From contig DYQY01000003.1 of NCBI GenBank assembly GCA_020719045.1, positions 62,149 through 126,148 on the forward strand: a stretch of 64,000 nucleotides of DNA, read 5' to 3'. A program made the translations under genes and the position numbers. Positions 1 through 64,000 of this stretch are shown one piece after another (positions within the stretch are counted from its first letter, which is position 1; the number at the start of each line of letters is the position of its first letter). The notes under the pieces are model-generated. The model searched no databases and was not told the origin of the DNA. It saw only the letters and a program-made list of their open reading frames with translations. The DNA comes from Candidatus Termititenax sp. GTDB lineage: Bacteria > Margulisbacteria > Riflemargulisbacteria > GWF2-35-9 > DYQY01.

Positions 1-34
1 CCATAATTAACGCAAACAAAGGAGAAAAATAATC

Positions 35-3000
35 ATGATGGGAATAATTGAATTTTTTATTAGAAGACCAAAAGTAGTAAATCTTGTTCTAACATTTATA
101 TTGCTAATGGGAACATTTGCTCTAAACAACCTTAACAAACAAGGCTACCCCTCTGTTGACTACGGTTTTGTTAGCATTACTACTGTCTATCCAGGCGCCT
201 CACCAGAAGATGTTGAGCTAAAAGTAACCAATAAAATTGAAGAAAAGCTGAAAGGTGTTGACGGAATAAAAGAGCTTAATTCAAGATCTCTAGAAAACTA
301 TTCTATTATTGCTATCCAACTTGACGATTCTGTAGATACTGCAAAAACAAAAGCAGATATCAAAAAAGCAGTAGACCAAGTAGACAACCTCCCATCTGAC
401 ATCAAAAACAAACCACTAATTATTGAGATAAATACAGACGCAATTCCTCTGATTGAAGTTGCTATTTTAGGAGACGCAGATTATGGTCTTAAAAGAAAAT
501 ATGCAAAAGCACTAGAAGACAAATTTAAGGCTAACAAAGTTGTTGGTTCAGTATATAAATATGGGTATTTAGAAAAAGAAGTAAAAGTAGAGGTAGACCA
601 AAACAAACTTATCTCTAACTATGTTTCATTAGCTGAAGTTATGGCAGGAATTACAGCGCACAACTTCAGGATGAGTGCTGGAGATTTAAAAAGTAAAGAT
701 AACGAAAAGAAACTTATCGTTATGTCTGAGTTTGATGCAATAGAAAACGTTGGAGACGTAATAGTAAGAAGTGATTTCCAAGGCAATAGAATTGTAGTTT
801 CAGACATTGCAAGAATTATTGACGGCTATGAAAAACCAGAACTAGAAACAAGCACCAATGGTAAAAAATCCATTAATCTACTTGTTAAGAAGAAACCACA
901 AGCTGACGTTATTAAAGCCTCAGCAGAAATCAAAAAAGTTCTTGCTGAATTCCAAAAAACACTTCCTGAAAATGTACAGGCAGTGCAAGTTGTAGATTAC
1001 TCAACAGAAACTAAAGACCTTCTAAACCTTGTAATAAGCAATGCTAAAATGGGTTTTGTTCTTGTTATCATCACCCTTCTAGTCCTTCTAAACTTCAAAA
1101 TAGCTTTCTGGACAGCGCTAGGAATCCCAGTTTCTATCTTATTTTCGCTAGCACTTTTTCCATACTTTGGATTAACGATTAACTTCATAACTTTAACTGG
1201 GATAATCATTGTACTAGGAATGGTAGTTGATGATGCTATTATTGTTGGCGAAAACATCTACCACTACCGAGAACAAGGACTACCACCTATTGAAGCTGCT
1301 ATTAAAGGTGTTCAGGAGGTTCTATGGCCAGTTGTTGCGACTATTACTACCACTGTTATTGTATTCTTACCCATGCTCTTCATGAAGGGAATTATGGGGA
1401 AATTTATGGTTCAAATGCCAATTGCTGTTTCACTAATACTTGTCGCATCCCTACTAGAGTCTTTGTTTCTATTACCTGCTCATATTGCTAGCATACAAGT
1501 TAAGAAAAAAGAAAAAGAAAAAGTTACAATTATGAACAGACTGGAAAACATTTACGAAAAAATTGTTCTATTTACAATTCATCACAAATATAAAGTTGCG
1601 TTATCTTTCATCCTTATGTTTGCTTTCTCAATAATACTTATGTTTACAAGTATTAAGTTTAGACTATTCCCATCAGATGATGGACTATACGCATATATAA
1701 TGTATGAAACAAAACAGGGAACTAGCCTTGAAGAAACAGCCAGACTTTCCATGCAACTAGAAGAAAAACTAAAACCATATATTGGCAAATATATTGCATC
1801 TGTAGTTTCCACAGTTGGACAAAAGATACCAGATGTGGCTGACTACGGAGGCAACTATCAAGCTGGATTTGTTGGCAACATCATGCTTCATCTTACTCCT
1901 ATGAATGGACGCGACATTACCTCAACCGAAATTGTTAAAAACATCAAAAAAGACTTTGAAGGAGTCAAAGGCTTCACAAGCTTAGTTGTAGATGTTGTAT
2001 CTGACGGTCCCCCGTTAGGAAAACCCATCACAATAACACTAGTGAGTGATAATGATGCTGTAAGAAGCAAAATTACAGAACAAGTAAAGAAAATCTTAGC
2101 TAATGAAAAAGGAGTCTTTGATATTGACGACAATGAAAGTAAAGGCAAAAAAAGAATAGACATTTCTTTTGACTACGGCCTCATGTCTAGACTAGGACTA
2201 AATGCTGCTTCTGTTGCGAATACTATCCGAGCAGCTTACGACGGTGTTGTTGTAACAGAACTAAGAGCAAATGGTGAAGATGTTGACTTTAGAGTTATCC
2301 TAAATGAATCATCAAGGTATTCTTCATCTCCTTTAAAATCATCTAGTATTAATGATGTGAACGCTCTCACAGTAATGAATAACCAAGGAAAGCTTATTCC
2401 GCTTGGACAATTCATTAGCACAAAAGAAAGAGATGATAAACTAAAAATAAATCATTATGACGGCATCAGATCAATAACTATCTTTGCTGATATTGATTTG
2501 GAAAAACTCACTGCTTCCGAAATTAATAGAAAATTAAAAGACACTCTAACGCCTATTGAAAAGGAGAACCCAGAATTAAGAATAGTGTTTGGTGGAGAAG
2601 AAAAAGATACCGAAGAAGCGATGAGCAGCCTATACTCTGCACTTATACTTGCGCTAGTAGGAATCTACTTTATCTTGGTTGTACTATTTAACAGCTTTAC
2701 TCAACCATTCTTAGTTATGACAGCTATCCCTTTCAGCCTTTCAGGTGTTATTTTCACCTTCTTCCTACATAATCAGCCATTCAGCTTCGCTTCCATGATT
2801 GGTGTTATTGGACTAACCGGTGTTGTAGTAAACGACTCTCTGGTTATGATTAGCTTTCTTAATCAAAAGAAACATGAAGTTGGGGTTACTCCAGAAAAGA
2901 TGGCAGAAGCGGCAAAACGTCGTCTACGACCTATACTATTAACGACCATTACTACTGCTGCTGGATTATTTCCAACTGCCTATGGGTTTGGTGGAGACAA

Positions 3001-3163
3001 TCCATTCATCGTTCCTCTTATGTTAGCTATTGCTTGGGGACTTGTGTTTGCAACACTAATTACCCTACTGTTGATACCAGCATTATATGTTATTCAACAC
3101 AACGTTAATGTAAGATTCAAAAAAGTTTGTATTGGTGACCGCTGTAAAGATACAATGCTGTAA
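35..3163 (+). CDS. RND-family multidrug efflux permease (AcrB/AcrD-like inner-membrane transporter)
   Basis: 1042 aa, 12-TM topology with two large periplasmic loops, typical HAE1 length and N-terminal MxxxIEFFIRRP-like start; good RBS (aaaggag) before the ATG at 35. Confidence 0.88.
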   Translation: MMGIIEFFIRRPKVVNLVLTFILLMGTFALNNLNKQGYPSVDYGFVSITTVYPGASPEDVELKVTNKIEEKLKGVDGIKELNSRSLENYSIIAIQLDDSVDTAKTKADIKKAVDQVDNLPSDIKNKPLIIEINTDAIPLIEVAILGDADYGLKRKYAKALEDKFKANKVVGSVYKYGYLEKEVKVEVDQNKLISNYVSLAEVMAGITAHNFRMSAGDLKSKDNEKKLIVMSEFDAIENVGDVIVRSDFQGNRIVVSDIARIIDGYEKPELETSTNGKKSINLLVKKKPQADVIKASAEIKKVLAEFQKTLPENVQAVQVVDYSTETKDLLNLVISNAKMGFVLVIITLLVLLNFKIAFWTALGIPVSILFSLALFPYFGLTINFITLTGIIIVLGMVVDDAIIVGENIYHYREQGLPPIEAAIKGVQEVLWPVVATITTTVIVFLPMLFMKGIMGKFMVQMPIAVSLILVASLLESLFLLPAHIASIQVKKKEKEKVTIMNRLENIYEKIVLFTIHHKYKVALSFILMFAFSIILMFTSIKFRLFPSDDGLYAYIMYETKQGTSLEETARLSMQLEEKLKPYIGKYIASVVSTVGQKIPDVADYGGNYQAGFVGNIMLHLTPMNGRDITSTEIVKNIKKDFEGVKGFTSLVVDVVSDGPPLGKPITITLVSDNDAVRSKITEQVKKILANEKGVFDIDDNESKGKKRIDISFDYGLMSRLGLNAASVANTIRAAYDGVVVTELRANGEDVDFRVILNESSRYSSSPLKSSSINDVNALTVMNNQGKLIPLGQFISTKERDDKLKINHYDGIRSITIFADIDLEKLTASEINRKLKDTLTPIEKENPELRIVFGGEEKDTEEAMSSLYSALILALVGIYFILVVLFNSFTQPFLVMTAIPFSLSGVIFTFFLHNQPFSFASMIGVIGLTGVVVNDSLVMISFLNQKKHEVGVTPEKMAEAAKRRLRPILLTTITTAAGLFPTAYGFGGDNPFIVPLMLAIAWGLVFATLITLLLIPALYVIQHNVNVRFKKVCIGDRCKDTML

Positions 3164-3174
3164 CAATAATAATT

Positions 3175-3199
3175 AAGCCCGGTTAACTCTGGGCTTTTT
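3175..3199. terminator. Rho-independent terminator between convergent acrB-like and membrane-protein genes
   Basis: aagccc(3175-3180)/gggctt(3191-3196) stem followed by a T-run (3195-3199), directly after the stop at 3163. Confidence 0.5.
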
Positions 3200-3204
3200 G
3201 TTAG

Positions 3205-3984
3205 CTAAATAATAAAATCTATAATTATCCCTACCGCTAATAAAATACTAAAAAAGCTTTGTAGCTGATATGTTTTAGCAAGTGTTTCTTCAGATAAATC
3301 ATTATAGAAAACCCTCATAACTAAAACATAAACCCTAATACTTAAAAAAAAGACAATTAACAGTGGCCATTGATGCCTGAAAATTACAAACAATAAAACA
3401 ATCACATATGGAAAAACTAATGAAAAATAATATAAGCGCTTCCCCTTCACAATCCTTTTTAAATACCTGAGCTCTGTTTTCATTAAAATATTCAAGGTAC
3501 TAGCAGCCATCATAATTAGTCCAAAGGCTATAGAAAACATAAGTACTATAAAAGAAAAACTTGCACTTAACGCATAAAACAACCCCAGAAAAACTAACGG
3601 TCCAAACAAAAGAAAAGTCATAAATTCACGATACTTTGTTTGATTAAATAAAAAAGCAAAATATCCAGCAAACAGAAACCATATCAAGTTATAGCTAGAA
3701 TAAAATATAAAATACATAAAAATAACAGCAACTGTAACCCACAATAAAGCAAATAATAACAATGTTAAGATACTCTTTTTATCTTTATTTGCGACATGTT
3801 CATCACGCAAATAAATAGCAATATTTATGATAATTGTACCTGCTAACAAAAGGACAATCTCAATAATCCCAGCTAAGTATCCTGCTGATTTAGCTAATAT
3901 AAAGCATACCAGTATTGGAATAATAGATGAAGTTAGAAAGTGCCACTTAATAGGAGCTAAAAACTTTAGAATGTTATTAATCAT
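3205..3984 (-). CDS. polytopic integral membrane protein, function unknown
   Basis: 259 aa, about 8 hydrophobic helices; no recognisable catalytic motif. Confidence 0.4.
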   Translation of the reverse strand: MINNILKFLAPIKWHFLTSSIIPILVCFILAKSAGYLAGIIEIVLLLAGTIIINIAIYLRDEHVANKDKKSILTLLLFALLWVTVAVIFMYFIFYSSYNLIWFLFAGYFAFLFNQTKYREFMTFLLFGPLVFLGLFYALSASFSFIVLMFSIAFGLIMMAASTLNILMKTELRYLKRIVKGKRLYYFSLVFPYVIVLLFVIFRHQWPLLIVFFLSIRVYVLVMRVFYNDLSEETLAKTYQLQSFFSILLAVGIIIDFII

Positions 3985-4030
3985 TATCTGACATTATAAT
4001 AAAAATATTGATATAGATACAATAATAGTT

Positions 4031-6109
4031 TTATTCCTGTAACTCATAACTAATCAGCTGCAACATAACAACTAAGTTCTCAGGCAACTTCCCAAACCTA
4101 TCTTCGCATTCCTTTACTAACTCTTGAACTGCTTGCTTACTATCTAGGCTTGCTATCGATTTATATAACGCCAACCTAATGCTCATATCTGGAATATACT
4201 CTTCTGGGATATATGCTTGCATTCTGGTTGAAATATTCAAATAAGGTCTTTCTCTATGCTTTTCACCTTTTTCACTAGCAATCGCCTCATTTAAAATATG
4301 CATATAGAACTCAAATCCAACAGCTTCCATGTACCCGCTTTGTGCAGTGCCAAGAATATTTCCGATACCTCTAAGTTCTAAATCCCTAAGTGCAATGTCA
4401 TAGCCAGACCCAAGCGTAGAAAACTCCATTAACGCCTCAAAACGCTCCTTTACTTCTTGAGTAAACAAACTCTTGTCTCTGTACAACAAATAGCAATACG
4501 ATTGAATCTGATTCCTTCCAACCCTTCCTCTAAGCTGGTGAAGCTGAGCAAGACCAAAATGTTCTGCATTATTAACTATCATTGTATGTGCATTAGGGAT
4601 GTCCACCCCATTTTCAATAATAGTTGTAGCTATAAGCACATGGAATTTATCTTCATAGAAGTCCATCATCAAGTTTTCTAACTGGTGAGCACTCATCTGC
4701 CCATGACCAACTCGAATATCAATATCAGGTAGTACATGATGAAGCTGATTCCTCAAATGAACAATATCGCTTATGCGATTGTGTAAAATAAAAACTTGCC
4801 CCTTACGTTTAAGCTCAAACTTAATCTTATCCCTAATATAATCTATATCAAACTCATGTGCTTCTGTAATTATTGGTAAACGCGCTAACGGTGGTGTATT
4901 AATAACACTAATGTCTCGAATCCCTGAAATAGACATATATAAGGTTCGTGGTAATGGTGTAGCTGATAGCGTTAGAACATCAATATGACTTCGATATTTT
5001 TTAAGCATCTCCTTTGCAATAACGCCAAACCTCTGCTCCTCATCAATAATAAGTAGTCCTAAGTCACTAAACTCAATATCCTTCTGAAGTAGTCTATGTG
5101 TTCCTACAATAATGTCTATCATTCCTAGCTTTAACCGATTTAAAGTTCCTTGTTGTTCTTTCCTAGTTTTGAACCTGTTTATAAACTCGACATTCACACC
5201 CAAACTCTCAAGCCTACTCTTAAAAACCTCATAATGTTGTTTAGATAAAATCGTCGTTGGTGCAAGCATAGCAACCTGCTTTCGGCTAACAACAGCTTTA
5301 AGTGCTGCTCTTATCGCGACCTCTGTTTTACCAAACCCAACATCACCACAAACCAGTCTATCCATAGCCTTTGGTGCCTCCATGTCTTTTCTAATATCCT
5401 CTATAGCTTTAAGCTGGTCTCGTGTCTCCTTAAATGGAAATGACTCTGCTAACTGCAAAGTAAGCTCACTATCCTCCTGAAAGGAAAAACCATCCCTTAG
5501 CTTCCTGTTTTTATATAGATGGAAAAGATCCTTGGCAACATCTTTAACTACTTTTTTAACTCGCTGCTGTGTCTTTTCCCAGAGCTTGTCTCTCAATGAA
5601 TTAATTACTGGTGATGTGCCTCCAGTAAACTTATATATTCTTGCAAGTTGCTCAATAGGGATAAAAATCTTGTCGCCTTCTTGATACTCAACTACTGCAT
5701 ACTCGCCTTCAAATTTTCCAAACGTCATCCTTTGTAAACCTTGATAAATCCCAATACCATGATTAACATGCACTACTTTATCACCTATATTTAGGTCAAA
5801 CAGTATTTCATGTGGGATTACATACTCGTGATGCTTAATGCTCTTATCAAAGGGATTAATCTCGACACTATCATGTTTTGACAAGGAGCGCTGTGTTGAC
5901 GGCTCAAAGGTTCTAATATCATCAATGACATTATCGAAAAGCTCTATTCTGATCGGGACATTACTATTAGACGTAAAAACATCAATAATACTTCCTCTAA
6001 CAGCATACTCTCCTGGGTTTAGAACAAGTTTTGTTCTGGAATAGTGGTCAGCCTCCAATTCAGCAATTGTTTGCTCGACATCAATTATTAACCCTACTTC
6101 AAATTTCAT
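4031..6109 (-). CDS. mfd: transcription-repair coupling factor Mfd, short form lacking the N-terminal UvrB-homology module
   Basis: 692 aa with SF2 helicase motifs (GDVGFGKTEVA Walker A, LLIIDEEQRFG DEEQ box, LTLSATPLPRT, QLRGRVGR) and a TRG/D7-like C-terminus. Only ~130 nt of non-coding sequence lies upstream before the divergent ferritin gene. Confidence 0.85.
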   Translation of the reverse strand: MKFEVGLIIDVEQTIAELEADHYSRTKLVLNPGEYAVRGSIIDVFTSNSNVPIRIELFDNVIDDIRTFEPSTQRSLSKHDSVEINPFDKSIKHHEYVIPHEILFDLNIGDKVVHVNHGIGIYQGLQRMTFGKFEGEYAVVEYQEGDKIFIPIEQLARIYKFTGGTSPVINSLRDKLWEKTQQRVKKVVKDVAKDLFHLYKNRKLRDGFSFQEDSELTLQLAESFPFKETRDQLKAIEDIRKDMEAPKAMDRLVCGDVGFGKTEVAIRAALKAVVSRKQVAMLAPTTILSKQHYEVFKSRLESLGVNVEFINRFKTRKEQQGTLNRLKLGMIDIIVGTHRLLQKDIEFSDLGLLIIDEEQRFGVIAKEMLKKYRSHIDVLTLSATPLPRTLYMSISGIRDISVINTPPLARLPIITEAHEFDIDYIRDKIKFELKRKGQVFILHNRISDIVHLRNQLHHVLPDIDIRVGHGQMSAHQLENLMMDFYEDKFHVLIATTIIENGVDIPNAHTMIVNNAEHFGLAQLHQLRGRVGRNQIQSYCYLLYRDKSLFTQEVKERFEALMEFSTLGSGYDIALRDLELRGIGNILGTAQSGYMEAVGFEFYMHILNEAIASEKGEKHRERPYLNISTRMQAYIPEEYIPDMSIRLALYKSIASLDSKQAVQELVKECEDRFGKLPENLVVMLQLISYELQE

Positions 6110-6250
6110 AGTGTAACTATTTTAGTCTTTATAGAAATTAAAGGCAAATACTCCCCTCCGTCACTTCGTGCCACCTCCCCAAAATAAACATTGAATACGA
6201 TTTTCTAATCCTCTACAATACAATTAATAAATTAAAGGAGAGTGTTTCTA

Positions 6251-6763
6251 ATGTTAAACAAGAAAATGCAAGACGCTATCAATGACCAAATCAACTTCGA
6301 ACTATATTCAGCATACATTTACTTAGCAATGTCTGCTTATTTTGAATCCATAAATCTTAAAGGTATGGCTAACTGGATGAGAGTACAAGTAATGGAAGAG
6401 CAATCACATGCTAAAAAATTCTATAGTTTTATAACTGACAGGGGCGGAAGGGTTGTGCTATCTCCAATTGGCGATCCTGGCCAAAACTGGAAAAGCCCAA
6501 TCGACGCTTTTGAAGAAGCTCTTAAACATGAAAATAAAGTAACAGCCAGAATCGGAAAACTAATGGAACTCGCTTATGAAATTAAAGACCATGCTAGTGC
6601 TAGTTTTCTACAATGGTTTGTTGATGAACAAGTAGAAGAAGAGTCAAACGTTGATGCAATAATCCAAAGCCTTAAATTGGCTGGTGACTCCGCTGGACTA
6701 TTTATGGTTGATAAAGATTTAGCTACAAGAATGTTTGTTCCTCCTATTGGTGTAACAATCTAG
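6251..6763 (+). CDS. ftn: ferritin (non-haem, Ftn-like)
   Basis: Ferritin-like di-iron motifs (EL.SAYIYLAMSAYF, EEQSHAKKF, ALKHE) are present. The start is placed at ATG 6251, 10 nt after GGAG 6237-6240, because the track GTG at 6242 lies too close to the RBS. Confidence 0.85.
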   Translation: MLNKKMQDAINDQINFELYSAYIYLAMSAYFESINLKGMANWMRVQVMEEQSHAKKFYSFITDRGGRVVLSPIGDPGQNWKSPIDAFEEALKHENKVTARIGKLMELAYEIKDHASASFLQWFVDEQVEEESNVDAIIQSLKLAGDSAGLFMVDKDLATRMFVPPIGVTI

Positions 6764-7224
6764 TGGATAAGTCTGCTTTATTTAAACTAGGTTACGGAGT
6801 TTACATAGTAAGTTCACTCCAAGACAAAAAATACAATGCTCAGATAGCCACCTGCATAAACAAAGACAATCTTACGCATGAATATATAGAAAAAAGTGGT
6901 GTTTTCGGAGTATCTATTTTAGAGCAAGATACTCCAATGACTTTCATTGGGAAATTCGGCTTTAAAAGTGGCAGAGATATTAATAAGTTTGAAGATACGG
7001 TCTATGAAATAGGGGTAACTGGTGCACCTTTGATAACTGAAAGCTCTTCTGCAATATTAGAAGCAAAAGTTGTAAGCAAAATGGATACTGGAACCCACAC
7101 AATGTTCATTGGCGAGGTACAAAATTGTAATAACCTATCTGACAAACCAGCACTTACATATGATTACTATCATAATGTAAAGAAAATGAAATCACCTAAA
7201 ACAGCACCTACCTATAACGCTTAA
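6763..7224 (+). CDS. flavin reductase-like (FMN-binding split-barrel / flavoredoxin-like) protein
   Basis: 153 aa with a GYGVYIVSS...ATCINK...GVS motif pattern typical of the flavin reductase-like domain. Its GTG start overlaps the ferritin stop by 1 nt (taGtg). Confidence 0.65.
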   Translation: MDKSALFKLGYGVYIVSSLQDKKYNAQIATCINKDNLTHEYIEKSGVFGVSILEQDTPMTFIGKFGFKSGRDINKFEDTVYEIGVTGAPLITESSSAILEAKVVSKMDTGTHTMFIGEVQNCNNLSDKPALTYDYYHNVKKMKSPKTAPTYNA

Positions 7225-7226
7225 TC

Positions 7227-8498
7227 TTAGGTTCTACGTTTACCGTGCCGAGAACGAAAGGTTTGGTTTTTAGGTGTCCAAGGTTGACGCTCTTGTTGTC
7301 CTTCTTCGTCATGAATGCCTAGATTTTCAGCTGATTCCTCTTGTGCCTCAGTTTCATGACCAAGCAATTGCACCTTCTCACCAACAGGTTCCTCACCTTG
7401 GAGTGCACTCTGTAATGCTTTTTCCGCATCTTCATAAATAATAAGCTCTCCTCTATCACTAACAATAACAATAGCATCTACCAGTACTGGCTCTTTTACT
7501 TCTCTAATTGTTTTGTGTTTGCCTTTATCCAAAGTATTTCCATCGGAACCTGCTGCAGTACTTATACCTCCAAGTATTGGTGCATAAGCCTCGGTCTTAA
7601 CTAGTTCACAAATGGATCCAGCATGACTAGTTAGCACTACAGACACACCACGTTGAAGCGTGTTTGCAAGAATAGCTGCTTCTCCTTTAGTCCATAACTC
7701 ATCACAAACAATGACTTCTGGAGTAAAGCCTACTGTAGAATTTATAAACATTGTCTTTAAATATTCTCTATCCCCTTTGCCTCTTAAAACTGTTGCTGGA
7801 CCAAGAAAAGGATGTTTGCCGGTTTCAGACATACAGGCTATTTCATCTGACGCATCTGCTACTACGACCCTTTTCATTAAATCCATACCTAAATATCTAA
7901 TAATTGACCTTAACCAAGTAGTTTTCCCTGAACCAGGCGCTCCTGCGATTAGAATCTTCTTACCTGACTTAAGCAACTCTGCTAATTTATCAATTCTAGC
8001 TACATCTATATCAATAAGACGGCTAAGCCTAAAAAACATATGGTCAGAGGATGAACCTGCAGGAATATTATCTTCAATAGATACTCTATTTAGTGTTCCT
8101 GGTATGATATGCCTAACGCCTGAAGTGAACACCTTTTCGTTATGTTCTCTTATGGTGGCGATGACTCTTTTCATTACAGTAGCAGTAGTAACGGTTTCAA
8201 AAATATGCCAAGGCAATGCTCCTTCCTTTCCTTTATTATAAAAGAAAGCGATTGCTGGCTCATTTAAGGATATCTTAATATCAATTAAATCATCCAAAAA
8301 ATTAGGACAAGTTTCTAAGATTTCATTTATCTCATCTTGTAAATCAAGTGGTAGCATACTTAATAAACTTTTTTGAAACTTTGCATTCTCCTCTACTAGC
8401 TGTGAGGCTGAAAGCTGATACCTGCTCATATTTGCTACCCTGCGCTCTACTGGGTTTTGAATTACTGCTGATTTTACTGAAACTAATTTATTAAACAT
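7227..8498 (-). CDS. SpoIIIAA/ycf45-family P-loop ATPase with a long charged C-terminal tail
   Basis: Walker A GAPGSGKTT, Walker B VIVCDE, and a downstream VVLTSHAGS block as in SpoIIIAA-like ATPases. The last ~60 aa are Glu/Gln/Arg-rich. The gene looks more G+C-rich than neighbouring genes. Confidence 0.65.
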   Translation of the reverse strand: MFNKLVSVKSAVIQNPVERRVANMSRYQLSASQLVEENAKFQKSLLSMLPLDLQDEINEILETCPNFLDDLIDIKISLNEPAIAFFYNKGKEGALPWHIFETVTTATVMKRVIATIREHNEKVFTSGVRHIIPGTLNRVSIEDNIPAGSSSDHMFFRLSRLIDIDVARIDKLAELLKSGKKILIAGAPGSGKTTWLRSIIRYLGMDLMKRVVVADASDEIACMSETGKHPFLGPATVLRGKGDREYLKTMFINSTVGFTPEVIVCDELWTKGEAAILANTLQRGVSVVLTSHAGSICELVKTEAYAPILGGISTAAGSDGNTLDKGKHKTIREVKEPVLVDAIVIVSDRGELIIYEDAEKALQSALQGEEPVGEKVQLLGHETEAQEESAENLGIHDEEGQQERQPWTPKNQTFRSRHGKRRT

Positions 8499-8592
8499 TT
8501 AATCTCCCTTAAAATAAATAATTATGTCCTGAAATAAATCAGATACAGCAAGTTATCGTCACTCAAAAAATTAAATCCATGGAATGTTTCTG

Positions 8593-9804
8593 TTATATGT
8601 TTTTACAAGCAACCCAAAGGTCAAACATATTTGCCTCATCATTTCTTCTTGCAAACAACCCACTATTATCGGACCATTCAGCCCTCATAGTTGTATTCAT
8701 GTTTCTAATTAATCCAGGAACAGCTGCTAAATTTCCTTGTTGAATTGCCTGACGAATTAAAGGGAACTCCTCTCTGCTACTTCCTTCCTCCGAAGTTCCT
8801 CTATTAAAAACTAAACTAACAATAGCCGTCTTACAGCCAGCGAGTAGTTTGTCATATGCTTCTACACCAAGCCAATTTCTTGCCATTGAAATATATTTTG
8901 GCATAGTTTTATCTTCATATATCTTCATTGCAACATCATATGGAATTTCTATATCACTAATACTAGCCAAAACGCTGGATTTGCTTTCACCTTTAATATA
9001 CCTAAGTTGAGCTTCTTTAAGTCTATTGCACTTTTCCTCTCCAATATACTCATTTAGCTCCATAACGTTATTATGCTTAAGGTCATACCCAACTCCAATT
9101 GTAATTCCACTATTAACACCGGGAACGGTTGGTTTCTTTAAGATTGCTTCATAATGTGACTTGCTCGAGATCTCAAACTTTGATATAAATTCACTCATTC
9201 CTTGTTCGCCCATTTGATTAAGAAAAGCTGGTTTTTCTTCCAATGACATATTATGTAATGAACTATCACTATATCGCTCATATAATAATCTTGAACTATC
9301 CTGTTCAGATATTTCTATTCCTAATAGAGAGGACATAGCTATTAAAGTATCAGGACCAAGCTTACCGTCTATGGCTATTGATTCTGGCATTAACGATTGA
9401 AAATGCTTTACCACATCCATTATCTGGTCATCTGTTAACCCATGTAAACCTAAAACTTTCTCAGCAAAATCCCTATTCCATGTTCTCCAATCTCCGATTT
9501 TATAACCTGAACTAACTTTCTCATCAACAAATGACTTACTAGTCTCCCCTTTAAATCCATAAGCTATATTTGCCTTAAACGCCTCAGGTGTTTTGTTGTT
9601 TTCTTTGAAATCAAGTATTTCTGGCTTAGTCTGCTCAATACTTCCAGTCGTAGGTGGCCACCCATTAGGACAAACACCGGAAAAACTTACAGGAGTACCT
9701 GTTTCAGGAAAGAACTCAGCAGAAGAATCCTTTCTCTCCACAGAGCTCACTGCAGAAAGACTAGTATTTGTGGCTGCTATATCTAATGGTAATACAAATG
9801 TCAC
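8593..9804 (-). CDS. cytoplasmic (signal-less) peptidoglycan-binding + lysozyme-like (T4/GH24-like) protein with an N-terminal domain of unknown function
   Basis: No signal peptide or TM segment. The central IDGKLGPDTLIAMSSLLG resembles the PG_binding_1 motif. The C-terminal ~170 aa (TIGVGYDL...SLVFNRGT...RR.DEANMF) align by eye with T4 lysozyme/pesticin-type muramidases. Confidence 0.55.
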   Translation of the reverse strand: MTFVLPLDIAATNTSLSAVSSVERKDSSAEFFPETGTPVSFSGVCPNGWPPTTGSIEQTKPEILDFKENNKTPEAFKANIAYGFKGETSKSFVDEKVSSGYKIGDWRTWNRDFAEKVLGLHGLTDDQIMDVVKHFQSLMPESIAIDGKLGPDTLIAMSSLLGIEISEQDSSRLLYERYSDSSLHNMSLEEKPAFLNQMGEQGMSEFISKFEISSKSHYEAILKKPTVPGVNSGITIGVGYDLKHNNVMELNEYIGEEKCNRLKEAQLRYIKGESKSSVLASISDIEIPYDVAMKIYEDKTMPKYISMARNWLGVEAYDKLLAGCKTAIVSLVFNRGTSEEGSSREEFPLIRQAIQQGNLAAVPGLIRNMNTTMRAEWSDNSGLFARRNDEANMFDLWVACKNI

Positions 9805-9888
9805 GTTAACTTCCGCCCCTACGCTGAATATACAATTACATTAGTATTAAGCCCATTATTCTTTAGATTTAAACATACGATTTTGAGT

Positions 9889-10590
9889 TTAATCTTCTAG
9901 CGCCAAATAGTTAACAGTTTTTGACCAAGAGATTAACAATACCTTTATAATTGGCCACCATAAATATAAGAAAAAAGAATATTCTAAAGCAGCAAGCTTA
10001 GCAAAAAAGAAACCTTTCTTTTTCCCTAAGATGATTATCAATGCCTGCGCAAAACTATAAAGCTCATCAAAAGCAAGATAACATCTACATAGCAAGTTAT
10101 ACTTCTCGACTTTTGTACTATCGAAATCAATAAGCAAAATGTCATTATCCAGAACATACCAATTACCATAATGAGCAATATCTCTATGGAAAAAACCCTT
10201 TTTGTTAATTATTCTAATTGAAGATATCAGCTTCTTAACAACTTGCGCTCTCTCACTATCTGTTATGCTTAACAAATACTCCTTACTATCAACCGCCTTT
10301 ACTCTTTCCATAACAATAACAGTGACATCTTCAAACCAGACTATACCAAAAATTCTAACAAAATACTTCTCAATATCCTTTTTTAGTAAATACTGGTAGT
10401 TATTAAATATCTGTTTGGCTATAAGAGGTTCAGCATAAACCTTAAGTACCAAATTATTTTTCTCATCCAAATAAATAGTAGCTTTCTTAGAACTACTAAT
10501 TTTTTCTAATTCTGAAAGTCTCTCTAGATTAAATGAAATAAAATAATCCTCAAGCTGTGTGCCTTGATTTGTAAGTTTATAGTTAGTCAT
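9889..10590 (-). CDS. small protein-kinase-like (PKL fold; Kdo-kinase/RIO-like) protein with a hydrophobic C-terminal tail
   Basis: 233 aa. A VLKVY beta3-lysine candidate, an HRDIAHYGN catalytic loop and an LIDFD (DFG-equivalent) are present. The last ~40 aa are strongly hydrophobic. The start overlaps the upstream rSAM stop (ATGA). Confidence 0.5.
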   Translation of the reverse strand: MTNYKLTNQGTQLEDYFISFNLERLSELEKISSSKKATIYLDEKNNLVLKVYAEPLIAKQIFNNYQYLLKKDIEKYFVRIFGIVWFEDVTVIVMERVKAVDSKEYLLSITDSERAQVVKKLISSIRIINKKGFFHRDIAHYGNWYVLDNDILLIDFDSTKVEKYNLLCRCYLAFDELYSFAQALIIILGKKKGFFFAKLAALEYSFFLYLWWPIIKVLLISWSKTVNYLALED

Positions 10591-12062
10591 TTAACATCTC
10601 CAAGCTTTTTAAACAATGAAGAAGCAATCAACATATGCTCGGCAAATGGTATTGACCTTTTATTATTGTCATCTTCTTTAATTTCTTTCATCGGGGAATA
10701 TGCATATAGCTCAGAAGATAATACTCCGTTTTCGTTCTTATAAAGCACCAAAGAAGATAACTCTTCTATGCCAAACTTTTCAGGATTCTTCTGCACCTCT
10801 GATCCATAACAAACATGAAAAGGACTTAGTGAGTTATCATAATAATATGGTCTAAGTTCTTTTAGAAAATTCATGGAAAGCGCTAAGTCTTCTTCTGTTT
10901 CACTTGGAAATCCCTGCATCATAAGCACTACATTCTGAATGCCGGCTATATGTGCATCAATAATATTCCTTTTCGCTGCCTCTACAACTACTGGTTTCTT
11001 CATTAACTTTAGTATTCTTGGACTTGCAGACTCTACACCCCAACATATCCACCTGCAACCAGCCTGATACATTTCCTCTAAAACAGTAGCTGTAATCTTC
11101 TCTTGAGGCATAATCATACACGCCCAATAAAACTTTCCTGCTAAAACACTATTAAGAAAACCTACATCATCAAAAGTTATCATCTGGTCAGCCAGAAACA
11201 AAAAATTCACGCCTTTTCCATAAAGAAACTCTGCCTTCTTAATAAAACCTTCCTTGTTTGCATCTACTGAAGGGAAATACATATTATTATGCGAACAAAA
11301 CGTGCATTTATTCCAATCACAGCCTCGCTTATACTGGATAGACACCACTGAGCTTGGGTTAAAATATTTATTTATCTCTATACCATCAAAGTTAGGCTCA
11401 AACACCAACCCCCTTAAAACATTATCTACCTCTTCTGTCTTAATAATCTTCCCACTGTTCCTATAAAACAAATTTGGTATTGCAAAAACATCACTGTTCT
11501 CTGCAAGCTGTTTTAACAAGCAAAACAAACTTTCCTCGCTTTCTCGATGAAGCACATAATCTATTTCTGGGAACATCATCATTAATTGCTTTTTATCTAT
11601 ATGATTAAGATACGACCCACCCAAAATAACAATCTTCTCAGGACATTTCTCTTTAATATACTTAACGAAAGCCATTGTTGAATAGAACTGAGAAGCACCA
11701 CCTCTATGATGAAAGGTCCAAGAAATACAGACGATATCTGCAAGTTTGTTTAAGTCTACCTCTAAAGGAAAATCTATTCCTGTTTCTAAATACTTAACTA
11801 GTTTCTGCTCTAACTCTACCTGAAAAACATTCCACTTCTCGGCAACCAAGTAAGAATCAGACATATAGTTATCCCACTCTCCAGAAACAATACGATTATA
11901 GGATTCTAGCCCACCAAATTGTTTATTAAATAAGTGAATATTTAAATCCAATATTTCAATATCTTTAAAGCCTCTCGCCATAAGATAACCTGCAAGTTCA
12001 CACAAATGATAAGGAATAAAAGTGGGAGAACAAAATGGCAAGAAAACTAACTGGGCTTTCAT
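10587..12062 (-). CDS. B12-binding-domain radical SAM enzyme (class B-like)
   Basis: 491 aa. An N-terminal Rossmann-like B12-binding region (KIVILGGSY) precedes a radical SAM core with cluster motif RGCDWNKCTFCS, which reads as CX4CX2C rather than CX3CX2C. The gene is 3 nt downstream of the sixA-like stop. Confidence 0.75.
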   Translation of the reverse strand: MKAQLVFLPFCSPTFIPYHLCELAGYLMARGFKDIEILDLNIHLFNKQFGGLESYNRIVSGEWDNYMSDSYLVAEKWNVFQVELEQKLVKYLETGIDFPLEVDLNKLADIVCISWTFHHRGGASQFYSTMAFVKYIKEKCPEKIVILGGSYLNHIDKKQLMMMFPEIDYVLHRESEESLFCLLKQLAENSDVFAIPNLFYRNSGKIIKTEEVDNVLRGLVFEPNFDGIEINKYFNPSSVVSIQYKRGCDWNKCTFCSHNNMYFPSVDANKEGFIKKAEFLYGKGVNFLFLADQMITFDDVGFLNSVLAGKFYWACMIMPQEKITATVLEEMYQAGCRWICWGVESASPRILKLMKKPVVVEAAKRNIIDAHIAGIQNVVLMMQGFPSETEEDLALSMNFLKELRPYYYDNSLSPFHVCYGSEVQKNPEKFGIEELSSLVLYKNENGVLSSELYAYSPMKEIKEDDNNKRSIPFAEHMLIASSLFKKLGDVK

Positions 12063-12065
12063 TTG

Positions 12066-12560
12066 TTACTTAAACATCCGAGGATAAAAATAATCTACTT
12101 TCTTACCACAACCAGAAGTAATTTCTATCCAATTATCAATCTCTAAATCGACAACAAAAACAGAACAAGTTGGGACATAGCCTATAAAAGAACCAGATAG
12201 CTCTTCGGCAAACTCAGAGATTACTGGGTTATGACCAAACAGAAAAGCAGTTTCTGCATTAATTGGAATCTGCTCGACTGCACGGTAATATGACTGCACC
12301 TCATTAAACTCATACAGACTATCCATCAACTGAATATCTTTGGAATACCCTATTTCTTTGCAAATTCTCTTAGCTGTCTTCATTGCTCTTATCGCTGGAC
12401 TAGAAATAACTACATCTGGGGCTTTATACTTTTGACTTAGCTTGCTACCTATTAACACTGAATCAGTTTTGCCTCTTTCATTTAGAGGTCTTTCAATATC
12501 ACCAAGCTCAGCATTAGCCCAATCAGACTTAGCATGTCGAATAATAAACAATCTTTTCAT
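12066..12560 (-). CDS. SixA-like phosphohistidine phosphatase (histidine phosphatase superfamily, branch 1)
   Basis: 164 aa. The N-terminal IIRHAKS (RHG-type catalytic motif) and overall length match SixA. Confidence 0.7.
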   Translation of the reverse strand: MKRLFIIRHAKSDWANAELGDIERPLNERGKTDSVLIGSKLSQKYKAPDVVISSPAIRAMKTAKRICKEIGYSKDIQLMDSLYEFNEVQSYYRAVEQIPINAETAFLFGHNPVISEFAEELSGSFIGYVPTCSVFVVDLEIDNWIEITSGCGKKVDYFYPRMFK

Positions 12561-12638
12561 ATTAATATTGTACTATTGAAAAGAATAAATATCTTCCACT
12601 CAGTTTACATTTATCTCATTTACCATGATAATAAAACC

Positions 12639-13328
12639 ATGACAAAAACAGCTATACTTATTGATGGGGGATTTTTCCTGAAAAGATACTACACGGTTTA
12701 TGGACGATCTCCAATGGATGATGGTGCTGATAAAGTAACAAAAACCATCTCTAACATCTGCTCAGAGTTCCAAAAGAAGTTTGAATTTGATTTGCTTAAG
12801 ATCTTTTACTATGACTGTTTCCCTTATATTAATAAAGAAAAAACACCTATCTCTGGCAAAGTAATTGATTTTAGTCAAACATCTTTGGCTCAGTTTAAAA
12901 TGAAACTTTTTGACGAACTTAAAAAAACAAGGAAAATGGTTTTAAGACTAGGAGAACTAAAAACAGGATACGGTTGGCTAATAAAACCTATGCTAACCAA
13001 AGGATTATTAAGTGGCGCTACAGATTTTAAATCGTTATCCGATGATGACTTTTACTTTGACCTTCAACAAAAAGGTGTTGATATGAAAATTGGATTAGAC
13101 ATATCAACATTCGCATACAAAAAACAAGTAGACCAGATAATCCTAGTAGCTGGCGATGCAGACTTTGTTCCTGCTGCAAAAGTAGCTAGAAGAGAAGGGA
13201 TTGACTTCATTCTAGATCCTATGTGGCAACATATTGATGACCAACTTTTTGAACATATTGATGGCATTTACTCCGTCTGCCCTAACCCAAATCAGAAGAA
13301 CAAAAGGGTAAACAGAAACTTACCATAA
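12639..13328 (+). CDS. NYN-domain (LabA-like PIN-type nuclease fold) protein
   Basis: AILIDGGF near the N-terminus plus GVDMKIGLDI and ILVAGDADFVPAA acidic motifs are characteristic of NYN/LabA. The start is moved to the ATG at 12639, in frame with the track ORF at 12534, whose first 35 codons overlap the sixA-like gene and look spurious. Confidence 0.7.
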   Translation: MTKTAILIDGGFFLKRYYTVYGRSPMDDGADKVTKTISNICSEFQKKFEFDLLKIFYYDCFPYINKEKTPISGKVIDFSQTSLAQFKMKLFDELKKTRKMVLRLGELKTGYGWLIKPMLTKGLLSGATDFKSLSDDDFYFDLQQKGVDMKIGLDISTFAYKKQVDQIILVAGDADFVPAAKVARREGIDFILDPMWQHIDDQLFEHIDGIYSVCPNPNQKNKRVNRNLP

Positions 13329-13330
13329 TA

Positions 13331-14044
13331 ATGCGTCCTAAAAATTACCTTGGGATATACATTATTGGCATTTCACTTATTCTATTTATAGTAACCTATA
13401 TGAACTACAGCTACAATAATTACCTTAAAGCATCTAAAGGTGTTCTTATTTATGAACACAATAAAAACTATTCAAGAAAAATTTCATTTAAAAATAACAG
13501 CATTTATAGCATGTTTAACGCATCAATTGGCCCAGAAATAGAACAAATTAGTTTTTCTAGTGCTACTTTCAAAAACAAAGATGGGATAGTCAATATTCAC
13601 TTACTAGGGGACAAACCTTACTTTGTTCATATTGAGAAAAAGGGAATCAATCAAAACATAAAAACCTTTTACAACGGCAATAGCGAACAAAAAAGGTTTC
13701 AACTAAAAACATTTAAAAAAGACAAAGAACCTATAGATATACAAGAATCACTAATGCACCAACTTGTCTACTTGCCATATATCCCAAGTTATCTTGGACA
13801 CATTGATATTAAAAAGAGTTCTGGTGAAGAATACTATGTATCTTTCAAAGATAAAACAATCACAGCAAATATAACTACTAACGAATCAGGACTAATTACA
13901 TCAATCACTACAAGAAAATATAGTTCCTTATATTCTGATTATAAAAACGAAAAAGGTGTTATGCTTCCCAAAAAACTAATAATCAATGGAAATAACTATC
14001 TACTAAAAAAAATAAAGATGAATATAATTAATACACATCGTTAG
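13331..14044 (+). CDS. membrane-anchored hypothetical protein (single N-terminal TM, Asn/Lys-rich ectodomain)
   Basis: 237 aa. Its ATG lies 2 nt after the NYN gene stop (taataATG), so it is in the same operon. Confidence 0.4.
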   Translation: MRPKNYLGIYIIGISLILFIVTYMNYSYNNYLKASKGVLIYEHNKNYSRKISFKNNSIYSMFNASIGPEIEQISFSSATFKNKDGIVNIHLLGDKPYFVHIEKKGINQNIKTFYNGNSEQKRFQLKTFKKDKEPIDIQESLMHQLVYLPYIPSYLGHIDIKKSSGEEYYVSFKDKTITANITTNESGLITSITTRKYSSLYSDYKNEKGVMLPKKLIINGNNYLLKKIKMNIINTHR

Positions 14045-15143
14045 GAACGACGTCTTCTGAAATACAGGTTTTACCTTTATTCCAATACTCTAACTCACGG
14101 TTATACTTCTTACCAAACTGATTCCATACTCCAATAAATAAAGAAGCAAAAACTGGGCCAATAATAAACCCAATTGGACCGAACCACGCTAACCCACCAA
14201 GTGTTGATAAAAATATTATCGCTGGATGTGGACCTGCGCGCCTAGAAACAAATATTGGCTTTATATAGCTCTGTGTAATAGTCGTCCCAGCATAGGCTAA
14301 AACTATAACAGACAAACCCATAACCCAATTTCCAGAAACAATAAGAAATATTCCGGCAGGCACTAATACAAAGATAGCTCCAACAATGGGAATAATAGAA
14401 AGCATCATTATTACAACTCCCCAAAAAACAGGGGAACCTAAACCAAACAAATAAAAAATAAGTGCACCATATAATCCTTCTAAAACTCCAACAAAAATTG
14501 TTCCAAGCAAAGTTGCGTCAGTAATATTCATCACCTCATCAAGAAGATGTTGCTCTTCTTTATCATCCAACGGGGACAAATACATAAGCTTTTTTAAAAG
14601 CTTATCCCCATCTGTATATAAAAAATAAACCGTAAAGAATATTATAAATAGATGGAAAATATTTACACTTAAAATCCAAAGAACCTGACTTGTAAGATTA
14701 ACAATCTGCCCAGTCGAGCCCTTGAGCACATTAGTAAGCTCAGCCATAACATCAATTCTTAACCCACTATCAAATAATGGTCTAAAAACTGAAAGCTCAC
14801 TCATTCTATTAATAAAATCTTGTATCTTTGGTATCGAAGATATTATAAATGCATATATTCTTACCATCTCGTTTGCGAGCACTACCCCAATAATAATAAA
14901 AGGAATAATAATTAAAAAAACAGCCAAAAGCACTGTTAACGCTGAAGCTAAAGACTTAAACTTTAATTTTGCATAAAAGAAATTAAAAAAACCTCTCATA
15001 ACATGAGCAAGAATTATTGCTAAAAAAATATCAATAAAATAAGGTGATAATATTTTGTAAAAAACCAAAGTAAGCGAAACTAATAAAAAAAAGAAAAACC
15101 AATCGGGGATACTTAGCCTTTTCATAAACACCTCTATACTCAT
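14028..15143 (-). CDS. AI-2E family (UPF0118/PerM-like) transporter
   Basis: 371 aa, ~8 TM, with a conserved central cytoplasmic loop architecture. Confidence 0.65.
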   Translation of the reverse strand: MSIEVFMKRLSIPDWFFFFLLVSLTLVFYKILSPYFIDIFLAIILAHVMRGFFNFFYAKLKFKSLASALTVLLAVFLIIIPFIIIGVVLANEMVRIYAFIISSIPKIQDFINRMSELSVFRPLFDSGLRIDVMAELTNVLKGSTGQIVNLTSQVLWILSVNIFHLFIIFFTVYFLYTDGDKLLKKLMYLSPLDDKEEQHLLDEVMNITDATLLGTIFVGVLEGLYGALIFYLFGLGSPVFWGVVIMMLSIIPIVGAIFVLVPAGIFLIVSGNWVMGLSVIVLAYAGTTITQSYIKPIFVSRRAGPHPAIIFLSTLGGLAWFGPIGFIIGPVFASLFIGVWNQFGKKYNRELEYWNKGKTCISEDVVPNDVY

Positions 15144-15183
15144 TATATAAGAAGGTTTATAAAAAAACCTAGAGGGAATCTAA

Positions 15184-15984
15184 TTAAACTATTTCTAAGT
15201 GAGTAGCATGTTGCTTATTGATGTACTCAACTAGCTGCTTTAGTTTACCCATACTATAATCATTTACTGGAAAAGTTCCTGTGTAATAACTAGAAGCGAA
15301 CTCGGAAATATACTTATTCACCATATGAACGGCAAGCGTCCTTTCCCTAAGACTTGTAGCTTCACCTATTTTCACTATCTTTTGCTTCAAAGTAATAAAC
15401 TTCTTCTGATAATAATTCATCTCTGTTGTTCTTATGTTTTCTCTAATATCATCTATTACCTGCGCCCAATGAACATCATGAAACGCATATACGATTACTG
15501 GCTTTGTATTATTTAAATAAATGTTTCTCATCTGTCTTTTATATTCTATAGAAAACTCAGGATTAAGCATCTCCACTACAACATAAAGCTTATAGTTAAT
15601 CGCCCAGCCTAGAACCCTTTTCTTGAGGCTCTCTGGAATAATTCTTGCTAACATCTCATTGTTATAAGGTACATCTTCGTTATATCCATGGAAATAAGCT
15701 CGCCCTGTCTCGCCAAGCATAAGATTAATCTCTTCTAAAAATGAATCCTTATATCCAAGCATCAAATTATAGGTTGTCTTGTACTGATTAAGTATAATTT
15801 TGCTCTCATTTGCTTCCGGACCAACGGCTGCTCCATCCCTGACTTCTTCGGACTTGTTAATGAAGGTTACGTCTGGGTTTGGTAAAAAATCCTTAAACTT
15901 AGGCCTTTCCAGATCTCTTTCTTCACGTCTAGCGTCAATCTGTATATGTGGCGCATTAGGTATATGTATGCTTCCGATTTCCAT
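15184..15984 (-). CDS. hypothetical protein
   Basis: 266 aa soluble ORF with coding-like composition; no motif recognised. Confidence 0.35.
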   Translation of the reverse strand: MEIGSIHIPNAPHIQIDARREERDLERPKFKDFLPNPDVTFINKSEEVRDGAAVGPEANESKIILNQYKTTYNLMLGYKDSFLEEINLMLGETGRAYFHGYNEDVPYNNEMLARIIPESLKKRVLGWAINYKLYVVVEMLNPEFSIEYKRQMRNIYLNNTKPVIVYAFHDVHWAQVIDDIRENIRTTEMNYYQKKFITLKQKIVKIGEATSLRERTLAVHMVNKYISEFASSYYTGTFPVNDYSMGKLKQLVEYINKQHATHLEIV

Positions 15985-16029
15985 TTTCTTCCTCTATATT
16001 TAAAACTATATATAAATATCGACACAAAC

Positions 16030-16064
16030 AAAAAATATTCCCATTTATTTTAAAAAATATTCCC
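16030..16064. promoter_or_regulatory. 13-nt direct repeat (aaaaaatattccc x2, starts 22 nt apart) in a divergent promoter region
   Basis: Exact copies at 16030-16042 and 16052-16064, between the divergent genes 15184..15984(-) and 16138..16980(+). Confidence 0.35.
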
Positions 16065-16137
16065 CTTAATCCTATTCTATAATAAAATCAAACTTGATAC
16101 AAAATTCTTTATATCTACTTTTGAGTGGGGGACAACT

Positions 16138-16980
16138 ATGATTAAAAAAACAATTATTCTTTTATGCCTTATAACCTCTATGTTTATGCTACAAGGGTTT
16201 AGTGACGAGAACCTATTTAGACATGATGAAGATGTTACCATTGAAGAAGGGACAACTGTTAATAACATCGTTTGCATTAATGGCAACGTTACACTAAATG
16301 GAACTGTTAAGGAAAATATTGTTGTATTTAACGGTAACCTTACTCTTGGCAAAAATGCTGACATAAAAGGCGAAACAGTTATCATTGGTGGAGCAATAAC
16401 TAAATCAAGAACAGCTAAAACTATGGGGGGAGTTACAACTATTTCTTCTGACCAAATTACTAAGCTTAGTCACTCACTTAAGTACTACGAACCTAAAAAA
16501 CCAATCTTTCTCGACTTCATTAAACCTTTAATAAACATATCATTCTTTATTCTAATTTTACTTACGGTTATCTTCTTTCCAAAAACAGTTGGAGGAGCAT
16601 CATTTATTGCAGAAACAAGACCATGGAAAACACTATTTACGGGAATTCTCTCCTCAGTTTTGATTTTCCCTATTATTGTTCTGCTGCTTATATCTTTGAT
16701 TGGAATAACACTAATACCTGTTTTCATAATTGCACTCATTCTAATTATTTTGTTTGGAACAGTAGCAATCTACCAGCTTGTTGGCAAAAAAATATCAGGC
16801 TTATTCAGAATTAAAGACATACCAATTCTATGGGAAACATTAGTTGGAATAATCTCAATTTACCTAATAGGTTTAATTCCGCTATTTTGTAGTGCAATTA
16901 CAATAGTTATTGCCACCCTTGGACTAGGCGCTGGTGTTTTATATATTGCACAACTTAGAAAACCTAAAAAAGTAGATTAA
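16138..16980 (+). CDS. bactofilin-like beta-helix domain fused to a C-terminal polytopic membrane domain
   Basis: A signal/TM N-terminus, then NIVCINGNVTLNGTVKENIVVFNGNLTLGKNADIKGETVIIGGAI beta-helical repeats, then ~4 TM helices. Confidence 0.5.
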   Translation: MIKKTIILLCLITSMFMLQGFSDENLFRHDEDVTIEEGTTVNNIVCINGNVTLNGTVKENIVVFNGNLTLGKNADIKGETVIIGGAITKSRTAKTMGGVTTISSDQITKLSHSLKYYEPKKPIFLDFIKPLINISFFILILLTVIFFPKTVGGASFIAETRPWKTLFTGILSSVLIFPIIVLLLISLIGITLIPVFIIALILIILFGTVAIYQLVGKKISGLFRIKDIPILWETLVGIISIYLIGLIPLFCSAITIVIATLGLGAGVLYIAQLRKPKKVD

Positions 16981-18269
16981 GAAGCTAATTTTTTACAAGC
17001 ATCATATAAGTTTTCAAATAGTTCAGGAATTAATTCCTTCTGGATTGCAGAAAACGCTAACCTTATTACTCCCCCAAAACAAATTACACCTGTGCTATAT
17101 TCAGTCAATAATAGTTTCCTTAACTCTTCACAATCAACATCTACTAACTCCACACACATAAAATATCCTGAGTTAAATGGAAGTGGCTTAAAATATTTCG
17201 AATATTCCTTGTGCTCTTCTAAAATATTAACAACAACCTGATACCTTGACTTAAGGGTTTCATATTTCCTCTGTTTCTGTTCGATATATTTAGGATTAGC
17301 ATAAGCATTCATAAGCAATGACTGGGCAACATTTGAAGCACTAGAAATGCTCCCTCGAATAAGCCCTGCGGTCTTAGCTTCTAGCGCAGCATACAAATCA
17401 GAATCTCCGCCCTTTATTCCATAAGTAATAAATCCTATTCTAAAACCCCAGGCATAATCTTCTTTAGTTGCACCATCTACCTTAACGGCTAATACATTTT
17501 GATGCAAATCAGCTAATTCTGTAAAGAGTGACTCTTTATAAATATTCTTCTCATAAACCAAACCAAAATAAGCATCATCAAGGATTACAATTAGCTTATT
17601 ACCCATTTCCGCTGATTCTTTTATTATTCTAATTATTGCTTTTGCTTCTTCAATTGTTGGAGTATATCCTGTTGGATTATTTGGGAAATTAAGTAATACT
17701 ATTTTTTTTTCGTTACTTTTATTTATCATCTTTTTCTCAAATGATAAAATATCTAGCCCAGAACCTTTAAATGCACTATATAAATCAAATTTAACACCAA
17801 ATGGTTGCTCAAATACTAAATCATAGTTCTCCCAATATAAATTTGAAATAATTACTTCATCTTTTTTATTAAAAAACATCTGACCAATAATACTTAAGCC
17901 ATGAGTTAACGCATTAGTCACAACTGGCAAGCTAATTGTTTTATTATTTAAAGATGGATTTTTGTTATAAATAAATTCCTGCCACTTAGCTCTAATGTCT
18001 GATTTACCAAAACTTGGAGCATACAGAAAAATTTTCTCAGGAGACAACCCAATATTTGTTGTTAAACAGTCCAGCCTCATCGGAGACCCATCGTCCTCTG
18101 TTGCTATCCCCATTGTGGCATTTATCTTCTTACCATTAGCCTGTGCTGCTTGTGATAATATCCCACACTTAGGGAAAAAAGCCATCTTCCCTTGTTCACT
18201 TAATAGCTCATACACAACTGCATTCTTCTCTTGAATAATCGTATTCAATTCTAATGCTTGTTTATCCAT
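16977..18269 (-). CDS. class I/II PLP-dependent aminotransferase
   Basis: 430 aa with an NPTG motif (NFPNNPTGYTP) and the overall AAT-fold pattern. Confidence 0.7.
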   Translation of the reverse strand: MDKQALELNTIIQEKNAVVYELLSEQGKMAFFPKCGILSQAAQANGKKINATMGIATEDDGSPMRLDCLTTNIGLSPEKIFLYAPSFGKSDIRAKWQEFIYNKNPSLNNKTISLPVVTNALTHGLSIIGQMFFNKKDEVIISNLYWENYDLVFEQPFGVKFDLYSAFKGSGLDILSFEKKMINKSNEKKIVLLNFPNNPTGYTPTIEEAKAIIRIIKESAEMGNKLIVILDDAYFGLVYEKNIYKESLFTELADLHQNVLAVKVDGATKEDYAWGFRIGFITYGIKGGDSDLYAALEAKTAGLIRGSISSASNVAQSLLMNAYANPKYIEQKQRKYETLKSRYQVVVNILEEHKEYSKYFKPLPFNSGYFMCVELVDVDCEELRKLLLTEYSTGVICFGGVIRLAFSAIQKELIPELFENLYDACKKLAS

Positions 18270-18390
18270 TAATAGCTCCTTATAAAACCTATGAAATTAT
18301 AACATACAGTTAAATAACTATTATTAATATTTTCTTTGTTAATCAAGTATAAATAAAATATAATAGATATATTCGTTCTAGGGGGCAAAG

Positions 18391-19956
18391 ATGAACAAAA
18401 GACTCATTATTTTACTTATACTCATATTATTGTCTTCCTTTTTTCTTACTGGGTGTAAGGTCACACTTGAACAAGGTGATTTGCTTGAAAAAAACAACAA
18501 AACAACCGAAGCAGGTAATCTCTACTGGGAAATAGTAAAAGGTGATGCTACCTCATATTCCTATGAAACAAAACAAGAAGCAAAAAAAAGAATTATCCGA
18601 TTAAATTCTCAATCAATAATTCCAGAACTTAAAACAGAAATATTATCAAACAAAGATTCCAATTCAAAAACATTAATGTGCGACTTAATCATAGCACTCA
18701 ATAGTACACCAAACCATAAATGTATTGCCTTAGCTGGTCTAGCTGAAAAAACAAACCTCGATGCAAAAAAACACTACGCATCGGCTCTTTCAAGCATAGC
18801 CTCTGAAGAAACTACAACCATGATGATTTCTTTATATAGTGAAGCACAAGCCAACTATCAAAATGACCTTAAGGAGCAAAAATCAAAAGGTGTTACAGTT
18901 AACTTATATTCCAACAATCTACTCAGTTACTATCAGTTAGTTGCCTTATACAACCAACCAAAAACTCTTGACTTCTTGCTATCTATACTTGTGTCAAAGG
19001 ATGTTATTGACCGCCCTGGACTTATATCGGCTCTATCTCTTGTTGATGATCCTAAAATTATTGATTCAATATTAAGTATCTCTAAAACATTATCTGCTTC
19101 TGAAAAAGACGTCGTTACTAAACTCTTCTTGAACTCAAATGACCCCAGAACTTTTACCTTTCTAATTGGACAAGCTGTAACCAGTACAACTAATGAAAAA
19201 ACTATTATAGAAAAACTTGAAAAAAGCATAACAGCTTCTAATATTAAATACTTCTCAGCTACTTTTCAGGAACATAATTTTCAACTGAATAATAAAGCAG
19301 TTATAATAGCAAAATCATTAATAAAAAGTGTGCCATCCAAAGAAGCTGTTTCTGCTCTAACTCAATTACTACAACTTAAAGACGTTACAAAAAACGAAAC
19401 AACTTATGCAGAAATACAGGATATCTTAGCCTTCATAAATAAACATATGACAAAAGACAACCTTACAGACTTACTTTTAGCACTAAACAAGAATTTATCT
19501 ATTAAAAGCACTAGTGACTACTATGCTCTAGACGAACTTTTACAACAAAATATTAATATAATAAATAAATTCTACGATACTAATAGCTACCTTCAATCCT
19601 TTATGCTTGAACTTAAAACCCTAGCATCTGTTTATAAAGCAAAAGAAAAATTTGCTTCTTCTATTTATAAAGCGAGGGCATCCACTGAGCTAACAACAGT
19701 AAAGCTATTACTTGAGGAAATAGTTGAACTAACTGCTGTTATAACTAGCAATCAACCTGCTTCTAAGCTTCTTACTAACGTTAAATTCTTCGCTTCTAAA
19801 ATTGAAGATGCTGAATTAAAAAAGATACTTACATCAATAATAAAGGATAGCAATTATGAAAAAAACATTTCAAATGATGAAAGCCTTGATACCCTCTCTA
19901 TTCCAAATGCTATTAAATTAACTCCATCAACTGATATAATAGATGCAAATGAATAA
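18391..19956 (+). CDS. lipoprotein, function unknown
   Basis: Signal peptide with LTGC lipobox; 521 aa, helical-repeat-rich. Confidence 0.5.
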   Translation: MNKRLIILLILILLSSFFLTGCKVTLEQGDLLEKNNKTTEAGNLYWEIVKGDATSYSYETKQEAKKRIIRLNSQSIIPELKTEILSNKDSNSKTLMCDLIIALNSTPNHKCIALAGLAEKTNLDAKKHYASALSSIASEETTTMMISLYSEAQANYQNDLKEQKSKGVTVNLYSNNLLSYYQLVALYNQPKTLDFLLSILVSKDVIDRPGLISALSLVDDPKIIDSILSISKTLSASEKDVVTKLFLNSNDPRTFTFLIGQAVTSTTNEKTIIEKLEKSITASNIKYFSATFQEHNFQLNNKAVIIAKSLIKSVPSKEAVSALTQLLQLKDVTKNETTYAEIQDILAFINKHMTKDNLTDLLLALNKNLSIKSTSDYYALDELLQQNINIINKFYDTNSYLQSFMLELKTLASVYKAKEKFASSIYKARASTELTTVKLLLEEIVELTAVITSNQPASKLLTNVKFFASKIEDAELKKILTSIIKDSNYEKNISNDESLDTLSIPNAIKLTPSTDIIDANE

Positions 19957-20758
19957 AATTAACCACCTTCTATTTTTATGCCTTTTGCTCTCAACTGGTT
20001 TTACATACAACCTCACGAGTGTTTCTGACATTAGTACTGGAAAATCAAACATTGCACTTATCACTAATCATGAAGCATTGCTGATTAATCCCGCTTTTTT
20101 ACATCAAACAAAATTTGCTTTCAGTACTCAAACAATTGATACAACAGGCATTAAAACTAAATCTCACGGCCTTAACTATATGGTCGTTAACGGGTTAGCT
20201 TTTGGAGAAATGCGTAGAGAAGAACTTAACAGTAAAAACATTACCGTTGGACTATTTGGTTATGGATCTAAAATAAACAAAAACTTCTCCTGGGGAATAA
20301 CTTACGAAACCATCACTATTAAAGAAAACGGCATTTCTAATTCATCATGGTCTACGCTTCTTGGAATGAACTATAGCGACCCAAAAAGTAATCTCTATCT
20401 TGGAGTAACACTTGAACATTTCTTTAAAGACACCAACAGCACCCTCGATGCAGATTTACCACCAACAATTGCTTTTGGATTTAACTTTGTACCTTGGAAT
20501 CAAATAATGTGGTCAAACAAACTTAGCTTTGTAAGAAGAACAGGCGAACAGATTAAATACAACTCTGGTATTTCTGTTATGGTTAACGACAGCATAATGC
20601 TCAACTGTGGTGCCAGCGAGACTGGCTATGCTCTTGGTTTCGACCTTCCTTTAGTATTTGATCAGAAGGGACTTGGCTCACTCAGGTATGCAATTGATGT
20701 ACCTTATGCAATAAACGAAAAAATGGTTTATTCTTTCTGCTACACTTGGGGCAAATAA
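19943..20758 (+). CDS. secreted / outer-membrane-associated hypothetical protein
   Basis: Signal peptide and a beta-strand-rich alternating pattern; overlaps the upstream lipoprotein gene by 14 nt. Confidence 0.4.
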   Translation: MQMNKINHLLFLCLLLSTGFTYNLTSVSDISTGKSNIALITNHEALLINPAFLHQTKFAFSTQTIDTTGIKTKSHGLNYMVVNGLAFGEMRREELNSKNITVGLFGYGSKINKNFSWGITYETITIKENGISNSSWSTLLGMNYSDPKSNLYLGVTLEHFFKDTNSTLDADLPPTIAFGFNFVPWNQIMWSNKLSFVRRTGEQIKYNSGISVMVNDSIMLNCGASETGYALGFDLPLVFDQKGLGSLRYAIDVPYAINEKMVYSFCYTWGK

Positions 20759-20761
20759 CTC

Positions 20762-21367
20762 CTAAGCTCCTGCCTCGCTGATAGCCTTATCAATACCTTT
20801 TTCTAAAATACTTTCTGCAATTTTGGGTATACTATTTAAGACCTTTTGAAGCTCCTGAGATTCTTCTTTGCTAAACTTACTCAGCACATGACCACTCAAG
20901 TCCTTACCATCTCGTTCATCGCCTATCCCAATCTTTATTCTTGGGAATTTTTGCCCGATTGCCTCAATAATTGACTTAATTCCATTATGTCCTCCAGCTG
21001 ACCCTTGCTTACGAATTCTTATCTTTGCAAAAGGTAAAGCAATATCATCATATATAACTATAAAATCAGTTGGCTGGCATTTATATAACGTACAAATAGC
21101 CTGAACGGCTTTACCGCTAAGATTCATATACGTAAGTGGTTTTATAAAATATATCTTACGCCCATCAACGAATGCTTCATATGACTGATAAGCTCCTTTT
21201 TTTGAACCCTTTTCGACTGCTTGCCAATAGTCTATCATCACGTCTAACGCCATATAACCAACATTATGCCTAGTTTTAGCATATTCTGAACCAGGATTAC
21301 CTAGCCCAACAAAAAATAGCTTATTTGATGCATCTCCCATCTCCGCCGATTTAAAAAATTTCAACAT
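20762..21367 (-). CDS. pth: peptidyl-tRNA hydrolase
   Basis: FVGLGNPG...RHNVG...GHNG motifs. Confidence 0.9.
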   Translation of the reverse strand: MLKFFKSAEMGDASNKLFFVGLGNPGSEYAKTRHNVGYMALDVMIDYWQAVEKGSKKGAYQSYEAFVDGRKIYFIKPLTYMNLSGKAVQAICTLYKCQPTDFIVIYDDIALPFAKIRIRKQGSAGGHNGIKSIIEAIGQKFPRIKIGIGDERDGKDLSGHVLSKFSKEESQELQKVLNSIPKIAESILEKGIDKAISEAGA

Positions 21368-21466
21368 TTAATTATCACCTTCATTTGTATTTTACAGAAT
21401 CTTATTGCTTGAGTATAGCTTCATTTAAACATATCCTTTAAACTAATCATAAATTAATGTGTTATA

Positions 21467-21898
21467 TTGACTTCTGAAAAGGAAATAAACTTGGAAAAAA
21501 TATATAATAAATACCGTCTTAATCATAACCAAAGAAAAGAGGCCGAGGAAATAATCCAGGAGCTGATGCTTAAAGACACCAATCTTACTATTTCGTACTT
21601 CGAGAATTTTGAAGCTGATACTAATCAAATATCCTCAGCCTTCATAACCTATCTTCGAGAGATAAGATACCCGCAATATTCTTTGTATCATAAAGAGCTA
21701 TCAGCTTTACTTGATGCTATTCATAATAATAACCAACTATTTAGAGTTATCTACAATGACAATTTTGAAAGTGATGAATATCAAATAAGCCCGCTTAGTC
21801 CGTCACATTCTTCGACCGATATAGATAAAAAACTAGAAGAAAAAAAAGAATATCTTAATAAACTAAGCAATTTAATTAAAGGAAACTTGCCACTATGA
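21467..21898 (+). CDS. hypothetical small helical protein (TTG start as given by track; true start uncertain)
   Basis: 143 aa; shares ATGA overlap with the downstream rSAM gene. Confidence 0.3.
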   Translation: MTSEKEINLEKIYNKYRLNHNQRKEAEEIIQELMLKDTNLTISYFENFEADTNQISSAFITYLREIRYPQYSLYHKELSALLDAIHNNNQLFRVIYNDNFESDEYQISPLSPSHSSTDIDKKLEEKKEYLNKLSNLIKGNLPL

Positions 21899-22977
21899 CC
21901 AAACAAAACACTATCATCACCAAGCTATTAATAAATGAAAAGGTCCTTCATTCACCTTTAACTAAAAGAATACAAAGCAAATTACCTTCTGTAGAAACAA
22001 TCGTTTTCCAAGAAAATGATATGAAAAAAACGCTTCAAACGAATGATGGTCCCACAACGCTTCTCCTTACAAACCTAAAAGGACAGCCTATAATAATGTG
22101 TCCAGGCACTACAAAGTACCACTGCTGTAACTACAGAATATTAAACATAGGTCACAACTGTACTTTTAACTGCACATACTGCATTCTTCAAGACTACCTA
22201 AAAACAAAATCACTCTCAGTATTTACTGATATACCAGAATATATGCAAAAAAATATAATAGAAAAGAACATATCGGCTGAAAGCCTTTACAGAATTGGGA
22301 CTGGCGAGTTTACTGATAGCTTAATTATTGATGATATTACAGAACTATCCTCTGATTTAGTTAATTTTTTTAGAGATTACCCAAATGTCTTGCTCGAATT
22401 TAAAACCAAATCCTTAAATATAGACACTTTACTTAAGTTAAAACCAGCAAGTAACATTATTGTGGCTTGGTCAGTAAACTCATCCTTAATCTCTAACATC
22501 ATTGAAAGCGACTCTCCTTCTCTAGATGAAAGGCTTGAAGCCGCCAAAATAATTGCAAAACATGGATATGATGTTGCTATCCACTTCGACCCAATGATAC
22601 TTTATGAAAATTACTTTGACGATTATCAGGTTACTATCCAGAAAATCTATAAAGCTATCCCTAAAGAAAAAATCCGCTGGATTAGTATAGGAACTTTAAG
22701 GTTCACAAAAGGACTTAAATCAACCTTCCTTAAAAAAAGCCCTCTATTTATCGATGAGTTCATTCTTGCTGATGATCAGAAGTTTAGATACCTTAGATTT
22801 CGTAGAGAAAAAGCTTATAAGGAAATGGTTAAAGAAATTAGAAACCATAACCCAAACCAATTTATTTACCTTTGCATGGAATCTGCTACTGTCTGGAAGA
22901 ACGTATTTGGCTTCAACTTCAAAGACAATGAAGAATTTGAGAATTGGTTCAATGAAAAGGTCTTCACGCATCTATGA
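21895..22977 (+). CDS. radical SAM protein, spore-photoproduct-lyase (SplB)/DNA photolyase-like family
   Basis: Canonical CX3CX2C motif with SPL-like context (HNCTFNCTYCILQDY); 360 aa. Confidence 0.65.
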   Translation: MTKQNTIITKLLINEKVLHSPLTKRIQSKLPSVETIVFQENDMKKTLQTNDGPTTLLLTNLKGQPIIMCPGTTKYHCCNYRILNIGHNCTFNCTYCILQDYLKTKSLSVFTDIPEYMQKNIIEKNISAESLYRIGTGEFTDSLIIDDITELSSDLVNFFRDYPNVLLEFKTKSLNIDTLLKLKPASNIIVAWSVNSSLISNIIESDSPSLDERLEAAKIIAKHGYDVAIHFDPMILYENYFDDYQVTIQKIYKAIPKEKIRWISIGTLRFTKGLKSTFLKKSPLFIDEFILADDQKFRYLRFRREKAYKEMVKEIRNHNPNQFIYLCMESATVWKNVFGFNFKDNEEFENWFNEKVFTHL

Positions 22978-23819
22978 CAAATAAACTAGGACTTGGTACT
23001 TGGCAATATGGGAAACATTTCTGGGGCGACGTCAAAGACGATGAAAGCCTTACAATTATCAAACATGCTATTGATAGTGAAATATCCTTAATTGATACTG
23101 CACCTGTCTATGGTGACGGTCATTCAGAAGAAATAGTAGGAAAAGGAATAAAAGGGAAAAGGGGGAAAGTTTTTCTTGCGACTAAATGTGGTCTAATCCA
23201 CAACCAAAAAGGATATTTCCACGACCTAACGGCAGAGTCCTTAGAAAAGGAGCTATATTTATCTTTGAAAAGGCTTCAAGTAGATTATCTTGACCTCTAC
23301 CAAATCCACTGGCCAGACATTAACTACCCTACAGATAAAGCCATAGAAACTCTGCTCAAATTTAAAGAAAAAGAACTAATACTAAATGTAGGAGTTTGCA
23401 ATTTAGAGCTAAAGGAACTTAGCACACTAGAGTTACTTCCTGAGCTATACTCCTTGCAAATAAAATTCTCCATACTTGAGCAAGATGAGCAAAAGCCAAT
23501 ACTTGATTTTTGCAAATCACATAAATTAGTAAGTCTAACTTATGGTGCTTTTGAAGGTGGACTACTGCTTGATAAATACAATTCACCGGAGGACATCCCT
23601 CAGAAATCTGCCAAAAACTTTTTCTACCAAGGCAAAAACCCAAAGATATGGCAAAACATCCAAAAAATAATAAATGAACAAAAACTATTGGCAAAACAAA
23701 AAAATACTTCTCTTTCAAAACAAATATTAGCAACAACTATCGAACAATCCAAAGCGTCCTACTCCCTAATAGGATGCAGGACGCTAAATCAACTAAAAGA
23801 AAACCTCTCTCCCCTTTAA
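22974..23819 (+). CDS. aldo/keto reductase
   Basis: LGLGTWQYG and IDTAPVYGDGHSEEIVG AKR signature motifs; overlaps the upstream gene (ATGA). Confidence 0.8.
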   Translation: MTNKLGLGTWQYGKHFWGDVKDDESLTIIKHAIDSEISLIDTAPVYGDGHSEEIVGKGIKGKRGKVFLATKCGLIHNQKGYFHDLTAESLEKELYLSLKRLQVDYLDLYQIHWPDINYPTDKAIETLLKFKEKELILNVGVCNLELKELSTLELLPELYSLQIKFSILEQDEQKPILDFCKSHKLVSLTYGAFEGGLLLDKYNSPEDIPQKSAKNFFYQGKNPKIWQNIQKIINEQKLLAKQKNTSLSKQILATTIEQSKASYSLIGCRTLNQLKENLSPL

Positions 23820-23868
23820 AAAAGCAGACCATTGACTAAGTGACCACTTTTTATGTACTATACTTATC

Positions 23869-24462
23869 ATGACAAATATTCTTGAAAACATCATTCAATC
23901 CAAAGTAAAAAGAAAACTTCTAGAGCTCTTTCTATTCAATAACAACAAGAACTACCACACCAGAGAATTAAGCAGACTCATTAATGAACCAATTTCTGCA
24001 GTACAGAGAGAAACCAAGAAACTTGTTGATGCCCAAATCATTCATCGCTACCCACAAGGCAACCAAGTAAATTATTTTGTTAACACACAAAACCCTTTTT
24101 ATGATGACCTAAAAAGAGTAATACTTAAAGCAACTACAGAACCTAAAAACATTTTTAAGCTTTTAGTTAAAACAAAATCACTAGAGATTGTACTACTTCA
24201 TGGACAAACCGTTAAAAGCCCTATGGACTATTCGCATCCTATCCAACTTCTTGTAGTTGGAACATTAGGAAAAGAAGTTGTAGAAGAGTACCTAAAAGCA
24301 ACAATGGAAATATTTAACCGAGAATATGATTTGCTATACTATTCTCCAAAAGAATTTTCTCTCTTTAAAGAAACCGACAAAACCCTTCAGCAAATATTCA
24401 AAACCAAAAAAAATGTACTCTATTTAAAAGGCACTTCGACTCCGTTCAGTGACCTTGAATAA
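23869..24462 (+). CDS. hypothetical protein with N-terminal winged-helix-like region
   Basis: 197 aa, HTH-like N-terminus (HTRELSRLINEPISAVQRETKKL). Confidence 0.35.
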   Translation: MTNILENIIQSKVKRKLLELFLFNNNKNYHTRELSRLINEPISAVQRETKKLVDAQIIHRYPQGNQVNYFVNTQNPFYDDLKRVILKATTEPKNIFKLLVKTKSLEIVLLHGQTVKSPMDYSHPIQLLVVGTLGKEVVEEYLKATMEIFNREYDLLYYSPKEFSLFKETDKTLQQIFKTKKNVLYLKGTSTPFSDLE

Positions 24463-24464
24463 CA

Positions 24465-25487
24465 CTACAATTTTACATAGTATTTTCCCGGTATCTGCCT
24501 AACTAGCCCCTGCATCTCTAAAAACGATAAAATAGTTAATAATTTCTTTGTTTCTATTGCTGTCTTTTCACCTAACGAATCTATATACATTGGCTCTAAA
24601 GAAAGCACCTCATACACCTGCTTTTCCTGTGCTGTAAGCTTATACGGTATCTCTTTTTCAATACTTTTCTTAGGCACCAACCAATTAAGCTCTTCCACAA
24701 TATCGCTGGCCGAGCTTATTAGCTTCGCACCTTGCCTAATAAGCTTATTTGGCCCCTGACTATTTGTATCTGTTGCTCTACCTGGAACAGCAAAAACCTC
24801 TCGATTATAATCAACAGCAAGATTCGCAGTAATCATTGAACCACCTGAAACCTTAGACTCAACCACAACCACTCCACGAGCTAGGCCTGCAATAATTCTG
24901 TTTCGAATTGGAAAAGTGCTTTTATCTGGATGAACATCTGGCGAAAATTCAGTAATCACAACACCTTTTTCAAAAATCTCTTTATACAAATCCCTGTTAG
25001 TAGCTGGAAATTGAAACTTTAACCCAGAACCAATTACGGCAATTGTTTGACCTGACTCAAGCGCACCTCTATGAGCAGAGGCATCGATTCCTTCAGCTAA
25101 CCCACTTACTACCACACATCCATATGATGCCAGTTCCTTCGATAAATCATAAGCAAAACTAAGCCCATGCGGCGTTGCAAGCCTTGTTCCAACAATAGCA
25201 ATAGAGGTACTACTTTTTAAAATATCGGTATTTCCTTTTGCATAAATAAGCACTGGAGGGTCAGGTATTTGCTTTAATAGTGATGGATAAAACATACTAG
25301 TAAAAATAATTATTTCAGAATTATTTTTATAACAATAATCCTTAATCTCTTCAACCTCGGACCTCTTCTGTTTCAATATTTTCTGGAAACCATTTAAGTC
25401 TTGGTCTGTAGTTACAGCTTCTAAGAACTCTCTCTTTTCTCTTGCTGATGATAGCGATACTGCAATAAAGAGATCTAGGCTATCCAT
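24465..25487 (-). CDS. dprA: DNA processing protein A (DprA/Smf)
   Basis: IAIVGTRLATPHGL...VVSGLAEGIDASAHRGAL Rossmann-like DprA core. Confidence 0.85.
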   Translation of the reverse strand: MDSLDLFIAVSLSSAREKREFLEAVTTDQDLNGFQKILKQKRSEVEEIKDYCYKNNSEIIIFTSMFYPSLLKQIPDPPVLIYAKGNTDILKSSTSIAIVGTRLATPHGLSFAYDLSKELASYGCVVVSGLAEGIDASAHRGALESGQTIAVIGSGLKFQFPATNRDLYKEIFEKGVVITEFSPDVHPDKSTFPIRNRIIAGLARGVVVVESKVSGGSMITANLAVDYNREVFAVPGRATDTNSQGPNKLIRQGAKLISSASDIVEELNWLVPKKSIEKEIPYKLTAQEKQVYEVLSLEPMYIDSLGEKTAIETKKLLTILSFLEMQGLVRQIPGKYYVKL

Positions 25488-26616
25488 TACAGTGAGACCT
25501 AATATAGTGTCTTGCTTCTTTATCTACTTCAATTATCGTATCAAGTGAAGGAGCATTTATCCTTGAATGAGAACTCATAGCTCTATCTACCAGCTCTGTA
25601 ATCTGCAAAAATGAACATTTTCCATTTAGGAACATAGCAACTGCTTCTTCGTTTGCGCTATTAAAGTAAGCAGGCAACGAACCACCTAATGCTCCTGCTT
25701 CATACGCTAAAGCCAAACCCTTAAATTTCTTTAAATCAGGTTCATAAAAATCTAGCTGCTTTCCGGCTAAAAGCAAATTACTATTCTGATATGACAATAT
25801 TTCACCTCTACTAATTGCATAAAGTATCGGCATCCTCATGTCTGGTGCACTCATCTGTGAAACCATCGCGCCATTTATATATTCGACCAGTCCATGAACT
25901 ATGCTCTGTGGATGGATAACAACCTTTATTTTGTTATATTCAACTCCGAACAACCAATGAGCCTCTATAACCTCAAGTCCTTTATTTATCATCGTTGCAC
26001 TATCAATAGAAATCTTCTTACCCATAGACCAATTTGGATGTGCTAAAGCATCTGCAATACTAACTGTTGATAGTTCATCTCTATTCCAGAAAGGTCCTCC
26101 AGACGCAGTAAGAACAATGTTTTTTATATCCTTTTTTTGATAACCTCTCAAACAAAGGGAAATAGCAACATGCTCGCTATCTATTGGATATAATGTTGTC
26201 TTTGATTTCTTAAGAGCTTCATTAACTAAATGACCAGCTGCAACTAAAACTTCTTTGGAAGCAATAGCTAAATCTTTACCTTTACTAATAACTTTCATGG
26301 TTGGCAAAAGAGCTGCGATACCTACTATAGAAACAACCGCCATATCATATTCATCTATCTCAACTAAATCATTAAGCGCATTTTTTCCATCAAAGAATAC
26401 TATTTTAGGGAACTCATTTTTAAGAGCAGTTACATCTATCTTCCCACTAACTGCTACATATAAAGGCGAATAAGCTACTATCTGTTTTTTGAGTAGCTTT
26501 ACATTCTCATGGCAACTAATACCAACCAAACTAAACGTATCTTTGTTTTGACTAATTACTTCAAGAGCTTGAACACCAATCGTACCAGTTGAGCCAAGGA
26601 TAATAACCCTATTCAC
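25480..26616 (-). CDS. dxr: 1-deoxy-D-xylulose 5-phosphate reductoisomerase
   Basis: ILGSTGTIG NADPH-binding N-terminus and full Dxr length. Confidence 0.9.
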   Translation of the reverse strand: MNRVIILGSTGTIGVQALEVISQNKDTFSLVGISCHENVKLLKKQIVAYSPLYVAVSGKIDVTALKNEFPKIVFFDGKNALNDLVEIDEYDMAVVSIVGIAALLPTMKVISKGKDLAIASKEVLVAAGHLVNEALKKSKTTLYPIDSEHVAISLCLRGYQKKDIKNIVLTASGGPFWNRDELSTVSIADALAHPNWSMGKKISIDSATMINKGLEVIEAHWLFGVEYNKIKVVIHPQSIVHGLVEYINGAMVSQMSAPDMRMPILYAISRGEILSYQNSNLLLAGKQLDFYEPDLKKFKGLALAYEAGALGGSLPAYFNSANEEAVAMFLNGKCSFLQITELVDRAMSSHSRINAPSLDTIIEVDKEARHYIRSHCNG

Positions 26617-26617
26617 A

Positions 26618-27487
26618 TTAGGCTCCTAAAAAGTAAAGATAATAAAAAACTATAGGTGCTAATAAAATAAAGCTATCAGCTCTATCCATTATTCCACCAT
26701 GTCCAGGAAGGATATTACTTGAATCCTTAACGCCATAAGTTCTTTTAATAAGAGACTCATACAAATCTCCTGTTTGCCCTATAATACCAATAATCGCTCC
26801 TAGGATAATACTATGTGTTAATGGAAAACTTCCAATACTAGACAACATAATGCTTGATGCAACAACCGCAGCTAAAAATCCAGCTATAGCTCCTTCAGTT
26901 GACTTTTTAGGACTAATCTCTGACAACTCATGACGACCAAAAGACATTCCTATTAGGTAAGCAGAAATATCCATTGCCCAAACTGTTAAGGCAAAATACA
27001 AAACCAAAGCTTTCCCGTGATAAAAGTTTCTTATTAAAACAAAAAATGATAAGCACCAACCTATGTAAAGAATAGCTCGAAAATTTACTAACTCCTTTTG
27101 CTTATAAAAAAGTAATTTCTTTGTATAAAGCTCGTATAAAGAAATTATTACAACAGCAATTGATACACCAAAAGCTATTGGGTTTAGCCATATAAAAGAC
27201 ATTTCCTTAAAAAAAGCTAAAAATATAATAGTAATAACAACCGCATGACCAACAAGATAAAATGTTCCATCAAAATTCTTATCCACCATATGCAAAAACT
27301 CATTAAGCATTAGTATTGCTAAAGCAATAACAAAAATCAGATAAGGAAGTCCTTCATAAAAAATAAAAGTTGGATCATTGATAAGCAAAACAGGGTTCAT
27401 AATTAATATTACAAACGGAATAGTTACCGCTATAGTTACTAATCTTTTTAATAATTTACCCAATGAAAACTTTCTAGTAAGAACCAT
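26618..27487 (-). CDS. cdsA: phosphatidate cytidylyltransferase
   Basis: 289 aa polytopic protein with the C-terminal CdsA signature region (GHGGIMDRADS). Confidence 0.85.
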   Translation of the reverse strand: MVLTRKFSLGKLLKRLVTIAVTIPFVILIMNPVLLINDPTFIFYEGLPYLIFVIALAILMLNEFLHMVDKNFDGTFYLVGHAVVITIIFLAFFKEMSFIWLNPIAFGVSIAVVIISLYELYTKKLLFYKQKELVNFRAILYIGWCLSFFVLIRNFYHGKALVLYFALTVWAMDISAYLIGMSFGRHELSEISPKKSTEGAIAGFLAAVVASSIMLSSIGSFPLTHSIILGAIIGIIGQTGDLYESLIKRTYGVKDSSNILPGHGGIMDRADSFILLAPIVFYYLYFLGA

Positions 27488-28170
27488 TAAAGCCCTCCAA
27501 ACCTTCTTGCTCTACTATTATAATCATCAATAGCTTGCTGCAACAGCTCTTTGTTAAAATCTGGCCAATAAGCATCAGTAAACCATAGTTCAGAATAAGC
27601 TGCCTGCCAAAGCATAAAATTACTTAGCCTTTGCTCGCCACTTGTTCTAATTATTAATTCTGGATCTGGGATACCACTTGTATATAATAACTGGCTAAAT
27701 GACTCTCGCGTTACTTCTTTTCCTTCTTTTATCGCTTGGTTTATGGCCCTGACAATCTCATCTTGAGAACCATAATTAAGCATTATATTCAACTGGTGAT
27801 TAGAGTTATCAGCAGTAGCTTCCTCAGCTTTACGCATATTTTCCCTTAATTCACTATTAAATGCACTCAAATCACCCAAGAACCGCAACCTGACGCCAAC
27901 CTTCGCAAGTTTCTTTACCTCATTATGCAATGCTTGCAACAAAAGACCTTGAAGGAAACTGACCTCTTCTTCTGGTCTTTTCCAATTCTCTGTCGAAAAC
28001 GCATACACAGATAAATATTTAACCCCTAAATCCTTGCAAGCGTTAATGGTTCTCTTAAGTGCTTCTCCACCTTCTTTGTGACCTGCAGTCCTTGGGAGCC
28101 CTCTCTCTTTTGCCCATCTTCCGTTTCCATCCATAATAATTGCAATATGTTCTGGAACTGAACTAGACAT
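27487..28170 (-). CDS. uppS: undecaprenyl diphosphate synthase
   Basis: HIAIIMDGNGRWA...SVYAFSTENWKRP cis-prenyltransferase motifs. Confidence 0.9.
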   Translation of the reverse strand: MSSSVPEHIAIIMDGNGRWAKERGLPRTAGHKEGGEALKRTINACKDLGVKYLSVYAFSTENWKRPEEEVSFLQGLLLQALHNEVKKLAKVGVRLRFLGDLSAFNSELRENMRKAEEATADNSNHQLNIMLNYGSQDEIVRAINQAIKEGKEVTRESFSQLLYTSGIPDPELIIRTSGEQRLSNFMLWQAAYSELWFTDAYWPDFNKELLQQAIDDYNSRARRFGGL

Positions 28171-28703
28171 TATATTTCCATTATTTCCTTCTCTTTATGT
28201 TTCAAAAGTTCATCAACTTCTTTAATAAACTTATCAGTTACTACTTGAACTTCATTCTCAGATCTTTTCTTAGCGTCATCGCCTAAGTCGTCATCCTTTT
28301 TTACTTTTTCAAGCTGATCTCTACGAATGTTTCTAATGGCTACTCTTGCTTCTTCTGCCATCTTCTTAACTGACTTATCCAGTTCTAGCCTTCTCTCTTC
28401 TGTTAAAGGAGGTATTGCTAATCGAATATTCACACCATCGTTATTTGGGTTTAGCCCCAAAGATGCCTTAACCAAGGCTCGTTCAACGTCACCTAATGTT
28501 CCTCTATCAAATGGAGTAACAATAATAACGTTAGAATCCTGAACGTGCATTGTTGCTACCTGTTTAATTGGTAAAGTAGAACCATACACCTCAACAACTA
28601 CTCTATTAAGAATATCAGGATTTGCTCTTCCTGTTCTAACGGTAGCAAAGTTATTCTGTAAACTTTCTATTGCTTTAGTCATTCTTTGATTAATTTCACT
28701 CAT
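28170..28703 (-). CDS. frr: ribosome recycling factor
   Basis: 177 aa RRF pattern. Confidence 0.9.
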   Translation of the reverse strand: MSEINQRMTKAIESLQNNFATVRTGRANPDILNRVVVEVYGSTLPIKQVATMHVQDSNVIIVTPFDRGTLGDVERALVKASLGLNPNNDGVNIRLAIPPLTEERRLELDKSVKKMAEEARVAIRNIRRDQLEKVKKDDDLGDDAKKRSENEVQVVTDKFIKEVDELLKHKEKEIMEI

Positions 28704-28712
28704 TTTTTCCTC

Positions 28713-29426
<714 letters not shown>

Positions 29427-29501
29427 TTACATAAAACTCCTATCTTCATTTTTCCTAACTAAAATTATTGCAAAAAATAGTGAAAAGGGAAAGAGGCTCC
29501 A

Positions 29502-32183
29502 CTATTTTGCCTCTAACCAATTATGTGCCTTTGAGGCATTTACAACTAACGGCACGTCTAATTTATAAGAGTTCTCCATTGCGGCAACAATAATTTTCGT
29601 TAATTCATCAGCTTGTTCTTCCTTAACTTCAACAACTAATTCATCATGCACCTGAAGCAACACTTTTGCATCAAACTCACTAATCACCTTATCTAAATCA
29701 ATCATGGCAAGCTTAATAATATCAGCAGCTAATCCCTGCATAGGATAGTTAATTATCACTCTCGTAAGTGCGATTTGCTCACGTTTAGAAGCTGTGGCAA
29801 ACTCCTTAAAGTTTCTCTTTCTTCCATACAAAGTAGAAATATAGCCATGTTCTATCACAAAATTTGGCGCTGACTCCATATAAATTTTAATTCCAGGAAA
29901 CTTATAAAAATAAAGGTCTATTTGATGCTGAGCTTCCTTAATATCAATCCCTAATCTATAAGACATCTTGAATGCACCCATGCCATAAGCGAGCCCAAAG
30001 TTAATCTCTTTTGCTTTTCGTCTCATTTCAGAAGTAACGCCCTCTAACGAAACTCCAAAAACCTCTGCAGCCGTTGCACTATGGATATCCAGACCTTTTC
30101 TAAATGCGTCTCTTAACTTCTCGTCCTTACTTATGTGCGCCAAAATTCTAAGCTCTATCTGTGAGTAGTCAGCAATAACCAAGGTGTACCCTGGCTTTGC
30201 AACAAAGGCTCCTCGAATCTTACTGCCTATATCTCCTCTTATTGGAATGTTCTGTAGGTTAGGATTACTGCTACTTAATCTTCCTGTTGCTGCAACTGTT
30301 GAATTAAATGTTGTATGCAATCTACCTGAACTATCCGTAAGTTTTGGCAATGTATCTACATAAGTATTAAGAAGTTTGCTAAGTTGCCTATACTCAATTA
30401 ACTTATTAGCTATTTCATATCTTCCAGCTAATTCCTCAAGCACATCCACATTGGTACTAAAACCTGTTTTAATTTTTTTGGAGGTTGGAAGTTGTAACTT
30501 ATCATACAAAATCTCCTGCAGTTGCTTGTTTGAGTTAATATTAAACTGTTCGCCAGCTAAGGCATATATTTGCTTTTCTATTTCAGTTAACTCATGATGC
30601 AATTCTTCTGACATTTTATTTAAATAATTTTTATCAAGAAGAATTCCTTCTTTTTCCATTTTATAAAGAATCTCAATTAAAGGCAGCTCCATCTCATTAT
30701 AGATAAATAACAAATCCTCTTCTTTAAGCTTTGAAGCTAATTTAGTTTTTAATCTAAGAATAGCATCTCCCCTTGAATCTAAGTACTGGATGGCTTTATC
30801 AGCAGATATCTCACAAAAATGGAATTTCTTATTCTTTGATAAAAGTTCCTTCTTTGTTTCAACTTCTTCACCCAAATGAACACTAAGCATCTTCTCAACA
30901 TCACGATTACTTCTTTCAGGCTCAGCTAAATAATCCATAATAGAGATATCATCATAAGAACCAGCAAGCTGAATTCCATCTGTATCTAAATAATGCATTA
31001 ATCTTTTAACGTCATTTACATTCTTATGTACTTTCAACTCGAACAATCCCTTTAAGCTTGTTGGCTTGGCAGATTGCTCCAAAGCAAACATAGGACCAAA
31101 AGGGTTACTATCGACAGCTGACAGATTTCCTGATGCAAAAGCCAAAGGAATAACAAACACTTTCCCAGATATTGTTGAAACGCTGAGACCAACTAATTCA
31201 TTAGTTCTATCATCATATTCACAATAAACACCTATTTCTTTTTCACTGCCAAGCAAAGCAATTGCCCTGTTAAGCTTATCTTCACTATCAACAACCTCTG
31301 TACTAACTTCCCTTGAAACTCTCACAACATTCTCAACACCAAGGAATCTTTTAATTAAACTATTTAATTCATACTTTCGTAAAAACGCTAATAGCTTTTC
31401 ATTGTCCATTATTGTATTAACAGCGCTAGTCTCGATATCTAAGGAAATATTAATTGTAACTAATTGCTTGCTTAAGAAAGCATTATCTTTATCGTTAATT
31501 AACTTCTCCTGAAGCTTGCCATGAATCTTATCTATGTTTTCATACACTCCTTCGATTGTTTTATAGTCTTGAAGAAGCTTGATTGCCGTCTTTTCCCCAA
31601 TACCCTTCACACCTGGAATATTATCTGAGTTATCTCCCATAAGCGCTTTCATATCTATCATCTGCTCAACAGTTAAGCCATATCGTTCAAAAACCTGCTC
31701 TGGACCGTATTCCTCTATCTCGGAAATGCCCTTTCTTGTTAAAAGCACATGAATGTCGTCTGAAACAACCTGAAAGGAATCCTTATCGCCAGTAACAATA
31801 TAAGGAGCTATTCCCTCTCTGCTAAGCTTCTTTGCAAGAGACCCAATAACATCATCAGCCTCATATCCTGGCAACTGCACTAGTGCTAAGCCTAGCTCTC
31901 TTACAAACTCTTTAATAATTGGAATCTGACTAATAAACTCTTCAGGTGGTTTCTCCCTGTTAGCCTTGTATTCTTTGTACATTTCATGCCGAAATGTTGG
32001 TTGTGGCAAATCAAACGCTACATATATCTGATCCGGCTCATGGTTTTTAATTATCTGCATTACCATACTAATAAAACCAAATAAAGCATTTGTCGGTTGA
32101 CCATCTTTTGTAGTCAGTCCACCTACCGCAAAAAAAGCTCGATAGGCTATACTGTGACCATCAATTATAAGTGCTTTTTTCAC
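29502..32183 (-). CDS. polA: DNA polymerase I (5'-3' exonuclease + Klenow polymerase; 3'-5' exo motifs apparently degenerate)
   Basis: 893 aa with an N-terminal FEN-like domain and the C-terminal family A motifs A (DYSQIELR), B (RRKAKEINFGLAYG) and C (LQVHDELV). GTG start at 32183. Confidence 0.9.
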   Translation of the reverse strand: MKKALIIDGHSIAYRAFFAVGGLTTKDGQPTNALFGFISMVMQIIKNHEPDQIYVAFDLPQPTFRHEMYKEYKANREKPPEEFISQIPIIKEFVRELGLALVQLPGYEADDVIGSLAKKLSREGIAPYIVTGDKDSFQVVSDDIHVLLTRKGISEIEEYGPEQVFERYGLTVEQMIDMKALMGDNSDNIPGVKGIGEKTAIKLLQDYKTIEGVYENIDKIHGKLQEKLINDKDNAFLSKQLVTINISLDIETSAVNTIMDNEKLLAFLRKYELNSLIKRFLGVENVVRVSREVSTEVVDSEDKLNRAIALLGSEKEIGVYCEYDDRTNELVGLSVSTISGKVFVIPLAFASGNLSAVDSNPFGPMFALEQSAKPTSLKGLFELKVHKNVNDVKRLMHYLDTDGIQLAGSYDDISIMDYLAEPERSNRDVEKMLSVHLGEEVETKKELLSKNKKFHFCEISADKAIQYLDSRGDAILRLKTKLASKLKEEDLLFIYNEMELPLIEILYKMEKEGILLDKNYLNKMSEELHHELTEIEKQIYALAGEQFNINSNKQLQEILYDKLQLPTSKKIKTGFSTNVDVLEELAGRYEIANKLIEYRQLSKLLNTYVDTLPKLTDSSGRLHTTFNSTVAATGRLSSSNPNLQNIPIRGDIGSKIRGAFVAKPGYTLVIADYSQIELRILAHISKDEKLRDAFRKGLDIHSATAAEVFGVSLEGVTSEMRRKAKEINFGLAYGMGAFKMSYRLGIDIKEAQHQIDLYFYKFPGIKIYMESAPNFVIEHGYISTLYGRKRNFKEFATASKREQIALTRVIINYPMQGLAADIIKLAMIDLDKVISEFDAKVLLQVHDELVVEVKEEQADELTKIIVAAMENSYKLDVPLVVNASKAHNWLEAK

Positions 32184-32359
32184 GCTAGTAGTTTGTCACC
32201 TTTAGCAATATTTTCATGGTCTACTTCATCAAAGAAAATAAGAACAGAGTCCTTTGGTTTCCCTGCGTTTTTTTCTAAGGATACACAAACATCTTCAGCA
32301 ATTTTTTGTTTTTGATTTTTTGAAAGCTTGCCAGCTACTCTTATGTTTACATATGGCAT
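32180..32359 (-). CDS. 4-oxalocrotonate tautomerase family protein (59 aa), not in the ORF track
   Basis: Hand translation of the minus strand gives MPYVNIRVAGKLSKNQKQKIAEDVCVSLEKNAGKPKDSVLIFFDEVDHENIAKGDKLLA, which has an N-terminal Pro1 and tautomerase-like length. GGAGG lies 6 nt upstream of the ATG. The TGA stop overlaps the polA GTG start (GTGA). Confidence 0.7.
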   Translation of the reverse strand: MPYVNIRVAGKLSKNQKQKIAEDVCVSLEKNAGKPKDSVLIFFDEVDHENIAKGDKLLA

Positions 32360-32403
32360 TTTAAACCTCCATTTTTATTTATCATTATAACACTAAGACA
32401 TGT

Positions 32404-33201
32404 TTGTTTGGCTTTAGTAATTTTGAAATAATAGTATATAATAAGCGCATGTTAAAAAAGATACCTTGGCAAATATCGTTAGGCATACTTCTAATCATTT
32501 CTTCCTTTATGCTCTATTCATTACACTATTCCATTTTTCGTGATGCGAAGCATATCTTCATATATTTAATTGGTGACCTTGCCTTTCTTCCTCTAGAAGT
32601 CTTGATTGTATCAATAATCATTAACCAAGTACTTAATAATAGAGAAAAAAAAGATAAACTACATAAGCTCAACATGGTAATTGGTGCTTTTTTCACAGAA
32701 ATTGGCTCTGAACTAATGTACAGAATTGCTCAACTAGACTCAGATAAGAGTTGGTTACAGAAAACCTTTGAACACGAAAAAGAATGGTCATATCTAGAGC
32801 TAACCAGAATAGAGAAAGAACTTAAGAGCCATAAGTGTAAACTTGAATACGATGGCACCAAGATACAGGATCTAAAAGAATTCCTTGATTCAAAACGAGA
32901 ATTCTTACTAAACTTACTAAGCAATCAAAATCTCCTCGATCATAACAGGTTCACTTCTCTTATTTGGTCGGTCTTTCACACAACCGAAGAACTGCTTAGA
33001 CGAAAAAATCTCACTAAGAATTCTCTTGAAGACCAAAAACACATTCTTGCGGATATTCAAAGAGGCTATAAGTTAATAATAATCGAATGGGTGGCATATC
33101 TAAAACACCTTCAAGTAGATTATCCATATTTATTTAAATTTGAATTAAGAGCAAACCCTTTTAAAGATAGACTTTGTAACGAAAAATACTGTTTAGACTA
33201 A
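32404..33201 (+). CDS. hypothetical membrane-anchored protein
   Basis: Two N-terminal TM helices then a ~190 aa charged helical domain. Confidence 0.35.
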   Translation: MFGFSNFEIIVYNKRMLKKIPWQISLGILLIISSFMLYSLHYSIFRDAKHIFIYLIGDLAFLPLEVLIVSIIINQVLNNREKKDKLHKLNMVIGAFFTEIGSELMYRIAQLDSDKSWLQKTFEHEKEWSYLELTRIEKELKSHKCKLEYDGTKIQDLKEFLDSKREFLLNLLSNQNLLDHNRFTSLIWSVFHTTEELLRRKNLTKNSLEDQKHILADIQRGYKLIIIEWVAYLKHLQVDYPYLFKFELRANPFKDRLCNEKYCLD

Positions 33202-33202
33202 T

Positions 33203-34735
33203 CTATATTTCCTTAAGATTCCCTATTTCTTTAATGCCAAACATTCTTTTATAGGTAACCTCAGCACTAATCATACACATTGGAAGACCAATACCTGGGT
33301 TAGTATTTGCACCAACATAAAATAGATTTTTGACTTTCTTGCTAAAGTTATTAGGTCTCATAGAAGCACTTTGCCAAAGAGTATGAGCTAGGCCCAGTGC
33401 TGTACCCTTATAACTATTATACTTCTTCTTAAAATCTTCTATACAAAATATTTCTTGATACTCTATTCTCTTAGCGAGGTCTTTTATTCCCATTGTTGAT
33501 TCAATCATTTTAATAATTTTTTCTGCATAACCTTTTAGTTGTCCTTTACTATAAATCATTCCTGCTGCAATAGGTACAAATACAAATAAATTCTCCTTAC
33601 CCTCAGGGGCCATTTTGGGATCTATTTTATTTGGATTACAAACATAAAAGGATGGATCCATTGGCCATATTGGTTTCTTAAAAATCTGCTCGAAATTCTT
33701 TTCCCAATCAAATGAAAAATATAAATTATGATGCGTAAGTTCTGGAATCTCACCATCAACCCCAAGATACAATATAAGACCTGACGGAGCTAATACCTTT
33801 TTATCCCAATACTTCTGTGGATAGGTTTGATATTTCTTCTTTAGCATGGTTGTTTCTACGTGCGCCATATCTGCATTGCAAACAACTTCATCAGCTCTAA
33901 TAAAATGACCATTCTCAAGCCTTACCCCTTGAGCATAACCACTCTCAACGATAATCTCTTCCACCGCTAACCCATTATAATAGCTAACGCCAAGCTTCCG
34001 ACCAATTCGCTCAAGAGCCTCTACAAGTTTATATATTCCACCCATCGGATAATAAACACCCTGATTAAAATCTACATGAGACATTATCTTATAAAGCGCT
34101 GGAGTATTATAAGGAGATCCTCCTAAGAAAACTAACTGATACTCAAGTAGCTTTTGCAAATCCCTGTTCTTAAAGAATTTCTTTATATATTCATCCATTG
34201 ACTTAAACAAAGAGAATTTTTTAGCACTTTTTATTACCTTGTAATTCAAAAAATCAAACAAACTATCATAATTACGATAAACAAACTCTTCCATTGCAAT
34301 ACCATATTGTTCTTCTGCTTTAGCTAAATAATCTTCCAGCTTTGCAAAGCTATTTGGCTCAAAACTTTCGAAAACTTCTTTAAGCTTTTCCCTATTAGTG
34401 AAAATATCTTTATTGTACTTTTTACCAGAATCAAAAAAAACTCTGTATGATGGTTCAAGCTTAACTAAATCAAGGTGGTCCTCTATCTTTTCATCAATTA
34501 ATTTAAAAAAATGTTCAAAAACCTCTGGTATTAAATACCAAGAAGGCCCCATATCAAAAGAATAACCTTTTTCTTCAAGCAGGTTACATCTTCCACCTAA
34601 TCGCTCTTCCTTTTCATAGAGAGCAACCTCATAGCCCTTTTTGGCTAACAAGCAAGACATTGATAACCCGCCAATACCACCACCAACAATAATAACTTTT
34701 TTGCTCAAAATAAACTCCTTATTTGATAGCTCCAT
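33203..34735 (-). CDS. FAD-dependent oxidoreductase of the phytoene desaturase (CrtI/amine oxidase) family
   Basis: N-terminal VIIVGGGIGGLS...YEKEERLGGR dinucleotide-binding motif; 510 aa. Confidence 0.7.
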   Translation of the reverse strand: MELSNKEFILSKKVIIVGGGIGGLSMSCLLAKKGYEVALYEKEERLGGRCNLLEEKGYSFDMGPSWYLIPEVFEHFFKLIDEKIEDHLDLVKLEPSYRVFFDSGKKYNKDIFTNREKLKEVFESFEPNSFAKLEDYLAKAEEQYGIAMEEFVYRNYDSLFDFLNYKVIKSAKKFSLFKSMDEYIKKFFKNRDLQKLLEYQLVFLGGSPYNTPALYKIMSHVDFNQGVYYPMGGIYKLVEALERIGRKLGVSYYNGLAVEEIIVESGYAQGVRLENGHFIRADEVVCNADMAHVETTMLKKKYQTYPQKYWDKKVLAPSGLILYLGVDGEIPELTHHNLYFSFDWEKNFEQIFKKPIWPMDPSFYVCNPNKIDPKMAPEGKENLFVFVPIAAGMIYSKGQLKGYAEKIIKMIESTMGIKDLAKRIEYQEIFCIEDFKKKYNSYKGTALGLAHTLWQSASMRPNNFSKKVKNLFYVGANTNPGIGLPMCMISAEVTYKRMFGIKEIGNLKEI

Positions 34736-34837
34736 GATACCTCTAATTACTACATTATTCTAGCCACTATAAGTTCCACCACTATAGCAAACGCCCATCC
34801 AAAAATAATGCGAATATTTTAGTGCTATAATTGCAAA

Positions 34838-35797
34838 ATGCAAGACCCATGGGAATCACTATCGTTTGACTCAATACTAACTCAAACAGAGAACGTAACT
34901 GGGCTCAAGTTATCTAATTTGGTAGTGCAGAGAAACAGTTACATTAACCGAGTCTATGAGCTATCTGTTAAAAACAGTGAACAAAAATTAATAGTTAAAT
35001 TCTATCGACCAGGTCGTTGGACAAGCCCTATGATTCAAGAAGAACATTCGTTTTTATTTCAGCTTCTTGATGCTGAGCTCCCAGTAATAGCACCTATTCA
35101 TTTCAATGAAAAAACACTTTTCAGCTTTGAGAATATCAATTTTGCAATTTTTGAAAAAAAAGGTGGTAGAGCAATTGATGAGCTAAGCAAAGAGAGCTGG
35201 AATTTAGCTGGAAGACTGCTTGGTAGAATTCATCTTATTGGAAAAACTATTCACAACTCCAAACGTGTTATCTGGTCACCAGAAAAGACTACTAATAAAA
35301 CGCTCAAATTTCTAATTGAAAATAACTTTGTTCCGCCAGCATATGTCGCACCGCTAAATACTGTGAATAATTTCTTTATGCAAATGTCAGCTAACTTATT
35401 TAAAAATGAACACCTTCACCTTATACATGGTGATTGCCACTTAGGTAACCTTATTCATCGTCCAGGAGAAGGAATGTATATTGTAGACTTCGATGACATG
35501 TGTGTAGGTCCTGCTGTTCAAGACCTTTGGATGCTACTTCCAGGCAAACCTGAACAATGCGAACAAGAAATCAATTGGTTTCTTGAAGGATATGAGGTCT
35601 TTAATGAATTCAATATTGGCTCTCTTCAGCTTATACCAATGCTTAAGGTAATGAGAATGATTCACTTTGCAGGATGGTGTGCCTTACAGTCAAACGACCT
35701 TAGCTTTAAGAAGCATTTTCCTGATTGGGGAAGCACCCAATATTGGAACCAACTTATACGAGAGATTCAAGAGAACGTTTATTCGTCTGAAGAATAA
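34838..35797 (+). CDS. stress-response Ser/Thr kinase RdoA/SrkA (YihE)-like, aminoglycoside-phosphotransferase fold
   Basis: HGDCHLGNLI catalytic loop and IVDFDDM; 319 aa. Confidence 0.7.
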   Translation: MQDPWESLSFDSILTQTENVTGLKLSNLVVQRNSYINRVYELSVKNSEQKLIVKFYRPGRWTSPMIQEEHSFLFQLLDAELPVIAPIHFNEKTLFSFENINFAIFEKKGGRAIDELSKESWNLAGRLLGRIHLIGKTIHNSKRVIWSPEKTTNKTLKFLIENNFVPPAYVAPLNTVNNFFMQMSANLFKNEHLHLIHGDCHLGNLIHRPGEGMYIVDFDDMCVGPAVQDLWMLLPGKPEQCEQEINWFLEGYEVFNEFNIGSLQLIPMLKVMRMIHFAGWCALQSNDLSFKKHFPDWGSTQYWNQLIREIQENVYSSEE

Positions 35798-35836
35798 ATA
35801 ATTTTCCCAAGACTTTTTATCTGATATGATGACAAT

Positions 35837-36403
35837 ATGCAAATAAAAAAAACTGAGTTTATAACAGGCATGACACAAAAAGGTGCATCCTTAAGGCATG
35901 AAATCCCACAAATTGCCTTTATTGGCCGATCTAATGTTGGCAAATCAAGCACTATTAATGCTCTAGCAAACAATAAGAACCTAGCGAAAACCAGCTCATA
36001 TCCTGGAAGGACACAGCAAATAAATATCTTCCTTATTAATGATTCAACCTACTTTGTTGATTTGCCTGGCTACGGATTTACAAAAACATCAAAATCAGTA
36101 AGAGAAAGCATCGGAGAACTAATCGACTGGTATTTTCTTGACTCAGGCTACGAACCAATGGTTATTGCACTTATCGTTGATGCAAATGTTGGTCCAACAG
36201 AAAGCGACGTTGCAATGCTAAACTACCTCGAAGAAAGCGACAGAAACATCATTGTTCTAGCAAACAAAATAGACAAAATAAAACAATCTGAGTATGTAAA
36301 AAAAATAAGAAAAGTAGAAGAATTCGCTGGAAAAAACACAGTAATTCCTTTTTCAGCAGAAAAGAAAAAAGGCATCACTGAATTCTTCCAAGAAGCCTTC
36401 TAA
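35837..36403 (+). CDS. engB: ribosome biogenesis GTP-binding protein EngB/YihA
   Basis: IAFIGRSNVGKSS G1, DLPGYG G3, NKID G4. Confidence 0.85.
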   Translation: MQIKKTEFITGMTQKGASLRHEIPQIAFIGRSNVGKSSTINALANNKNLAKTSSYPGRTQQINIFLINDSTYFVDLPGYGFTKTSKSVRESIGELIDWYFLDSGYEPMVIALIVDANVGPTESDVAMLNYLEESDRNIIVLANKIDKIKQSEYVKKIRKVEEFAGKNTVIPFSAEKKKGITEFFQEAF

Positions 36404-36486
36404 TTACACCACTTATATTAGCTGACTTGTATTTACATGTTTCCTTCTCTACTATATAAATATTAAAAACACTCAGGACAAAGCAT

Positions 36487-37905
36487 ATGAACAACAATAA
36501 TCAACTAACTATTAAGGTTTCAGATGATAAACTTCAAGCCTACCTTTATCTCCAAGATAGCCTTCCAATAGCCAGAGAAACCATCTACAATCTACTCCAA
36601 TCAAACAATATTATCTTTGGGATTCAAGAAGAAACTATTAACCAGCTGATACCAGTAAATAACTCATCAAAAGAATACCTTATAGCTCAAGCTATTCCAG
36701 CACAAAACGGAAAAGACTCGCAAACAATCTTTCATTTTAATACCATCCAGATTATTGATAGAGAACCATTAAAACGCGAAGATGACTCTGTAGACTATCA
36801 TAACAAGGGCACTATTGATTATGTTGAAAGTAATGAAGTAATTGCTGAAAACGTATTAGCAACTAATGGAATAAATGGTACAAACGTTTATGGAAAACAA
36901 ATTCTTGCTACTAATGGCAAAACAACAACAATTCGTTTCGACAAAACAGTAAGCTTTTCAAGTAATGACAATAAATTCAGGTCACTTATTGAAGGACACC
37001 CTATTCTTAGGGAAAACATGATAAACATTCAAAAAGAACTAGAAGTAAAAAACGTTGACTTCTCTACGGGAAATATCTTTTATAAAGGAGATATCTTTGT
37101 TAGGGAAAATATTCGCTCTGGATTTTGCATTAAAACTGATAAAAATATTGAAATCAAAGGGTCTATTCACCATTCAGAGATATCAGCAGGGGAAAATATT
37201 GTCTGCCATGGAGGCAAAATACCTGGTGAAGAAGGCTCCATCCAGGCTGGAGGTAACATAACAATCACTTTTATTGATGGTGGAACAATAAATGCTGGCA
37301 ACAATCTTATAATACAAAAACACCTAATCAACACCCAAGCTATCGCCAACAATAGCATTCTATGCGATGAAAAAGAGGGACTAATCCTTGGTGGCACAGT
37401 AGTAGCGAAAGAATTGATACAAACCTTTGATTTAGGATCTCCGAATGAAACTAAAACAGAGGTAATACTTGATAACCTAACCGAAAGACTTGAGAAACTT
37501 AAAGAAATTGATGCTACCCAAAAAACAATCAACAAAGAATTACTAGATGGATTACCAACTTATCAACGCTTAGAGAAACTTATAAAAAACAAACACTTTA
37601 TTGATAACATGAATAAAGAGCAAATGGACAGAATTCTCAATACTTTTTCTCATCTACATAACACAAGAACTGAAAAACAACAGAACTTAGCAAACCTTGG
37701 AAACCAAAAACGCGAAATACTTCAATCAATTAAGTATGGGAAATCTCCTGAGTTACATATTTATGGAACTGTATATCCAAAGGTACAAATCACAATTAAC
37801 CATATTCAAACACATATAAAATCACCACTTACAAATATAAAGTTCAGTGTTTTCAATAATGAGATTCAAATACATACACTTAAACCAACCAATGCGTCAC
37901 TATAG
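36487..37905 (+). CDS. DUF342 (FapA-like) beta-helix protein
   Basis: Central repetitive beta-helix stretch (GENIVCHGGKIPGEEGSIQAGGNITITFIDGGTINAGNN) and a C-terminal coiled coil, as in FapA/DUF342. Confidence 0.6.
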   Translation: MNNNNQLTIKVSDDKLQAYLYLQDSLPIARETIYNLLQSNNIIFGIQEETINQLIPVNNSSKEYLIAQAIPAQNGKDSQTIFHFNTIQIIDREPLKREDDSVDYHNKGTIDYVESNEVIAENVLATNGINGTNVYGKQILATNGKTTTIRFDKTVSFSSNDNKFRSLIEGHPILRENMINIQKELEVKNVDFSTGNIFYKGDIFVRENIRSGFCIKTDKNIEIKGSIHHSEISAGENIVCHGGKIPGEEGSIQAGGNITITFIDGGTINAGNNLIIQKHLINTQAIANNSILCDEKEGLILGGTVVAKELIQTFDLGSPNETKTEVILDNLTERLEKLKEIDATQKTINKELLDGLPTYQRLEKLIKNKHFIDNMNKEQMDRILNTFSHLHNTRTEKQQNLANLGNQKREILQSIKYGKSPELHIYGTVYPKVQITINHIQTHIKSPLTNIKFSVFNNEIQIHTLKPTNASL

Positions 37906-37951
37906 AATATTTATGCTTAATGCCTTATAATCACTGCTATAAGGAGTATTA

Positions 37952-38701
37952 ATGGGCGAGAATTTACCTTTTCTTTCTTTAGAAACAGACCAAGAATACA
38001 TTAATTTGCAGATTGAGCTAGTCAAAATGCAAAAATGGGTTAGAGAAAAAGGTAAACGCATCATTATAATTTTCGAAGGAAGAGATACCGCTGGTAAAGG
38101 TGGGGCAATTATGCGCTTCATGCGCTTCCTAAACCCAAGAGCCTGTCGAGTAGTAGCATTACCAAAACCCACCAAAATTGAAAAAGGACAATGGTACTTT
38201 CAAAGATATATCCAAGTTTTCCCTAACCCTGGCGAGTTTGTTTTATTCGATAGAAGTTGGTATAACAGAGCGGTAGTTGAACCAGTTATGGGCTTTTGCA
38301 ACAAAAAACAATACAAACTATTCATGAAACAAGTTATAGATTTAGAAAACATGTTTATTGATGATGGTATTACTATAATAAAATTTTGGTTTTCTATTGA
38401 TAGCGAGGTTCAGAAAAAAAGACTTGAGGAACGAAAAGTTGATCCACTTAAGCAATGGAAAATGAGCACAGTAGACACTCTTGCACAACAAAAATGGGAA
38501 GAATACACTAAGTACAAAGAAGCTATGTTTAAACTAACAGGCACTAAAAAAAGCCCTTGGGTTATTATTGATGGGAATAATAAAGATATAGCAAGAAAAG
38601 AAGCAATGCGATATGTTCTACACCATCATGATTATCCTGGTAAAGGGGACACTGGAATCAACCTAACTCCTTCACCAACTATAGTGTCTTATAACCACTA
38701 A
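37952..38701 (+). CDS. polyphosphate kinase 2 (single-domain PPK2)
   Basis: IIIFEGRDTAGKGG Walker A and downstream PPK2 motifs. Confidence 0.85.
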   Translation: MGENLPFLSLETDQEYINLQIELVKMQKWVREKGKRIIIIFEGRDTAGKGGAIMRFMRFLNPRACRVVALPKPTKIEKGQWYFQRYIQVFPNPGEFVLFDRSWYNRAVVEPVMGFCNKKQYKLFMKQVIDLENMFIDDGITIIKFWFSIDSEVQKKRLEERKVDPLKQWKMSTVDTLAQQKWEEYTKYKEAMFKLTGTKKSPWVIIDGNNKDIARKEAMRYVLHHHDYPGKGDTGINLTPSPTIVSYNH

Positions 38702-38703
38702 TA

Positions 38704-39414
38704 CTAAATTTCTCCCTTTAGATATTTTTGACGTTCTTCTTCTGGATACTTTTCAATAGCATATCTCAGCATCGTTCTAGGCATTGTTTTGTATCTTGAC
38801 TGAAGAAACTCATCCTCGCTAGTTTTGTCTCTGTTACCAATCTCTCTTAGCATCCACCCAACTGCCTTGTGAATAAGATCATGCTTATGGTGTAGCAAAA
38901 TATCTGAAATTGAAAATGCATCCTTAAAATCCCTCTGACGAATGAAGTAAAAAGTACTCATGATGGCAATCCGCTGTTTCCACAAATCATCTAATCGCGC
39001 CCACTCGTAAAGCAACTGTCTGTCTTTATCCCACAAATAAGGACCTAGCAACTTTGGTGTAGACAAGTCTACCAAATCCCAATTGTTAATGCCTGTTATA
39101 TTATCTAAATATGTTTGAATTATCTCTTCTCTAACTGAAGCTGTGGCTTTTTCAAACTTAAATATCAAAATAAATACTGCTGTCATTCTTTCCTCATGAA
39201 TAGATGAAGTTAACAAGCTTGCACAATAACCTAATGGTAAATCCTTATATTTCTTTGAAATTATTCTTTGCTCAGGAACTGTGACACCAATAAATTTATC
39301 TCCTTCGCCATACTCTCCTGGTTTTGTCTTAAAAAACCGCTGATAAATCAAAGCTTTATCCTTGTTTGACAACTTAAAAAGGTCATCTTTTAAATTTTGC
39401 AGACTAATTACCAT
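38704..39414 (-). CDS. DNA alkylation repair protein (AlkC/AlkD-like HEAT-repeat glycosylase family)
   Basis: 236 aa, helical-repeat pattern and overall similarity pattern to AlkD-family proteins. Confidence 0.55.
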   Translation of the reverse strand: MVISLQNLKDDLFKLSNKDKALIYQRFFKTKPGEYGEGDKFIGVTVPEQRIISKKYKDLPLGYCASLLTSSIHEERMTAVFILIFKFEKATASVREEIIQTYLDNITGINNWDLVDLSTPKLLGPYLWDKDRQLLYEWARLDDLWKQRIAIMSTFYFIRQRDFKDAFSISDILLHHKHDLIHKAVGWMLREIGNRDKTSEDEFLQSRYKTMPRTMLRYAIEKYPEEERQKYLKGEI

Positions 39415-39544
39415 ATTTAATATTCTACCCTATATTTACTAAACGACATATTTCTATTGTTTACAACTCTATATCAAATAAATCTTAACAATTTATCAAA
39501 TCGACCTTTAAAGTTCTAATTTATACATTATAATAGAAATAACC

Positions 39545-40465
39545 ATGAAAAAAATTATCATACTAACTTCGCTACTTATTTGTTTGTCCTTTGCTGGACC
39601 AATATTTGAGTTTAAATCCAATGTAAAAGAAACTCCTAAATGGATAGAAGAGTCTTTGGCTGGAATAAAACAAGAAATCAACAGATATGCAATGCCAAGC
39701 GGGGTTGTTGGTATTGCCATTAAAGACCTAACTTCTGATGAGTCTTTCTCGCTTAATGGAAATGTTCCTTTTAATCCAGCAAGCGTTATTAAAATTCCAG
39801 TTATGATAGAAGCATACCACCAAGACTCACTAGGAATCATCTCCCTAAATGACAAAATGAGACTAAGTAACAGGTTTAAACTTCCAGGGTCTGGAAGTCT
39901 TCAATACCATCAAGATGGTGAGCTATTTACAGTTAAAAGACTAATTGAGCTAATGATAACTGATAGTGATAACACTGCAACCTTCATGCTCATAGATAAA
40001 CTAGGAATAGCTAACATCAACTCATACATGAGAAGATGTGGTGTTTACAAAACAATAGTAAAAGACCCAACTATGTTTAACAAAGAAAAAGGAAAACACA
40101 ACATTACCTGCCCAGAAGATATGCTTAAACTAATGGATAAAATGTATAACGGAAAACTAGTTAATGCTAAGGCTTCTAATGAAATGCTCACAGTAATGAA
40201 AGGACAAAGACACAAATGGGGAATTGCCAGATTCTTACCGAATGTAACAATTGCCAACAAAACAGGTTCTTTAGACTTTGTAAGAAACGACGTAGGCATT
40301 ATTTATGCTAATAACAGACCATACATTATCTCTATTTTCAGTAGAGAATTACCCTCAAACCGCGGAGGAAGCGTTATGGTTGGAGCCTTATCTAAAGTAG
40401 TTTATGATGTTAGAAGTCATTGTACATTAAGCAATAAAAACAACGACGATTTCTCTAATAGCTAG
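39545..40465 (+). CDS. class A beta-lactamase-family serine hydrolase (secreted)
   Basis: Signal peptide, SxxK (ASVIK), SDN (TDSDNTA), KTG (NKTGS). Confidence 0.7.
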
Positions 40466-40980
40466 TCGCCTAATAAGTCAGTCCAACACTCAATCTGCAT
40501 CTGCACATCAGCTGGAATATTTTCTAAGGCACCATCAATCTTTATTGATTCTATCTTATCGCCTTGCTCAATCTTGTTAACTACCTCTTGGTCTTTCTTA
40601 GCAGCGACTTTACCAAACACAGTGTGTTTGCCATCTAACCATGGGGTGCTTACATGAGTAATAAAGAATTGACTACCATTAGTGCCTGGTCCTGCATTCG
40701 CCATTGATAAAACACCTGGCTGGTCATGCTTTAAATCCTCACAAATCTCATCCTTAAAATTATATCCAGGACCACCAGTTCCAGTGCCTAATGGACACCC
40801 GCCCTGAATCATAAAATCCTCAATAACTCTATGAAACTTTAGTCCATCATAATAACCTCTGCTTGCAAGATTAACAAAATTAGAGACGGTCAGTGGCGTC
40901 TTGTCTAAAAACAAATCTAAGCGAATAGACCCTTTGTTTGTTTTTATTGTTGCTCTAATTGTACCTTTTGGTCTTTTCAT
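40462..40980 (-). CDS. ppi: cyclophilin-type peptidyl-prolyl cis-trans isomerase
   Basis: [13 protein letters not shown]...[11 protein letters not shown] signature. Confidence 0.9.
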
Positions 40981-41055
40981 AATGACATCTCCATATCTTT
41001 AAATTTGAAAATTAGTTTACCAATTTGGATTAAAATAGGCAAATAATATAAAGTA

Positions 41056-42369
41056 CTAAAGAATTTTTAAATACTCATTTAGTGCTTTAGCATAATAGTC
41101 TGGACTACGAGGGTCAGTGTAAACACCACTATTACGTAAATACAAAGAAAACTCTTTAAAAAAAGCAAAAGACACTTGCGGTGTTTTATGACGACCAGAG
41201 TTGTAATATATATCAACTGTTTTATCAATATCTTTAAGCAAACATACATCCTCATAAGATAACCAAGGTGTTGAGATAACTTCATATGGTGGAGCTGATA
41301 AATAGAGGTAATCATGGTTACTTTTAGCGAACTTTTCCATCTCTGTACCATTTAATATTTTAAGAAAACCAAGTTGTAACATATCAGGTTTTAGGCTCAT
41401 AGCATAATCAAACGACTTTTCAAAAGTCTCAAAATCTTCAAACGGCAAACCAGCTATTAAATCTACATGTAAATGAATATTTTCTCCTATTTCTAGCATA
41501 TTTGACTTAAGCTTATTTAAGTCAGTTGTGCGATTTATAGCTTTAAGTGTAGGCAGATGAGAACTCTGAACACCTGCCTCAAGCTGTATAGCATTTTGTG
41601 GAGCATTTTTCAGTAAAGCTAAATCTTCTTTGGTTAATAAATCTCCTGATATCTCAAAATGAAAAGTTGTTTTTTCATTATGATTTTTAATAATATTTTC
41701 CCATATAGGATAATATCTTTCTCTATCCAGATTGAAGGTTCTATCAACAAACTTCACAAGTTTAACCTTGCGCTGCATAAAATAATTGATGTCATTAATA
41801 ACTCGTTCAAAACTAAAATATCGAACCTTGCTTTCAATAGAAGACATGCAATATGCACAACTAAAAGGGCATCCTCGTGATGACTCATAATAAATAATCT
41901 GATTGCGAGACTGTTCGATATCAGCATCATCATAGGGGAAAGGAATATAATCCAAGGAGCATCCATCAGATAGCTCAGGCTTAAAACCTAAATACTCTGT
42001 TACTGCTATTTCCCCATCTCCTACTAAAACTGCATCTATTTCTGGATAATCGCTTAAGATACTATCCTTGCGATACATTACTTCAGGTCCACCAACTGCA
42101 ACAACTGTTTCAGGCAATAGTTTTTTAAACTCTTTAATAAGTTTAAAGGTCATCTCAACATTCCAAATATATACAGAAAATAAAACCATATCAGGTTTTT
42201 CATCATAAAGCTCACGCAAAATATCTGTGAACTTTTGCTTAATATTCCATTCTTTAATCACAATCTCTTGTTTTGGTGCAATTTTCGCTAAATATTTTTG
42301 TATGTATCTTATAGCTAAATTTAAATGAATATATTTTGAATTAATCGATGCAACAACTATTTTTGTCAT
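41056..42369 (-). CDS. B12-binding-domain radical SAM protein
   Basis: N-terminal B12-binding Rossmann-like region plus canonical SSRGCPFSCAYC (CX3CX2C). Confidence 0.75.
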   Translation of the reverse strand: MTKIVVASINSKYIHLNLAIRYIQKYLAKIAPKQEIVIKEWNIKQKFTDILRELYDEKPDMVLFSVYIWNVEMTFKLIKEFKKLLPETVVAVGGPEVMYRKDSILSDYPEIDAVLVGDGEIAVTEYLGFKPELSDGCSLDYIPFPYDDADIEQSRNQIIYYESSRGCPFSCAYCMSSIESKVRYFSFERVINDINYFMQRKVKLVKFVDRTFNLDRERYYPIWENIIKNHNEKTTFHFEISGDLLTKEDLALLKNAPQNAIQLEAGVQSSHLPTLKAINRTTDLNKLKSNMLEIGENIHLHVDLIAGLPFEDFETFEKSFDYAMSLKPDMLQLGFLKILNGTEMEKFAKSNHDYLYLSAPPYEVISTPWLSYEDVCLLKDIDKTVDIYYNSGRHKTPQVSFAFFKEFSLYLRNSGVYTDPRSPDYYAKALNEYLKIL

Positions 42370-42496
42370 AACAATATTCTATGCTGAGTTAAGGGAGAAT
42401 AATAGTAATAAGTCACCTATTCTTCAAACTCCTTCATCTTTTTACCTTCTTAAACCTTTGCCTTACCATTTCGCTTATAATTCTTCAACTTCCTAG

Positions 42497-42525
42497 TTGA
42501 CATTGAAAATACTAACATCTATAAT
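42497..42525 (+). promoter_or_regulatory. sigma70-like promoter for the iscRSU operon
   Basis: TTGACA (42497-42502), a 17-nt spacer, then TATAAT (42520-42525), about 30 nt upstream of the iscR ATG at 42554. Confidence 0.5.
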
Positions 42526-42553
42526 CATACCAAACAAGTAGGAATAGTATGAA

Positions 42554-42997
42554 ATGAAAGTATCAACAAAACTAAAGTATGGATTAAAGTTATTAATTTA
42601 CTTGGGAGCAAACCAAGAAGGGAATATTACTTTAAAAGAAGTAGCCGAAAAAGAGAACATCTCAGTAAAATACCTTGAACAGATTGTCACCATTCTTAGG
42701 CCACTACAAATACTTAACTCTACTAGAGGTAATAATGGTGGATATGCTCTTTCTAAGCATCCAAAGGAAATTTCATTATTTGATATCTTCAATACATTAG
42801 AAGGTAACTTCTTTGAAATGAACTGCGTAGAACTACCTGGATCATGCACCAGTTCTGGCATCTGCCCAACTCGTGATTTGTGGGTAGATATGCGACAACT
42901 ATATGTTGGCTATCTAAAAGAAAAAACCATTCAAGATTTGGTTAAAAAATATAAAGGGAGGAAACAAAATGAATACAGCAATTTATCTAGACCATAA
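42554..42997 (+). CDS. iscR: Rrf2-family transcriptional regulator (IscR-like)
   Basis: Rrf2 wHTH N-terminus and a Cys-containing segment (CTSSGIC); heads the iscS-iscU operon. Confidence 0.8.
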   Translation: MKVSTKLKYGLKLLIYLGANQEGNITLKEVAEKENISVKYLEQIVTILRPLQILNSTRGNNGGYALSKHPKEISLFDIFNTLEGNFFEMNCVELPGSCTSSGICPTRDLWVDMRQLYVGYLKEKTIQDLVKKYKGRKQNEYSNLSRP

Positions 42998-44138
42998 TGC
43001 AACTACCTATGTTGATCCAAAGGTTGTTGACGCCATGTTGCCATACTTTACAGAAAAGTTTGCTAATCCATCCAGCATCTACAGCATCAGTGAGGAAGTT
43101 CAAGCTGACATCCAAACTGCTAGGGAAACAATTCAAAATCTGCTTCACGCAAAAAATGGAAAAATCATTTTCACTGGAGGAGGAAGCGAATCTGACAACC
43201 TTGCAATTAAAGGTTATGCTTACGCTAACCAATCTAAAGGAAAACACATCATCACTTCTCAAATTGAACACCATGCTGTCATTCACACTTGTGAGCAGTT
43301 AGAAAAAGAAGGCTTCACGGTTACTTACGTGCCAGTTGATGACAAGGGTGTAGTAAAAATAGAAGAACTTAAGAAAGCTATTAAACAAGATACTATTTTA
43401 ATAACAATAATGTATGCAAACAATGAAACTGGAGTTATCCAACCTATCGAAGAAATTATCAAAATCGCTCATCAAACAAAGATTGCAGTACATTCTGATG
43501 CAGTTCAAATTATTGGTAAAAAAGAAATTAATATTGAAACACTAGATATCGATTTGCTAAGTTTCTCAGCTCATAAATTCTATGGACCAAAAGGCGTTGG
43601 TGGTCTGTTTGTTAAAAAAGGTATAAAAATTAACAATATCATCCAAGGAGGAGGACAAGAATTCAAACTAAGAGCTGGAACAGAAAATACAGCTGGCATC
43701 GTAGGAACAGCCAAAGCACTTGAAATAGCAATGCAAAACTGGAAAGAAGAATGGGATAAAGAAAAAAAGCTAAGAGATGAGCTTGAAAAATCACTATTAT
43801 CGCTAATACCAGAATCTCAGGTTAATGGGCATCTAGAAAATCGCCTTGCTAACACACTTAACATTATCATCAAATATGTTGAGGGGGAAAGTATGCTATT
43901 ACTACTAAACTCTAACAAAATATATGCTTCATCTGGTTCTGCCTGTACTTCTGGCTCACTTGACCCATCACACGTTTTGCTGGCGATGGGCATACCACAT
44001 GAACACGCTCACGGTTCACTCAGATTTAGTCTTGGCAAAAAAAACACCAAAGAGGACATAGCAAAAGTTATTGAGGTCTTGCCAGGGATAATAAACAGAT
44101 TAAGGGCAATGAGCCCTCTATACAAAGGAGGAAAATAA
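42969..44138 (+). CDS. iscS: cysteine desulfurase
   Basis: Class V aminotransferase motifs (SAHKFYGPKG, SSGSACTS). Confidence 0.9.
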   Translation: MNTAIYLDHNATTYVDPKVVDAMLPYFTEKFANPSSIYSISEEVQADIQTARETIQNLLHAKNGKIIFTGGGSESDNLAIKGYAYANQSKGKHIITSQIEHHAVIHTCEQLEKEGFTVTYVPVDDKGVVKIEELKKAIKQDTILITIMYANNETGVIQPIEEIIKIAHQTKIAVHSDAVQIIGKKEINIETLDIDLLSFSAHKFYGPKGVGGLFVKKGIKINNIIQGGGQEFKLRAGTENTAGIVGTAKALEIAMQNWKEEWDKEKKLRDELEKSLLSLIPESQVNGHLENRLANTLNIIIKYVEGESMLLLLNSNKIYASSGSACTSGSLDPSHVLLAMGIPHEHAHGSLRFSLGKKNTKEDIAKVIEVLPGIINRLRAMSPLYKGGK

Positions 44139-44139
44139 A

Positions 44140-44574
44140 ATGGGAATGAATTATAGTGAAAAGGTATTAGATCATTTTAATGATCCTAGAAATGTTGGAG
44201 AACTTAAGGATGCAGATGGTGTAGGCACTGTTGGAAACGCAAAATGTGGAGATATCATGCAGGTGTATATCAAAGTAAAAGATAACGTTATTACCGATTC
44301 TAGCTTCAAAGCGTTTGGCTGTGGTGCTGCTGTTGCAACTTGCTCCATGGCTACAGAGCTTATCAAAGGTAAAACTCTTGAGGAGGCTCTTACAATAACA
44401 AATAAAGCAGTTATGGAAGCACTAGACGGCTTACCTCCAGTAAAAATACATTGCTCGGTACTAGCAGAAGAAGCTATTCATGCTGCAATTAATGATTACC
44501 TTGTAAAAACTACTGGTGTTGGATTACCAGAAAAAGGATGTACTGGATGCTGTAGTTCTTGCGGTAAGCACTAA
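44140..44574 (+). CDS. iscU: Fe-S cluster assembly scaffold IscU/NifU
   Basis: GNAKCGD, GCGAA, HC conserved Cys-containing motifs. Confidence 0.9.
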   Translation: MGMNYSEKVLDHFNDPRNVGELKDADGVGTVGNAKCGDIMQVYIKVKDNVITDSSFKAFGCGAAVATCSMATELIKGKTLEEALTITNKAVMEALDGLPPVKIHCSVLAEEAIHAAINDYLVKTTGVGLPEKGCTGCCSSCGKH

Positions 44575-44613
44575 ACATGGTACAATAGTTAAAAAATTTT
44601 GGAGGATTAATTA

Positions 44614-45093
44614 ATGGCAGTGCAACCTATTATTGATTTAGCATCAATAGACCTAAAAAAAACAGCTATTTCTAAAGAAAGAATTCTTGAGCTTAATGCC
44701 CAAAGAGATGAGTTCGAACAATTAGATACGATTTCTTACATCGACCTTGAAAACCTTATTATTATAGGTCAAAAGGAACAAAAGAAAGATGAGTTCTGGA
44801 CCAGAGGACACATTCCAGGAAGACCAATTATGCCTGGAGTAATGATGATAGAAATGGCTGCCCAGCTTGGTTCTATTATGTTTCATGAAAAATATCAAAC
44901 TAATGGCACAAAATTCTTTGGATTTGGTGGAGTTAATAATGTTAAGTTCCGTGGAGCAGTTCTTCCCGGTCAGACACTAGTTATGGTTGCTAAAGCAATA
45001 GCTTTTAAATCAAGAATAGCGATTTTTTATACTCAAGGGTATATTGATGGAACTCTTGTGTTTGAAGCAGAAGTTACTGGGCTAATACTCTAA
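44614..45093 (+). CDS. FabZ/FabA-like hotdog-fold dehydratase
   Basis: F.TRGHIPGRPIMPGVMMIE matches the FabZ motif FxGHFPxxPVMPGV. Confidence 0.65.
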   Translation: MAVQPIIDLASIDLKKTAISKERILELNAQRDEFEQLDTISYIDLENLIIIGQKEQKKDEFWTRGHIPGRPIMPGVMMIEMAAQLGSIMFHEKYQTNGTKFFGFGGVNNVKFRGAVLPGQTLVMVAKAIAFKSRIAIFYTQGYIDGTLVFEAEVTGLIL

Positions 45094-45362
45094 TGAAAGT
45101 AGCAGCCGAAGGTAAGTTTGCCTTTGAGGAAATTGGTACAAGTGAAATAATTGGGTTCGTTTCTTGTGGTGGTTGTCCTGGGAAAAAAGCTGTAACCAGA
45201 GCTAAAATGATGGTTGATAGAGGCGCAGAAGCAATACTGGTAGCTTCATGCATAAGCAAAGGAAATCCCATTGGTTTTCCTTGCCCACATTACGAAAAGA
45301 TGCAAGAAAGCATAGAAAAGAAAATCGGGACTCAAGTAAAATTAATTGGATGGACTCATTAA
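45093..45362 (+). CDS. CGGC-domain small protein
   Basis: 89 aa with SCGGCPG and additional Cys residues; start overlaps the upstream stop (TAATG). Confidence 0.45.
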   Translation: MKVAAEGKFAFEEIGTSEIIGFVSCGGCPGKKAVTRAKMMVDRGAEAILVASCISKGNPIGFPCPHYEKMQESIEKKIGTQVKLIGWTH

Positions 45363-45414
45363 CCGTCTGTAAACAAAAAATTAGCATATTTACTCTTAAT
45401 TAGGAGGTTTTTGC

Positions 45415-47445
45415 TTGGACTTTAACTTTATAGCCAATTACGTGCCTGTTGTTGACCCAGTATATGTCTTTTCAATAGTCATGCTTTCTATCTTATTAAT
45501 GCCTGCACTAATGAGGAAACTAAATCTTCCAGAAGCAATAGGCATAATCATTGCAGGGATAATTTTAGGACCTACCGGACTAGACATCATAGAGAAAAAC
45601 TCCAGCATAATACTTCTAGGTACTGTAGGCATTGTCTATATTATGTTTATCTCTGGACTAGAAATGAACATCAACGACTTTAAAAAGAATTCTAAGAAAA
45701 GCTTGATTTTCGGTACACTTACTTTCTTTTTACCTCAAATAATTGGTACAACTATTGCCTATTACTTCATGAACATGAATATTTTAAACTCTGTTCTGCT
45801 TGGAAGCATCTACGCATCGCACACTCTGCTGAGTTATCCTATTATTAGCAAATTAGGAGCTAAAGATGATGAATCAGTATTAGTTACAATTGGTGGCACT
45901 CTTCTTACAAATAGCCTTTCTTTTGGTGTATTAGCTGTTATTGTAAGTATTAATGCAGGGAAAATGGATGTCCATTTTGGTATTAATTTAATATTATTAT
46001 CATGCCTATTAGTGTTTATTTCTCTCTTCTTTATCCCTATTATTGCAAGATGGTTTTTTAAAAACTCACAAGGGGAAGGGAACTCTCACTTTATCTTTGT
46101 TATGGTTATTGTATTTGTATCTTCCTCTATAAGTAAAATTATAGGACTTGAACCTATTATTGGAGCTATGCTTGCTGGACTCGCAATAAACTCACTAATA
46201 CCGTCTAACTCAACACTTATGAACAGAATAAACTTTATTGGCAATACTCTATTTCTGCCTTTCTTCTTAATTTACGTTGGAATGTTAGTTGATGTTAGAA
46301 TCTTCTTTTCTGACCCAAAAACACTCATTATTACTTTATTAATGACTATAATTGCCACTTCAACAAAATGGCTTGCTGCTATGATTAGCAAAAAAATATT
46401 TAACTACACAAAAGACCAAGGAAACATTATGTTTGGCCTAAGCAACTCCCAGGCTGTAAGCACATTGGCTGCTGTCATGATCGGCTATAACCTAAAGATT
46501 TTTGATGCATATATACTTAATGGAACAATTGGCATGATGCTTTTCACTTGCATAATAAGTGCAATCGTAAGCGAAAAAGCTACAAAGAAGCTACTACTCA
46601 CACAGTCCACAACAAAAGCTCAAGAAGAAGAACAAAAAGAAGAACAAATTCTTGTCCCAATAAATAATCCGAAAACACTTGGCACCTTGGTTGACCTGTC
46701 TCTGCTTATAAAATCATCAAGTAGCTTAAGCCCTATTTACCCACTAATTATAGTATCTGACTCGGAGAATGCTAGTGCTGAACTTAAAGAAAAACAAAAA
46801 ATACTAATTGATGCAAGTAATTACGCTGCAGGCTCAGAAAATATCACCAAACTTATTTCTAGAATCGACGTTAACCCAGCAAGTGGAATAATTCGTGTAG
46901 AAAAAGAACTTGGAATCAGCCATACAATTATGGGCTGGAGCGAAAGACATTCAAAAAGTGGTATAATATTTGGCACCACGCTTGATCACCTACTTGAAGG
47001 AAGTTCCAGTATTCTGTTTGTCACCAAAGCATCTTTATCTTGGAGTATTATGAAAAAAATCATACTAATCTTACCAGAAAATGCAGAATTAGAAATTAGC
47101 TTTACCTGTATAATTAAATCCATTATCTTTTTAGCAAGCAGAATCAAAGTCCCAGTTCATATTTCAGGAGCAGAGTCTCAAATAAATACCATAAAAGATA
47201 TTGTCACCAAACTCAAGATTAACATTCCAATATTTGATATAAATGAGGCAAATATTGAAGACTATATTGAAAGCAACATTAAGCCTTTTGAAATACCAAT
47301 AATATACTCTGGAAGGCCAAACAGCCTAATCTGGAGCCCTTCTTGGGAAAAACTCATTAACAAAGTTGCTAATAAGAAAGAAAATAATAATTTTATTGTT
47401 ATATACAGCCAAATTGAAAAACTAACTAATACTGCAGACTACTAA
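45415..47445 (+). CDS. cation:proton antiporter (CPA family) with C-terminal cytoplasmic regulatory domain
   Basis: ~12 TM N-terminal domain plus a ~270 aa soluble C-terminus; TTG start 6 nt after AGGAGG. Confidence 0.7.
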   Translation: MDFNFIANYVPVVDPVYVFSIVMLSILLMPALMRKLNLPEAIGIIIAGIILGPTGLDIIEKNSSIILLGTVGIVYIMFISGLEMNINDFKKNSKKSLIFGTLTFFLPQIIGTTIAYYFMNMNILNSVLLGSIYASHTLLSYPIISKLGAKDDESVLVTIGGTLLTNSLSFGVLAVIVSINAGKMDVHFGINLILLSCLLVFISLFFIPIIARWFFKNSQGEGNSHFIFVMVIVFVSSSISKIIGLEPIIGAMLAGLAINSLIPSNSTLMNRINFIGNTLFLPFFLIYVGMLVDVRIFFSDPKTLIITLLMTIIATSTKWLAAMISKKIFNYTKDQGNIMFGLSNSQAVSTLAAVMIGYNLKIFDAYILNGTIGMMLFTCIISAIVSEKATKKLLLTQSTTKAQEEEQKEEQILVPINNPKTLGTLVDLSLLIKSSSSLSPIYPLIIVSDSENASAELKEKQKILIDASNYAAGSENITKLISRIDVNPASGIIRVEKELGISHTIMGWSERHSKSGIIFGTTLDHLLEGSSSILFVTKASLSWSIMKKIILILPENAELEISFTCIIKSIIFLASRIKVPVHISGAESQINTIKDIVTKLKINIPIFDINEANIEDYIESNIKPFEIPIIYSGRPNSLIWSPSWEKLINKVANKKENNNFIVIYSQIEKLTNTADY

Positions 47446-48086
47446 CCACCGGCTAGCTCAACTAATTTATCATAATCCTGAACCACAACTGTCTTCCCGA
47501 ATACCTTAAGAACGCCTAGTTGATGTAGTTTCTGAAAGTTTCTTGATAAAGTCTCTGGCACTGTACCTACAAAATTTGCAATCTCTTTTTTAGAAATACT
47601 CATCTCAAATTGCTCAGACAGTTCAGCTTTCTCTAACAAATCATTGTCATTAATATACTTTAAAATAAACCCAGCAAGCCTAGAAGAAACATCCTGCAAA
47701 CTAAACTGATAAATTTTTTCATTAAGCATTAAGCACCTCTGTGAAAGTACTTTAATAAAAAACATACTTAGCTCACTATTTTCTCTAATAGCCTGCAAAA
47801 TCTCTCTTTTCGAGTACTCAATTACCTTGCTCTCTTTAACAACCATTGCACCAACAGGATACTTGCTATCCGTAAAAACCATAACCTCAGCAAATACTTC
47901 ACTAGGCAATACTCTACGAATTACTGTTTCTTTTCCGTCTTGATTTAGCTTGAATAAACTAACCTCACCACTTAAGAGCAAATAAAAAATACTGGCATCT
48001 TCATCAATATGAAAAAGCACCTCTCCCTGACTAACTACTCGCTCATGCCCATATCCAGCTAACTTTTCCTGCCAGTTTACTTGCAT
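47442..48086 (-). CDS. Crp/Fnr-family transcriptional regulator (HcpR-like by context)
   Basis: N-terminal cNMP-binding-like beta-roll and a C-terminal HTH (ISKKEIANFVGTVPETLSRNFQKL); divergent from the hcp operon. Confidence 0.8.
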   Translation of the reverse strand: MQVNWQEKLAGYGHERVVSQGEVLFHIDEDASIFYLLLSGEVSLFKLNQDGKETVIRRVLPSEVFAEVMVFTDSKYPVGAMVVKESKVIEYSKREILQAIRENSELSMFFIKVLSQRCLMLNEKIYQFSLQDVSSRLAGFILKYINDNDLLEKAELSEQFEMSISKKEIANFVGTVPETLSRNFQKLHQLGVLKVFGKTVVVQDYDKLVELAGG

Positions 48087-48129
48087 TAAAACCCCTTCAT
48101 TTAAACAGAAAACATCGTTCTTTTCTGTT

Positions 48130-48143
48130 TTGACTTAAGTCAA
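48130..48143. promoter_or_regulatory. perfect 14-bp palindrome TTGACTTAAGTCAA (Crp/Fnr-type half-sites TTGAC-N4-GTCAA)
   Basis: Lies between the divergent Crp/Fnr regulator gene and the ferredoxin-hcp operon. Confidence 0.55.
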
Positions 48144-48201
48144 TTCTATTATGCTTATAGTATATCAAAATTACTACAGAAAAAAGAAAGGAGTTATAAT
48201 T

Positions 48202-48996
48202 ATGGTACTCAGAAAATTCATCGAAATAAATGAAGATAAATGTAATGGTTGTGGAAACTGCGTTGTTGACTGTGCGGAGGGCGCACTACAAATAGTTAAT
48301 GGCAAAGCAAAAGTTGTCAAAGAACAATTCTGCGACGGTCTAGGTGCTTGTATTGGTAGTTGCCCAGTTGATGCACTTAAAATAGCAGAAAAAGATGTAG
48401 CAGAGTTTGACGAACACGCTGTTGAAAAACATCTAAAAAGCAATAACAACCCAAAACTACAGCTAGTTAAAAAAGAAGAAAAAAAAGGCTGTGGTGGAGG
48501 ATGCCCTGGAACTAGAGCTATAGAAATCAAAAGAAACATTAACTCAGAAGTAAACAGGCAGAGTTTTCATGAAGAACAAGGCATCAAACATGGAGTGACA
48601 GGTAAAGATAGCGCAATTATTCGAGAAAACTCAAGCTGTTTAACCCAATGGCCTGTGCAACTTCACCTGATTAGCCCACAAGCTCCATACCTTAAAGGAG
48701 CTAAGCTTCTTGTTGCCGCAACTTGTTCAGCCTTTTCGTACGGTAATTTCCATCATGATTTTATTAAAGATCATATTGTAGTTGTTGCTTGCCCGAAGCT
48801 TGATAAAACAGAACCATACGTAGATAAACTTACAAGAATTATTACGGAAGGAGGGATTGCATCAATAACAGTAGTTAGAATGGAAGTACCATGTTGCGGT
48901 GGTCTAAGCCATCTTGTCAAAGAAGCTATCGCTAATTCAGGGAAAAAACTTCCATACTTAGAAGAAGTCATTACAGTAGATGGGAAAATTAAGTAG
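48202..48996 (+). CDS. 4Fe-4S ferredoxin-domain protein (hcp-associated)
   Basis: Two CxxCxxCxxxC(P) motifs ([23 protein letters not shown]) and further Cys clusters. Start moved to ATG 48202, which is in frame and preceded by an AGGAG RBS. Confidence 0.65.
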
Positions 48997-49003
48997 GAAT
49001 AAT

Positions 49004-49029
49004 CCCCCTGATGCTTTTGCATCAGGGGG
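49004..49029. promoter_or_regulatory. 11-bp perfect-stem hairpin (ccccctgatgc-tttt-gcatcaggggg) between the ferredoxin gene and hcp
   Basis: Read directly from the sequence; there is no downstream U-run on the + strand, so it may be an attenuator or processing/stability element rather than a full terminator. Confidence 0.45.
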
Positions 49030-49060
49030 ATTACAAAAAATAAAAAAGGAGAAATATAAT

Positions 49061-50635
49061 ATGAGTATGTATTGCAATCAATGTCAGGAAGCAGCAAGGG
49101 GAGTTGCTTGTACAAAAGTAGGAGTCTGCGGAAAGAACGAAACTGTTTCTAACCTACAAGATTTATTAATCGACACTCTACAGAAACTAGCTGTAAAACT
49201 AAAAGGAACAAAAGTAAGCGATGAGCTAACTGCTTATATCCTAAAAAGCTTGTTTCAAACAATAACTAATGCAAACTTTAGCCAGTCAGATATCATAAAA
49301 AGTATCAGAAAAGGTCTTATTATAACTGATGCTGAATTAGCTAGTGCAAGTGATGCTGAACTTATCGCAAAGTCAGCAGAAGTTGGATTCGAAACAATTG
49401 CAAACGATGATATTCGAGCGCTTAAGTCTCTAGTTATCTTTGGACTTAAAGGACTTGCTGCTTATGCTGAGCACGCTGCAAACCTCGGTCACCATGATGA
49501 AGCAATTACAAATTTTATTGTAAAAGCACTTGCTATGGTAGAAGATGAAAACGCTGCAGCAGATGCGCTAGTAGCCTTGACCATCGAAACTGGTCAATTT
49601 GGCGTAACAGCAATGGCACTACTAGATACAGCGAATACTTCTGCTTACGGTAACCCTGAAATATCAGAAGTTAACCTTGGAGTAAGAAAAAACCCTGCTA
49701 TTCTTATCAGCGGTCATGACTTAAAGGATATTGAAGAGCTATTAGCACAAACTGAAGGCACTGGAGTAGATGTATATACTCACAGCGAAATGTTACCTGC
49801 TAACTACTATCCAAAGTTCAAAAAATACGATCATTTAGTTGGCAACTATGGAAACGCATGGTGGAAACAAAACGAAGAGTTTGAAAAGTTTAACGGGCCA
49901 ATCCTTTTTACCACAAACTGTATTACGCCACCTAAGACTTCATACAAAGACAGAGTCTACACCACTGGAGCAGCTGGATTCGATGGTTTTCCTCATATAG
50001 CAGACAGAGTTACTGGACAGCCAAAAGACTTTTCTGCAATCATTGAACACGCAAAAAGACTACCTGCTCCTACTGAAATAGAAACAGGAAAAATAGTCGG
50101 CGGGTTTGCTCACGCACAAGTGTTAGCTCTTGCAGACAAGGTAATAGCAGCTGTTAAATCTGGCGCTATCAAAAAGTTCGTTGTAATGGCAGGTTGTGAC
50201 GGTAGAATGCAGTCAAGAAATTACTATACTGAATTCGCAGAAGCGCTTCCTAAAGATAGCGTTATTCTAACTGCAGGTTGTGCAAAATATCGCTACAACA
50301 AACTAAACCTTGGTGATATAGGTGGTATTCCAAGAGTTCTTGATGCTGGTCAATGTAATGACTCTTACTCATTAGCTGTAGTAGCTTTAAAACTTAAAGA
50401 AGTATTTGGACTAGACGATATTAACGACCTACCTATTGTTTATAACATTGCTTGGTATGAACAAAAGGCTGTTATCGTTCTATTAGCACTACTTTCTCTT
50501 GGTGTTAAAAACATTCACCTTGGACCAACGCTTCCAGCGTTCTTGTCTCCAAACGTAGCAAAAGTTTTAGTTGATACTTTTGGTATCGGTGGCATCACAG
50601 ATGTTGCTTCAGACATCAAAACAATGATTGGTTAA
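49061..50635 (+). CDS. hcp: hydroxylamine reductase / hybrid cluster protein
   Basis: N-terminal [21 protein letters not shown] cluster motif. Start placed at ATG 49061, 8 nt after AGGAG. Confidence 0.9.
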
Positions 50636-50648
50636 AATTAAAATAATT

Positions 50649-50679
50649 AGGTCCCCGCAATCAGAATTTGCGAGGACCT
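50649..50679. terminator. bidirectional hairpin terminator between convergent hcp and the AEC transporter gene
   Basis: aggtccccgcaa / ttgcgaggacct stem (11 of 12 bp paired, 7-nt loop) flanked by A/T-rich runs on both sides. Confidence 0.5.
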
Positions 50680-50681
50680 AA

Positions 50682-51611
50682 TTAAAAAATTATTATCGAT
50701 AAATAATAGTGAAAAATCATAAAAACAAAACTGAGCAAAGACGTTAAAATAACTATCCCAGAGATTTCAGAAACCTTATACTTATACACTTCTGCCAATA
50801 CAACCAAAGCAACAGCAGCAGGGATTGCAGTCTGAAGTAATAAAAACTGCTGAGTTTCAAAAACGTAAAAATCTACGTAAAACATTCTTAGTAAAAACAT
50901 AGAAAAGAACAATCCTATTGGTAGGCTTATAAATCTAAAAAGAGAGTAAAAAAGCGCAGCCCTAATCTTTTCTATTGAAAAGTTATCATATAAAAAGATT
51001 CCTAATGAAAATACAGCCACGCCACCAGCAGCATGCCCCAACATTTCAAACGAACTATGCAAAAAACTTTCCCTAAACCCAACCAAAGAAAACAAAAGCC
51101 CAACAGCTATAGCTATTAACAATGGATTATATTTTAGATTTTTAAAAATCTTTTTAACACTTATGTCATCACTTGCAAACTCAAACATAATAAGGCTTAA
51201 AAAGATACCGATTGCCCCAAGCAAAGAAGCTGTAATTACTGCATTATAATAATACGAACCACTTTGGAAAGACTCAAAAAAAGCTAATCCGAAGAAAGCA
51301 TTACTACCCATAATTACAGATAATGAAAGCAGAATAAACATGTCCTTATTAATCGCGCTAAGAGTAAACAAAACAATTAATGCAATCCAAACTAACAATA
51401 TCGGGACTATCGATCCCCACACAATAACAGGCTCTATTTCTGACAACTGCAACAAAGAAATCTTTGCAAGAAACAAAGCAGGCAAACTGAAATAATATAC
51501 AAAAGATGAAATAACCTTAACATCCGACTTCTGAAAGATATTTGCTCTTCTACTAAGAGCTCCTAATCCAATCAAAATAAATAAAACTAATAGGCTCTGA
51601 ATTACTTCCAT
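50682..51611 (-). CDS. AEC-family (auxin efflux carrier-like) membrane transporter
   Basis: 309 aa, ~10 TM with the two-repeat topology typical of AEC permeases. Confidence 0.6.
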   Translation of the reverse strand: MEVIQSLLVLFILIGLGALSRRANIFQKSDVKVISSFVYYFSLPALFLAKISLLQLSEIEPVIVWGSIVPILLVWIALIVLFTLSAINKDMFILLSLSVIMGSNAFFGLAFFESFQSGSYYYNAVITASLLGAIGIFLSLIMFEFASDDISVKKIFKNLKYNPLLIAIAVGLLFSLVGFRESFLHSSFEMLGHAAGGVAVFSLGIFLYDNFSIEKIRAALFYSLFRFISLPIGLFFSMFLLRMFYVDFYVFETQQFLLLQTAIPAAVALVVLAEVYKYKVSEISGIVILTSLLSFVFMIFHYYLSIIIF

Positions 51612-51671
51612 ATTACTATTATACCTATACTTCTATTAAAATAATAATTAATAAGAACAAAGGAGTAAAAA

Positions 51672-51932
51672 ATGACACACTCAATCTCAACAACTTGGTT
51701 AAATAATATGGGGTTTGAATCAACAATTGATAATCATAAAATTACGCTTGATGCAATGAAAGACCACCCTAAATTCTACACTTCTATCCATATCATCTAT
51801 GAGTTTGATAAAAGTGTTCCAAAGGCCAGTGCAGAAAAAGCAATCGGGCTTTCTCTAGAAAAATACTGTAGCGTAAACTATACGCTTAAGCAGTTGGCTA
51901 AGATTACACATGAAATAAAGTTTATAGAATAA
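51672..51932 (+). CDS. small hypothetical protein, weak OsmC-like C-terminal resemblance
   Basis: 86 aa with a good RBS (aaaggag). C-terminal AEKAIGLSLEKYCSVNYTL resembles the OsmC-family C-terminus. Confidence 0.3.
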   Translation: MTHSISTTWLNNMGFESTIDNHKITLDAMKDHPKFYTSIHIIYEFDKSVPKASAEKAIGLSLEKYCSVNYTLKQLAKITHEIKFIE

Positions 51933-51951
51933 AACCTATCTAGATTTTCTT

Positions 51952-52314
51952 ATGTTAAAAAAATGTAAATCTAACCTATGTTTTAGTATATTTACTATTC
52001 TCATATTACTCTTTTCAACCTACGTTTCAGCACTTGAACGTAATCAATATGCATTAGATACCATTATTACTTCTCGACATGATGGACCAGGATATTACGA
52101 TAATAATGTCCTCAGACCATTCAATGAAAATAATTTCGGAATAGGCATTAGTAACGGACTCGATGTCGATAAAGACTTAATGATAGGTCACTTCAAAAAC
52201 AGTTACCACAGAGACACTTTTTATGCTGGAGTATTCTGGCACAAAGAATTTAAATTAGGTCTCTCTGCTTCACTTTCTAGTCATCTCTCTTGCAGTTTAG
52301 ATAAACTAAACTAA
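51952..52314 (+). CDS. secreted hypothetical protein
   Basis: Signal peptide; 120 aa. Confidence 0.35.
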   Translation: MLKKCKSNLCFSIFTILILLFSTYVSALERNQYALDTIITSRHDGPGYYDNNVLRPFNENNFGIGISNGLDVDKDLMIGHFKNSYHRDTFYAGVFWHKEFKLGLSASLSSHLSCSLDKLN

Positions 52315-52401
52315 TCCACCTCTCAACGCTAATTTACTCTTTGTAGCTCATCAAACAATACTTAATGACATATTCGAAAAAAGCTCTACAGAGTGGTCAC
52401 T

Positions 52402-53244
52402 CTATTGGGATAAATAAATACCTAGAACAACTAAAGAGGTGCCCCCAAAAATAGTTAAATAATTTCCAAAATGCTTCGTCTTGTCACTATCAAATATAAT
52501 CAGTGCTTTTTCCCTAAAAACAATAACCATAATAGAAAGAATTGATAACGCTGATGCCATTCCTAGCGCAATTAATACAACCGATAACAACCCAAGCCAC
52601 AACATCTTATGTGACGCAAAATAGGTTAAGAAAAGTAACGTCCCAGGGCAAGGCACTATCCCAAGCACAAACGGAAGCAGTGCATGATGAACATGTTCCT
52701 CTTCTGAACAGCTCTTCTTCCTTATGGTCTTTACTCCTTTATAAACTATATATACTCCCAAAATTGAAATTATATAATAGCTTATCTTCTGCATAATTGC
52801 CTCATAGCCAGAGCCACCAAAGACAGGCACAATCTTTGAAAGTAATAACATTCCTGCAAACAGAAATAAGGCAGAAAAAGAATGCATCAAACTAAAAACA
52901 AAGCCAAACACAATACCTTTTATTGGGGGTGCTTTTGTTCCCACAAAGTATGAAACAGCTATCACTTTACCATGACCTGGACCAAGTGCATGAAAAAAAC
53001 CATATAAAAAAACCGCAAATAAAATTATAGCTAAATAACCACTACTTGGCTCCTGCTTAATCGCTTTTGTTTTCCGTGAAATATCATTTCGAATATCTCT
53101 TTGTATCATGACTATATTATTAATTACTGGTGCCATAATACTTATCTTCACGGCACCCTCTGTTGACTGTGGCTTGCTTTTAACTAGCATCGGGTTAGCA
53201 AATAATATAGTAGAAATAAAAAGTACAAAAATTAGTTTATTCAT
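52402..53244 (-). CDS. NicO/RcnA-like nickel-cobalt transporter family membrane protein
   Basis: HALGPGHGK motif in TM region; 280 aa with ~6 TM. Confidence 0.55.
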   Translation of the reverse strand: MNKLIFVLFISTILFANPMLVKSKPQSTEGAVKISIMAPVINNIVMIQRDIRNDISRKTKAIKQEPSSGYLAIILFAVFLYGFFHALGPGHGKVIAVSYFVGTKAPPIKGIVFGFVFSLMHSFSALFLFAGMLLLSKIVPVFGGSGYEAIMQKISYYIISILGVYIVYKGVKTIRKKSCSEEEHVHHALLPFVLGIVPCPGTLLFLTYFASHKMLWLGLLSVVLIALGMASALSILSIMVIVFREKALIIFDSDKTKHFGNYLTIFGGTSLVVLGIYLSQ

Positions 53245-53822
53245 TTCTTCTTAATCCTCATCTCAAATCCCTCTGGAACTATCATACCCTGATAATAAGC
53301 ATCTTGCTTCCTTATTTTCTTTGTTAATTCGATTGAGTGTGATTGTGCCTCTCTTGCTATAATCGGAGAACTTCTAACTGGGGCAACATGAATATAGTAT
53401 GTAGGATCAAAAAACATAACGACAAAATCTTTCTCTTGATAACTACTTTTTATCGTACAAGGAATAAAAAACCTATACACAATTTTCCCATCCTCAAAAA
53501 AAGAATAAAAATCTTTAATGTATTCAGGGTAAAAAACCTTACCATCAATATAAAACTTTGCGAAATAATGATACTCTTTTAGATTATCAAAGGCTTCTGC
53601 TTTGAGTTTCTTTAATTCCTGCTCTGAAAATTTTTTATTTGAATCAGCATCATACATCGCCACATAGGAACTAAACATCTCGTCAAAATACCAAGTTGCT
53701 TCAACGCCCTCAATCCCTTCATAATTAAAGCAAACGGTTGCTTTGTAATCTATAAATGTATGCGGATGAGCATAAAATATTGAGGTAATGAAAAAAAGAA
53801 AAACTATAAGCTTAATCCTCAT
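53241..53822 (-). CDS. DUF1007-like periplasmic partner of the NicO-type transporter
   Basis: Signal peptide, 193 aa, 4-nt overlap with the downstream transporter gene. Confidence 0.4.
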   Translation of the reverse strand: MRIKLIVFLFFITSIFYAHPHTFIDYKATVCFNYEGIEGVEATWYFDEMFSSYVAMYDADSNKKFSEQELKKLKAEAFDNLKEYHYFAKFYIDGKVFYPEYIKDFYSFFEDGKIVYRFFIPCTIKSSYQEKDFVVMFFDPTYYIHVAPVRSSPIIAREAQSHSIELTKKIRKQDAYYQGMIVPEGFEMRIKKK

Positions 53823-54003
53823 TTACATCTATTATAAATGAAACAACATAAACCTAACACCTTCAAGATTTTCGAGCCAATTCCCATACTCTTTTCTATC
53901 ATTACAACGTAGACGTGAATCATTTCTATTAATTAGGGGAGTTCAACTCTCTCAATTTGACAAAATTAGACCTAGTTTTCTGATACTTACAACACTAATC
54001 AAA

Positions 54004-54049
54004 ACAATCCTTCCCTTTTCAAGGGAAGGTGGACTGTGCGTCTAGCACA
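54004..54049 (-). terminator. tandem hairpins downstream of feoB (ccttccct-tttca-agggaagg, then ctgtgc-gtcta-gcacag)
   Basis: Perfect 8-bp and 6-bp stems read from the sequence; on the minus strand the first stem is followed by a T-rich run. Confidence 0.45.
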
Positions 54050-54062
54050 GGACGGAAGGGTG

Positions 54063-56201
54063 CTATAAAAACAACAATCCTATTCTATAAACCAAGAACG
54101 AAGCTAGCCACGCAACCGACATTGCATATGCAGAATATATACCAACTATCTTCCAAGAACCTGATTCCTTTCTAAAAACTGCAACTGCCGCAATACAAGG
54201 AATATATAGAAGAACAAAGACCATTAAAGACAAGGCTTTAGCTTTATTAAAGAAAGGATCATCTTGAAGTTTTTGTCTTAAATCAACAGAACTTTCATCC
54301 GCTTCACCCAAAGAATATATTGTACCCAAAGTTGAAACCACTACTTCTTTTGCAGCTAATCCAGTAACCAAGGCTATTCCTATTCTCCAATCAAACCCCA
54401 GTGGCTTAATGGCTGGTTCTATTATTTTCCCAGCTCTACCAGCAAAAGAATGCTCTAGCTGTAAAGATGCTTCTTTATAATCCAACTCTTCTATTCTTCT
54501 TTGTCTCTCTGTTTCAGAAAGCTCAGAACTTTTTTGTACTTGTGCTCTTAGTGAAGCATAATCAGTGGCAATTGTTTCGTTATGAGGAAAAGTACTAACT
54601 ACCCAAATAATGATAGAAGCTAGCAAAATAACTGTTCCAGCCTTTCTCAAATACATTTCAGCCTTTATCTTAGCTTGCATTACAATAGACTTAATCGTTG
54701 GCATTCTGTACGGTGGTAGCTCCATAACAAAAGGCTCCGACTCACCCTTAAAGATTGTTTTCTTAAGTAACAAGGCGGAAACAACAGCAATTAACACACC
54801 AAACAAATATACACCAAACAAAACATTCCCAGCCATCTGCGGCGTAAAGAAAGCTCCTATTAACAATACATACACTGGCAACTTAGCACCACAACTCATA
54901 AAAGGAATAATCATCATTGTTACTATCCTGTCACCACGGTTCTTTAGTGTTCTTGTTGCCATAATCGCTGGAATAGAACATCCAAACCCAGTAATCATAG
55001 GAAGAAACGATTTACCATGTAGCCCAACAGCATGCATTACTTTATCTACAACAAACGCTGCTCTTGCCATATACCCTGTCCCCTCTAGAATAGACAATGC
55101 TATAAAAAGAAGAACAATATTTGGAAGAAAAACAACAACTCCACCCACACCAGCAATAACTCCATCAACTAAAACTGAACGCAACATCCCTTCAGGAATA
55201 ATCATGCTTGCAAACACAGATAAATACTCAAACCCGTTCTCTATCCAACCCATTGGCGCTTCTCCAAGCCTAAATGAAAACTGGAATACAAGCCACATTA
55301 TCAAAAAGAAAAAAGGCAAACCTAAAAATCTATTAATTAAAAAAGTGTCTATCCAAGCAGTAATGCTTTTCTTTGTAACCTCATTATATTTAACTGTTTC
55401 CTGAACTGCACCTCTAATAAATGCATTAATATCCTCAACTATCACTATCTCTGGCTCATCAAACCCATTCTTTAAAAATTCTTTAAACGTATCCTGTAAT
55501 ATTAGCTCTATTTTGAGCCAAATTGGATACTCTTTAACTATCGAATATACTTGCTTATCATTTTCTAGTAACTTTATAGCTAACCATCTTGGTGAATACT
55601 TACTCAGCGATTCCTCTAGCTGTAGCACTTCTTCTAGGCTTTCAATTTTTTCTTCAATTCTTTCACTAAAAGCAAGCTTATTCTTTGCTATCACTATATT
55701 TCCAGAATCCACACTTATTATATGCTCAAGCAAATCGTCTAGCCCTGTTTTCTTAACTGCAGAGGTAGGAATAACATGTGAGCCGAACAACTGCTCCAAT
55801 AATTGCACATCTATCTTTGTTCCCTGCTTCTCTACTTCATCATACATATTAAGCGCTACAATCATGTTCGTTTCAAGCGCCATAAGCTGTACTGTAAGAG
55901 CTAAATTCCTTTCCAGATTTGTCCCATCAACCACATTGACCACAACATCAGGTCGTTCATTAATTAGATAGTCTCTAGCTAGTACCTCCTCAGGAGAATA
56001 CGCAGTCAAAGAATACGTTCCTGGCAAATCCACAAACCTAATCGTATGATCTTTATACTTACGAGTACCTTCGTGCTTCTCGATAGTTACGCCAGCCCAA
56101 TTACCAACCTTCTGATTTGCTCCAACCAGCTCGTTAAAAAGGGATGTCTTTCCACTGTTGGGATTCCCTGCCAAAGCTACTCTTATCTCTTTATTTACCA
56201 T
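54063..56201 (-). CDS. feoB: ferrous iron transporter B
   Basis: N-terminal G-domain (LAGNPNSGKTS, DLPGTY), then a polytopic permease; 712 aa. Confidence 0.9.
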   Translation of the reverse strand: MVNKEIRVALAGNPNSGKTSLFNELVGANQKVGNWAGVTIEKHEGTRKYKDHTIRFVDLPGTYSLTAYSPEEVLARDYLINERPDVVVNVVDGTNLERNLALTVQLMALETNMIVALNMYDEVEKQGTKIDVQLLEQLFGSHVIPTSAVKKTGLDDLLEHIISVDSGNIVIAKNKLAFSERIEEKIESLEEVLQLEESLSKYSPRWLAIKLLENDKQVYSIVKEYPIWLKIELILQDTFKEFLKNGFDEPEIVIVEDINAFIRGAVQETVKYNEVTKKSITAWIDTFLINRFLGLPFFFLIMWLVFQFSFRLGEAPMGWIENGFEYLSVFASMIIPEGMLRSVLVDGVIAGVGGVVVFLPNIVLLFIALSILEGTGYMARAAFVVDKVMHAVGLHGKSFLPMITGFGCSIPAIMATRTLKNRGDRIVTMMIIPFMSCGAKLPVYVLLIGAFFTPQMAGNVLFGVYLFGVLIAVVSALLLKKTIFKGESEPFVMELPPYRMPTIKSIVMQAKIKAEMYLRKAGTVILLASIIIWVVSTFPHNETIATDYASLRAQVQKSSELSETERQRRIEELDYKEASLQLEHSFAGRAGKIIEPAIKPLGFDWRIGIALVTGLAAKEVVVSTLGTIYSLGEADESSVDLRQKLQDDPFFNKAKALSLMVFVLLYIPCIAAVAVFRKESGSWKIVGIYSAYAMSVAWLASFLVYRIGLLFL

Positions 56202-56490
56202 GACAGTGTCCTTTCTTTTCTTTGTTGCAACAACGCATTGGCTCTCCGTCTCCTACCTCTCCAATCTTAACAACATTAATATTCTCAGCTTCCTCAACTC
56301 TGAGCATCAAATGACAGCCTCTAAAGCTTATTTCTATTGGATCGCCTAAAGGTGCTTTTCTAACCACTTTTACTTTTAAGCCTTTCGTAACACCCATGTC
56401 TAGAAGTCTTCTTCGAATTTCTCTTGCGGCTTTAACAAAAACAATCTCTGCCTTGTCTCCTGGTTTTAACTCAGACAATTTGCTTTCCAT
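56191..56490 (-). CDS. feoA: FeoA with Cys/His-rich C-terminal extension
   Basis: SH3-like FeoA core (LSELKPGDKAEIV...) plus the tail GEPMRCCNKEKKGHCHGK; overlaps the feoB start by 11 nt. Confidence 0.75.
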   Translation of the reverse strand: MESKLSELKPGDKAEIVFVKAAREIRRRLLDMGVTKGLKVKVVRKAPLGDPIEISFRGCHLMLRVEEAENINVVKIGEVGDGEPMRCCNKEKKGHCHGK

Positions 56491-56512
56491 ATTCTTTCTC
56501 CTTTGTCTCGCA

Positions 56513-56530
56513 AATTAGGATTGCCTAATT
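56513..56530. promoter_or_regulatory. DtxR/IdeR-type operator-like palindrome AATTAGGattgCCTAATT
   Basis: 7-bp inverted arms resembling the TTAGGTTAGCCTAACCTAA iron-box family. Lies between the divergent feoAB operon and the dtxR-family gene, overlapping a TTGCCT..17..TATAAT promoter-like element (56521-56550). Confidence 0.5.
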
Positions 56531-56590
56531 AGTTAAGTCTAATTTATAATAAATCAAGAACATTGTCAACAATTAATTAAGGATTAACAA

Positions 56591-56956
56591 ATGAAACCAA
56601 CTTCTGCAATGGAAGATTATCTAGAAGGGCTACTCAACCTAGAAAAAGGGGGGATTGAAACACGAGTTAAAAATCTTGCTAAAGAACTTAGCATTAAACC
56701 ACCCTCTGTAATAGAAATGGTTAAAACTCTTATAAGCAAAGGATATATTACCCAAGAAAATCGCAAAGAAATCCATCTAACTGAAGCTGGAATGGAAATA
56801 GCAAATAATACTCGCAAAAAACACTCTGCTATTAAATCTTTCCTGCTAGAAACACTTAAGGTTGATGAAGCTACTGCTGAAATAGATGCTTGCAAAATTG
56901 AGCATTGTTTAAGCCCAAAAACCTATGAACAACTAATCAACTTTATGAAGCAATAA
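56591..56956 (+). CDS. DtxR/MntR-family metal-dependent transcriptional regulator
   Basis: N-terminal EDYLE motif and wHTH; 121 aa. Confidence 0.8.
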   Translation: MKPTSAMEDYLEGLLNLEKGGIETRVKNLAKELSIKPPSVIEMVKTLISKGYITQENRKEIHLTEAGMEIANNTRKKHSAIKSFLLETLKVDEATAEIDACKIEHCLSPKTYEQLINFMKQ

Positions 56957-56991
56957 CTTTTATTCCATATACTCTATAAACAAATTATTTA

Positions 56992-58044
56992 TTATACTAA
57001 AAAATAATTATTAACCGAGAACTCATATTGCTGAATAAATAACTCTTTTAAATAAGCAATACTATTCTGTTCATAAAAAAACAACATTGCTTTCTTATAT
57101 TCAACACTATCAACACTACGATATGATAAAGGACAAGCACCAAAAGCATTTAGTATTGCATTACCAGCCAACCTAGCCGTCCTCTTGTTCCCGTCCACAA
57201 AAGGTTGAATATAAGAAATAAGAGCAATAATAACAAGTGCCTTATGAAATGGATCTTCATATGCATTAATCAAACCAACACTACTCTCTAGTGCCTCTTG
57301 TATTTGTTGCTTATTATCTAATGGTCTATAGTTTGTTCCAGTAATACTCACTAAAGAATTCCTTACACCAAAACCAACTGAAAGATTCTGAACCAACAAT
57401 GCATGAATATCCTCAATCTTCCTTACACTCATTTCAAGATAATCTATTTTACTAGAAAAAACATAGTTTAATGCAGTTTTATGATTTAATATCATTATTG
57501 CCTCTTCCTTGCTATGTCCTGGTGCCTCTCTGTTTTCCTTAATAAGAGCCTCCGTATCCAAAAGAGAATAAGTATTACCTTCAATCTGTGAGGATTTCCA
57601 ACTAAGCTCAATAGTCAGTCTCTCTATTTCCTTTTTAAATATATCTGGCGATATACTAGAAATATTTGTTGTGTACTTCTTAGTTAATTGCGCCAAATTC
57701 TTAAGCTCTTTTAAAGAAAATATATCTGAAAAATCATTAAATATATTAAAGTTAAAGCTTTTTTTTACTTCCCTATTATCTGGCTCTAATAAAAAATATT
57801 TTTGCGGATCAAAATAACTCAATAAGGAACTATTCATATATACTCTATACTTCGTACTTCTTCCTTCTCCCTCTTTTTTAATTAACTTTTCATTAATCAA
57901 CACTTCAATGTCACGAACTATTGTTATTCGAGAAACATCATCATAGGTTTCAGCCAAAAATTTCTTTATTTCACTATTAGAAACTAAAGATTTGGCTCTA
58001 ATAAAATCATAAATATTATACTGTCTTTGCGTTAATTGTTTCAT
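56992..58044 (-). CDS. Fic/Fido-domain protein with degenerate active-site motif and N-terminal wHTH-like region
   Basis: Motif reads IQPFVDGNKRTARL; the CAA (Gln) codon was confirmed on the minus strand where canonical Fic has HPFx[DE]GNGRxxR. Confidence 0.7.
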   Translation of the reverse strand: MKQLTQRQYNIYDFIRAKSLVSNSEIKKFLAETYDDVSRITIVRDIEVLINEKLIKKEGEGRSTKYRVYMNSSLLSYFDPQKYFLLEPDNREVKKSFNFNIFNDFSDIFSLKELKNLAQLTKKYTTNISSISPDIFKKEIERLTIELSWKSSQIEGNTYSLLDTEALIKENREAPGHSKEEAIMILNHKTALNYVFSSKIDYLEMSVRKIEDIHALLVQNLSVGFGVRNSLVSITGTNYRPLDNKQQIQEALESSVGLINAYEDPFHKALVIIALISYIQPFVDGNKRTARLAGNAILNAFGACPLSYRSVDSVEYKKAMLFFYEQNSIAYLKELFIQQYEFSVNNYFLV

Positions 58045-58131
58045 GCTAATAGGCTAATTGTAACATTTTGAAACAATTAATCAATTGACTGGTCAAAATA
58101 TCAGTAATAAAAAGGAACTTTTTAGTATCCC

Positions 58132-58629
58132 TTGTTGTATAATATTGATATGAAGAAAAAATTTCTCATTTTTCTATTACCAATGTTATTGCTTCTAACC
58201 GGCTGTCAAACAACTATGTTAGTAGAAAAGGTCGACATGAAAACATTTACACCACTGCTAATCGACTATGCCTCACTTAACGGATACAAGATTCTATACA
58301 GAAACGATGCAACAGGTGCTTACAGGATACATTTAGGACAAATGTATATACCCGCACAACTAGAAACTTATAAAGAAAAAACCACGCAACTACTTACCTA
58401 CAATGTTCAATATGAGCTTACCAAACAAGAAGAAACAACCTTTAGAGCCATTAGCCAAAAAGACCAATATATTGATTTAGTTGTTATGGTAAGAGTATTT
58501 CAGCAAAATAACGACATCAGAATAAACATTGAGGCCGACAACACAAACTACTATCAACCAACATCATCACAAGCAAATAAATTCCGAAGATACTTGGAAA
58601 ATTCTGGTTATACTGTAAGAATATTATAA
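58132..58629 (+). CDS. lipoprotein, function unknown
   Basis: LLLTGC lipobox. Confidence 0.5.
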   Translation: MLYNIDMKKKFLIFLLPMLLLLTGCQTTMLVEKVDMKTFTPLLIDYASLNGYKILYRNDATGAYRIHLGQMYIPAQLETYKEKTTQLLTYNVQYELTKQEETTFRAISQKDQYIDLVVMVRVFQQNNDIRINIEADNTNYYQPTSSQANKFRRYLENSGYTVRIL

Positions 58630-58638
58630 GGAGCTAAA

Positions 58639-59061
58639 ATGAAAATAAATACATCTGTTCTATTTGTGCTAATTATAATCTTAAGCTTCTCCTTAGCTCA
58701 GACTAGGGTTTACAAACAAGAGAAAAGTGTAGCTGTTCACCAAACAGGCAAAGTTGTGGAATCAAAGGATGAAGGTAATTTGTTTGAGATTACACTTGAG
58801 GTAGATGAAACAAGCGATATTGTCACAAAAACAACCATAAGACGATTAGACCAAAACGAAACTAGAACAATAAACAAAAGCTACTCTATCAAAAAAGATA
58901 AAAACACACTCGGCAGTGCAATGGGCGAAGGCGGTAAAACAATCATCGCCGTAGCTGACAACGGCGATGAGATTCTTGAGATAGGTGATGAATTTTTATT
59001 TTCATCTAAAGGTAGTGCCTTCTCACAAATGATTACTGGCGTTTACCGTAGATTACGCTAG
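58639..59061 (+). CDS. secreted hypothetical protein
   Basis: Signal peptide; 140 aa. Confidence 0.4.
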   Translation: MKINTSVLFVLIIILSFSLAQTRVYKQEKSVAVHQTGKVVESKDEGNLFEITLEVDETSDIVTKTTIRRLDQNETRTINKSYSIKKDKNTLGSAMGEGGKTIIAVADNGDEILEIGDEFLFSSKGSAFSQMITGVYRRLR

Positions 59062-59865
59062 CTAAAATACATAAGATACTTTAGACATAAACTGCATTGT
59101 TCTTCCAGAACCATCATCACTATTCACCGACTCTAGAAATAGGTCTAAGTCTTCATCTAGCACAACTTTTAATCCACAAATTATTGCCTGTTTTTCAGCT
59201 GCACCAACCTTAGCTGTCTCATATCTTGAAAGCAATTCATATTCATCACTCACTGGATACGTTAACCCTATAGCAAGGTAATTATCATAACCTTTAGTTA
59301 CATACTCACCATCAAAAGCTATTCCCCACAAACCTACCTCTCCAAAGACACCATATGCTACCTTCTCGTTTGCATCCTTAAGCCCAGAAAGACCCAGAAA
59401 AAGTGAATCATTAAAAGAATATTTACCTCTTAAAACATACATATTTGTAACGTCTTTAGTAGAATTATGAACTCCACCGATCAACTCTAAATCACCTTTA
59501 TTAAAAACAAAATTAACACCTGGCTTATATTTCTCGAAATCTGCCTTCAGAAATGGATCACTTACTGCATGCGTCTTAAATTCCCCAAACCTCACTAACA
59601 TTTGTCCTGCCCTCAAGCTTAAACAATCTGTCATCTTATATCCAACAGAATAGGACTCAATCGCATCGTTCTTCCAAATAAGCTGCGCATCAACCTTATT
59701 TTTAAGTGGAGCATTAATCTGAACAATATAATCCTCTGGCACAAACTTCTGCAACCCACTCTTATACTTAAGCTCAAAAAGCCCACTCACATCAACATTT
59801 GCACTAACTATACTAAAAACACTAACGAGCAAAGTAACCTTAACTGATTTTCCGTTTATACTCAT
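59062..59865 (-). CDS. putative outer-membrane beta-barrel protein
   Basis: Signal peptide, alternating hydrophobic pattern, C-terminal ...SYVF with terminal Phe. Confidence 0.4.
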   Translation of the reverse strand: MSINGKSVKVTLLVSVFSIVSANVDVSGLFELKYKSGLQKFVPEDYIVQINAPLKNKVDAQLIWKNDAIESYSVGYKMTDCLSLRAGQMLVRFGEFKTHAVSDPFLKADFEKYKPGVNFVFNKGDLELIGGVHNSTKDVTNMYVLRGKYSFNDSLFLGLSGLKDANEKVAYGVFGEVGLWGIAFDGEYVTKGYDNYLAIGLTYPVSDEYELLSRYETAKVGAAEKQAIICGLKVVLDEDLDLFLESVNSDDGSGRTMQFMSKVSYVF

Positions 59866-60019
59866 AATCTTCCCTCCTTATATTCGCCCTAATTAGGCAT
59901 CCCTAATTTATAGCAATTATTAGCTATTGTCAACAAAAAAAATTAAATTCACCTAACAAAGGTCATCGAGTGACACTTAAAGCGTTGTATCGAGATGACA
60001 AAATGCTATACTAAATATT

Positions 60020-60748
60020 ATGTACAATGACTTTGCAAATATCTATGATGAATTATTTCCTATAAGTGAGGCTCAAAAAACTTTCTTTTTAGAACTAGTA
60101 GAACGTACGGCTTCGCCTAAAAACTTACTAGACATAGGCTGCGGAACTGGCGAACTAGCTATTGCACTTGACCCACACCACAACTATATAGCAGCAATTG
60201 ACTTAGATGCCTCCATGATTGGCAAGGCTACACTTAAGCAACATAGCAAACACCTCGACTTCAAACAAATGAATATGAAGCATATCGACAACGTGTTTTT
60301 CAATCATTCATTTTCAATAATAAGCTGTCTTGGGAACACTTTACCACATCTAACATCTACATTAGAGATACAAATGTTCATAAATAGTTGTCATGTACTG
60401 CTCAGGAAGAAAGGAACTCTTATCCTACAATTAATGAATTACGACAAAATATTATCTGAAAACATAACCACCTTAGCCAACATTGAAACAATCAATTATC
60501 TATTTGAAAGACAATATGAAATAAGAAACGAAGAAAAAGTTATCTTTAGAACAATCGTAACCAACAAAAAAACCAAGGAAGAGAAGGTATCAGAAACAAC
60601 ACTTTACCCTATTAGAAAAGAAAAACTTGTCCAAATTCTAAGCGATTGCGGATTCGAAAATATCATCACTTACGGTAGCTTTAAAAAGGATGATTTCACC
60701 ACCAGCTCCGATGTGCTGATTATTGAAGCTACTACTAAACTAAACTAG
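60020..60748 (+). CDS. class I SAM-dependent methyltransferase
   Basis: LLDIGCGTGELA motif I. Confidence 0.8.
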   Translation: MYNDFANIYDELFPISEAQKTFFLELVERTASPKNLLDIGCGTGELAIALDPHHNYIAAIDLDASMIGKATLKQHSKHLDFKQMNMKHIDNVFFNHSFSIISCLGNTLPHLTSTLEIQMFINSCHVLLRKKGTLILQLMNYDKILSENITTLANIETINYLFERQYEIRNEEKVIFRTIVTNKKTKEEKVSETTLYPIRKEKLVQILSDCGFENIITYGSFKKDDFTTSSDVLIIEATTKLN

Positions 60749-60999
60749 CAACTTACTGCCTGATCTTAAAGTCCCAACCTTGAAGGAACTTTCCATGTAG
60801 GGATATGTTTTTGCGCTCTATCAACATGTTTTGAGTGATCATCAAAGAATATGCCTGCAGATATCTTTTGTAAAATCCCCGTTTTGTCTTTTCCTCCCAT
60901 AGAAAATACCCTATTTACAAAAAGTCCCCACTCAATAAAAGTATACATAGCTCTCAAAAAGCATCTTCACTTCTAGCTGTTAGGTAGTGTACTGAAGAT

Positions 61000-61280
61000 A
61001 TGTTTACTGAATTATTAATTAACTGGCATAAAAAATGGTCTTATACTCACCGAAGATTACGTTCAGCGTATCGTAGTTTAAAGACCAACTTACCCTATCT
61101 TTTTACCTATAAAAACTATCCAGAATTGTGTCTTCCAAATACTACAAATTCACTGGAGGGTTCCTTCTCTTCTTTAAACGAATAGAGGTCAAAAGCAGTA
61201 AGGCAGATTCACTTAGATTCATTCCAAAGGAAGAAATGCAGAAAGAAGGCTACGGAAAGTATCTTTATTTATTTCAGTAA
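61000..61280 (+). pseudogene. C-terminal remnant of a DDE transposase (IS256/mutator-like tail) with a -1 frameshift
   Basis: W..W...F.Y..YPE....NTTNSLEGSFSSL resembles the IS256 C-terminal TTNxIESLN region. After the stop at 61183-61185 a -1 frame continues KSSKADSLRFIPKEE...YLYLF, resembling the IS256 tail (K.TKGKRVFPNDES...LYL). No N-terminal catalytic part is present. Confidence 0.4.
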
Positions 61281-61936
61281 GATTTTTTGATTTTACCGTT
61301 AATAATAAAGGCAATGCGCTCCCCGATGTTTTCTATGTGGTCTCCAATTCTTTCAAGGAACCTAGTGATAAATAGGAGGTGAACGTCTAGACTAATGTTT
61401 TGTGGGTCAGAGTTTGTGCTCATCTTATTAATAAGTTTATTAAAAAGGTCTCGCTGGATGGCATCTATTTTATCATCCATTTCTAGTGTTTCGTTGGATA
61501 ATCTTAGGTTACGTTCTTTTAAAGAAATCATTATTTGTTGAGACATTTGTCTAAGCAGAATTATCATTTCAGTTAACGAGTAAAAATGTTCAAAGTCACC
61601 AATAATGATGGCTTTTCTTGATTTTCTTGCTATTTTTCTTAGATGGTCTCCAATTCTTTCTAAGTTGGAGCTGATTTTTAAAGCACTTAAAATATATCTT
61701 AAATCAACACCCATTGGTTGATATAGGGCTAGCATTTCAGTGCTGTAAGTTTCAACTTTATTTTCTAATTCATCAAGCTGAGAATCTAGTTCAAGGATTA
61801 TAGTAAGCTCAGCTTCATTCATACTTCTTTTTTGATATGAGCTTAATATTCTGTTGAAGATATCATCAATGGTATCACCCATTTGAAGTAGTAATTTTTC
61901 TGTCTCATCTAATTTATCATGAAAAGCGTTTTGCAT
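61274..61936 (-). CDS. phoU: phosphate signalling complex protein PhoU
   Basis: Two PhoU repeats with E(R)IGDH motifs (LERIGDHLRK, LERIGDHIEN). Confidence 0.85.
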   Translation of the reverse strand: MQNAFHDKLDETEKLLLQMGDTIDDIFNRILSSYQKRSMNEAELTIILELDSQLDELENKVETYSTEMLALYQPMGVDLRYILSALKISSNLERIGDHLRKIARKSRKAIIIGDFEHFYSLTEMIILLRQMSQQIMISLKERNLRLSNETLEMDDKIDAIQRDLFNKLINKMSTNSDPQNISLDVHLLFITRFLERIGDHIENIGERIAFIINGKIKKSY

Positions 61937-61946
61937 TTTTACCTCC

Positions 61947-62720
61947 TTATCCGAATCTTCCGGTTATGTAGTCTGTTGTTTCTTTATTCTTTGGTGTTGT
62001 AAATAATTGTGACGTTTTACTATATTCAATAAGTCTTCCTATTCTACTTTCATCAGTGCTAAAGAAGGCTGTGTAGTCTGATACTCTAGCTGCTTGTTGC
62101 ATGTTATGTGTAACTATTATTATAGTAACGTCTTTTGTTAATTCTCGCATTAAATCTTCAATTTTTAGTGTTGCAATTGGATCAAGCGCTGAACAAGGCT
62201 CATCCATTAGAAGAATTTGGGGGTTTACTGCAAGTGAGCGTGCTATGCATAATCGTTGTTGCTGTCCTCCAGATAAAGAAAGTGCGGATTGTTTTAGTTT
62301 GTCCTTAACTTCTTCCCACAAGAAAACTTTTTTTAAATATTGCTCAGTTAGTTCATGAAGTTTTCCTTTATTTTTTGTGCCATGTATTTTTGCTCCATAC
62401 TGAACATTGTCCTCTATGGACATAGGAAAAGGGTTTGGTTTTTGAAAAACCATTCCGATATTTTTTCTTAAAGAAACAACATCAACAGAGGAATCGTAAA
62501 TACTCTGTTCGTTGTATAAAATATCACCAGTGTGAGAGGTATTAAGGATAAGCTCATTCATTCTGTTCATTGATCTTAGAAAAGTTGATTTCCCACATCC
62601 TGATGGGCCAATTATTGCAGTTATAAGATGTTCCTTAATAGATATTGAGATGTTTTCTACTGCAGCTTTTTTGCCATAGAAGAAGGTAAAGTCCTTTGTC
62701 TCTAAGATGTGCTTTTTCAT
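61947..62720 (-). CDS. pstB: phosphate ABC transporter ATP-binding protein
   Basis: Walker [10 protein letters not shown], signature LSGGQQQR, Walker B ILLMDEP. Confidence 0.9.
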
Positions 62721-63571
62721 TTTTTTAAATCCTTTCTAAATTTCATTCGTAGCGAAGATGAAATTATGTTAAGCAGTAAGGTAAGTATAAGTAGTACGCT
62801 TGCTGTACTGTAGGCGATGCCCCTGACTCCATCTATGTCATGATGTTGTGTTGACATAATATAGAGATGATAGGGGAGTGCCATAAATTGGTTGTTTAGA
62901 TTTAAGGAAAGATTTGGAATATAAAAGGCAACGCCTGTAAATAAGATAGGAGCTGTTTCTCCCATTGCCCTAGAAACCCCCAAAATAATACCAGTTAAGA
63001 TTCCTGGCATGGCAACTGGAAGTGTGGTTTTGGTTAGCACCTGCCACTCCGTTAGACCAAGGCTGTATCCTGCTTGTTTTAGTGCAGAAGGTACTGTTTT
63101 AAGTGCTTCTTCTGACGTAGTAATAATGGTTGGTAGTGTAAGAATGCCTAGCGTTAGCCCAGCACTTAATGCTGAGGTTCCAAATTGTAGTGATTTAACA
63201 AATATTGCAAGTCCAAAGAGCCCGTATACTATGGAAGGGACCGCTGCCAGGTTTCTTATTGATATACGGATAAGATTTGTGTAGTAGCTATCTTTAGCAT
63301 ATTCACATAGGTAAATAGCGCTGAATATTCCAAGCGGGATAGCCATTAGGGCAGAAACCATAGTTACTAAAATAGTGCCAATGATTATTGGAAATATTCC
63401 ACCTTCTGACATACCATTTTTAGGTGCATTTAGAATGAATCCTAAGTTAATAGTCCCTATAGAGTTTTTTACTAAAATGGCAGTGATTGTAACAAGAAAG
63501 ATAGCAATAAAAGCTATAGATGAGAATAGTAAGAAATAGACAAGAGCTTTAATGATAGGGTTTTTTAGCAT
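62717..63571 (-). CDS. pstA: phosphate ABC transporter permease PstA
   Basis: 6-TM permease with an EAA-like loop; overlaps pstB by 4 nt. Confidence 0.85.
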
Positions 63572-64000
63572 TTTAGTTTATGACCTTTTTTTATGAACAT
63601 TTCTGCAATATTGTTTATAATAAAAGCAAGAATAAACAGTACTAATCCAATGCCAAAGAGTGCGTGGTAATGAGTTGAGTAGTAGGCTACTTCGCCTAAT
63701 TCTATCGCAATAGTTGCTGTGATGGTTCGAATTGGGTCAAAGATATTTCCGGTGAAGCGCAGAGCGTTACCGCAGGCCATTAAGACTGCCATTGTTTCGC
63801 CAATAGCGCGACCAAACCCAAGCATAATTGAAGCAATTATTCCAGATTTAGCTGCAGGAAGCACAATAGTAAAAATCATTTCTAGCCTATTTGCACCAAG
63901 AGCAAGTGATGCATGGCGCAGGTCATCAGAAACAGCAGTAATAGCATCGTCAGAGAGACTAATAATAGTTGGTAAAACCATAATCGATAACAGGAAGGCA
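63565..64000 (-). CDS. pstC: phosphate ABC transporter permease PstC (5' part lies beyond the window edge)
   Basis: The ORF is open to the window end and has permease motifs (GRAIGETMAV). The track ATG at 63981 is probably internal. Confidence 0.75.
   Translation of the reverse strand, partial: AFLLSIMVLPTIISLSDDAITAVSDDLRHASLALGANRLEMIFTIVLPAAKSGIIASIMLGFGRAIGETMAVLMACGNALRFTGNIFDPIRTITATIAIELGEVAYYSTHYHALFGIGLVLFILAFIINNIAEMFIKKGHKLKC

Follow-up and report, generated by a model that had tools for sequence, protein, structure and literature searches.

The canonical transcription-repair coupling factor, Mfd or TRCF, is the 1148-aa protein of E. coli (PDB 2EYQ, 6X26). D2 is the only part of its UvrB-homology module (D1a-D2-D1b) with a demonstrated UvrA contact, and the triple substitution R165/R181/F185 abolishes the interaction with UvrA (PMC3025350). 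R165 and R181 are also clamp-interface residues, and the E-x-x-D-R cluster of D7 contacts D2 (PMC3025350). How much of such a protein can be taken away? The engineered E. coli variants of Manelyte et al. (2010, PMC3025350) are laboratory answers to parts of this question: once D7 is removed (deltaD7), Mfd is derepressed, and it binds UvrA and can still serve strand-specific repair; Mfd without the BHM (deltaBHM) displaces RNAP and does not support transcription-coupled repair (TCR), for which the BHM is essential. Naturally short forms are known as well. The Mfds of Buchnera aphidicola, Wigglesworthia glossinidia and the Arabidopsis chloroplast retain the RNA-polymerase interaction domain (RID), the motor and TRG, have lost D1 and also D2, belong to hosts without UvrABC, and are evidence that evolution can do without the N-terminal region (Smith et al. 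2012, PMC3488230; Brugger et al. 2026, PMC13453472); the role of E. coli W550 is described in the first of these studies. Thermus thermophilus Mfd (978 aa; PDB 6M6A, 2026 apo structure) is naturally compact too; its BHM counts only ~191 aa and is mobile, and the protein functions with a mostly open clamp (2026 apo structure).

BHM-less Mfds are already known, and the D2-only form described here, from Candidatus Termititenax sp., adds a further variant to the naturally short Mfds. A D2-only variant was not found in the literature on Margulisbacteria or Termititenax Mfd or on Mfd domain architecture, and in the supplements of a study on Margulisbacteria genomics (PMC6349859) there are no entries for uvr, mfd or KO.

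A natively short mfd gene

The gene lies in a window of 64 kb, the whole stretch of DNA that was analysed. Its parts and immediate surroundings are the following (aa numbers are those of the short protein).

4031..6109, minus strand: mfd gene for a 692-aa compact transcription-repair coupling factor, a single ORF with ATG start and its stop codon at 4031..4033
4052..4225, minus strand: proximal D7 only, three helices, aa 629-686 (partial PF03461 match)
4310..5425, minus strand: translocase lobes D5 and D6, aa 229-600 (PF00270 at aa 229-386, PF00271 at aa 429-533)
5426..5626, minus strand: relay helix region from RID to motor, including W177, aa 162-228 (model and alignment)
5627..5794, minus strand: D4, the RID, aa 106-161 (PF02559, E 7.8e-17)
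5795..5851, minus strand: linker in place of D1b and D3, aa 87-105 (length comparison and pLDDT)
5852..6109, minus strand: D2 (UvrB_inter), the UvrA-binding and clamp domain, aa 1-86 (PF17757 at aa 2-86)
6110..6241, no strand: divergent mfd/ferritin intergenic region, 132 nt, with no space for the missing N-terminus
6242..6763, plus strand, divergent: ferritin gene, a neighbour outside the Mfd system (PF00210, E 3.8e-45)

Judged by its sequence, this ORF is a genuine Mfd that is natively shortened. It scores 875.1 bits against the mfd equivalog TIGR00580 (cutoff 800), a PDB sequence search returns E. coli, Mycobacterium and Thermus Mfd as top matches, and identity to E. coli 474-1063 is ~50%. 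The AF2 model (mean pLDDT 82) finds Mfd structures as its top fold matches, with TMq up to 0.85 and a TMq of 0.84 when superposed with apo Mycobacterium Mfd. The enterobacterial full-length model NF007966 gives 664 against a cutoff of 1329. RecG has a homologous SF2 motor with a TRG motif, but RecG models cover aa 200-595 and reach ~400 bits against cutoffs above 650 (best model 400.7, cutoff 718); the short Mfd has no wedge domain and carries RID, D2 and TRCF domain, and a RecG identity is ruled out.

But is the shortness real? Mfd length is at least 995 aa in all but five of the best 150 of the 50%-identity representatives, so 692 aa is unusual, and one might suspect a faulty assembly, a frameshift, a misplaced start or the pseudogene remnant of a full-length mfd. 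The chance of this is negligible. Three assemblies made independently (NCBI, JGI and Logan) contain the identical protein, which rules out an assembly error. In the 132-nt spacer the reading frame is closed by stops 5, 18 and 39 codons ahead of the ATG, so no upstream extension is possible, and the ORF begins at position 2 of the D2 profile, the start thus coinciding with that of the domain. Directly upstream of the ATG, sigma70-like hexamers are recognized by consensus match only (6147..6119, minus strand). Against decay stand also the intact catalytic residues, a dN/dS well under 1 in every domain, and 23 homologues of equal length, down to 44% identity, with the same three precise deletions. 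The sequence-only reading had described an mfd ORF of only 692 aa, ~130 nt from a divergent ferritin gene, natively short and with no in-frame start further upstream, and had left it to be seen whether related orthologues are equally short; its description of the gene was right, and the 23 relatives measure 691-717 aa.

Together with the window's protein these relatives make 24 short forms of 691-717 aa and 44-91% identity, compared here with 36 long Mfds (60 sequences in all). The 24 are monophyletic in an NJ tree, every named one is from Margulisbacteria, and the loss of D1a, D1b with D3, and distal D7 is common to all of them. Their genes are spread over at least six distinct neighbourhoods, and the genes nearby on the upstream side include divergent ferritin, pth, comFC-like, STAS, response regulator, aminotransferase and M23 peptidase; the ferritin, flavin-reductase, mfd arrangement recurs at one further locus (L012, 77% identical). 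As part of the best explanation, the three deletions probably date to the common ancestor of the short-Mfd clade.

Domains lost and domains kept

D2, RID, relay helix, D5/D6 motor with TRG, hook region and proximal D7 helix are common to the short and the canonical Mfd, whereas D1a (~126 aa in E. coli), D1b with D3 (~260 aa in E. coli) and the last ~85 aa of E. coli D7 are absent. In place of D1b and D3 stand ~19 aa. In every one of the 24 short forms this D2-RID linker is 19-24 aa long, where the 36 long ones have 163-300 aa of D1b and D3; no segment is less conserved (pairwise identity 0.31), and pLDDT below 50 at aa 91-103 of the AF2 model points to a disordered tether. At the other end of the protein, PF03461 (TRCF) is matched only from profile position 2 to 59 of 95, the alignment to E. 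coli reaches no further than residue 1063 of 1148, and long Mfds extend 51-107 aa further than the short forms. The model places the D7 helices at 642-653, 658-672 and 677-691, and both D2 and the D7 remnant are folded confidently. In the clamp cluster E667/D670/R671 the last two residues do not vary, and conservation of E667 is at least 90%. Could the missing parts be encoded next door? By tblastn (107 pieces, 36 long Mfds), no separate ORF for D1a, D1b with D3 or D7C turned up in the window or in the DNA flanking the short-mfd loci, the only matches being the positive controls, the long mfd genes at loci L011 and L007. A 225-aa ORF that overlaps the short mfd at locus L013 was considered as a split-off Mfd N-terminus and proved to be a ComFC-like phosphoribosyltransferase.

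The protein starts with D2. PF17757 (UvrB_inter) is matched from profile position 2 to 87 of 91 (E 3.6e-22), UvrB models match aa 2-94 to UvrB 157-250, and the alignment of the domain to E. coli Mfd 143-213 is gapless and then jumps to D4 (E. coli 474). Within the UvrB-homology module D2 is thus present by profile, and D1a and D1b are absent. R38, R54 and F58 are the equivalents of E. coli R165, R181 and F185, the last a solvent-exposed residue. R54 is invariant (60/60 sequences); the F58 position is F in 16 of the 24 short forms vs 32 of the 36 long ones, and the window's own subclade has F58 and with it all three UvrA-contact residues. D2 is modelled with pLDDT 81-92, and its pairwise identity is 0.47 among short forms vs 0.43 among long forms. 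Against the 91%-identical relative pN is 0.09 and pS is saturated, so that the dN/dS of ~0.05 is an upper-bound-like figure only. On these sequence comparisons D2 is under strong purifying selection, constrained as in long Mfds.

The rest of the machine is conserved as well. PF02559 (CarD_TRCF_RID) is matched over profile positions 1-56 of 57 and aligned to E. coli 477-532. The relay region contains a long helix at 176-204 in the AF2 model, and W177 (E. coli W550, an offset of 373) is invariant in the 60 sequences. D5 and D6 carry Walker A (GFGKTE, K261), DEEQ (E357), motif VI and the TRG motif (R556, R580, Q590). K261, E357, R556, R580 and Q590 are invariant in the 60 sequences, as are the Walker B residues, and equal E. 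coli K634, E730, R929, R953 and Q963, whose functional roles in ATPase and TRG are established.

How does the sequence-only reading fare against this inventory? It had found all translocase motifs present, as they are, and it rightly had some 400 residues of the N-terminal region absent and not encoded nearby. Of its statement that the C-terminal TRG/D7 region is present, the TRG half stands and a complete D7 does not. It further held that the protein starts at the end of D1-D3 and that the UvrA-recruiting module is wholly absent, with classical TCR lost or a separate adaptor protein needed. The 692-aa length, the missing D1a, D1b and D3 and the lack of a nearby ORF for them all fit this idea, but the start is that of D2, and a complete UvrB_inter domain at aa 2-86, with conserved UvrA-contact residues and under purifying selection, makes it very improbable. 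The recruiting element is in place, and a lost hand-off to NER finds no support where, as far as sequence can tell, the UvrA-contacting domain is intact. The scenario is the one already published for the Buchnera, Wigglesworthia and chloroplast Mfds (PMC3488230, PMC13453472), not that of the short Mfd here. Those proteins are also naturally short but lack D1 and D2 in hosts without UvrABC; the short Mfd keeps a constrained D2, which sets it outside the BHM-less type (D1 and D2 absent), and trims D7 instead. Its host carries AcrB, OEP and OmpA genes and appears to be a free-living, diderm-type bacterium. Thermus Mfd, in turn, keeps D1a, D1b, D3 and a full-length D7, and the short Mfd aligns to its residues 319-893 of 978. 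Unlike deltaD7 and deltaBHM, the natural short Mfd removes neither module wholly and retains precisely those elements of D2 and D7 that are in mutual contact.

Repair coupling or polymerase release

What would a protein of this architecture (D2, a ~19-aa tether, RID, D5/D6 translocase with TRG, and the first three D7 helices) do? From the conserved parts we infer that the RID would bind the beta subunit of a stalled RNA polymerase and that the SF2/TRG motor would translocate along upstream duplex DNA, pushing the polymerase off. D2, on its flexible tether beside the RID, would in the resting state be docked on the D7 clamp helix with E667/D670/R671 and, once freed, would offer its conserved R38/R54/F58 surface to UvrA. 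Sequence conservation and the published E. coli deletions favour the view that the lineage retains transcription-coupled repair on a minimal set of domains. It is a more tentative proposal that in Margulisbacteria TCR the D2 on its ~20-aa tether is the entire UvrA-recruitment device, and the three-helix D7 remnant the entire autoinhibitory switch.

Is D2 perhaps kept for the clamp alone? The protein would then be an RNAP-release factor uncoupled from repair and serving only transcription termination and roadblock clearance, in which D2 is only the autoinhibitory partner of the D7 helix and no longer recruits UvrA. The equivalents of R165 and R181 are clamp-interface residues in E. coli, and the conservation of R38 and R54 could mirror autoinhibition instead of UvrA binding. 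F58 is relaxed in the deeper short-form branches (non-F in 8/24), and without D1a and D1b, D2 lacks its normal scaffold. No uvr genes were seen in the DNA read: uvrA, uvrB and uvrC are absent from ~84 kb of the 138-kb contig (the 64-kb window, ORFs of at least 430 aa, and ~10 kb beyond each end), and uvr genes are absent from eight other short-mfd neighbourhoods. All this DNA is so small a fraction of a genome that the absence is uninformative. A scan of the genome contigs gave six loci only, and a second, full-length mfd paralogue could exist elsewhere in the genome.

Several observations nevertheless make such uncoupling the less likely reading. The natural Mfds of UvrABC-less genomes have dropped D2 entirely, and one protein of the comparison (P0211, 728 aa) has RID, motor and a full TRCF domain without UvrB_inter, a D2-less architecture with full D7 that looks like the BHM-less (Buchnera/chloroplast) type; the clamp is therefore unnecessary for a viable Mfd. 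Thermus Mfd, too, functions without a closed clamp. UvrA and UvrB are kept in a related Marinamargulisbacterium, R. eludens, whose 1.5-Mb genome has annotations for subunits A and B of excinuclease ABC and for TRCF (PMC6784892 supplement). Finally, the window's subclade has all three UvrA-contact residues intact. Our preferred reading is that the short Mfd is a lineage-wide minimal Mfd, probably still coupled to NER.

A probable minimal Mfd and its family

The roles of D1a, D1b, D3 and distal D7 in Mfd are still poorly defined, and in current E. coli-based models the D1-D3 module makes large choreographed movements in loading. A clade-wide deletion that leaves D2, the clamp helix of D7 and the relay Trp conserved is a natural experiment that points to the minimal functional set. 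It also tells two kinds of short Mfd apart, the D2-less one of NER-lost genomes and the D2-only one, which is most likely still UvrA-linked. For annotation, a 692-aa Mfd should not carry a fragment flag. The short Mfd is a small TRCF that is probably tractable in structural and single-molecule studies; if it is indeed a minimal coupling factor, nature would have supplied a minimal scaffold on which to dissect the hand-off, and more than 450 residues of the canonical Mfd would be dispensable for coupling and regulation.

Architecture of the compact Mfd

A single long ORF with an ATG start occupies the mfd position (4031..6109, minus strand; 692 aa), and the NCBIfam equivalog TIGR00580 identifies its product as Mfd (875 bits; cutoff, 800). 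RecG was rejected as an identity, its models scoring far under their cutoffs. The divergent ferritin gene (PF00210; 6242..6763) leaves a spacer of 132 nt with in-frame stops 5, 18 and 39 codons ahead of the mfd ATG, so the coordinates, the length and the lack of room upstream reported in the sequence-only reading are correct. Sigma70-like hexamers in this spacer (TTGCCT-17-TAAAAT, 6147..6119, minus strand), a consensus match only, end ~10 nt before the ATG at 6109, and no Shine-Dalgarno was found between them and the ATG (6110-6150, minus strand); the transcript may have little or no leader.

But which parts of Mfd does such a short protein retain? The domain map is based on Pfam, which finds five domains, and on alignment to E. 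coli Mfd (PDB 6X26/2EYQ).

Pfam domains of the 692-aa Mfd
Residues 2-86: UvrB_inter (PF17757), profile positions 2-87 of 91
Residues 106-161: CarD_TRCF_RID, near-complete profile coverage
Residues 229-386: DEAD
Residues 429-533: Helicase_C
Residues 629-686: TRCF, profile positions 2-59 of 95 only

Residues 16-86 align without gaps to E. coli 143-213 (domain D2), and residues 103-685 correspond to E. coli 474-1063 (D4, the RID, to proximal D7). Taken together, the alignment and the Pfam map place the start of the protein precisely at D2, the UvrA-contacting sub-domain of the UvrB-homology module (BHM; D1a-D2-D1b). The sequence-only reading had placed the start at the end of the D1-D3 region and counted the UvrA-recruiting module as lost, which UvrB_inter at residues 2-86 contradicts: the parts absent from the N-terminal half are D1a and D1b+D3. 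Nor is D7, which the sequence-only reading counted as present, there as a whole, since its last ~85 residues are missing, and the conclusion that this Mfd could not directly hand off to nucleotide excision repair (NER) finds no support in the domain map.

Distribution and gene neighbourhoods of the short form

Is the short form native? The identical protein occurs on contigs of three independent assemblies (NCBI GCA_974328665.1, 138 kb; a JGI metagenome; a Logan assembly), and a database search returned 23 further proteins of 691-717 aa with 44-91% identity to it. All organism-named short homologues belong to Candidatus Margulisbacteria or Margulisiibacteriota, and among species-representative genomes the nearest carry the labels Marinamargulisbacteria and Riflemargulisbacteria. 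The same three deletions are common to 24/24 short forms.

Segment lengths in short (24) and long (36) Mfds
Before D2: short, 0-14 aa; long, 112-157 aa in 35, none in one (the 961-aa database protein P0070)
Between D2 and RID: short, 19-24 aa; long, 163-300 aa
After the end of the 692-aa query: short, 0-8 aa; long, 51-107 aa

The compact Mfd is thus real, native and lineage-wide; its shortness had been taken as native from the start. In a neighbour-joining tree of the shared D4-D6 columns, built without bootstrap, the short forms are monophyletic and P0081, a 999-aa Margulisiibacteriota Mfd, falls outside their clade. P0081, encoded directly after pth (locus L011, 4928-7927), has D1a, D2, a reduced D1b/D3 (163 aa) and a reduced D7 tail (51 aa), and may be an architectural intermediate between the canonical Mfd and the 692-aa form. 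Among 50%-identity representatives (library of 1.84 billion), the short form appears as a single stretch in only 4 of the best 150 matches; the others, except P0211 (728 aa), reach 995 aa or more, and in them D2 and D4-D7 match as two separate stretches.

At least six distinct gene contexts harbour a short mfd; in all of them another gene lies close upstream, with no space for an N-terminal extension.

Neighbourhood types of short mfd
Divergent ferritin upstream
pth-mfd-surA-mazG-eno
ComFC-like gene overlapping the mfd start
STAS or response-regulator genes upstream, SpoU methylase downstream
Aminotransferase upstream of mfd
M23 peptidase upstream of mfd

Could the missing parts be encoded nearby? 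A tblastn with 107 segments of the 36 long Mfds (D1a, D1b+D3, distal D7) gave no match in the 64-kb window or the short-mfd flanks, and the positive control, the long mfd genes at loci L011 and L007, matched as expected. This bears out the earlier view that the missing N-terminal residues are not encoded here in another frame. At locus L013 a ComFC-like phosphoribosyltransferase gene (9331-10008) shares 8 nt with the start of a 708-aa short mfd, a hint of translational coupling; as a source of the Mfd N-terminal domains it was rejected, being an unrelated enzyme.

Other ORFs in the window
3205-3984, minus strand: 259 aa, multi-pass membrane ORF directly after mfd; nothing in Pfam at E ≤0.01
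7227-8498, minus strand: 423 aa, no above-threshold Pfam family; P-loop, faint SpoIIIAA/T2SSE/STAND-like matches, charged C-terminal tail
8593-9804, minus strand: 403 aa, adjoining the former; no above-threshold Pfam family, faint phage-lysozyme-like C-terminus
18391-19956, plus strand: 521 aa; nothing in Pfam at E ≤0.01

The 423-aa and 403-aa ORFs both keep their place beside mfd in L012, a locus of 77% identity. Over 1-64000 the GC skew is negative almost everywhere (cumulative -4.7 over 64 kb; GC ~34-35%), consistent with a window within one replichore whose plus strand is the lagging-strand template.

Conserved surfaces and a proposed mechanism

R38, R54 and F58 correspond in gap-free alignments to E. 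coli R165, R181 and F185, and all three are kept; in E. coli, replacing the three together by alanine disrupts both Mfd-UvrA interaction and transcription-coupled repair (TCR) (PMC3025350). Also kept is the D7 cluster that touches D2 in E. coli (E667/D670/R671, E. coli E1045/D1048/R1049). R54, D670 and R671 do not vary across the 60-sequence alignment of short and long forms, position 38 holds R or K, and E667 is at least 90% conserved; Walker A K261, DEEQ E357, TRG R556/R580/Q590 and relay-helix W177 (E. coli W550, covered in PMC3488230) are invariant. Given this conservation the motor and the known regulatory elements look intact, and all translocase motifs are present, as first noted.

Short forms conserve D2 as well as long ones do (mean pairwise identity 0.47 versus 0.43), and conservation is lowest in the linker replacing D1b+D3 (0.31). 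Codon comparison with a 91%-identical Marinamargulisbacteria MAG gives D2 a pN of 0.09 and a saturated pS of 0.69, hence dN/dS ~0.05, with similar values for the other domains. An AlphaFold2 model from the 60-sequence alignment (mean pLDDT 82) shows a confidently folded D2 (81-92), a disordered tether (aa 91-103, pLDDT <50) and a D7 remnant of three helices. Foldseek ranks Mfd structures first, with query-normalised TM-scores of 0.82-0.85 for apo Mycobacterium Mfd and 0.64-0.66 for E. coli 2EYQ.

How might this protein work? From the conserved parts we infer that RID would bind stalled RNAP and the D5/D6-TRG motor would drive it forward and off. D2, on ~19 flexible residues beside RID, would switch between two states: docked on D7 helix 658-672, where it would be masked and the protein autoinhibited, or released, offering the R38/R54/F58 surface to UvrA. 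This mechanism is compatible with E. coli deletion data, in which Mfd deltaD7 still supports strand-specific repair and the BHM is essential (PMC3025350). Thermus Mfd, whose BHM is small and mobile and whose clamp stands open, is functional. Is D2 kept only as a clamp partner? For this main alternative speak the E. coli equivalents of R38 and R54, which lie at the clamp interface, and the position of F185, exposed in E. coli, which is F in only 16/24 short versus 32/36 long forms. We consider it less likely, as other natural Mfds simply discarded D2 and the clamp is evidently dispensable there.

Repair genes and place in the Mfd family

The two-state mechanism would offer D2 to UvrA; does the host encode NER? 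No uvrA, uvrB or uvrC was found among the large window ORFs, in ~10 kb past each end or in eight other short-mfd neighbourhoods, a small, non-diagnostic share of the genome. Indirect evidence favours their presence in the host genome: AcrB/OEP efflux, OmpA and PolA are among the genes on the contig that fit a free-living bacterium; in the Marinamargulisbacterium 'Ruthmannia eludens' (genome of 1.51 Mb) a TRCF is annotated along with excinuclease ABC subunits A and B (PMC6784892, supplementary file 3); and D2 is gone too from the known natural Mfds of genomes without UvrABC (PMC3488230, PMC13453472). Full-length DNA polymerase I (29502-32183, minus strand; 893 aa), with 5'-3' exonuclease, 3'-5' exonuclease-like and polymerase domains, means that at least the gap-filling polymerase of NER is encoded.

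By equivalog score, RID, and SF2 ATPase and TRG motifs the protein is a member of the Mfd family; of the UvrB-homology module it has D2, and of D7 the proximal part. Because D2 is present, it does not belong to the published BHM-less class (Buchnera, Wigglesworthia, chloroplast). P0211, a representative-library protein with no locus, has RID at 61-117, the motor and almost all of TRCF, but lacks UvrB_inter; it would be the opposite short type, D2-less with full D7, and exemplify the BHM-less class, or else be a fragment or 5'-truncated gene call. The searchable literature yielded no account of an Mfd with D2 alone from the BHM and a trimmed D7. The compact Mfd is nothing categorically new, being a variant of the known family; it is a natural minimal TRCF, with which the dispensability of D1a, D1b, D3 and distal D7 would become directly testable.

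What the first reader, a model, noticed from the sequence alone, without database searches (positions are those of the whole stretch)
8593..9804. Signal-less PG-binding + T4-lysozyme-like protein with unknown N-terminal domain
The protein has no signal peptide or TM segment, yet carries a PG_binding_1-like segment and a C-terminal T4/pesticin-type muramidase-like domain. That architecture is typical of phage endolysins, bacteriocins (pesticin-like) or contact-dependent/T6SS muramidase effectors, not housekeeping autolysins. The first ~110 residues match nothing I recognise and could be a trafficking or receptor-binding module. The gene and the upstream ATPase gene look more G+C-rich than their neighbours, by rough eye count on a few segments and not computed. 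No other phage structural genes, holin or immunity-like gene are obvious nearby, so an orphan endolysin/effector of foreign origin is plausible.
Basis: partly seen in the sequence, partly recalled or inferred. Interest (0 to 1): 0.6.

Follow-up and report, generated by a model that had tools for sequence, protein, structure and literature searches.

The report
Signal-less pesticin-type lysozyme, lineage-specific N-module
This gene of an uncultured marine Margulisbacterium encodes a cell-wall-cutting enzyme of the phage-endolysin/pesticin type with an extra front part found in only a handful of related genomes; it is a native, long-resident gene rather than recent foreign DNA, and how it leaves the cell is unknown.

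Summary

The "foreign origin" reading fails. GC is 0.366 against 0.347±0.027 for the window, GC3 is below average, and codon usage is typical (rank 56 of 60). The gene occupies the same position, next to flavin reductase, ferritin and mfd, in four Marinamargulisbacteria genomes.

Two things are new. The front module (about residues 52-165) occurs only in this clade. In sister genomes the adjacent gene carries the same module fused to an M15 peptidase or to a Cys/His domain, and one orthologue adds a YkuD domain. N-module and lysozyme identities are incongruent between orthologues.

Most likely this is a domesticated endolysin-type muramidase with a lineage-specific targeting or export module. 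It is a new variant of a known kind, of moderate interest.

The parts
8593..9804 (-). Complete CDS, 403 aa, GTG start, stop codon at 8593-8595
   Evidence: One search lists the ORF. Searches give orthologues with the same N-terminus. A purine-rich GGGGCGGAAG lies 7-16 nt upstream of the start.
9634..9804 (-). Residues 1-57: predicted disordered, acidic, S/T/N/P-rich leader with no hydrophobic core
   Evidence: AF2 pLDDT is below 50 for residues 1-57. Identity to orthologues is only 18-39%.
9445..9633 (-). Residues 58-120: four short helices, basic (pI 8.2), with invariant F92, W106, W109 and F113. Clade-specific module with no fold match.
9250..9444 (-). Residues 121-185: divergent PG_binding_1-like three-helix domain (VVKHFQ...DGKLGPDT)
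8596..9207 (-). Residues 200-403: pesticin-type GH24 (T4-lysozyme fold) muramidase domain
9172..9174 (-). Codon for E211, the candidate catalytic glutamate at the end of the first helix of the domain
   Evidence: Conserved in 148 of 151 family domains. It ends helix H200-211 in the model. Pesticin Glu-178 and T4L Glu-11 are the equivalents by position; the HMM alignment is imprecise at this point.
9082..9102 (-). Codons for T235-I-G-V-G-Y-D241, the pesticin T201...D207 motif
   Evidence: T is conserved in 149 of 151 domains and D in 151 of 151. The motif aligns to pesticin GVTFGSGVD. Pesticin T201A and D207A are inactive (PMC3390615).
8635..8649 (-). Codons for R386-R387...E390, the conserved substrate-binding arginines
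   Evidence: Conserved in 150 or 151 of 151 domains. They align to pesticin R339-R340 in 'SDRRKRE'.
7227..8498 (-). Downstream same-strand gene after a 94-nt gap: 423-aa P-loop ATPase of the VirB11/SpoIIIAA traffic-ATPase type. A possible partner, not shown to be one.
   Evidence: TIGR02858 E 2e-10 and VirB11 E 2.6e-6. PDB VirB11/HP0525 E 1e-5. It holds the same position in L084 at 80% identity. Only two clusters exist in the protein database.
9889..12062 (-). Upstream same-strand pair: a B12-type radical SAM gene (10587-12062) overlapping by 4 nt a kinase-like gene (9889-10590). Variable neighbours whose link to the lysozyme is unproven.
   Evidence: The pair is present in the window and L001, the kinase-like gene alone in L081, and neither in L084.

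Best explanation
The gene encodes a catalytically competent peptidoglycan muramidase of the pesticin subtype of the T4-lysozyme (GH24) fold, tethered to the cell wall by a divergent PG_binding_1 domain. This two-domain unit belongs to a large family that is abundant in phages as endolysins and also scattered through bacterial chromosomes.

In one clade of Marinamargulisbacteria the unit was captured long ago. It became a resident chromosomal gene and acquired a clade-specific front end: about 57 disordered residues followed by about 60 helical residues with a W-x-x-W-N-x-D-F signature.

Shown here: fold, family, intact active-site residues, native composition, conserved synteny, and sharing of the front module with adjacent M15-peptidase and Cys/His paralogues in sister genomes.

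Inferred: the enzyme cleaves the MurNAc-GlcNAc bond of peptidoglycan in the periplasm, either its own or a neighbour's. The front module, not a Sec or Tat signal, would direct the protein to its route or site of action. The locus would then be a small, fast-evolving cassette of cell-wall hydrolases that share one targeting module. Whether the target wall is self (remodelling or lysis) or non-self (antagonism) is not resolved.
For: - Family: a profile has pesticin as its best PDB hit, E 6.6e-5, with T235 and D241 aligned to T201 and D207 and R386/R387 to R339/R340.
- Active site: E211, T235, D241, N334-R335-G336, R386-R387 and E390 are conserved in 98-100% of 151 domains and are all present here.
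- PG-binding domain.
- Family size and phage link: 1869 representative clusters, 8 GenBank phages mostly annotated as endolysin, and more than 550 IMG/VR stretches.
- Native status: GC and GC3, codon usage, synteny in four genomes, and housekeeping surroundings with no phage genes.
- Clade-specific module: only 4-5 clusters among 5.8 billion proteins and one JGI contig.
- Shared module: the L081 M15 protein and the L001 364-aa protein share it at 33% identity, E 3e-23. Orthologue-versus-paralogue profiles give 95% probability, E 2e-8. The M15 domain is confirmed at E 8e-13. P0002 carries an extra YkuD_2 domain, E 3e-31.
- Fast, mosaic divergence: the N-module is 65% identical to P0004 and 38% to P0003, while the lysozyme domain is 36% and 56% respectively. 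Mfd is 77% and 90%.
Against: - No enzymatic, localisation or expression data exist.
- No export route is identified. There is no holin, no secretion system and no immunity gene in the 64 kb, so the enzyme could stay cytoplasmic and have a non-lytic role, as proposed for the SpmX muramidase domain.
- The alignment of E211 with pesticin Glu-178 is positional, not residue-exact, in the HMM alignment.
- The module-sharing signal between orthologues and paralogues is moderate: BLASTP E 1e-4 and 4e-4, and an independent HMM gives E 3.8e-4 and 0.21. Part of it is the PG-binding-like segment itself.
- The Cys/His (CHAP-like) assignment of the L001 paralogue rests on a PDB hit at E 0.5.
- The four lysozyme domains still form one clade in a neighbour-joining tree. 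The mosaic identities may therefore reflect uneven rates rather than domain swapping.
Confidence: 0.6

Rival explanations
1. Antibacterial effector of a polymorphic-toxin type. The clade-specific front module would be a delivery domain recognised by a secretion or injection apparatus encoded elsewhere. The lysozyme, YkuD, M15 and Cys/His domains would be interchangeable periplasm-targeting warheads, as in T6SS WHIX, MIX or VgrG3cp effectors carrying pesticin-like domains.
For: - One module sits on several different peptidoglycan-targeting domains in adjacent genes of a variable locus.
- One orthologue is two-headed, with lysozyme plus YkuD_2. [quoted passage not shown]
- A PG-binding plus pesticin-like T6SS effector is known: VgrG3cp (PMC9927483).
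- The protein has no signal peptide and diverges fast and mosaically.
- Distant relatives are fused to patatin, trypsin and GDSL lipase domains in proteins of up to 1399 aa.
Against: - None of the four loci has an adjacent small gene for a secreted immunity protein. Intergenic gaps are 84 and 94 nt, whereas wall-targeting effectors of diderms are normally paired with one.
- No T6SS, T4SS or T7SS component, PAAR, VgrG or adaptor lies in the 64 kb.
- There is no WHxxxH, MIX or other known delivery motif.
- The gene is single-copy and syntenic in all four genomes, more like a core gene than an arsenal gene.
Confidence: 0.25
2. Remnant or domesticated phage or GTA-type endolysin used for programmed lysis of the producer, for example to release particles, DNA or vesicles. 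Membrane passage would be provided by a holin-like function encoded elsewhere.
For: - The catalytic domain family is common in viral contigs, and GenBank phages annotate it as endolysin.
- The two nearest non-orthologous relatives, P0020 and P0022 at 40% identity, weakly match the Bartonella GTA endolysin model BgtA, E 8e-6.
- A signal-less PG-binding plus catalytic-domain layout is the classical modular endolysin of phages of Gram-negative bacteria (established knowledge).
Against: - No phage or GTA structural gene, integrase, holin or spanin lies in the window or in the three sister loci.
- Composition is fully native.
- The 120-residue front extension is absent from the phage and other bacterial relatives, whose matches begin at about residue 120-130.
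- The paralogues with M15 and Cys/His domains are not explained by a single lysis gene.
Confidence: 0.15
3. Housekeeping wall-remodelling enzyme that works with the downstream VirB11/SpoIIIAA-like ATPase as part of an envelope-spanning machine. It would make local gaps in peptidoglycan for that machine, as VirB1, FlgJ or SpoIID-type hydrolases do, and would be exported through the machine via its disordered N-terminus.
For: - The ATPase is on the same strand, 94 nt downstream, and holds this position in two of the four genomes at 80% identity.
- Its core resembles VirB11, TrbB and SpoIIIAA.
- The disordered Ser/Thr-rich N-terminus without a hydrophobic core resembles the signals of substrates that pass through dedicated machines (inference only).
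- The position is conserved and the gene is single-copy in all four genomes.
Against: - The ATPase is absent from this position in L081 and L001, where a hydrolase paralogue replaces it.
- No membrane components of any such machine are nearby.
- The ATPase similarity is confined to the P-loop core, about residues 133-308.
- A housekeeping enzyme would not be expected to diverge to 43-46% identity while Mfd stays at 77-90%.
Confidence: 0.12
4. Cytoplasmic, non-lytic protein. The lysozyme fold would be co-opted as a binding or scaffolding domain, as proposed for Caulobacter SpmX, or would act on a cytoplasmic glycan or precursor, so no export is needed.
For: - There is no export signal.
- 137 of 144 family representatives also lack a hydrophobic N-terminus, and many sit among unrelated housekeeping genes.
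Against: - The full catalytic and substrate-binding residue set is strictly conserved across the family and in this protein. A PG-binding domain is retained. Both argue for action on mature peptidoglycan.
- Paralogues carry other bona fide wall hydrolase domains.
Confidence: 0.08

Closest known systems
Pesticin activity domain (Yersinia pestis Pst, PDB 4AQN/4EPF; Pfam PF16754)
   Same: Both have the T4-lysozyme fold. The active site is arranged the same way: Glu at the end of the first helix, Thr about 23-24 residues later, Asp six residues after the Thr, and a conserved Arg-Arg near the C-terminus. Pesticin is the best PDB match of the family profile.
   Different: Pesticin has N-terminal TonB-box translocation and FyuA receptor-binding domains and a plasmid-borne immunity gene; none of these is present here. 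The Pfam Pesticin score is below the gathering threshold (14.6 versus 25.8 bits). Identity is only about 13% in the structural alignment.
Modular phage endolysins with an N-terminal PG_binding_1 domain and a C-terminal lysozyme-like domain (for example the Xylella phage Salvo and Xanthomonas/Stenotrophomonas phage endolysins; KZ144-type layout)
   Same: They are signal-less, with the PG-binding domain before the catalytic domain. The catalytic domain is homologous at 28-30% identity, E 1e-8 to 3e-16, and more than 550 IMG/VR stretches reach 30-37%.
   Different: This protein has an extra 120-residue front end, lies in no phage context, has no holin or spanin, has native composition, and is syntenic across four genomes.
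T6SS pesticin-like effectors (V. cholerae VgrG3cp, V. fluvialis TssI2, WHIX effectors with pesticin-like C-termini)
   Same: A delivery module is fused to a PG-binding site plus a pesticin-like domain. Some have two toxic domains (PMC9927483, PMC9620997, PMC12135965). They are polymorphic at the C-terminus.
   Different: There is no VgrG, PAAR or WHIX (WHxxxH) domain, no cognate immunity gene, and no T6SS genes in view. The front module is about 120 aa and unrelated in sequence.
Uncharacterised bacterial family of about 200-300-aa signal-less (PG_binding_1 +) pesticin-like lysozymes (P0005, P0011-P0158)
   Same: The two-domain unit, residues about 120-400, is homologous at E down to 8e-63, with the same invariant residues. 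Most members also lack a signal and lie among housekeeping genes.
   Different: These proteins start at the PG-binding or lysozyme domain. The residue 1-120 module of the window protein is absent from all of them.

Membership tests
GH24 / T4-lysozyme-fold muramidases | Two-lobed alpha/beta lysozyme fold superposable on T4L, P22 or lambda-type lysozymes | tested here: met
GH24 / T4-lysozyme-fold muramidases | Catalytic Glu at the end of helix 1, and Thr in the TIGxG strand (T4L E11 and T26) | tested here: met
   E211 ends helix H200-211. 'SGITIGVGYDL' aligns to T4L 'GYYTIGIGHLL', so T235 equals T26. Both are at least 98% conserved.
GH24 / T4-lysozyme-fold muramidases | Asp about 9 residues after the Glu (T4L D20; the E-8aa-D/C-5aa-T triad of the canonical subgroup) | tested here: not met
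   The stretch nine residues after E211 has no conserved acidic residue. The spacing from E211 to T235 is 24 residues, against 15 in T4L. The protein therefore falls in the pesticin arrangement, not the canonical T4L/P22 one.
Pesticin-type lysozyme domain (PF16754) | Glu...Thr-x5-Asp active site (Pst E178, T201, D207) and a C-terminal Arg-Arg (R339, R340) | tested here: met
   T235 and D241 align to pesticin T201 and D207, and R386/R387 to R339/R340, in the profile alignment. The residue roles come from PMC3390615. The E211 equivalence is by position only.
Pesticin-type lysozyme domain (PF16754) | Score above the Pfam gathering threshold | tested here: not met
   14.6 bits against a cut-off of 25.8, E 0.033. 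Four of five family members hit the model, with a best E of 2.7e-5. The protein is a divergent relative, not a curated member.
Pesticin-type lysozyme domain (PF16754) | Muramidase activity (cleavage of the MurNAc-GlcNAc bond) | not testable with these tools
   This needs an enzyme assay on sacculi with product analysis.
PG_binding_1 (PF01471) | Three-helix bundle with the V/L-x-x-L/F-Q ... D-G-x-F/L-G-x-x-T signature | tested here: met
PG_binding_1 (PF01471) | Direct Pfam hit above threshold | tested here: not met
   There is no hit at E<=10 on the window protein. Only two of five aligned family members hit the model.
Phage endolysin (functional class) | Encoded in a phage or prophage lysis cassette with a holin (and spanin) | tested here: not met
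   No phage genes lie in the 64 kb or in the sister loci. PHROGs gives no hit. No small membrane ORF lies in the 84- and 94-nt gaps.
T6SS/polymorphic peptidoglycan-targeting effector | Adjacent cognate immunity gene encoding a periplasmic protein | tested here: not met
   None is present in any of the four loci.
T6SS/polymorphic peptidoglycan-targeting effector | Known delivery domain or motif (PAAR, VgrG, MIX, FIX, WHIX WHxxxH, LXG, XVIPCD) or linkage to apparatus genes | tested here: not met
   Pfam and NCBIfam give no such hit. No WHxxxH motif occurs in residues 1-200 (the sequence against the motif definition). No apparatus genes lie in the window. The rest of the genome was not available.
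T6SS/polymorphic peptidoglycan-targeting effector | Conserved N-terminal module combined with varied C-terminal toxin domains | tested here: inconclusive
   The module is shared with an M15 peptidase and a Cys/His protein, and one orthologue has an extra YkuD_2 domain. This rests on only 3-4 architectures from 4 genomes.
Sec/Tat-exported autolysin | N-terminal signal peptide, twin-arginine motif or lipobox | tested here: not met
   The maximum 9-residue hydropathy of 1.96 falls at FVLPLDIAA, which contains an Asp. There is no basic n-region, no RR motif and no lipobox. This is a heuristic; SignalP-type predictors were not available.

The most novel reading that the evidence does not exclude
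The front module of about 120 residues (disordered leader plus the W-x-x-W-N-x-D-F helical bundle, continuing into the degenerate PG-binding segment) is a new delivery or targeting domain. It would define a small polymorphic family of signal-less cell-wall-attacking proteins (lysozyme, lysozyme+YkuD, M15 peptidase, Cys/His hydrolase) in Marinamargulisbacteria. These would be exported by an as yet unrecognised route, possibly involving the clade-restricted VirB11/SpoIIIAA-like ATPase next door. It would be the first antagonism or lysis system described in this uncultured sister phylum of Cyanobacteria.
Probability: 0.2. Interest if true: 0.7.

Novelty: new variant of a known kind. Interest (0 to 1): 0.4.

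Why it matters
The enzyme itself is ordinary: a pesticin/endolysin-type muramidase.

Two points go beyond that.

First, it is a clean example of an endolysin-type gene that has become a stable, compositionally native chromosomal resident in an uncultured phylum. It belongs to a very large family (about 1,900 representative clusters) whose members almost all lack export signals and mostly sit outside phage or secretion-system contexts. How such enzymes reach the wall is an open and general question.

Second, one clade-specific front module sits on three different wall-hydrolase chemistries in one small variable locus. This offers a concrete handle, a roughly 120-residue sequence, for finding the targeting or export route in Margulisbacteria, a phylum in which nothing is known about envelope biology or interbacterial antagonism.

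Tried and rejected
1. Foreign origin. Windowed GC, per-gene GC1/2/3 and a leave-one-out synonymous-codon likelihood all show native composition. Rejected.
2. Hidden signal peptide from a mis-called start. The ORF is already maximal and the start is conserved. Rejected.
3. Prophage or lysis cassette. PHROGs gives no hit, the neighbours are housekeeping genes, and there is no small TM ORF. Rejected for this locus.
4. Anti-phage defence system. PADLOC gives nothing for the target and only P-loop or kinase-level noise for its neighbours. Rejected.
6. Finding more carriers of the front module. A profile search of 5.8 billion proteins, a JGI metagenome scan (an earlier attempt failed for lack of conserved columns) and an HMM search of all held loci found nothing beyond the four orthologue lineages and two paralogues.
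7. Direct hhalign of the family to the T4L sequence was insignificant (probability 1%). It did place TIGxG on TIGIG.
8. Neighbourhood statistics for 34 distant family loci. There is no enrichment of phage or T6SS families; DprA and aminotransferases are the most frequent. Only 4 of 33 loci have a small same-strand membrane neighbour. ORF calling in GC-rich loci was crude.
9. Domain-swap test. In a neighbour-joining tree the four orthologue lysozyme domains still form one clade, so replacement of the C-terminal domain is not demonstrated.
10. WHIX, MIX or LXG-type motifs were not found.
11. The L001 paralogue and the L081 385-aa protein show no similarity to each other.
12. Exact look-up of the window's own 403-aa product found nothing on record. 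The near-identical 404-aa allele located the source contig.
Full report
**1. The observation**

The window carries an ORF at 8593-9804 on the minus strand, 403 aa with a GTG start. It is the longest reading possible, because the ORF finder starts at the first start codon after an in-frame stop. Orthologues begin with the same residues (MTFVLPLD, MAIVLPLD, MTGALSLD), and a purine-rich stretch precedes the start. There is therefore no room for a hidden signal peptide.

A hydropathy scan finds no TM segment (maximum 19-residue Kyte-Doolittle mean 1.16), no twin-arginine motif and no lipobox. The first 57 residues are acidic and 42% S/T/N/P/Q. This check is heuristic, because no trained signal predictor was available.

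**2. Domain anatomy**

Pfam gives only sub-threshold hits: Phage_lysozyme at E 0.0097 and Pesticin at E 0.033. It gives no PG_binding_1 hit. NCBIfam and PHROGs give nothing useful.

An AlphaFold2 model built on five homologues has mean pLDDT 73. It shows:
- residues 1-57 disordered (pLDDT below 50);
- four short helices at residues 61-117;
- a three-helix unit at residues 125-179;
- a well-modelled C-terminal domain (pLDDT about 80-95).

A 40-sequence family profile has pesticin as its best PDB match (E 6.6e-5). It aligns 'SGITIGVGYD' with pesticin 'TGVTFGSGVD' and 'RRNDEA' with 'RRKREG'. [quoted passage not shown]

In 151 aligned family domains, conservation is as follows:
- E211: 98%;
- T235: 99%;
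- D241: 100%;
- N334-R335-G336: 100%;
- R386: 99%; R387: 100%;
- E390: 100%.

All of these residues are present in the window protein, and the codon coordinates were verified. The canonical T4L Asp-20 position is not conserved, and the Glu-to-Thr spacing is 24 residues rather than 15. The domain is therefore of the pesticin arrangement, not the T4L/P22 one.

**3. Composition and origin**

- The window averages 0.347 GC. Forty-seven ORFs of at least 200 aa have 0.347 ± 0.027.
- The target has 0.366 and the ATPase 0.383.
- Their GC3 values (0.262 and 0.248) are below the window mean of 0.284, so the slight excess comes from amino-acid composition.
- A leave-one-out synonymous-codon likelihood ranks the target 56th of 60 genes in typicality, z +1.36.

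The best genomic relative is in a Candidatus Marinamargulisbacteria MAG. The window is almost identical to contig CDCLUB010000006.1 of GCA_974328665.1; over 5.2 kb they differ by a 3-nt indel at the 3' end of this gene and one SNP.

In four genomes the gene sits between a His-phosphatase (SixA-like)/NYN side and a flavin reductase-ferritin-mfd side. Identities to the window protein are 74%, 46% and 43%, while Mfd is 91%, 90% and 77%. The rest of the 64 kb is ordinary core genome: RND pump and TolC-like OEP, PolA, pyrH, frr, uppS, dxr, dprA, feoAB and others. It has no phage or secretion genes and no Rfam hit.

The gene is therefore native and old in this clade. It is not a recent import.

**4. 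The family**

A word-indexed search of 5.8 billion proteins finds only five clusters. An exhaustive profile search of 1.84 billion representatives finds 1869 proteins at E<=0.001, but all of them except the orthologues match only from about residue 120-130 (PG-binding plus lysozyme) or about residue 200 (lysozyme alone).

Relatives occur fused to patatin, trypsin, GDSL lipase and Ig-like domains. They occur in eight GenBank phages, six of which annotate the match as endolysin, and in more than 550 IMG/VR stretches.

Of 144 representatives with a Met start, 137 lack a hydrophobic N-terminus. In 34 bacterial loci the flanking genes are heterogeneous housekeeping genes, with no enrichment of phage or T6SS families. 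Only 4 of 33 loci have a small same-strand membrane-protein neighbour.

**5. The front module**

Residues 1-120 are confined to the orthologues. Further profile and metagenome searches add only one JGI contig of the same lineage as L001.

In two sister genomes the gene immediately downstream encodes a protein with a related front part:
- L081 9374-10774 ends in a Peptidase_M15 domain (E 8e-13).
- L001 11208-12302 ends in a Cys/His region, weakly CHAP-like (E 0.5).

These two share the front module at 33% identity, E 3e-23. Evidence linking them to the orthologues:
- BLASTP to the window protein gives E 1e-4 and 4e-4.
- An HMM built from the orthologues alone finds them as its top non-self hits, at E 3.8e-4 and 0.21.
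- Profile-profile comparison gives 95% probability, E 2e-8, over residues 52-164.

Orthologue P0002 has an additional C-terminal YkuD_2 domain (E 3e-31).

Domain identities are incongruent with genome relatedness. P0004 has N-module 65% and lysozyme 36%, while P0003 has N-module 38% and lysozyme 56%. A neighbour-joining tree still unites the four lysozyme domains.

**6. Neighbours**

Downstream, after a 94-nt gap on the same strand, is a 423-aa ATPase. Its P-loop core resembles SpoIIIAA (E 2e-10), VirB11 and TrbB and the solved VirB11/HP0525 (E 1e-5). It is present in this position in two of the four genomes and has only two clusters in the protein database.

Upstream are a kinase-like protein and a B12-type radical SAM enzyme, translationally coupled by a 4-nt overlap. 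These are variably present. PADLOC finds no defence system. Promoter and terminator scans are at background level.

**7. Interpretation**

The shown facts support a catalytically intact, PG-anchored, pesticin-type muramidase. It derives from the endolysin-type PG-binding-lysozyme family and is domesticated in one Marinamargulisbacteria clade. It carries a clade-specific front module that also occurs on other wall hydrolases in the same small, fast-evolving locus.

How it crosses the inner membrane is unknown, and so is whose wall it cuts. I rank the options as follows:
- a general "domesticated muramidase with a targeting or export module" statement (0.6);
- an antagonistic polymorphic effector (0.25), weakened by the lack of an immunity gene and of any apparatus;
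- a lysis enzyme of phage or GTA descent (0.15);
- a machine-associated remodelling enzyme working with the ATPase (0.12);
- a cytoplasmic non-lytic role (0.08).

These rivals specify the target and route that the main statement leaves open, and they overlap with it.

**8. Verdict**

The N-terminal "trafficking module" idea remains a reasonable but untested lead. This is a new variant of a known kind, of moderate interest (0.4).

Noticed in passing
window 9889-12062 (-): A B12-binding-type radical SAM enzyme (best NCBIfam match a RiPP maturation C-methyltransferase, E 7.5e-25) overlaps by 4 nt a 233-aa protein-kinase-like gene with a hydrophobic C-terminus. The pair is present in the window and L001, the kinase-like gene alone in L081, and neither in L084.
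   Followed up: partly
window 7227-8498 (-): A VirB11/SpoIIIAA-like P-loop ATPase with an unmatched N-terminal domain of about 165 aa and a charged disordered tail. Only two clusters (this one and L084's) were found in 5.8 billion proteins by the word-indexed search.
   Followed up: partly
L081 10793-11950 (-): A 385-aa protein with three PSFW[EQ]RLFG repeats in a low-complexity N-half and a Cys/His-containing C-half. It has no family hit. It lies between the M15 paralogue and flavin reductase.
   Followed up: partly
L001 5923-7545 (-); L081 4445-6082 (-): A 540-545-aa protein with a weak LPD3 (polyvalent-protein) hit is inserted between the NYN gene and the SixA/rSAM side in two sister genomes. 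It is absent from the window, which makes it a second variable spot in this neighbourhood.
   Followed up: no
window 4031-6109 (-): Mfd (TRCF) is only 692 aa here and 691-692 aa in all four genomes, well short of the roughly 1,150 aa usual in bacteria. Pfam still finds the UvrB_inter, CarD_TRCF_RID, helicase and TRCF domains.
   Followed up: no
L089 1-10867 (P0011 locus): The closest two-domain relative (288 aa, PG_binding_1 plus lysozyme) is the last gene of an 11-gene same-strand block. Those products (117-720 aa) have almost no Pfam hits. The block may be an unrecognised phage-tail-like or other apparatus.
   Followed up: no
window 8596-8625 versus L085: The only differences from the near-identical public contig over 5.2 kb are a GTA codon indel (LWVACKNI versus LWVVACKNI) at the 3' end of the target gene and one SNP.
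   Followed up: yes
window 56992-58044 (-): A 350-aa Fic-domain protein next to a small iron-dependent repressor and feoAB, noted only from precomputed Pfam hits.
   Followed up: no
window 1-64000: There is no Rfam match at gathering thresholds anywhere in the 64 kb, so no tRNA, riboswitch or sRNA family was recognised.
   Followed up: no

Follow-up and report, generated by a model that had tools for sequence, protein, structure and literature searches.

A tightly packed phosphatase, radical SAM and kinase-like gene run in an uncultured marine Marinamargulisbacteria genome probably combines a backbone gene with an accessory two-gene module

Three packed minus-strand open reading frames were confirmed in the genome of an uncultured marine member of Candidatus Marinamargulisbacteria, within the 64,000-nucleotide stretch of DNA that was analysed (the window). 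They encode a SixA-family histidine phosphatase (P), a radical SAM enzyme of the cobalamin-binding type (R) and a small protein-kinase-like protein (K). Our analysis gives good grounds to regard this run as a composite, in which P is a backbone gene and R-K is an accessory module. We lean somewhat towards the fuller reading, in which the R-K module is dispensable and its two members share a nucleoside-type task. The features of the locus, by position in the window, are as follows.

7227 to 8498, minus strand: SpoIIIAA/VirB11-like P-loop ATPase neighbour, 423 aa, a variable-slot occupant
8593 to 9804, minus strand: lysozyme-like neighbour, 403 aa, outside the cassette
9805 to 9888, minus strand: intergenic region between K and the lysozyme-like gene, downstream of K, holding the motif GGGCTTAATAC at 9844 to 9854
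9889 to 10590, minus strand: K, 233 aa, minimal protein-kinase-like protein (RIO/Bud32/ABC1-like) of a nearly orphan family
10120 to 10188, minus strand: codons of the predicted K catalytic loop H135-R-D137...N143 and metal-binding I-D155-F-D157, invariant in four of four family members
10441 to 10443, minus strand: codon of the K beta3 lysine K50, invariant in four of four family members
10587 to 10590, minus strand: R/K overlap ATGA, 4 nt, containing the R stop and the K start; kept in locus L013
10587 to 12062, minus strand: R, 491 aa, predicted radical SAM enzyme of class B (cobalamin-binding type), unnamed subfamily
11295 to 11321, minus strand: codons of the R cluster motif C248-x4-C253-x2-C256, the predicted [4Fe-4S] cluster-binding CX4CX2C
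12063 to 12065, minus strand: spacer of 3 nt (caa) separating the P stop codon TAA from the R start codon ATG
12066 to 12560, minus strand: P, 164 aa, SixA-family histidine phosphatase
12561 to 12638, no strand: intergenic region between P and the NYN gene, 78 nt, divergent; the true NYN start is at 12639

The coordinates of the reading frames and the junction reads agree with the initial annotation, which had described three minus-strand genes with a 3-nt gap and an ATGA overlap. Each of P, R and K has significant homologues, and therefore they are genes and not chance reading frames. The R/K overlap represents translational coupling, and the K start is preceded, at a distance of 9 nt, by a GGAG. 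No terminator-like site was found inside P-R-K in a terminator scan. The 78-nt region between P and NYN is the sole space for a promoter serving P-R-K, and a promoter scan found a promoter-like site there for the NYN direction only. P-R-K is probably a single, tightly packed, co-transcribed unit in the window genome. Short gaps and overlaps are frequent in this gene-dense genome. The GC content of the locus is normal, and no integrase, repeat or tRNA signature was found there.

The composite nature of the run became apparent when the same chromosomal slot was compared among related MAGs, in all of which the order is aminotransferase ... NYN, then the slot, and then flavin reductase-ferritin-Mfd. 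It was found that the P-R-K arrangement is present in the window only, and the trio was met nowhere else in the co-occurrence check. The slot contains P-K in L006-L010 and L012, R-K with the conserved ATGA overlap and without P in L013/L011, and P alone in L103 and L104, and is empty after P in L101 and L102. Therefore, P is the backbone gene, resident in a conserved syntenic block and here co-transcribed with R and K. HMM searches of L101-L104 found no remnants of R or K, and locus L104 is otherwise like the window (the lysozyme-like protein is 46% identical, the ATPase 80% and Mfd 90%). The R-K order and the ATGA overlap have been kept between lineages in which Mfd is 77% and K 31% identical and around which the slot has been reshuffled. 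This retention in two diverged lineages is the reason that R-K looks like a dispensable accessory module. The identities suggest the tree ((window, L012, L104), L013), on which R-K would be ancestral and then repeatedly lost; the pair was found in two lineages only, both in one candidate class.

R-K is an insertion that fits precisely between the stop codon of P and the upstream region conserved before the next gene. The module boundary is defined there by the motif GGGCTTAATAC, which is again found ahead of the lysozyme-like gene in L104, where that gene follows P, and in L013, where it follows K. R-K thus heads a hypervariable slot whose other contents are fast-evolving peptidoglycan-hydrolase-like genes, and the gene downstream of K was peptidoglycan-hydrolase-like in all of the loci compared. 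In the window, this gene is the lysozyme-like neighbour, a fast-evolving variable-slot occupant with matches below threshold to Phage_lysozyme (E 0.0097) and Pesticin (E 0.033). The ATPase beyond it matched TIGR02858 below the cutoff (E 2e-10) and is absent from L012, L013 and L101.

The enzyme classes given in the initial annotation (SixA-like, B12-radical SAM and kinase-like) were borne out by Pfam and NCBIfam searches, fold matches and the invariant residues of K. P belongs to the His_Phos_1 superfamily of Pfam (E 5e-11, 43 bits against a gathering score of 21.7), and its best NCBIfam match was sixA (TIGR00249), with 51.7 bits, which is below the equivalog cutoff of 74.5. The best PDB match was 2rfl, a putative SixA (E 7e-12), and alignment of the P sequence to 2rfl indicates that the catalytic residues R8-H9, R58 and H110 are present. 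P has its size, the RHG motif and the second arginine and histidine in common with SixA, although a phosphorelay or PTS-Ntr partner is not evident. There were 213 homologues of P at E<=1e-10, from many phyla. Dephosphorylation by P in any R-K process would be opportunistic and not dedicated.

R belongs to the Radical_SAM superfamily of Pfam (PF04055, E 5e-12, 46.7 bits against a gathering score of 29.5), and it scored far below the cutoff of every named or curated NCBIfam family. The best of these matches were rSAM_ocin_1 (TIGR03975, E 7.5e-25, 87.5 bits against a cutoff of 281.85) and, among others, ApyD. An AlphaFold2 model of R (pLDDT 91.6) gave top Foldseek matches, extending over both domains, to TsrM, MgmA, OxsB, TokK, CysS and AprD4 (TMq 0.54-0.65), all of which are cobalamin-dependent radical SAM enzymes. 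The model thus predicts an N-terminal Rossmann-type cobalamin-binding domain followed by a radical SAM domain, the class B architecture. The Pfam B12-binding model PF02310 had no match in R or in its five closest relatives, and therefore cobalamin binding is read from the fold and motifs. The Rossmann domain in the model carries a helical insertion of about 60 residues (residues 40-100), which probably accounts for the failure of PF02310 to detect R. The residues Ser114, Gly148-Gly149 and Ser175-Glu176 of the cobalamin domain are conserved, with degenerate motifs (CISWT, SE), and the equivalent of the 'GGE' motif is Ala291-Asp292-Gln293.

The cluster motif of R reads RGC248-DWNK-C253-TF-C256, which is CX4CX2C. 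This spacing, noted at the outset, is genuine and not an alignment shift: no alternative cysteine is present nearby, and the alignment with the CDYSRCTFC of OxsB is free of gaps (RGCDWNKCTFC against RGCDYSRCTFC), whereas a one-residue gap is required with the canonical motif of MgmA. C248, C253 and C256 are invariant across 60 aligned homologues. The motif is not near-unique, since it is the published cluster motif of OxsB (PMC9204698) and the majority state of the clade, carried by 84 of 102 R homologues. Confirmed relatives numbered 469 in a metagenome scan for which a pattern on CX4CX2C itself was part of the seed. The motif marks a large known clade and is not a curiosity, and R, as judged from its model and motifs, is predicted to be a cobalamin-dependent (class B) member of this clade that would bind a [4Fe-4S] cluster, SAM and cobalamin. 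To our knowledge, OxsB and AlsB are the only characterised members of the CX4CX2C (OxsB-type) clade.

K passed no Pfam or NCBIfam threshold (Pkinase, E 1.6e-4, 21.6 bits against a gathering score of 31.7). Its best family matches were RIO1, Bud32 and ABC1, with weak matches to Bud32 and UbiB, and its best PDB sequence matches were protein kinases. The L013 orthologue passed the RIO1 gathering score (25.6 against 22), and the relatives P0104 and P0105 scored 19-21 against ABC1 (cutoff 22.9). The four known members of the family, which are 26-57% identical, all have K50, H135, D137, N143, D155 and D157. The K model was poor (pLDDT 53), and therefore the subfamily placement rests on weak HMM scores. 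Judged by its sequence, K is predicted to have a minimal kinase fold like that of RIO and Bud32, and none of its catalytic residues is missing. Like RIO, Bud32 and ABC1 (UbiB), it has about 230 residues, a truncated C-lobe, the beta3 lysine, the catalytic Asp/Asn and the metal-binding Asp; from the Asp to the Asn it has one residue more than HRDxxxxN, and the Kae1/KEOPS or ribosome-biogenesis context of RIO and Bud32 is absent around K. The family is nearly orphan, with three matches at E<=1e-10 among 1.84 billion (1.84e9) representatives, and is confined to Marinamargulisbacteria.

The C-terminal tail of K, which the initial annotation had taken as a possible membrane tether, is aromatic and amphipathic. 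No 19-residue window of the tail matches the hydropathy of K's own buried beta-strands (maximum below about 1.6), and therefore a transmembrane anchor is unsupported. A Kdo/WaaP LPS-core kinase was also considered for K and rejected: PF06293 had no match even at E<=1 in the four family members searched, and a Pfam search of the neighbours found no LPS-core genes adjoining the locus. As had been anticipated, no annotated pathway fits the trio.

OxsB was the best PDB match of the R family profile (E 9e-24), and the match spans OxsB residues 160-495 only; the single-sequence similarity is marginal (E 1.3e-3). The two proteins share the cluster motif (also that of AlsB) and the Ser, GG and (G/S)E motifs of the cobalamin domain. 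OxsB has 744 residues in four domains, whereas R, with 491, is without the N-terminal domain I and the C-terminal domain IV and so differs in architecture. Enzymes of the OxsB/AlsB class have about 740 residues and a helical C-terminal domain IV, and AlsB is reported to be 44% similar to OxsB. The lower-axial Asn186 of OxsB corresponds to Thr116 in R, and Arg323 after the cysteine loop to a histidine. Furthermore, R is structurally no closer to OxsB than to TsrM, TokK or MgmA, and TsrM and MgmA stand no lower than OxsB in the Foldseek ranking. In HMM and fold comparisons, R is matched best by class-B methyltransferases (TIGR03975 rSAM_ocin_1, PhpK, ApyD, MgmA/QCMT, TsrM, TokK and CysS), which share with it the N-terminal Rossmann cobalamin domain followed by a partial TIM-barrel radical SAM domain, but none of the substrate or pathway genes of their systems lie near R.

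The likeness to OxsB extends in part to genetic context, in that OxsB takes phosphorylated substrates and has a genetic partner that handles phosphate. OxsB acts on dAMP, dADP and dATP together with the phosphohydrolase OxsA, and oxetanocin is an antiviral and antibacterial agent (PMC13331322). The partners nevertheless differ: that of OxsB is an HD phosphohydrolase and that of AlsB a second radical SAM enzyme (AlsA), whereas the neighbours of R are of the His_Phos_1 and protein-kinase-like types, and no HD or second radical SAM gene adjoins R. In phage thymidine hypermodification, a 5-hmdU DNA kinase and a radical SAM isomerase are encoded side by side, and a nucleobase in the polymer is modified with phosphate as an activating or leaving group (PMC8989533). 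These phage clusters have a P-loop kinase and a non-cobalamin radical SAM enzyme, unlike K and R, and depend on an amino-acid:DNA transferase and on PLP enzymes, none of which the R-K locus encodes.

The relatives of R elsewhere were examined in about 90 fetched loci (L002-L005 and L014-L100), which encode proteins about 25-40% identical to R, and no K or P relative was found near any of them. P0003 (40% identical) has a QueG-like protein 6 nt downstream (195 bits against a cutoff of 200) and is flanked by a bona fide CmoB (352 bits); P0004 (38% identical) is near RlmK/RlmL halves and a TrhP/UbiU-like U32 protein. In one of these two RNA-flavoured genomes, the immediate neighbour of the radical SAM gene is Ldh_2. 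Remote relatives of about 450 aa are stand-alone genes near RNase D and D-aminoacyl-tRNA deacylase-type genes, on contigs that we take to be DPANN-type archaeal, P0016 being the only one labelled (Nanoarchaeota). Many relatives of about 500-720 aa carry the motif SRGCWWNKCTFC, and P0029 has the JGI label 'ribosomal peptide maturation radical SAM protein 1'. No relatives of R or K were found in the viral collection. A PADLOC search gave weak superfamily-level matches to different systems, PDC-M51A for R (6e-8) and MkoA over the kinase domain for K (2.6e-6). A known PADLOC anti-phage system was rejected, there being no significant component match to one defined system.

Our best guess is that R-K would carry out an ATP-dependent and radical/cobalamin modification of a nucleoside-type substrate. 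K would spend ATP to phosphorylate or activate the substrate of R, or alternatively would be an ATPase partner in the manner of Bud32 and RIO, and R would perform a radical methylation or rearrangement. That R and K are functionally linked at all is a proposition we accept by a modest balance. The choice of a nucleoside-type substrate, either a tRNA/rRNA nucleoside or a free nucleotide, is tentative: the OxsB substrates, the QueG-like/CmoB context of P0003, the RlmK/RlmL and U32 context of P0004 and the RNase D/deacylase contexts were counted for it, and against it that the RNA-flavoured neighbourhoods come from two genomes. More speculatively, and with small expectation of being right, we suggest that R-K is a self-contained pair of a mini RIO/Bud32-like kinase or ATPase and a CX4CX2C cobalamin radical SAM enzyme acting on a nucleic-acid-type substrate. 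It might then be either the first class-B radical SAM system modifying tRNA or rRNA, as hinted by the QueG-like, CmoB and RlmKL neighbours of the closest R relatives, or an OxsB-like producer of an antiviral or antibacterial nucleotide in a hypervariable antagonism slot. We know of no characterised class-B radical SAM enzyme that acts on RNA.

The initial annotation proposed a pathway in which K phosphorylates a small molecule or peptide, R modifies it by radical chemistry and P dephosphorylates it, as in the OxsB/OxsA system. The translational coupling or near coupling of all three genes, the apparently intact catalytic residues of P and the precedent of OxsB, which has the same cluster motif, requires phosphorylated substrates and teams with a phosphohydrolase, are in its favour. 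The trio is, however, restricted to the window lineage, P comes from a widespread stand-alone SixA family and in at least three lineages stands by itself at the same position, and L013 has R-K but lacks P there. Because the trio is not conserved and the approximately 90 other radical SAM loci lack K and P relatives, a dedicated kinase, radical SAM and phosphatase pathway is unlikely. What survives of the proposal is a plausible R-K pair and, for the phosphorylated substrate, the OxsB/OxsA precedent on deoxyadenosine nucleotides. The contrary view, that unrelated genes have been packed head-to-tail in a streamlined genome and the overlaps reflect compaction, is helped by the gene density described above and by the R relatives that stand alone or have other neighbours. 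K is kept without R in the L012 lineage, and the closest R relatives outside Marinamargulisbacteria lack K, and thus neither strictly requires the other. Set against this are the R-K order and overlap, kept despite the divergence and reshuffling of the slot, and the joint absence of R and K from L101-L104, so that we consider a lack of any functional link doubtful.

The position of the module led to the further idea of a cell-envelope or antagonism island, in which R-K would alter a precursor of peptidoglycan or of the envelope, or produce a nucleoside analogue with toxic or antiviral action (OxsB- or viperin-like), in concert with the adjoining fast-evolving peptidoglycan-hydrolase-like genes. 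The presence/absence polymorphism of the slot, its fast divergence (identities of 31% for K and 43-46% for the lysozyme-like protein, against 77-90% for Mfd), the constant hydrolase-like gene downstream of K, the PADLOC matches and the activities of oxetanocin are consistent with such a role. But the PADLOC and PHROG matches are superfamily-level, the viral collection is without relatives, mobility signatures and unusual GC content are lacking, and the hydrolase gene is preceded by a conserved region of its own and is also present without R-K; we regard this island as improbable. Tailoring of a RiPP or protein, with R as a TIGR03975/ApyD-type C-methyltransferase on a peptide or protein phosphorylated by K, would suit the best NCBIfam matches of R and the protein kinases matched by K in the PDB. 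It appears very improbable given the low score of R relative to the rSAM_ocin_1 cutoff, the 3-nt, overlapping and 84-nt junctions, which are too small for a precursor-peptide reading frame, and a Pfam search of the neighbours in which no protease, transporter or RRE-type genes were found adjoining.

The reading of P as a backbone gene and R-K as an accessory module illustrates that a tight three-gene 'cassette' can consist of a backbone gene and an accessory module, and in this uncultured marine lineage the locus flags a chromosomal slot that is hypervariable. If R-K is a real functional unit, the atypical mini-kinase would be a new type of partner for cobalamin-dependent radical SAM chemistry, and R would represent a new small subfamily within the CX4CX2C (OxsB-type) clade. 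If the substrate of R proves to be RNA, this would be the first demonstration known to us of a class-B radical SAM enzyme working on RNA.

The window is gene-dense (~34% GC), and three of its genes are packed co-linearly on the minus strand, an arrangement described in the initial annotation and fully confirmed by reading of the ORFs and their junctions:

12066-12560, minus strand: P, a SixA-family histidine phosphatase gene (164 aa, His_Phos_1)
10587-12062, minus strand: R, a radical SAM (rSAM) gene (491 aa)
9889-10590, minus strand: K, a protein-kinase-like gene (233 aa)

It was found that P and R are separated by a 3-nt gap (TAA-caa-ATG) and that R and K overlap by 4 nt (ATGA), with the sequence GGAG located 9 nt upstream of the K start. 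No terminator-like sites were found within the trio, and the sole intergenic space able to hold a P-R-K promoter is the 78 nt separating P from a divergent NYN gene, the true start of which was placed at 12639 on the basis of 229-aa orthologues; the start given at 12534 by mechanical ORF calling is too far upstream and would run into the phosphatase start. The NYN-domain protein (12639-13328, plus strand) matches phrog_5783 (E 3e-78) and is 91-95% identical across metagenome-assembled genomes (MAGs) with Mfd at ~90% identity, which is unusually strong conservation for an uncharacterised protein. Neither a cobalamin or other riboswitch nor a tRNA integration site was found in the 64-kb window, and there were no tRNA genes or Rfam families at gathering score in positions 1-64000.

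The P protein gave a His_Phos_1 match above threshold (E 5e-11), and its best PDB match was a putative SixA. Its best NCBIfam match was sixA, and the SixA-like call was retained although the score of 51.7 bits is below the equivalog cutoff of 74.5. The search recovered 213 homologues at E<=1e-10 in the Bacteroidota, Campylobacterales and other groups, and P is a member of a widespread stand-alone SixA family.

The R protein matched the radical SAM family (E 5e-12), and its best NCBIfam matches were all cobalamin-type rSAMs (rSAM_ocin_1, PhpK, ApyD, BchE, the MCR Gln methyltransferase and HpnJ), with scores well under the cutoff for every one of these families. An AlphaFold2 model built from 60 sequences was confident (pLDDT 91.6, pTM 0.92) and has the class-B fold, and its top Foldseek matches in the PDB were all cobalamin (Cbl)-dependent rSAMs, namely TsrM, MgmA, OxsB, TokK, CysS and AprD4 (TMq 0.54-0.65). 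These results agree with the earlier call of a B12-type rSAM. The Pfam B12-binding model did not match R, probably because of a helical insertion in the Rossmann domain (residues ~40-100). The invariant Ser114 corresponds to the Ser of the GxSxN motif of OxsB, the Cbl-dependent rSAM of the oxetanocin-A pathway, and the invariant Gly148-Gly149 to its GG motif, whereas Ser175-Glu176 stand in place of its GE motif; Ala291-Asp292-Gln293 are the 'GGE' equivalent. On the strength of the model, the Cbl-rSAM fold matches and the Cbl motifs, R is predicted to belong to an unnamed subfamily of class-B-type rSAMs. OxsB was the best PDB match for the R family profile (E 9e-24), with a single-sequence E of only 1.3e-3, but R is without the first and fourth domains of OxsB and its fold is equally near to methyltransferases. 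A specific structural kinship of R with OxsB was rejected, as all Cbl-rSAM structures match R about equally.

The cysteine motif of R (RGC248-DWNK-C253-TF-C256) has the spacing CX4CX2C, and the three cysteines did not vary in an alignment of 14 homologues or in a later one of 60. A shifted canonical CX3CX2C motif was excluded, since there is no alternative Cys and the alignment with OxsB (RGCDYSRCTFC) is gap-free, whereas that with MgmA, which has the canonical spacing, requires a one-residue gap. The spacing is therefore genuine, but it is not novel: it has been published for OxsB (PMC9204698), and 84 of the 102 homologues from a protein search carry it. Two peptide patterns, one built on the CX4CX2C motif, were used to seed a metagenome scan, which gave more than 600 pattern matches; 469 of these were confirmed as relatives. 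The motif is characteristic of a large clade. Another uncharacterised CX4CX2C group (clusters P0033-P0101) comprises proteins of ~635 aa that form a large and very uniform family with the motif AHGCYWKKCSFCDVSLD, several of them labelled Pseudomonadota (e.g., Thauera, Nevskia, Panacagrimonas) and annotated at source only as 'YgiQ' or 'B12-binding radical SAM'.

The K protein matched Pkinase only below threshold (E 1.6e-4), with weak matches to UbiB and Bud32. Its orthologue in locus L013 is above the RIO1 Pfam threshold, and other family members fall just short of the ABC1 threshold and match Bud32 weakly. The residues K50, H135, D137, N143, D155 and D157 are invariant among family members at 26-57% identity. 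Because these catalytic residues are intact, K is probably active. An AlphaFold2 model from three sequences was poor (pLDDT 53), and Foldseek returned kinase-like folds only (APH(2'')-Ia, ULK2; TM 0.2-0.3), which indicates the superfamily and nothing finer. The last 70 residues form an aromatic, amphipathic tail whose hydropathy is below transmembrane grade, and a transmembrane anchor, which would have given the suggested membrane tethering, was rejected. A Kdo/WaaP kinase in an LPS-core pathway, raised as a known setting for the trio, was likewise discarded in view of the lack of a PF06293 match and of a fitting gene context.

The K family is almost an orphan. A word-index search across 5.8 billion proteins recovered three members. 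When 1.84 billion cluster representatives were scanned in full with HMMER, three matches reached E<=1e-10, namely the query, the L013 type and a fragment; below them came marginal generic kinases (E>=2e-5), and no deeper homologues were found among these representatives. Every member that could be located is from a Candidatus Marinamargulisbacteria MAG.

In related MAGs, the locus is a variable slot between shared flanks, consisting of aminotransferase, DUF8173, 266-aa protein, AI-2E transporter, 236-aa protein and NYN genes on one side, and flavin reductase, ferritin and Mfd genes on the other.

Occupants of the slot in the window and in related contig loci (L-numbers)
Window: P-R-K, lysozyme-like, ATPase
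L104 (Mfd 90% identical): P, lysozyme-like (46%), ATPase (80%); without R and K
L006-L010 and L012 (Mfd 90%): P-K, 11 nt apart, followed by Amidase_3 and M15 or YkuD proteins; without R
L103: P, then a protein of 808+ aa
L101 and L102 (P 74% identical, nearest to the window P): P, with the convergent flavin reductase immediately after it; the slot is empty
L013/L011 (outgroup, Mfd 77%): R and K (56% and 31% identical, respectively), which share an ATGA overlap; without P, and with only 90 nt upstream of R

HMM searches found no R or K remnants in L101-L104. A motif, GGGCTTAATAC, is present at 9844-9854, upstream of the lysozyme-like gene, and follows K in the window and L013 and P in L104; R-K is therefore placed exactly between the P stop and this element. 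The locus is modular, and K is able to persist without R. Among the loci compared, the P-R-K trio is unique to the window lineage, and the three genes were not found elsewhere as the unit originally supposed. On the tree that these identities suggest, R-K would be an ancestral accessory module that was lost repeatedly. We are therefore fairly confident in reading the tight unit as a backbone gene, P, given its widespread stand-alone family and the slot comparison, joined to an R-K accessory module.

The region between the SixA-family gene and the flavin reductase, ferritin and Mfd genes (window 7227-9888; L013 10630-13115; L012 5373-11830; L010 3085-9313; L101 5017-5914) is hypervariable among closely related Marinamargulisbacteria. 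Its occupants are differing, fast-evolving peptidoglycan-hydrolase-like proteins with no obvious signal peptides (lysozyme/pesticin-like, a 1220-aa Amidase_3 protein, Peptidase_M15 and YkuD), sometimes with a SpoIIIAA/VirB11-like ATPase, or it is empty; the conserved GGGCTTAATAC motif precedes the first hydrolase gene. A 540-542-aa ORF between NYN and the P or R gene (L013 6736-8358, minus; L012 2378-4006, minus; weak LPD3 match, E 1.3e-4) is absent from the window and L101-L104, so that the locus has a second presence/absence polymorphism.

The dedicated kinase, rSAM and phosphatase cycle proposed initially is improbable, because P, R and K combine variously in the slot. A functional link between R and K is slightly favoured. 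Genome compaction alone, with R and K functionally unlinked, would agree with the survival of K by itself, but the R-K overlap is conserved across diverged lineages and the two genes are absent together, and we regard this explanation as unlikely. An envelope or antagonism island would fit the hypervariability of the slot and its hydrolase neighbours, but there is no specific defence, phage or mobile-element signal, which leaves it quite improbable; a defence system or phage origin was rejected because PADLOC and PHROG matches were at superfamily level only and no relatives were found in viral contigs. Tailoring of a RiPP is very improbable, there being no precursor, which the tight junctions could not accommodate, and no accessory genes.

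Identity to R reaches 34% or more in only five other protein clusters. In one of them, P0003 (40% identical; three contigs, L002 8001-11438, L003 and L004), a truncated QueG-like gene (230 aa, DUF1730 and one ferredoxin domain; TIGR00276 195 bits relative to a cutoff of 200) lies 6 nt downstream of the rSAM gene, and a bona fide CmoB (352 bits), convergent to the QueG-like gene, is a further flanking gene. This coupling to a second cobalamin-type protein beside tRNA-U34/Q34 enzymes may be a better clue to the function of the subfamily. No genes common to L002 and the window were found beyond the rSAM relative. P0004 (38% identical; Candidatus Margulisbacteria MAG; L005 876-9509, L021 7-2338) lies ~10 nt after an Ldh_2 (sulfolactate/malate dehydrogenase-like) gene, with both halves of RlmK/RlmL and a TrhP/UbiU-like U32 protein encoded a few genes upstream. 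Remote relatives of ~450 aa are stand-alone genes; those in L014-L019 (e.g., L014 6001-7431, L017 6001-7344) are CX4CX2C rSAMs 27-28% identical to R, with RNase D-like, NYN, D-aminoacyl-tRNA deacylase-type and 2'-5' RNA-ligase-like neighbours. Their contigs are taken to be DPANN-type archaeal; a Nanoarchaeota label is found only on P0016, which lies outside these contigs. In the search for co-occurrence suggested earlier, no K or P relatives were seen in the flanks of the rSAM relatives at ~90 other loci (L002-L005, L014-L100).

In the proposed mechanism, R would bind [4Fe-4S], SAM and cobalamin and would carry out radical methylation or rearrangement, and K would provide ATP-dependent phosphorylation or activation, or would act as an ATPase partner in the manner of Bud32 and RIO. 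The most likely substrate class, tentatively, is nucleoside-type (an RNA nucleoside or a free nucleotide), because three weak, independent lines point to it. The families nearest K are RNA- and RNP-associated, and genes for tRNA-34 and rRNA modification are over-represented around the closest relatives of R. The third line is that OxsB and its relative AlsB, the only characterised CX4CX2C enzymes, act on dAMP/dADP/dATP (PMC13331322). Phage thymidine hypermodification (PMC8989533) offers a precedent for a kinase beside an rSAM that acts on a nucleobase. The more specific proposal of a class-B rSAM with a RIO/Bud32-like partner that acts on RNA, or makes a bioactive nucleotide, is a long shot.

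Two headline surprises thus fall away, in that the Cys motif is known and the tight set of three enzyme genes is not conserved as a unit. The locus still offers a small, uncharacterised rSAM subfamily within the OxsB-type CX4CX2C clade that is translationally coupled to a nearly orphan mini-kinase, a pair seen in one candidate class of uncultured marine bacteria and housed in a hypervariable chromosomal slot.

Follow-up and report, generated by a model that had tools for sequence, protein, structure and literature searches.

Work on Fic enzymes has dealt with AMPylators, kinases and phosphocholine transferases, whose activities without exception depend on the histidine of the Fic motif. The window analysed here, a whole stretch of 64,000 nucleotides, carries a Fic gene with glutamine in that place, which raises the question of whether the gene is damaged, encodes a pseudoenzyme or encodes an enzyme of another kind. 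Here we report that it is a new member of a published clade of the Fic/Doc family, clade D2, which was described by the pattern Qx[F|Y]x[D|E][G|V]NKR with Gln for the catalytic His (Khater & Mohanty, Sci Rep 2015, PMC4454073), and that its N-terminal winged helix-turn-helix (wHTH) is matched by a putative operator on the gene's own promoter. The gene and the parts of its product lie as follows.

56992..58044, minus strand: complete wHTH and Fic(Q) gene, 350 aa, ATG start, stop codon at 56992-56994
57829..58044, minus strand: N-terminal wHTH, about residues 1-72, with the recognition helix at residues 39-51 and a wing containing G59, R62 and Y66
57577..57594, minus strand: inhibitory-helix motif S151-S-Q-I-E155-G156, of the class II form (S/T)xxxE(G/N)
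57151..57429, minus strand: Fic core (Pfam PF02661), residues 206-298, including the flap region 219-244
57172..57207, minus strand: variant Fic motif Q280-P-F-V-D284-G-N286-K287-R288-T-A-R291, from the sequence and its register on FICD H363..R374
57205-57207 and 57184-57186, minus strand: Gln codon CAA and Lys codon AAG of this motif

Residues 206-298 match PF02661 at E 1.5e-13 (51.8 bits against a cut-off of 24), and the minus-strand codons 57210..57181, ATT CAA CCT TTT GTG GAC GGG AAC AAG AGG, read IQPFVDGNKR. A phmmer search of all PDB chains gave human FICD as the top match of the 350-aa protein (E 7.6e-10), with QPFVDGNKR placed on HPFIDGNGR; in the alignment of "yiQpfvdgnKrtarl" on "yiHpfidgnGrtsrl", Q280 falls on His363 and K287 on Gly370, while F282, D284, G285, N286, R288 and R291 are kept. 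The segment QPFVDGNKRTAR departs from the canonical HxFx(D/E)GNGRxxR in just this way, with Gln for His and Lys for the second Gly and with F, D, G, N, R and R retained. The initial annotation had called a Fic protein with Gln for its catalytic His and with the second Gly also replaced, and both calls stand, as does the motif register that it had proposed to check by alignment. An intact His motif elsewhere in the protein was looked for and not found, and the alignment on FICD is unambiguous.

The winged helix that had been suspected at the N-terminus is also present; its Pfam matches are below threshold, so that Pfam misses the domain. An AF2 model of the 350-aa protein, built on 50 homologues, has a pLDDT of 91.8 and a pTM of 0.87, and the homologues align over their full length, residues 1-350. 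Mean column identity is 64% across 50 sequences, in which the invariant positions comprise R39, T41 and R44 of the recognition helix and G59, R62 and Y66 of the wing; E141, S151, E155, G156, N157 and T158 of the inhibitory helix; G226, R228, G236 and P241 of the flap; and Q280, F282, G285, N286, K287, R288 and R291 of the motif.

The inhibitory-helix motif, which the initial annotation had missed, precedes the Fic core, as in class II Fic proteins. In the phmmer alignment against the PDB, "SSQIEGNT" (residues 151-158) lies on FICD "TVAIEGNT", so that S151..E155-G156 corresponds to T230..E234-G235, and nearly all of the best 120 homologues carry S..[IL]EG. The closest structural neighbours are class II Fic proteins, ahead of class I, class III or Doc. 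A profile of the family matched FICD at 5e-14 and no Doc chain at E<=1. The Doc motif HxFx(D/N)(A/G)NKR is represented by its NKR but has Gln for His; the Doc model TIGR01550 DOC_P1 is hit below its cut-off (E 4.9e-4, 20.3 bits against 38.65), and a Doc-like family, PHROG 577, is matched weakly. The FICD match, the absence of a Doc chain and the sub-threshold TIGR01550 score together point to a Doc-type NKR in a FICD-like scaffold.

Is the glutamine peculiar to this genome? Four contigs from separate sources encode the identical protein, one of them being assembly GCA_974328665.1. A word-indexed search of 5.8 billion proteins returned at least 8,000 candidates, and the best 120, which we analysed, are full-length proteins of about 350 aa with 53-100% identity; in every one Gln replaces the His and Lys the second Gly, in the form Q[PMLA]F.DGNKRTARL. 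When 1.84 billion 50%-identity representatives were scanned exhaustively with phmmer, 295 were recovered at E<=1e-30, 1,148 at E<=1e-10 and 2,786 at E<=1e-3. Q..[GVA..]NKR is present in 118 of the best 150 representatives (33-58% identity) and His in none, the motif-less remainder being about 25 truncated fragments and a handful that have degenerated further. Three degenerate representatives without NKR (GNYS, GSGR, GNEP) are also without the inhibitory Glu (QLQG, QIAG, ALDG), a joint loss which suggests that the Glu and the motif work together. Q..NKR also occurs in 18 relatives on viral contigs. Distant relatives on plasmids of cultured Aromatoleum aromaticum EbN1, Sagittula and Sulfitobacter (27-31% identity) have the motif LQPFEDVNKRVSRL, LQPFDDVNKRVSRL or LQAFADVNKRTSRV and keep both SSR[LM]EGNTY and an N-terminal wHTH-like region.

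A His codon is one substitution away from a Gln codon. Across 79 loci the Gln codon is CAG in 42 and CAA in 37, never CAT or CAC, a usage that we read as purifying selection for Gln. The suggestion that a canonical AMPylating Fic protein had its His codon struck by a sequencing error or a recent inactivating mutation can appeal to CAA being one transversion from CAT or CAC, but we give it practically no credence: the same protein is found on four contigs of separate origin, Gln is universal in the family and encoded by both of its codons, and the open reading frame is intact, full length and highly conserved. Sequencing error and pseudogene were accordingly ruled out on the universal Gln, the four identical copies and the codon counts.

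The gene is not tied to its surroundings. In the window it is flanked by the following genes.

56591-56956: DtxR-type gene (Fe_dep_repress and Fe_dep_repr_C), convergent with the Fic gene and adjoining feoAB
58132-58629: lipoprotein gene with the lipobox LLLLTGC, divergent from and upstream of the Fic gene
58639-59061: next open reading frame, with a signal-peptide-like N-terminus and no lipobox Cys

The convergent DtxR-type gene had been noted correctly, but the Fic gene is not "followed by lipoprotein genes", as the one gene with a lipobox lies upstream and is divergent. This is also the gene found where a Phd-type antitoxin gene was sought, upstream in the same operon, and the earlier remark that no antitoxin adjoins the gene is upheld by the neighbours, which do not recur across loci. 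When GTDB was scanned with a single genome for each species, at least 595 loci were recovered. Among the best 80, which were inspected, Patescibacteria are in the majority, with Melainabacteria, Akkermansia, Brachyspira, Spirochaetia, Endomicrobium, Holosporaceae, Rickettsiales, Gamma- and Betaproteobacteria, Synergistaceae and one Nanohalarchaeota bin also represented. The closest relatives (70% and 63% identity) sit in entirely different neighbourhoods without synteny. The nearest homologue with a name, at 63% identity, comes from Candidatus Termititenax. Clustering of four genes on each side revealed no conserved partner or antitoxin gene, no neighbour family occurring in more than 6 of the 80 loci, and Pfam and PADLOC scans of 150 neighbours, two genes on each side, gave no family in more than three proteins and no enrichment of defence genes near loci of the Q clade. 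The DtxR-type, feoAB and lipoprotein genes of the window are none of them conserved across loci, and a same-strand upstream gene within 20 bp was seen at 1 of 71 loci. A phage origin was considered and rejected, as the only Fic proteins in the curated phage collection are distant and canonical, and IMG/VR has 19 loci. As one part of the explanation that we favour as a whole below, and held with the same reserve, the gene would be a self-contained, horizontally mobile single-gene module of the Gln-type clade.

What does travel with the gene is its upstream region. By k-mer counting, the 160-bp upstream regions share 8-mers in up to 45 of 74 loci despite protein identities of about 50%. When aligned, they show in order a -35-like TTGnnn, a reversed half-site TAATTGT(A/T)(T/G)CA, 3 nt, a forward half-site TGATACAATTA with a TG-extended -10 TACAAT inside it, and after a further 11 nt a second forward half-site. 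The corresponding elements of the window are these.

58057..58084, minus strand: predicted sigma-70-type promoter, with -35 TTGATT at 58079-58084, a 16-nt spacer and the TG-extended -10 TACAAT at 58057-58062
58069..58079, plus strand: putative operator half-site 1, left arm, TGAAACAATTA, in the promoter spacer, from a pattern search
58055..58065, minus strand: putative operator half-site 2, right arm, TGTTACAATTA, containing the TG-extended -10 TACAAT
58033..58043, minus strand: putative operator half-site 3, TGAAACAATTA, in direct orientation to half-site 2 and 22 bp downstream of it

Half-site 3 overlaps the start codon and covers ATGAAACAATTA (ATG AAA CAA TTA, MKQL). The exact 14-mer AAATGATACAATTA stands at the position of half-site 2 in 24 of 74 related loci. 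TGWWACAATTA has three matches in the 64 kb, all at 58033-58079, against 0.54 expected, and the full inverted-repeat pattern has one match in the window against 0.04 expected. In a consensus-free test, which scores self-similarity at fixed geometry, 76% of the 74 upstream regions reached at least 16/22, as did 1.6% of 494 control upstream regions from the same loci. Scanning the geometry gave a sharp optimum at the 3-bp spacer (8.6/11 matches, against about 3 elsewhere) and at the 22-bp direct offset (9.7/11 against about 3), the latter being the optimum in 63 of 74 loci. Counting half-sites that match the right arm of the same locus gave 97 in about 9.4 kb of promoter windows, compared with 12 across about 390 kb of flanks; a search for further half-sites, as of a regulon, found none elsewhere in the 64-kb window and almost none in the approximately 390 kb of related-locus flanks.

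The copies also co-vary within each locus (variants TGATAGGAT, TGATACGAT, TGCTACAAT and TGACGCAAT), and do so together with the protein. ACAAT sites accompany SR[IV]T[IV]VRD and a G.GR wing; ACGAT sites mostly SK.TI[IL]RD and a G.AR wing; AGGAT sites S.PT[ML]NRD; and GACGCAAT sites SRETVGRE. Each of these covariation classes may stem from a single ancestor, so that they are perhaps not phylogenetically independent. In the distant plasmid clade, GC-rich repeated and inverted half-sites occupy the same place. The predicted promoter, a consensus match only, agrees with the consensus at 9 of 12 positions with the TG, and its -35/extended -10 layout recurs in related loci; the predicted 5' UTR would be only about 6 nt. 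As the extended -10 lies inside half-site 2, some of the conservation there could be promoter conservation.

The simplest reading, which we infer from the conservation, geometry and covariation of the half-sites, is that the wHTH binds the three 11-bp copies and represses its own promoter. The repeats might instead be a strong promoter, an RNA leader element or the site of another factor, and the extended -10 within half-site 2 and the location of half-site 3 in or near the transcribed leader fit such a role. We nevertheless judge this quite improbable. A promoter function leaves the inverted copy in the spacer and the exact third copy at 22 bp unexplained, as it does the joint change of all three copies in step with the recognition helix of the protein encoded next to them. 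No plausible transcription start would bring the left arm into the transcript, which means that the inverted repeat cannot form in RNA, and Rfam gave no RNA family upstream or anywhere in the window. No other conserved DNA-binding protein travels with the gene.

Based on these observations, we think it reasonably probable, though well short of secure, that the gene is a mobile, autorepressing module of the Gln type whose Fic pocket is functional but is not that of a canonical AMPylator. The wHTH would repress its own synthesis through half-sites over the promoter spacer, the extended -10 and the start codon; autorepression has a precedent in CccR and is typical of toxin-antitoxin operons. The class II Fic domain keeps the Mg-binding Asp, the phosphate-binding loop, both motif Arg residues, the target-docking flap and the Glu-bearing inhibitory helix, and the last of these would serve as an antitoxin in cis, as in other class II Fic proteins. 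Nucleotide would probably be bound in a Doc-like orientation (Lys287), and the domain would act on a universally conserved cellular target by His-independent chemistry, possibly hydrolysis aided by Glu155 or a slow phosphotransfer, water or the leaving group being placed by Gln280. With no DNA target detectable beyond the promoter of the gene itself, any output would be expected to come from the Fic domain acting on a target common to bacteria from Patescibacteria to Proteobacteria.

That the Fic domain is not dead, but binds nucleotide and is non-canonical, seems the most likely reading, if one with less support, because its pocket, flap and inhibitory Glu are more constrained than the remainder of the protein; the conserved pocket could equally be ligand-sensing or a purely structural network of salt bridges. 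Canonical AMPylation is unlikely, the His being absent. To our knowledge all characterised Fic/Doc reactions (AMPylation, deAMPylation, phosphorylation) require the His, and a Gln enzyme would thus be without precedent in the Fic fold. A toxin or defence role is conjecture, given that defence genes are not enriched nearby and that the family is rare in viral contigs. The initial annotation, which had proposed a pseudoenzyme or altered activity in a regulator-like Fic protein, is as a whole partly supported.

The main rival is a ligand-sensing or scaffolding pseudoenzyme: a pure regulator in which Fic(Q) binds a small nucleotide ligand or serves as a scaffold for dimerisation or protein binding and so tunes DNA binding by the wHTH, with no protein modified. 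Pseudoenzymes with conserved pockets are common, every member of this family lacks the general-base His, the residues that bind nucleotide and phosphate are kept, as they would be in a sensor, and the putative operator is clear. We nonetheless rate it as unlikely, if worth keeping in mind, since a protein whose sole detectable operator in 64 kb and the flanks is its own promoter would be a regulator of itself without an output, since a small-molecule sensor does not obviously need an invariant flap (G226, R228, G236, P241) and inhibitory Glu, and since spread across phyla with a near-fixed operator fits a portable module better than a regulator integrated into its host.

A second possibility takes the NKR at face value, as the mark of a Doc-type kinase toxin that would phosphorylate, for example, EF-Tu with inverted ATP and residual or alternative base catalysis. 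The stretch D-G-N-K-R-T-A matches that of Doc, which we take to be D-A-N-K-R-T-A, and the weak TIGR01550 and PHROG 577 matches lean the same way. The Q clade has moreover been placed in the Doc subfamily, with Gln regarded as tolerated (Khater & Mohanty, PMC4454073). We consider such a kinase improbable. Somewhat less doubtful, but still only a tentative proposal, is that the Gln clade forms a new Fido catalytic class, in which Glu155 would be catalytic and Gln280 and Lys287 would position water and the gamma-/alpha-phosphate. If so, the protein would be a constitutive "eraser" (dephosphorylase or deAMPylase) or a nucleotide-hydrolysing switch and not a transferase, encoded by a self-repressing one-gene cassette that moves between bacterial phyla with its own operator and is especially abundant in Patescibacteria and other reduced-genome symbionts.

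Several hundred clusters from at least about 600 species and many phyla thus share an invariant Gln for His while every other pocket residue, the flap and the Glu are kept. An active clade would show that the Fic fold supports a chemistry without the His; an inactive one would be a pseudoenzyme family that is large and cleanly defined. A demonstrated His-independent activity would substantially raise the interest of the clade. The putative operator (an 11-bp half-site in three copies, at 3-bp and 22-bp spacing) offers an experimental handle on an otherwise opaque family, which the predicted correspondences between recognition helix and bases make testable. For annotation, "Fic family protein" should not be read as "AMPylase" in genes of the Gln type.

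Among known systems, FICD/HYPE and the bacterial class II Fic proteins (BT_2513, Dde_2494, SoFic) are nearest in fold but share only about 19% identity; the present protein differs from them in Gln for His and Lys for the second Gly, and has neither TPR nor C-terminal wHTH, its own wHTH being N-terminal. FICD reportedly uses His363 for AMPylation and deAMPylation alike. SoFic (PADLOC PDLC03963), an anti-phage system of a single gene, likewise combines a Fic domain with a wHTH and an inhibitory helix in one chain, but it has the canonical His and the reverse domain order, and the PADLOC model (E 8.4e-20) matches the Fic core alone, at profile positions 45-206 of 361, and not its full length. 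With Doc of the phage P1 Phd/Doc system the protein has in common the NKR version of the motif, with Lys for the second Gly. In Doc, NKR goes with inverted ATP binding and kinase activity. Doc is nevertheless a single domain of about 126 aa that keeps the His and is without the flap, inhibitory helix and second motif Arg, and its separate antitoxin Phd, also an operator-binding repressor, has no counterpart gene here.

Operator-like repeats over the gene's own promoter, presumably bound by the protein, and DNA-binding and Fic domains in one chain are features shared with CccR, the structure of which is probably PDB 7xux. CccR, an HTH-Fic protein of Yersinia pseudotuberculosis, represses its own promoter and AMPylates FtsZ through His192 (PMC9755527). 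It differs in its reversed domain order (Fic N-terminal, HTH C-terminal), in its canonical H192PFGNGNGRTVR and in being secreted by a T6SS and encoded next to effector genes (PMC9755527); the His on which its AMPylation depends is absent here.

The closest precedent is clade D2 itself, described as 45 sequences, mainly from bacteria, "usually single-domain" and assigned to the Doc subfamily, and argued from selection to be probably not dead, a His-to-Gln change being regarded as compatible with activity (PMC4454073). Its consensus is found in QPFVDGNKR and in the family pattern Q[PMA]F.D[GVA]NKR, and its G/V alternative recurs in distant relatives with QPFEDVNKR. Full-text literature searches for an experimentally characterised member found only this in-silico description of 2015. 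Against that description, the family is much more extensive (at E<=1e-30, 295 50%-identity clusters, and at least 595 species-representative loci), has an N-terminal winged helix and keeps the class II inhibitory helix, which brings it closer to FICD than to Doc; judged from sequence, the earlier Doc placement looks motif-driven. An operator and autoregulation do not figure in the 2015 account. What is new since then is the size and spread of the clade, its class II scaffold, its built-in inhibitory helix and, most importantly, a conserved and co-varying three-site putative operator.

Here we report that the promoter of the Fic gene (56992-58044, minus strand) carries a three-copy array of an 11-bp putative operator half-site, arranged as an inverted pair with a 3-bp spacer and a direct copy 22 bp downstream. 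The earlier note does not mention this array. Across the upstream regions of the other Q-clade loci examined (L002-L081), it is kept in phyla as far apart as Patescibacteria and Proteobacteria, and it changes in step with the recognition helix of the Fic protein.

58033-58084, half-site array, overlapping the Fic gene promoter and start codon
58057-58062, predicted -10 element of the Fic gene (TACAAT)

Only 12 nt separate the end of the predicted -10 from the Fic ATG, and this interval (58044-58062) shows no recognisable Shine-Dalgarno sequence for the gene; the mRNA would be nearly leaderless. At loci where the third half-site lies over the ATG, the operator sequence doubles as the opening codons of the gene (ATG AAA CAA TTA and variants), and this constrains the N-terminal residues MKQL.

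The contig CALFEO010000005.1 bears two copies of the Q-Fic gene about 6.8 kb apart (L047 and L048), whose upstream operator regions are identical (GAATTGCCACA / TGTTACAATTA / TGTGACAATTA). The pair has the appearance of a recent duplication, or else of a repeated element. A reverse-transcriptase-like ORF lies near these copies (L048, 3132-4148).

Among the representatives of the wider family, four full-length proteins are further degenerated (P0221, P0260, P0273 and P0209, with the motifs GNYS, GSGR, GNEP and GND). The inhibitory-helix Glu is also lost in three of the four, and this joint loss suggests that motif and Glu may be coupled, either in function or in decay.

In the window, the Fic gene is adjoined by a compact iron module (54063-56956), and its promoter side is flanked by three ORFs (58132-59865) without a Pfam match:

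54063-56201, minus strand, feoB
56191-56490, minus strand, feoA
56591-56956, plus strand, short DtxR/IdeR-type repressor (121 aa), divergent from feoA
58132 (TTG), first flanking ORF, 165 aa, lipobox LLLLTGC
second flanking ORF, 140 aa, signal-peptide-like N-terminus
third flanking ORF, 267 aa, opposite strand
61000-61185, short ORF, 61 aa, resembling a transposase fragment by eye

The true start of the lipobox ORF is likely the ATG at 58150. The 61-aa ORF, a further one without a Pfam match, may be the relic of a mobile element in the vicinity of the Fic gene. In another genome, a 70%-identical Fic homologue (L085) adjoins a Fur-family gene; the iron-regulator neighbours at both loci are probably a coincidence.

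Distant Q-clade members of 385-465 aa are found on plasmids of cultured Proteobacteria, namely Aromatoleum (L082, NC_006824.1), Sagittula (L083) and Sulfitobacter (L084), where the Aromatoleum (465 aa) and Sulfitobacter (446 aa) proteins are extended at the C-terminus by some 100 aa. The neighbours of these genes are integrase genes, a SIR2-family gene or a TerB-N/ATPase pair, a setting that looks like that of mobile elements or defence islands. We propose these cultured strains as tractable hosts for studying Q-clade Fic genes.
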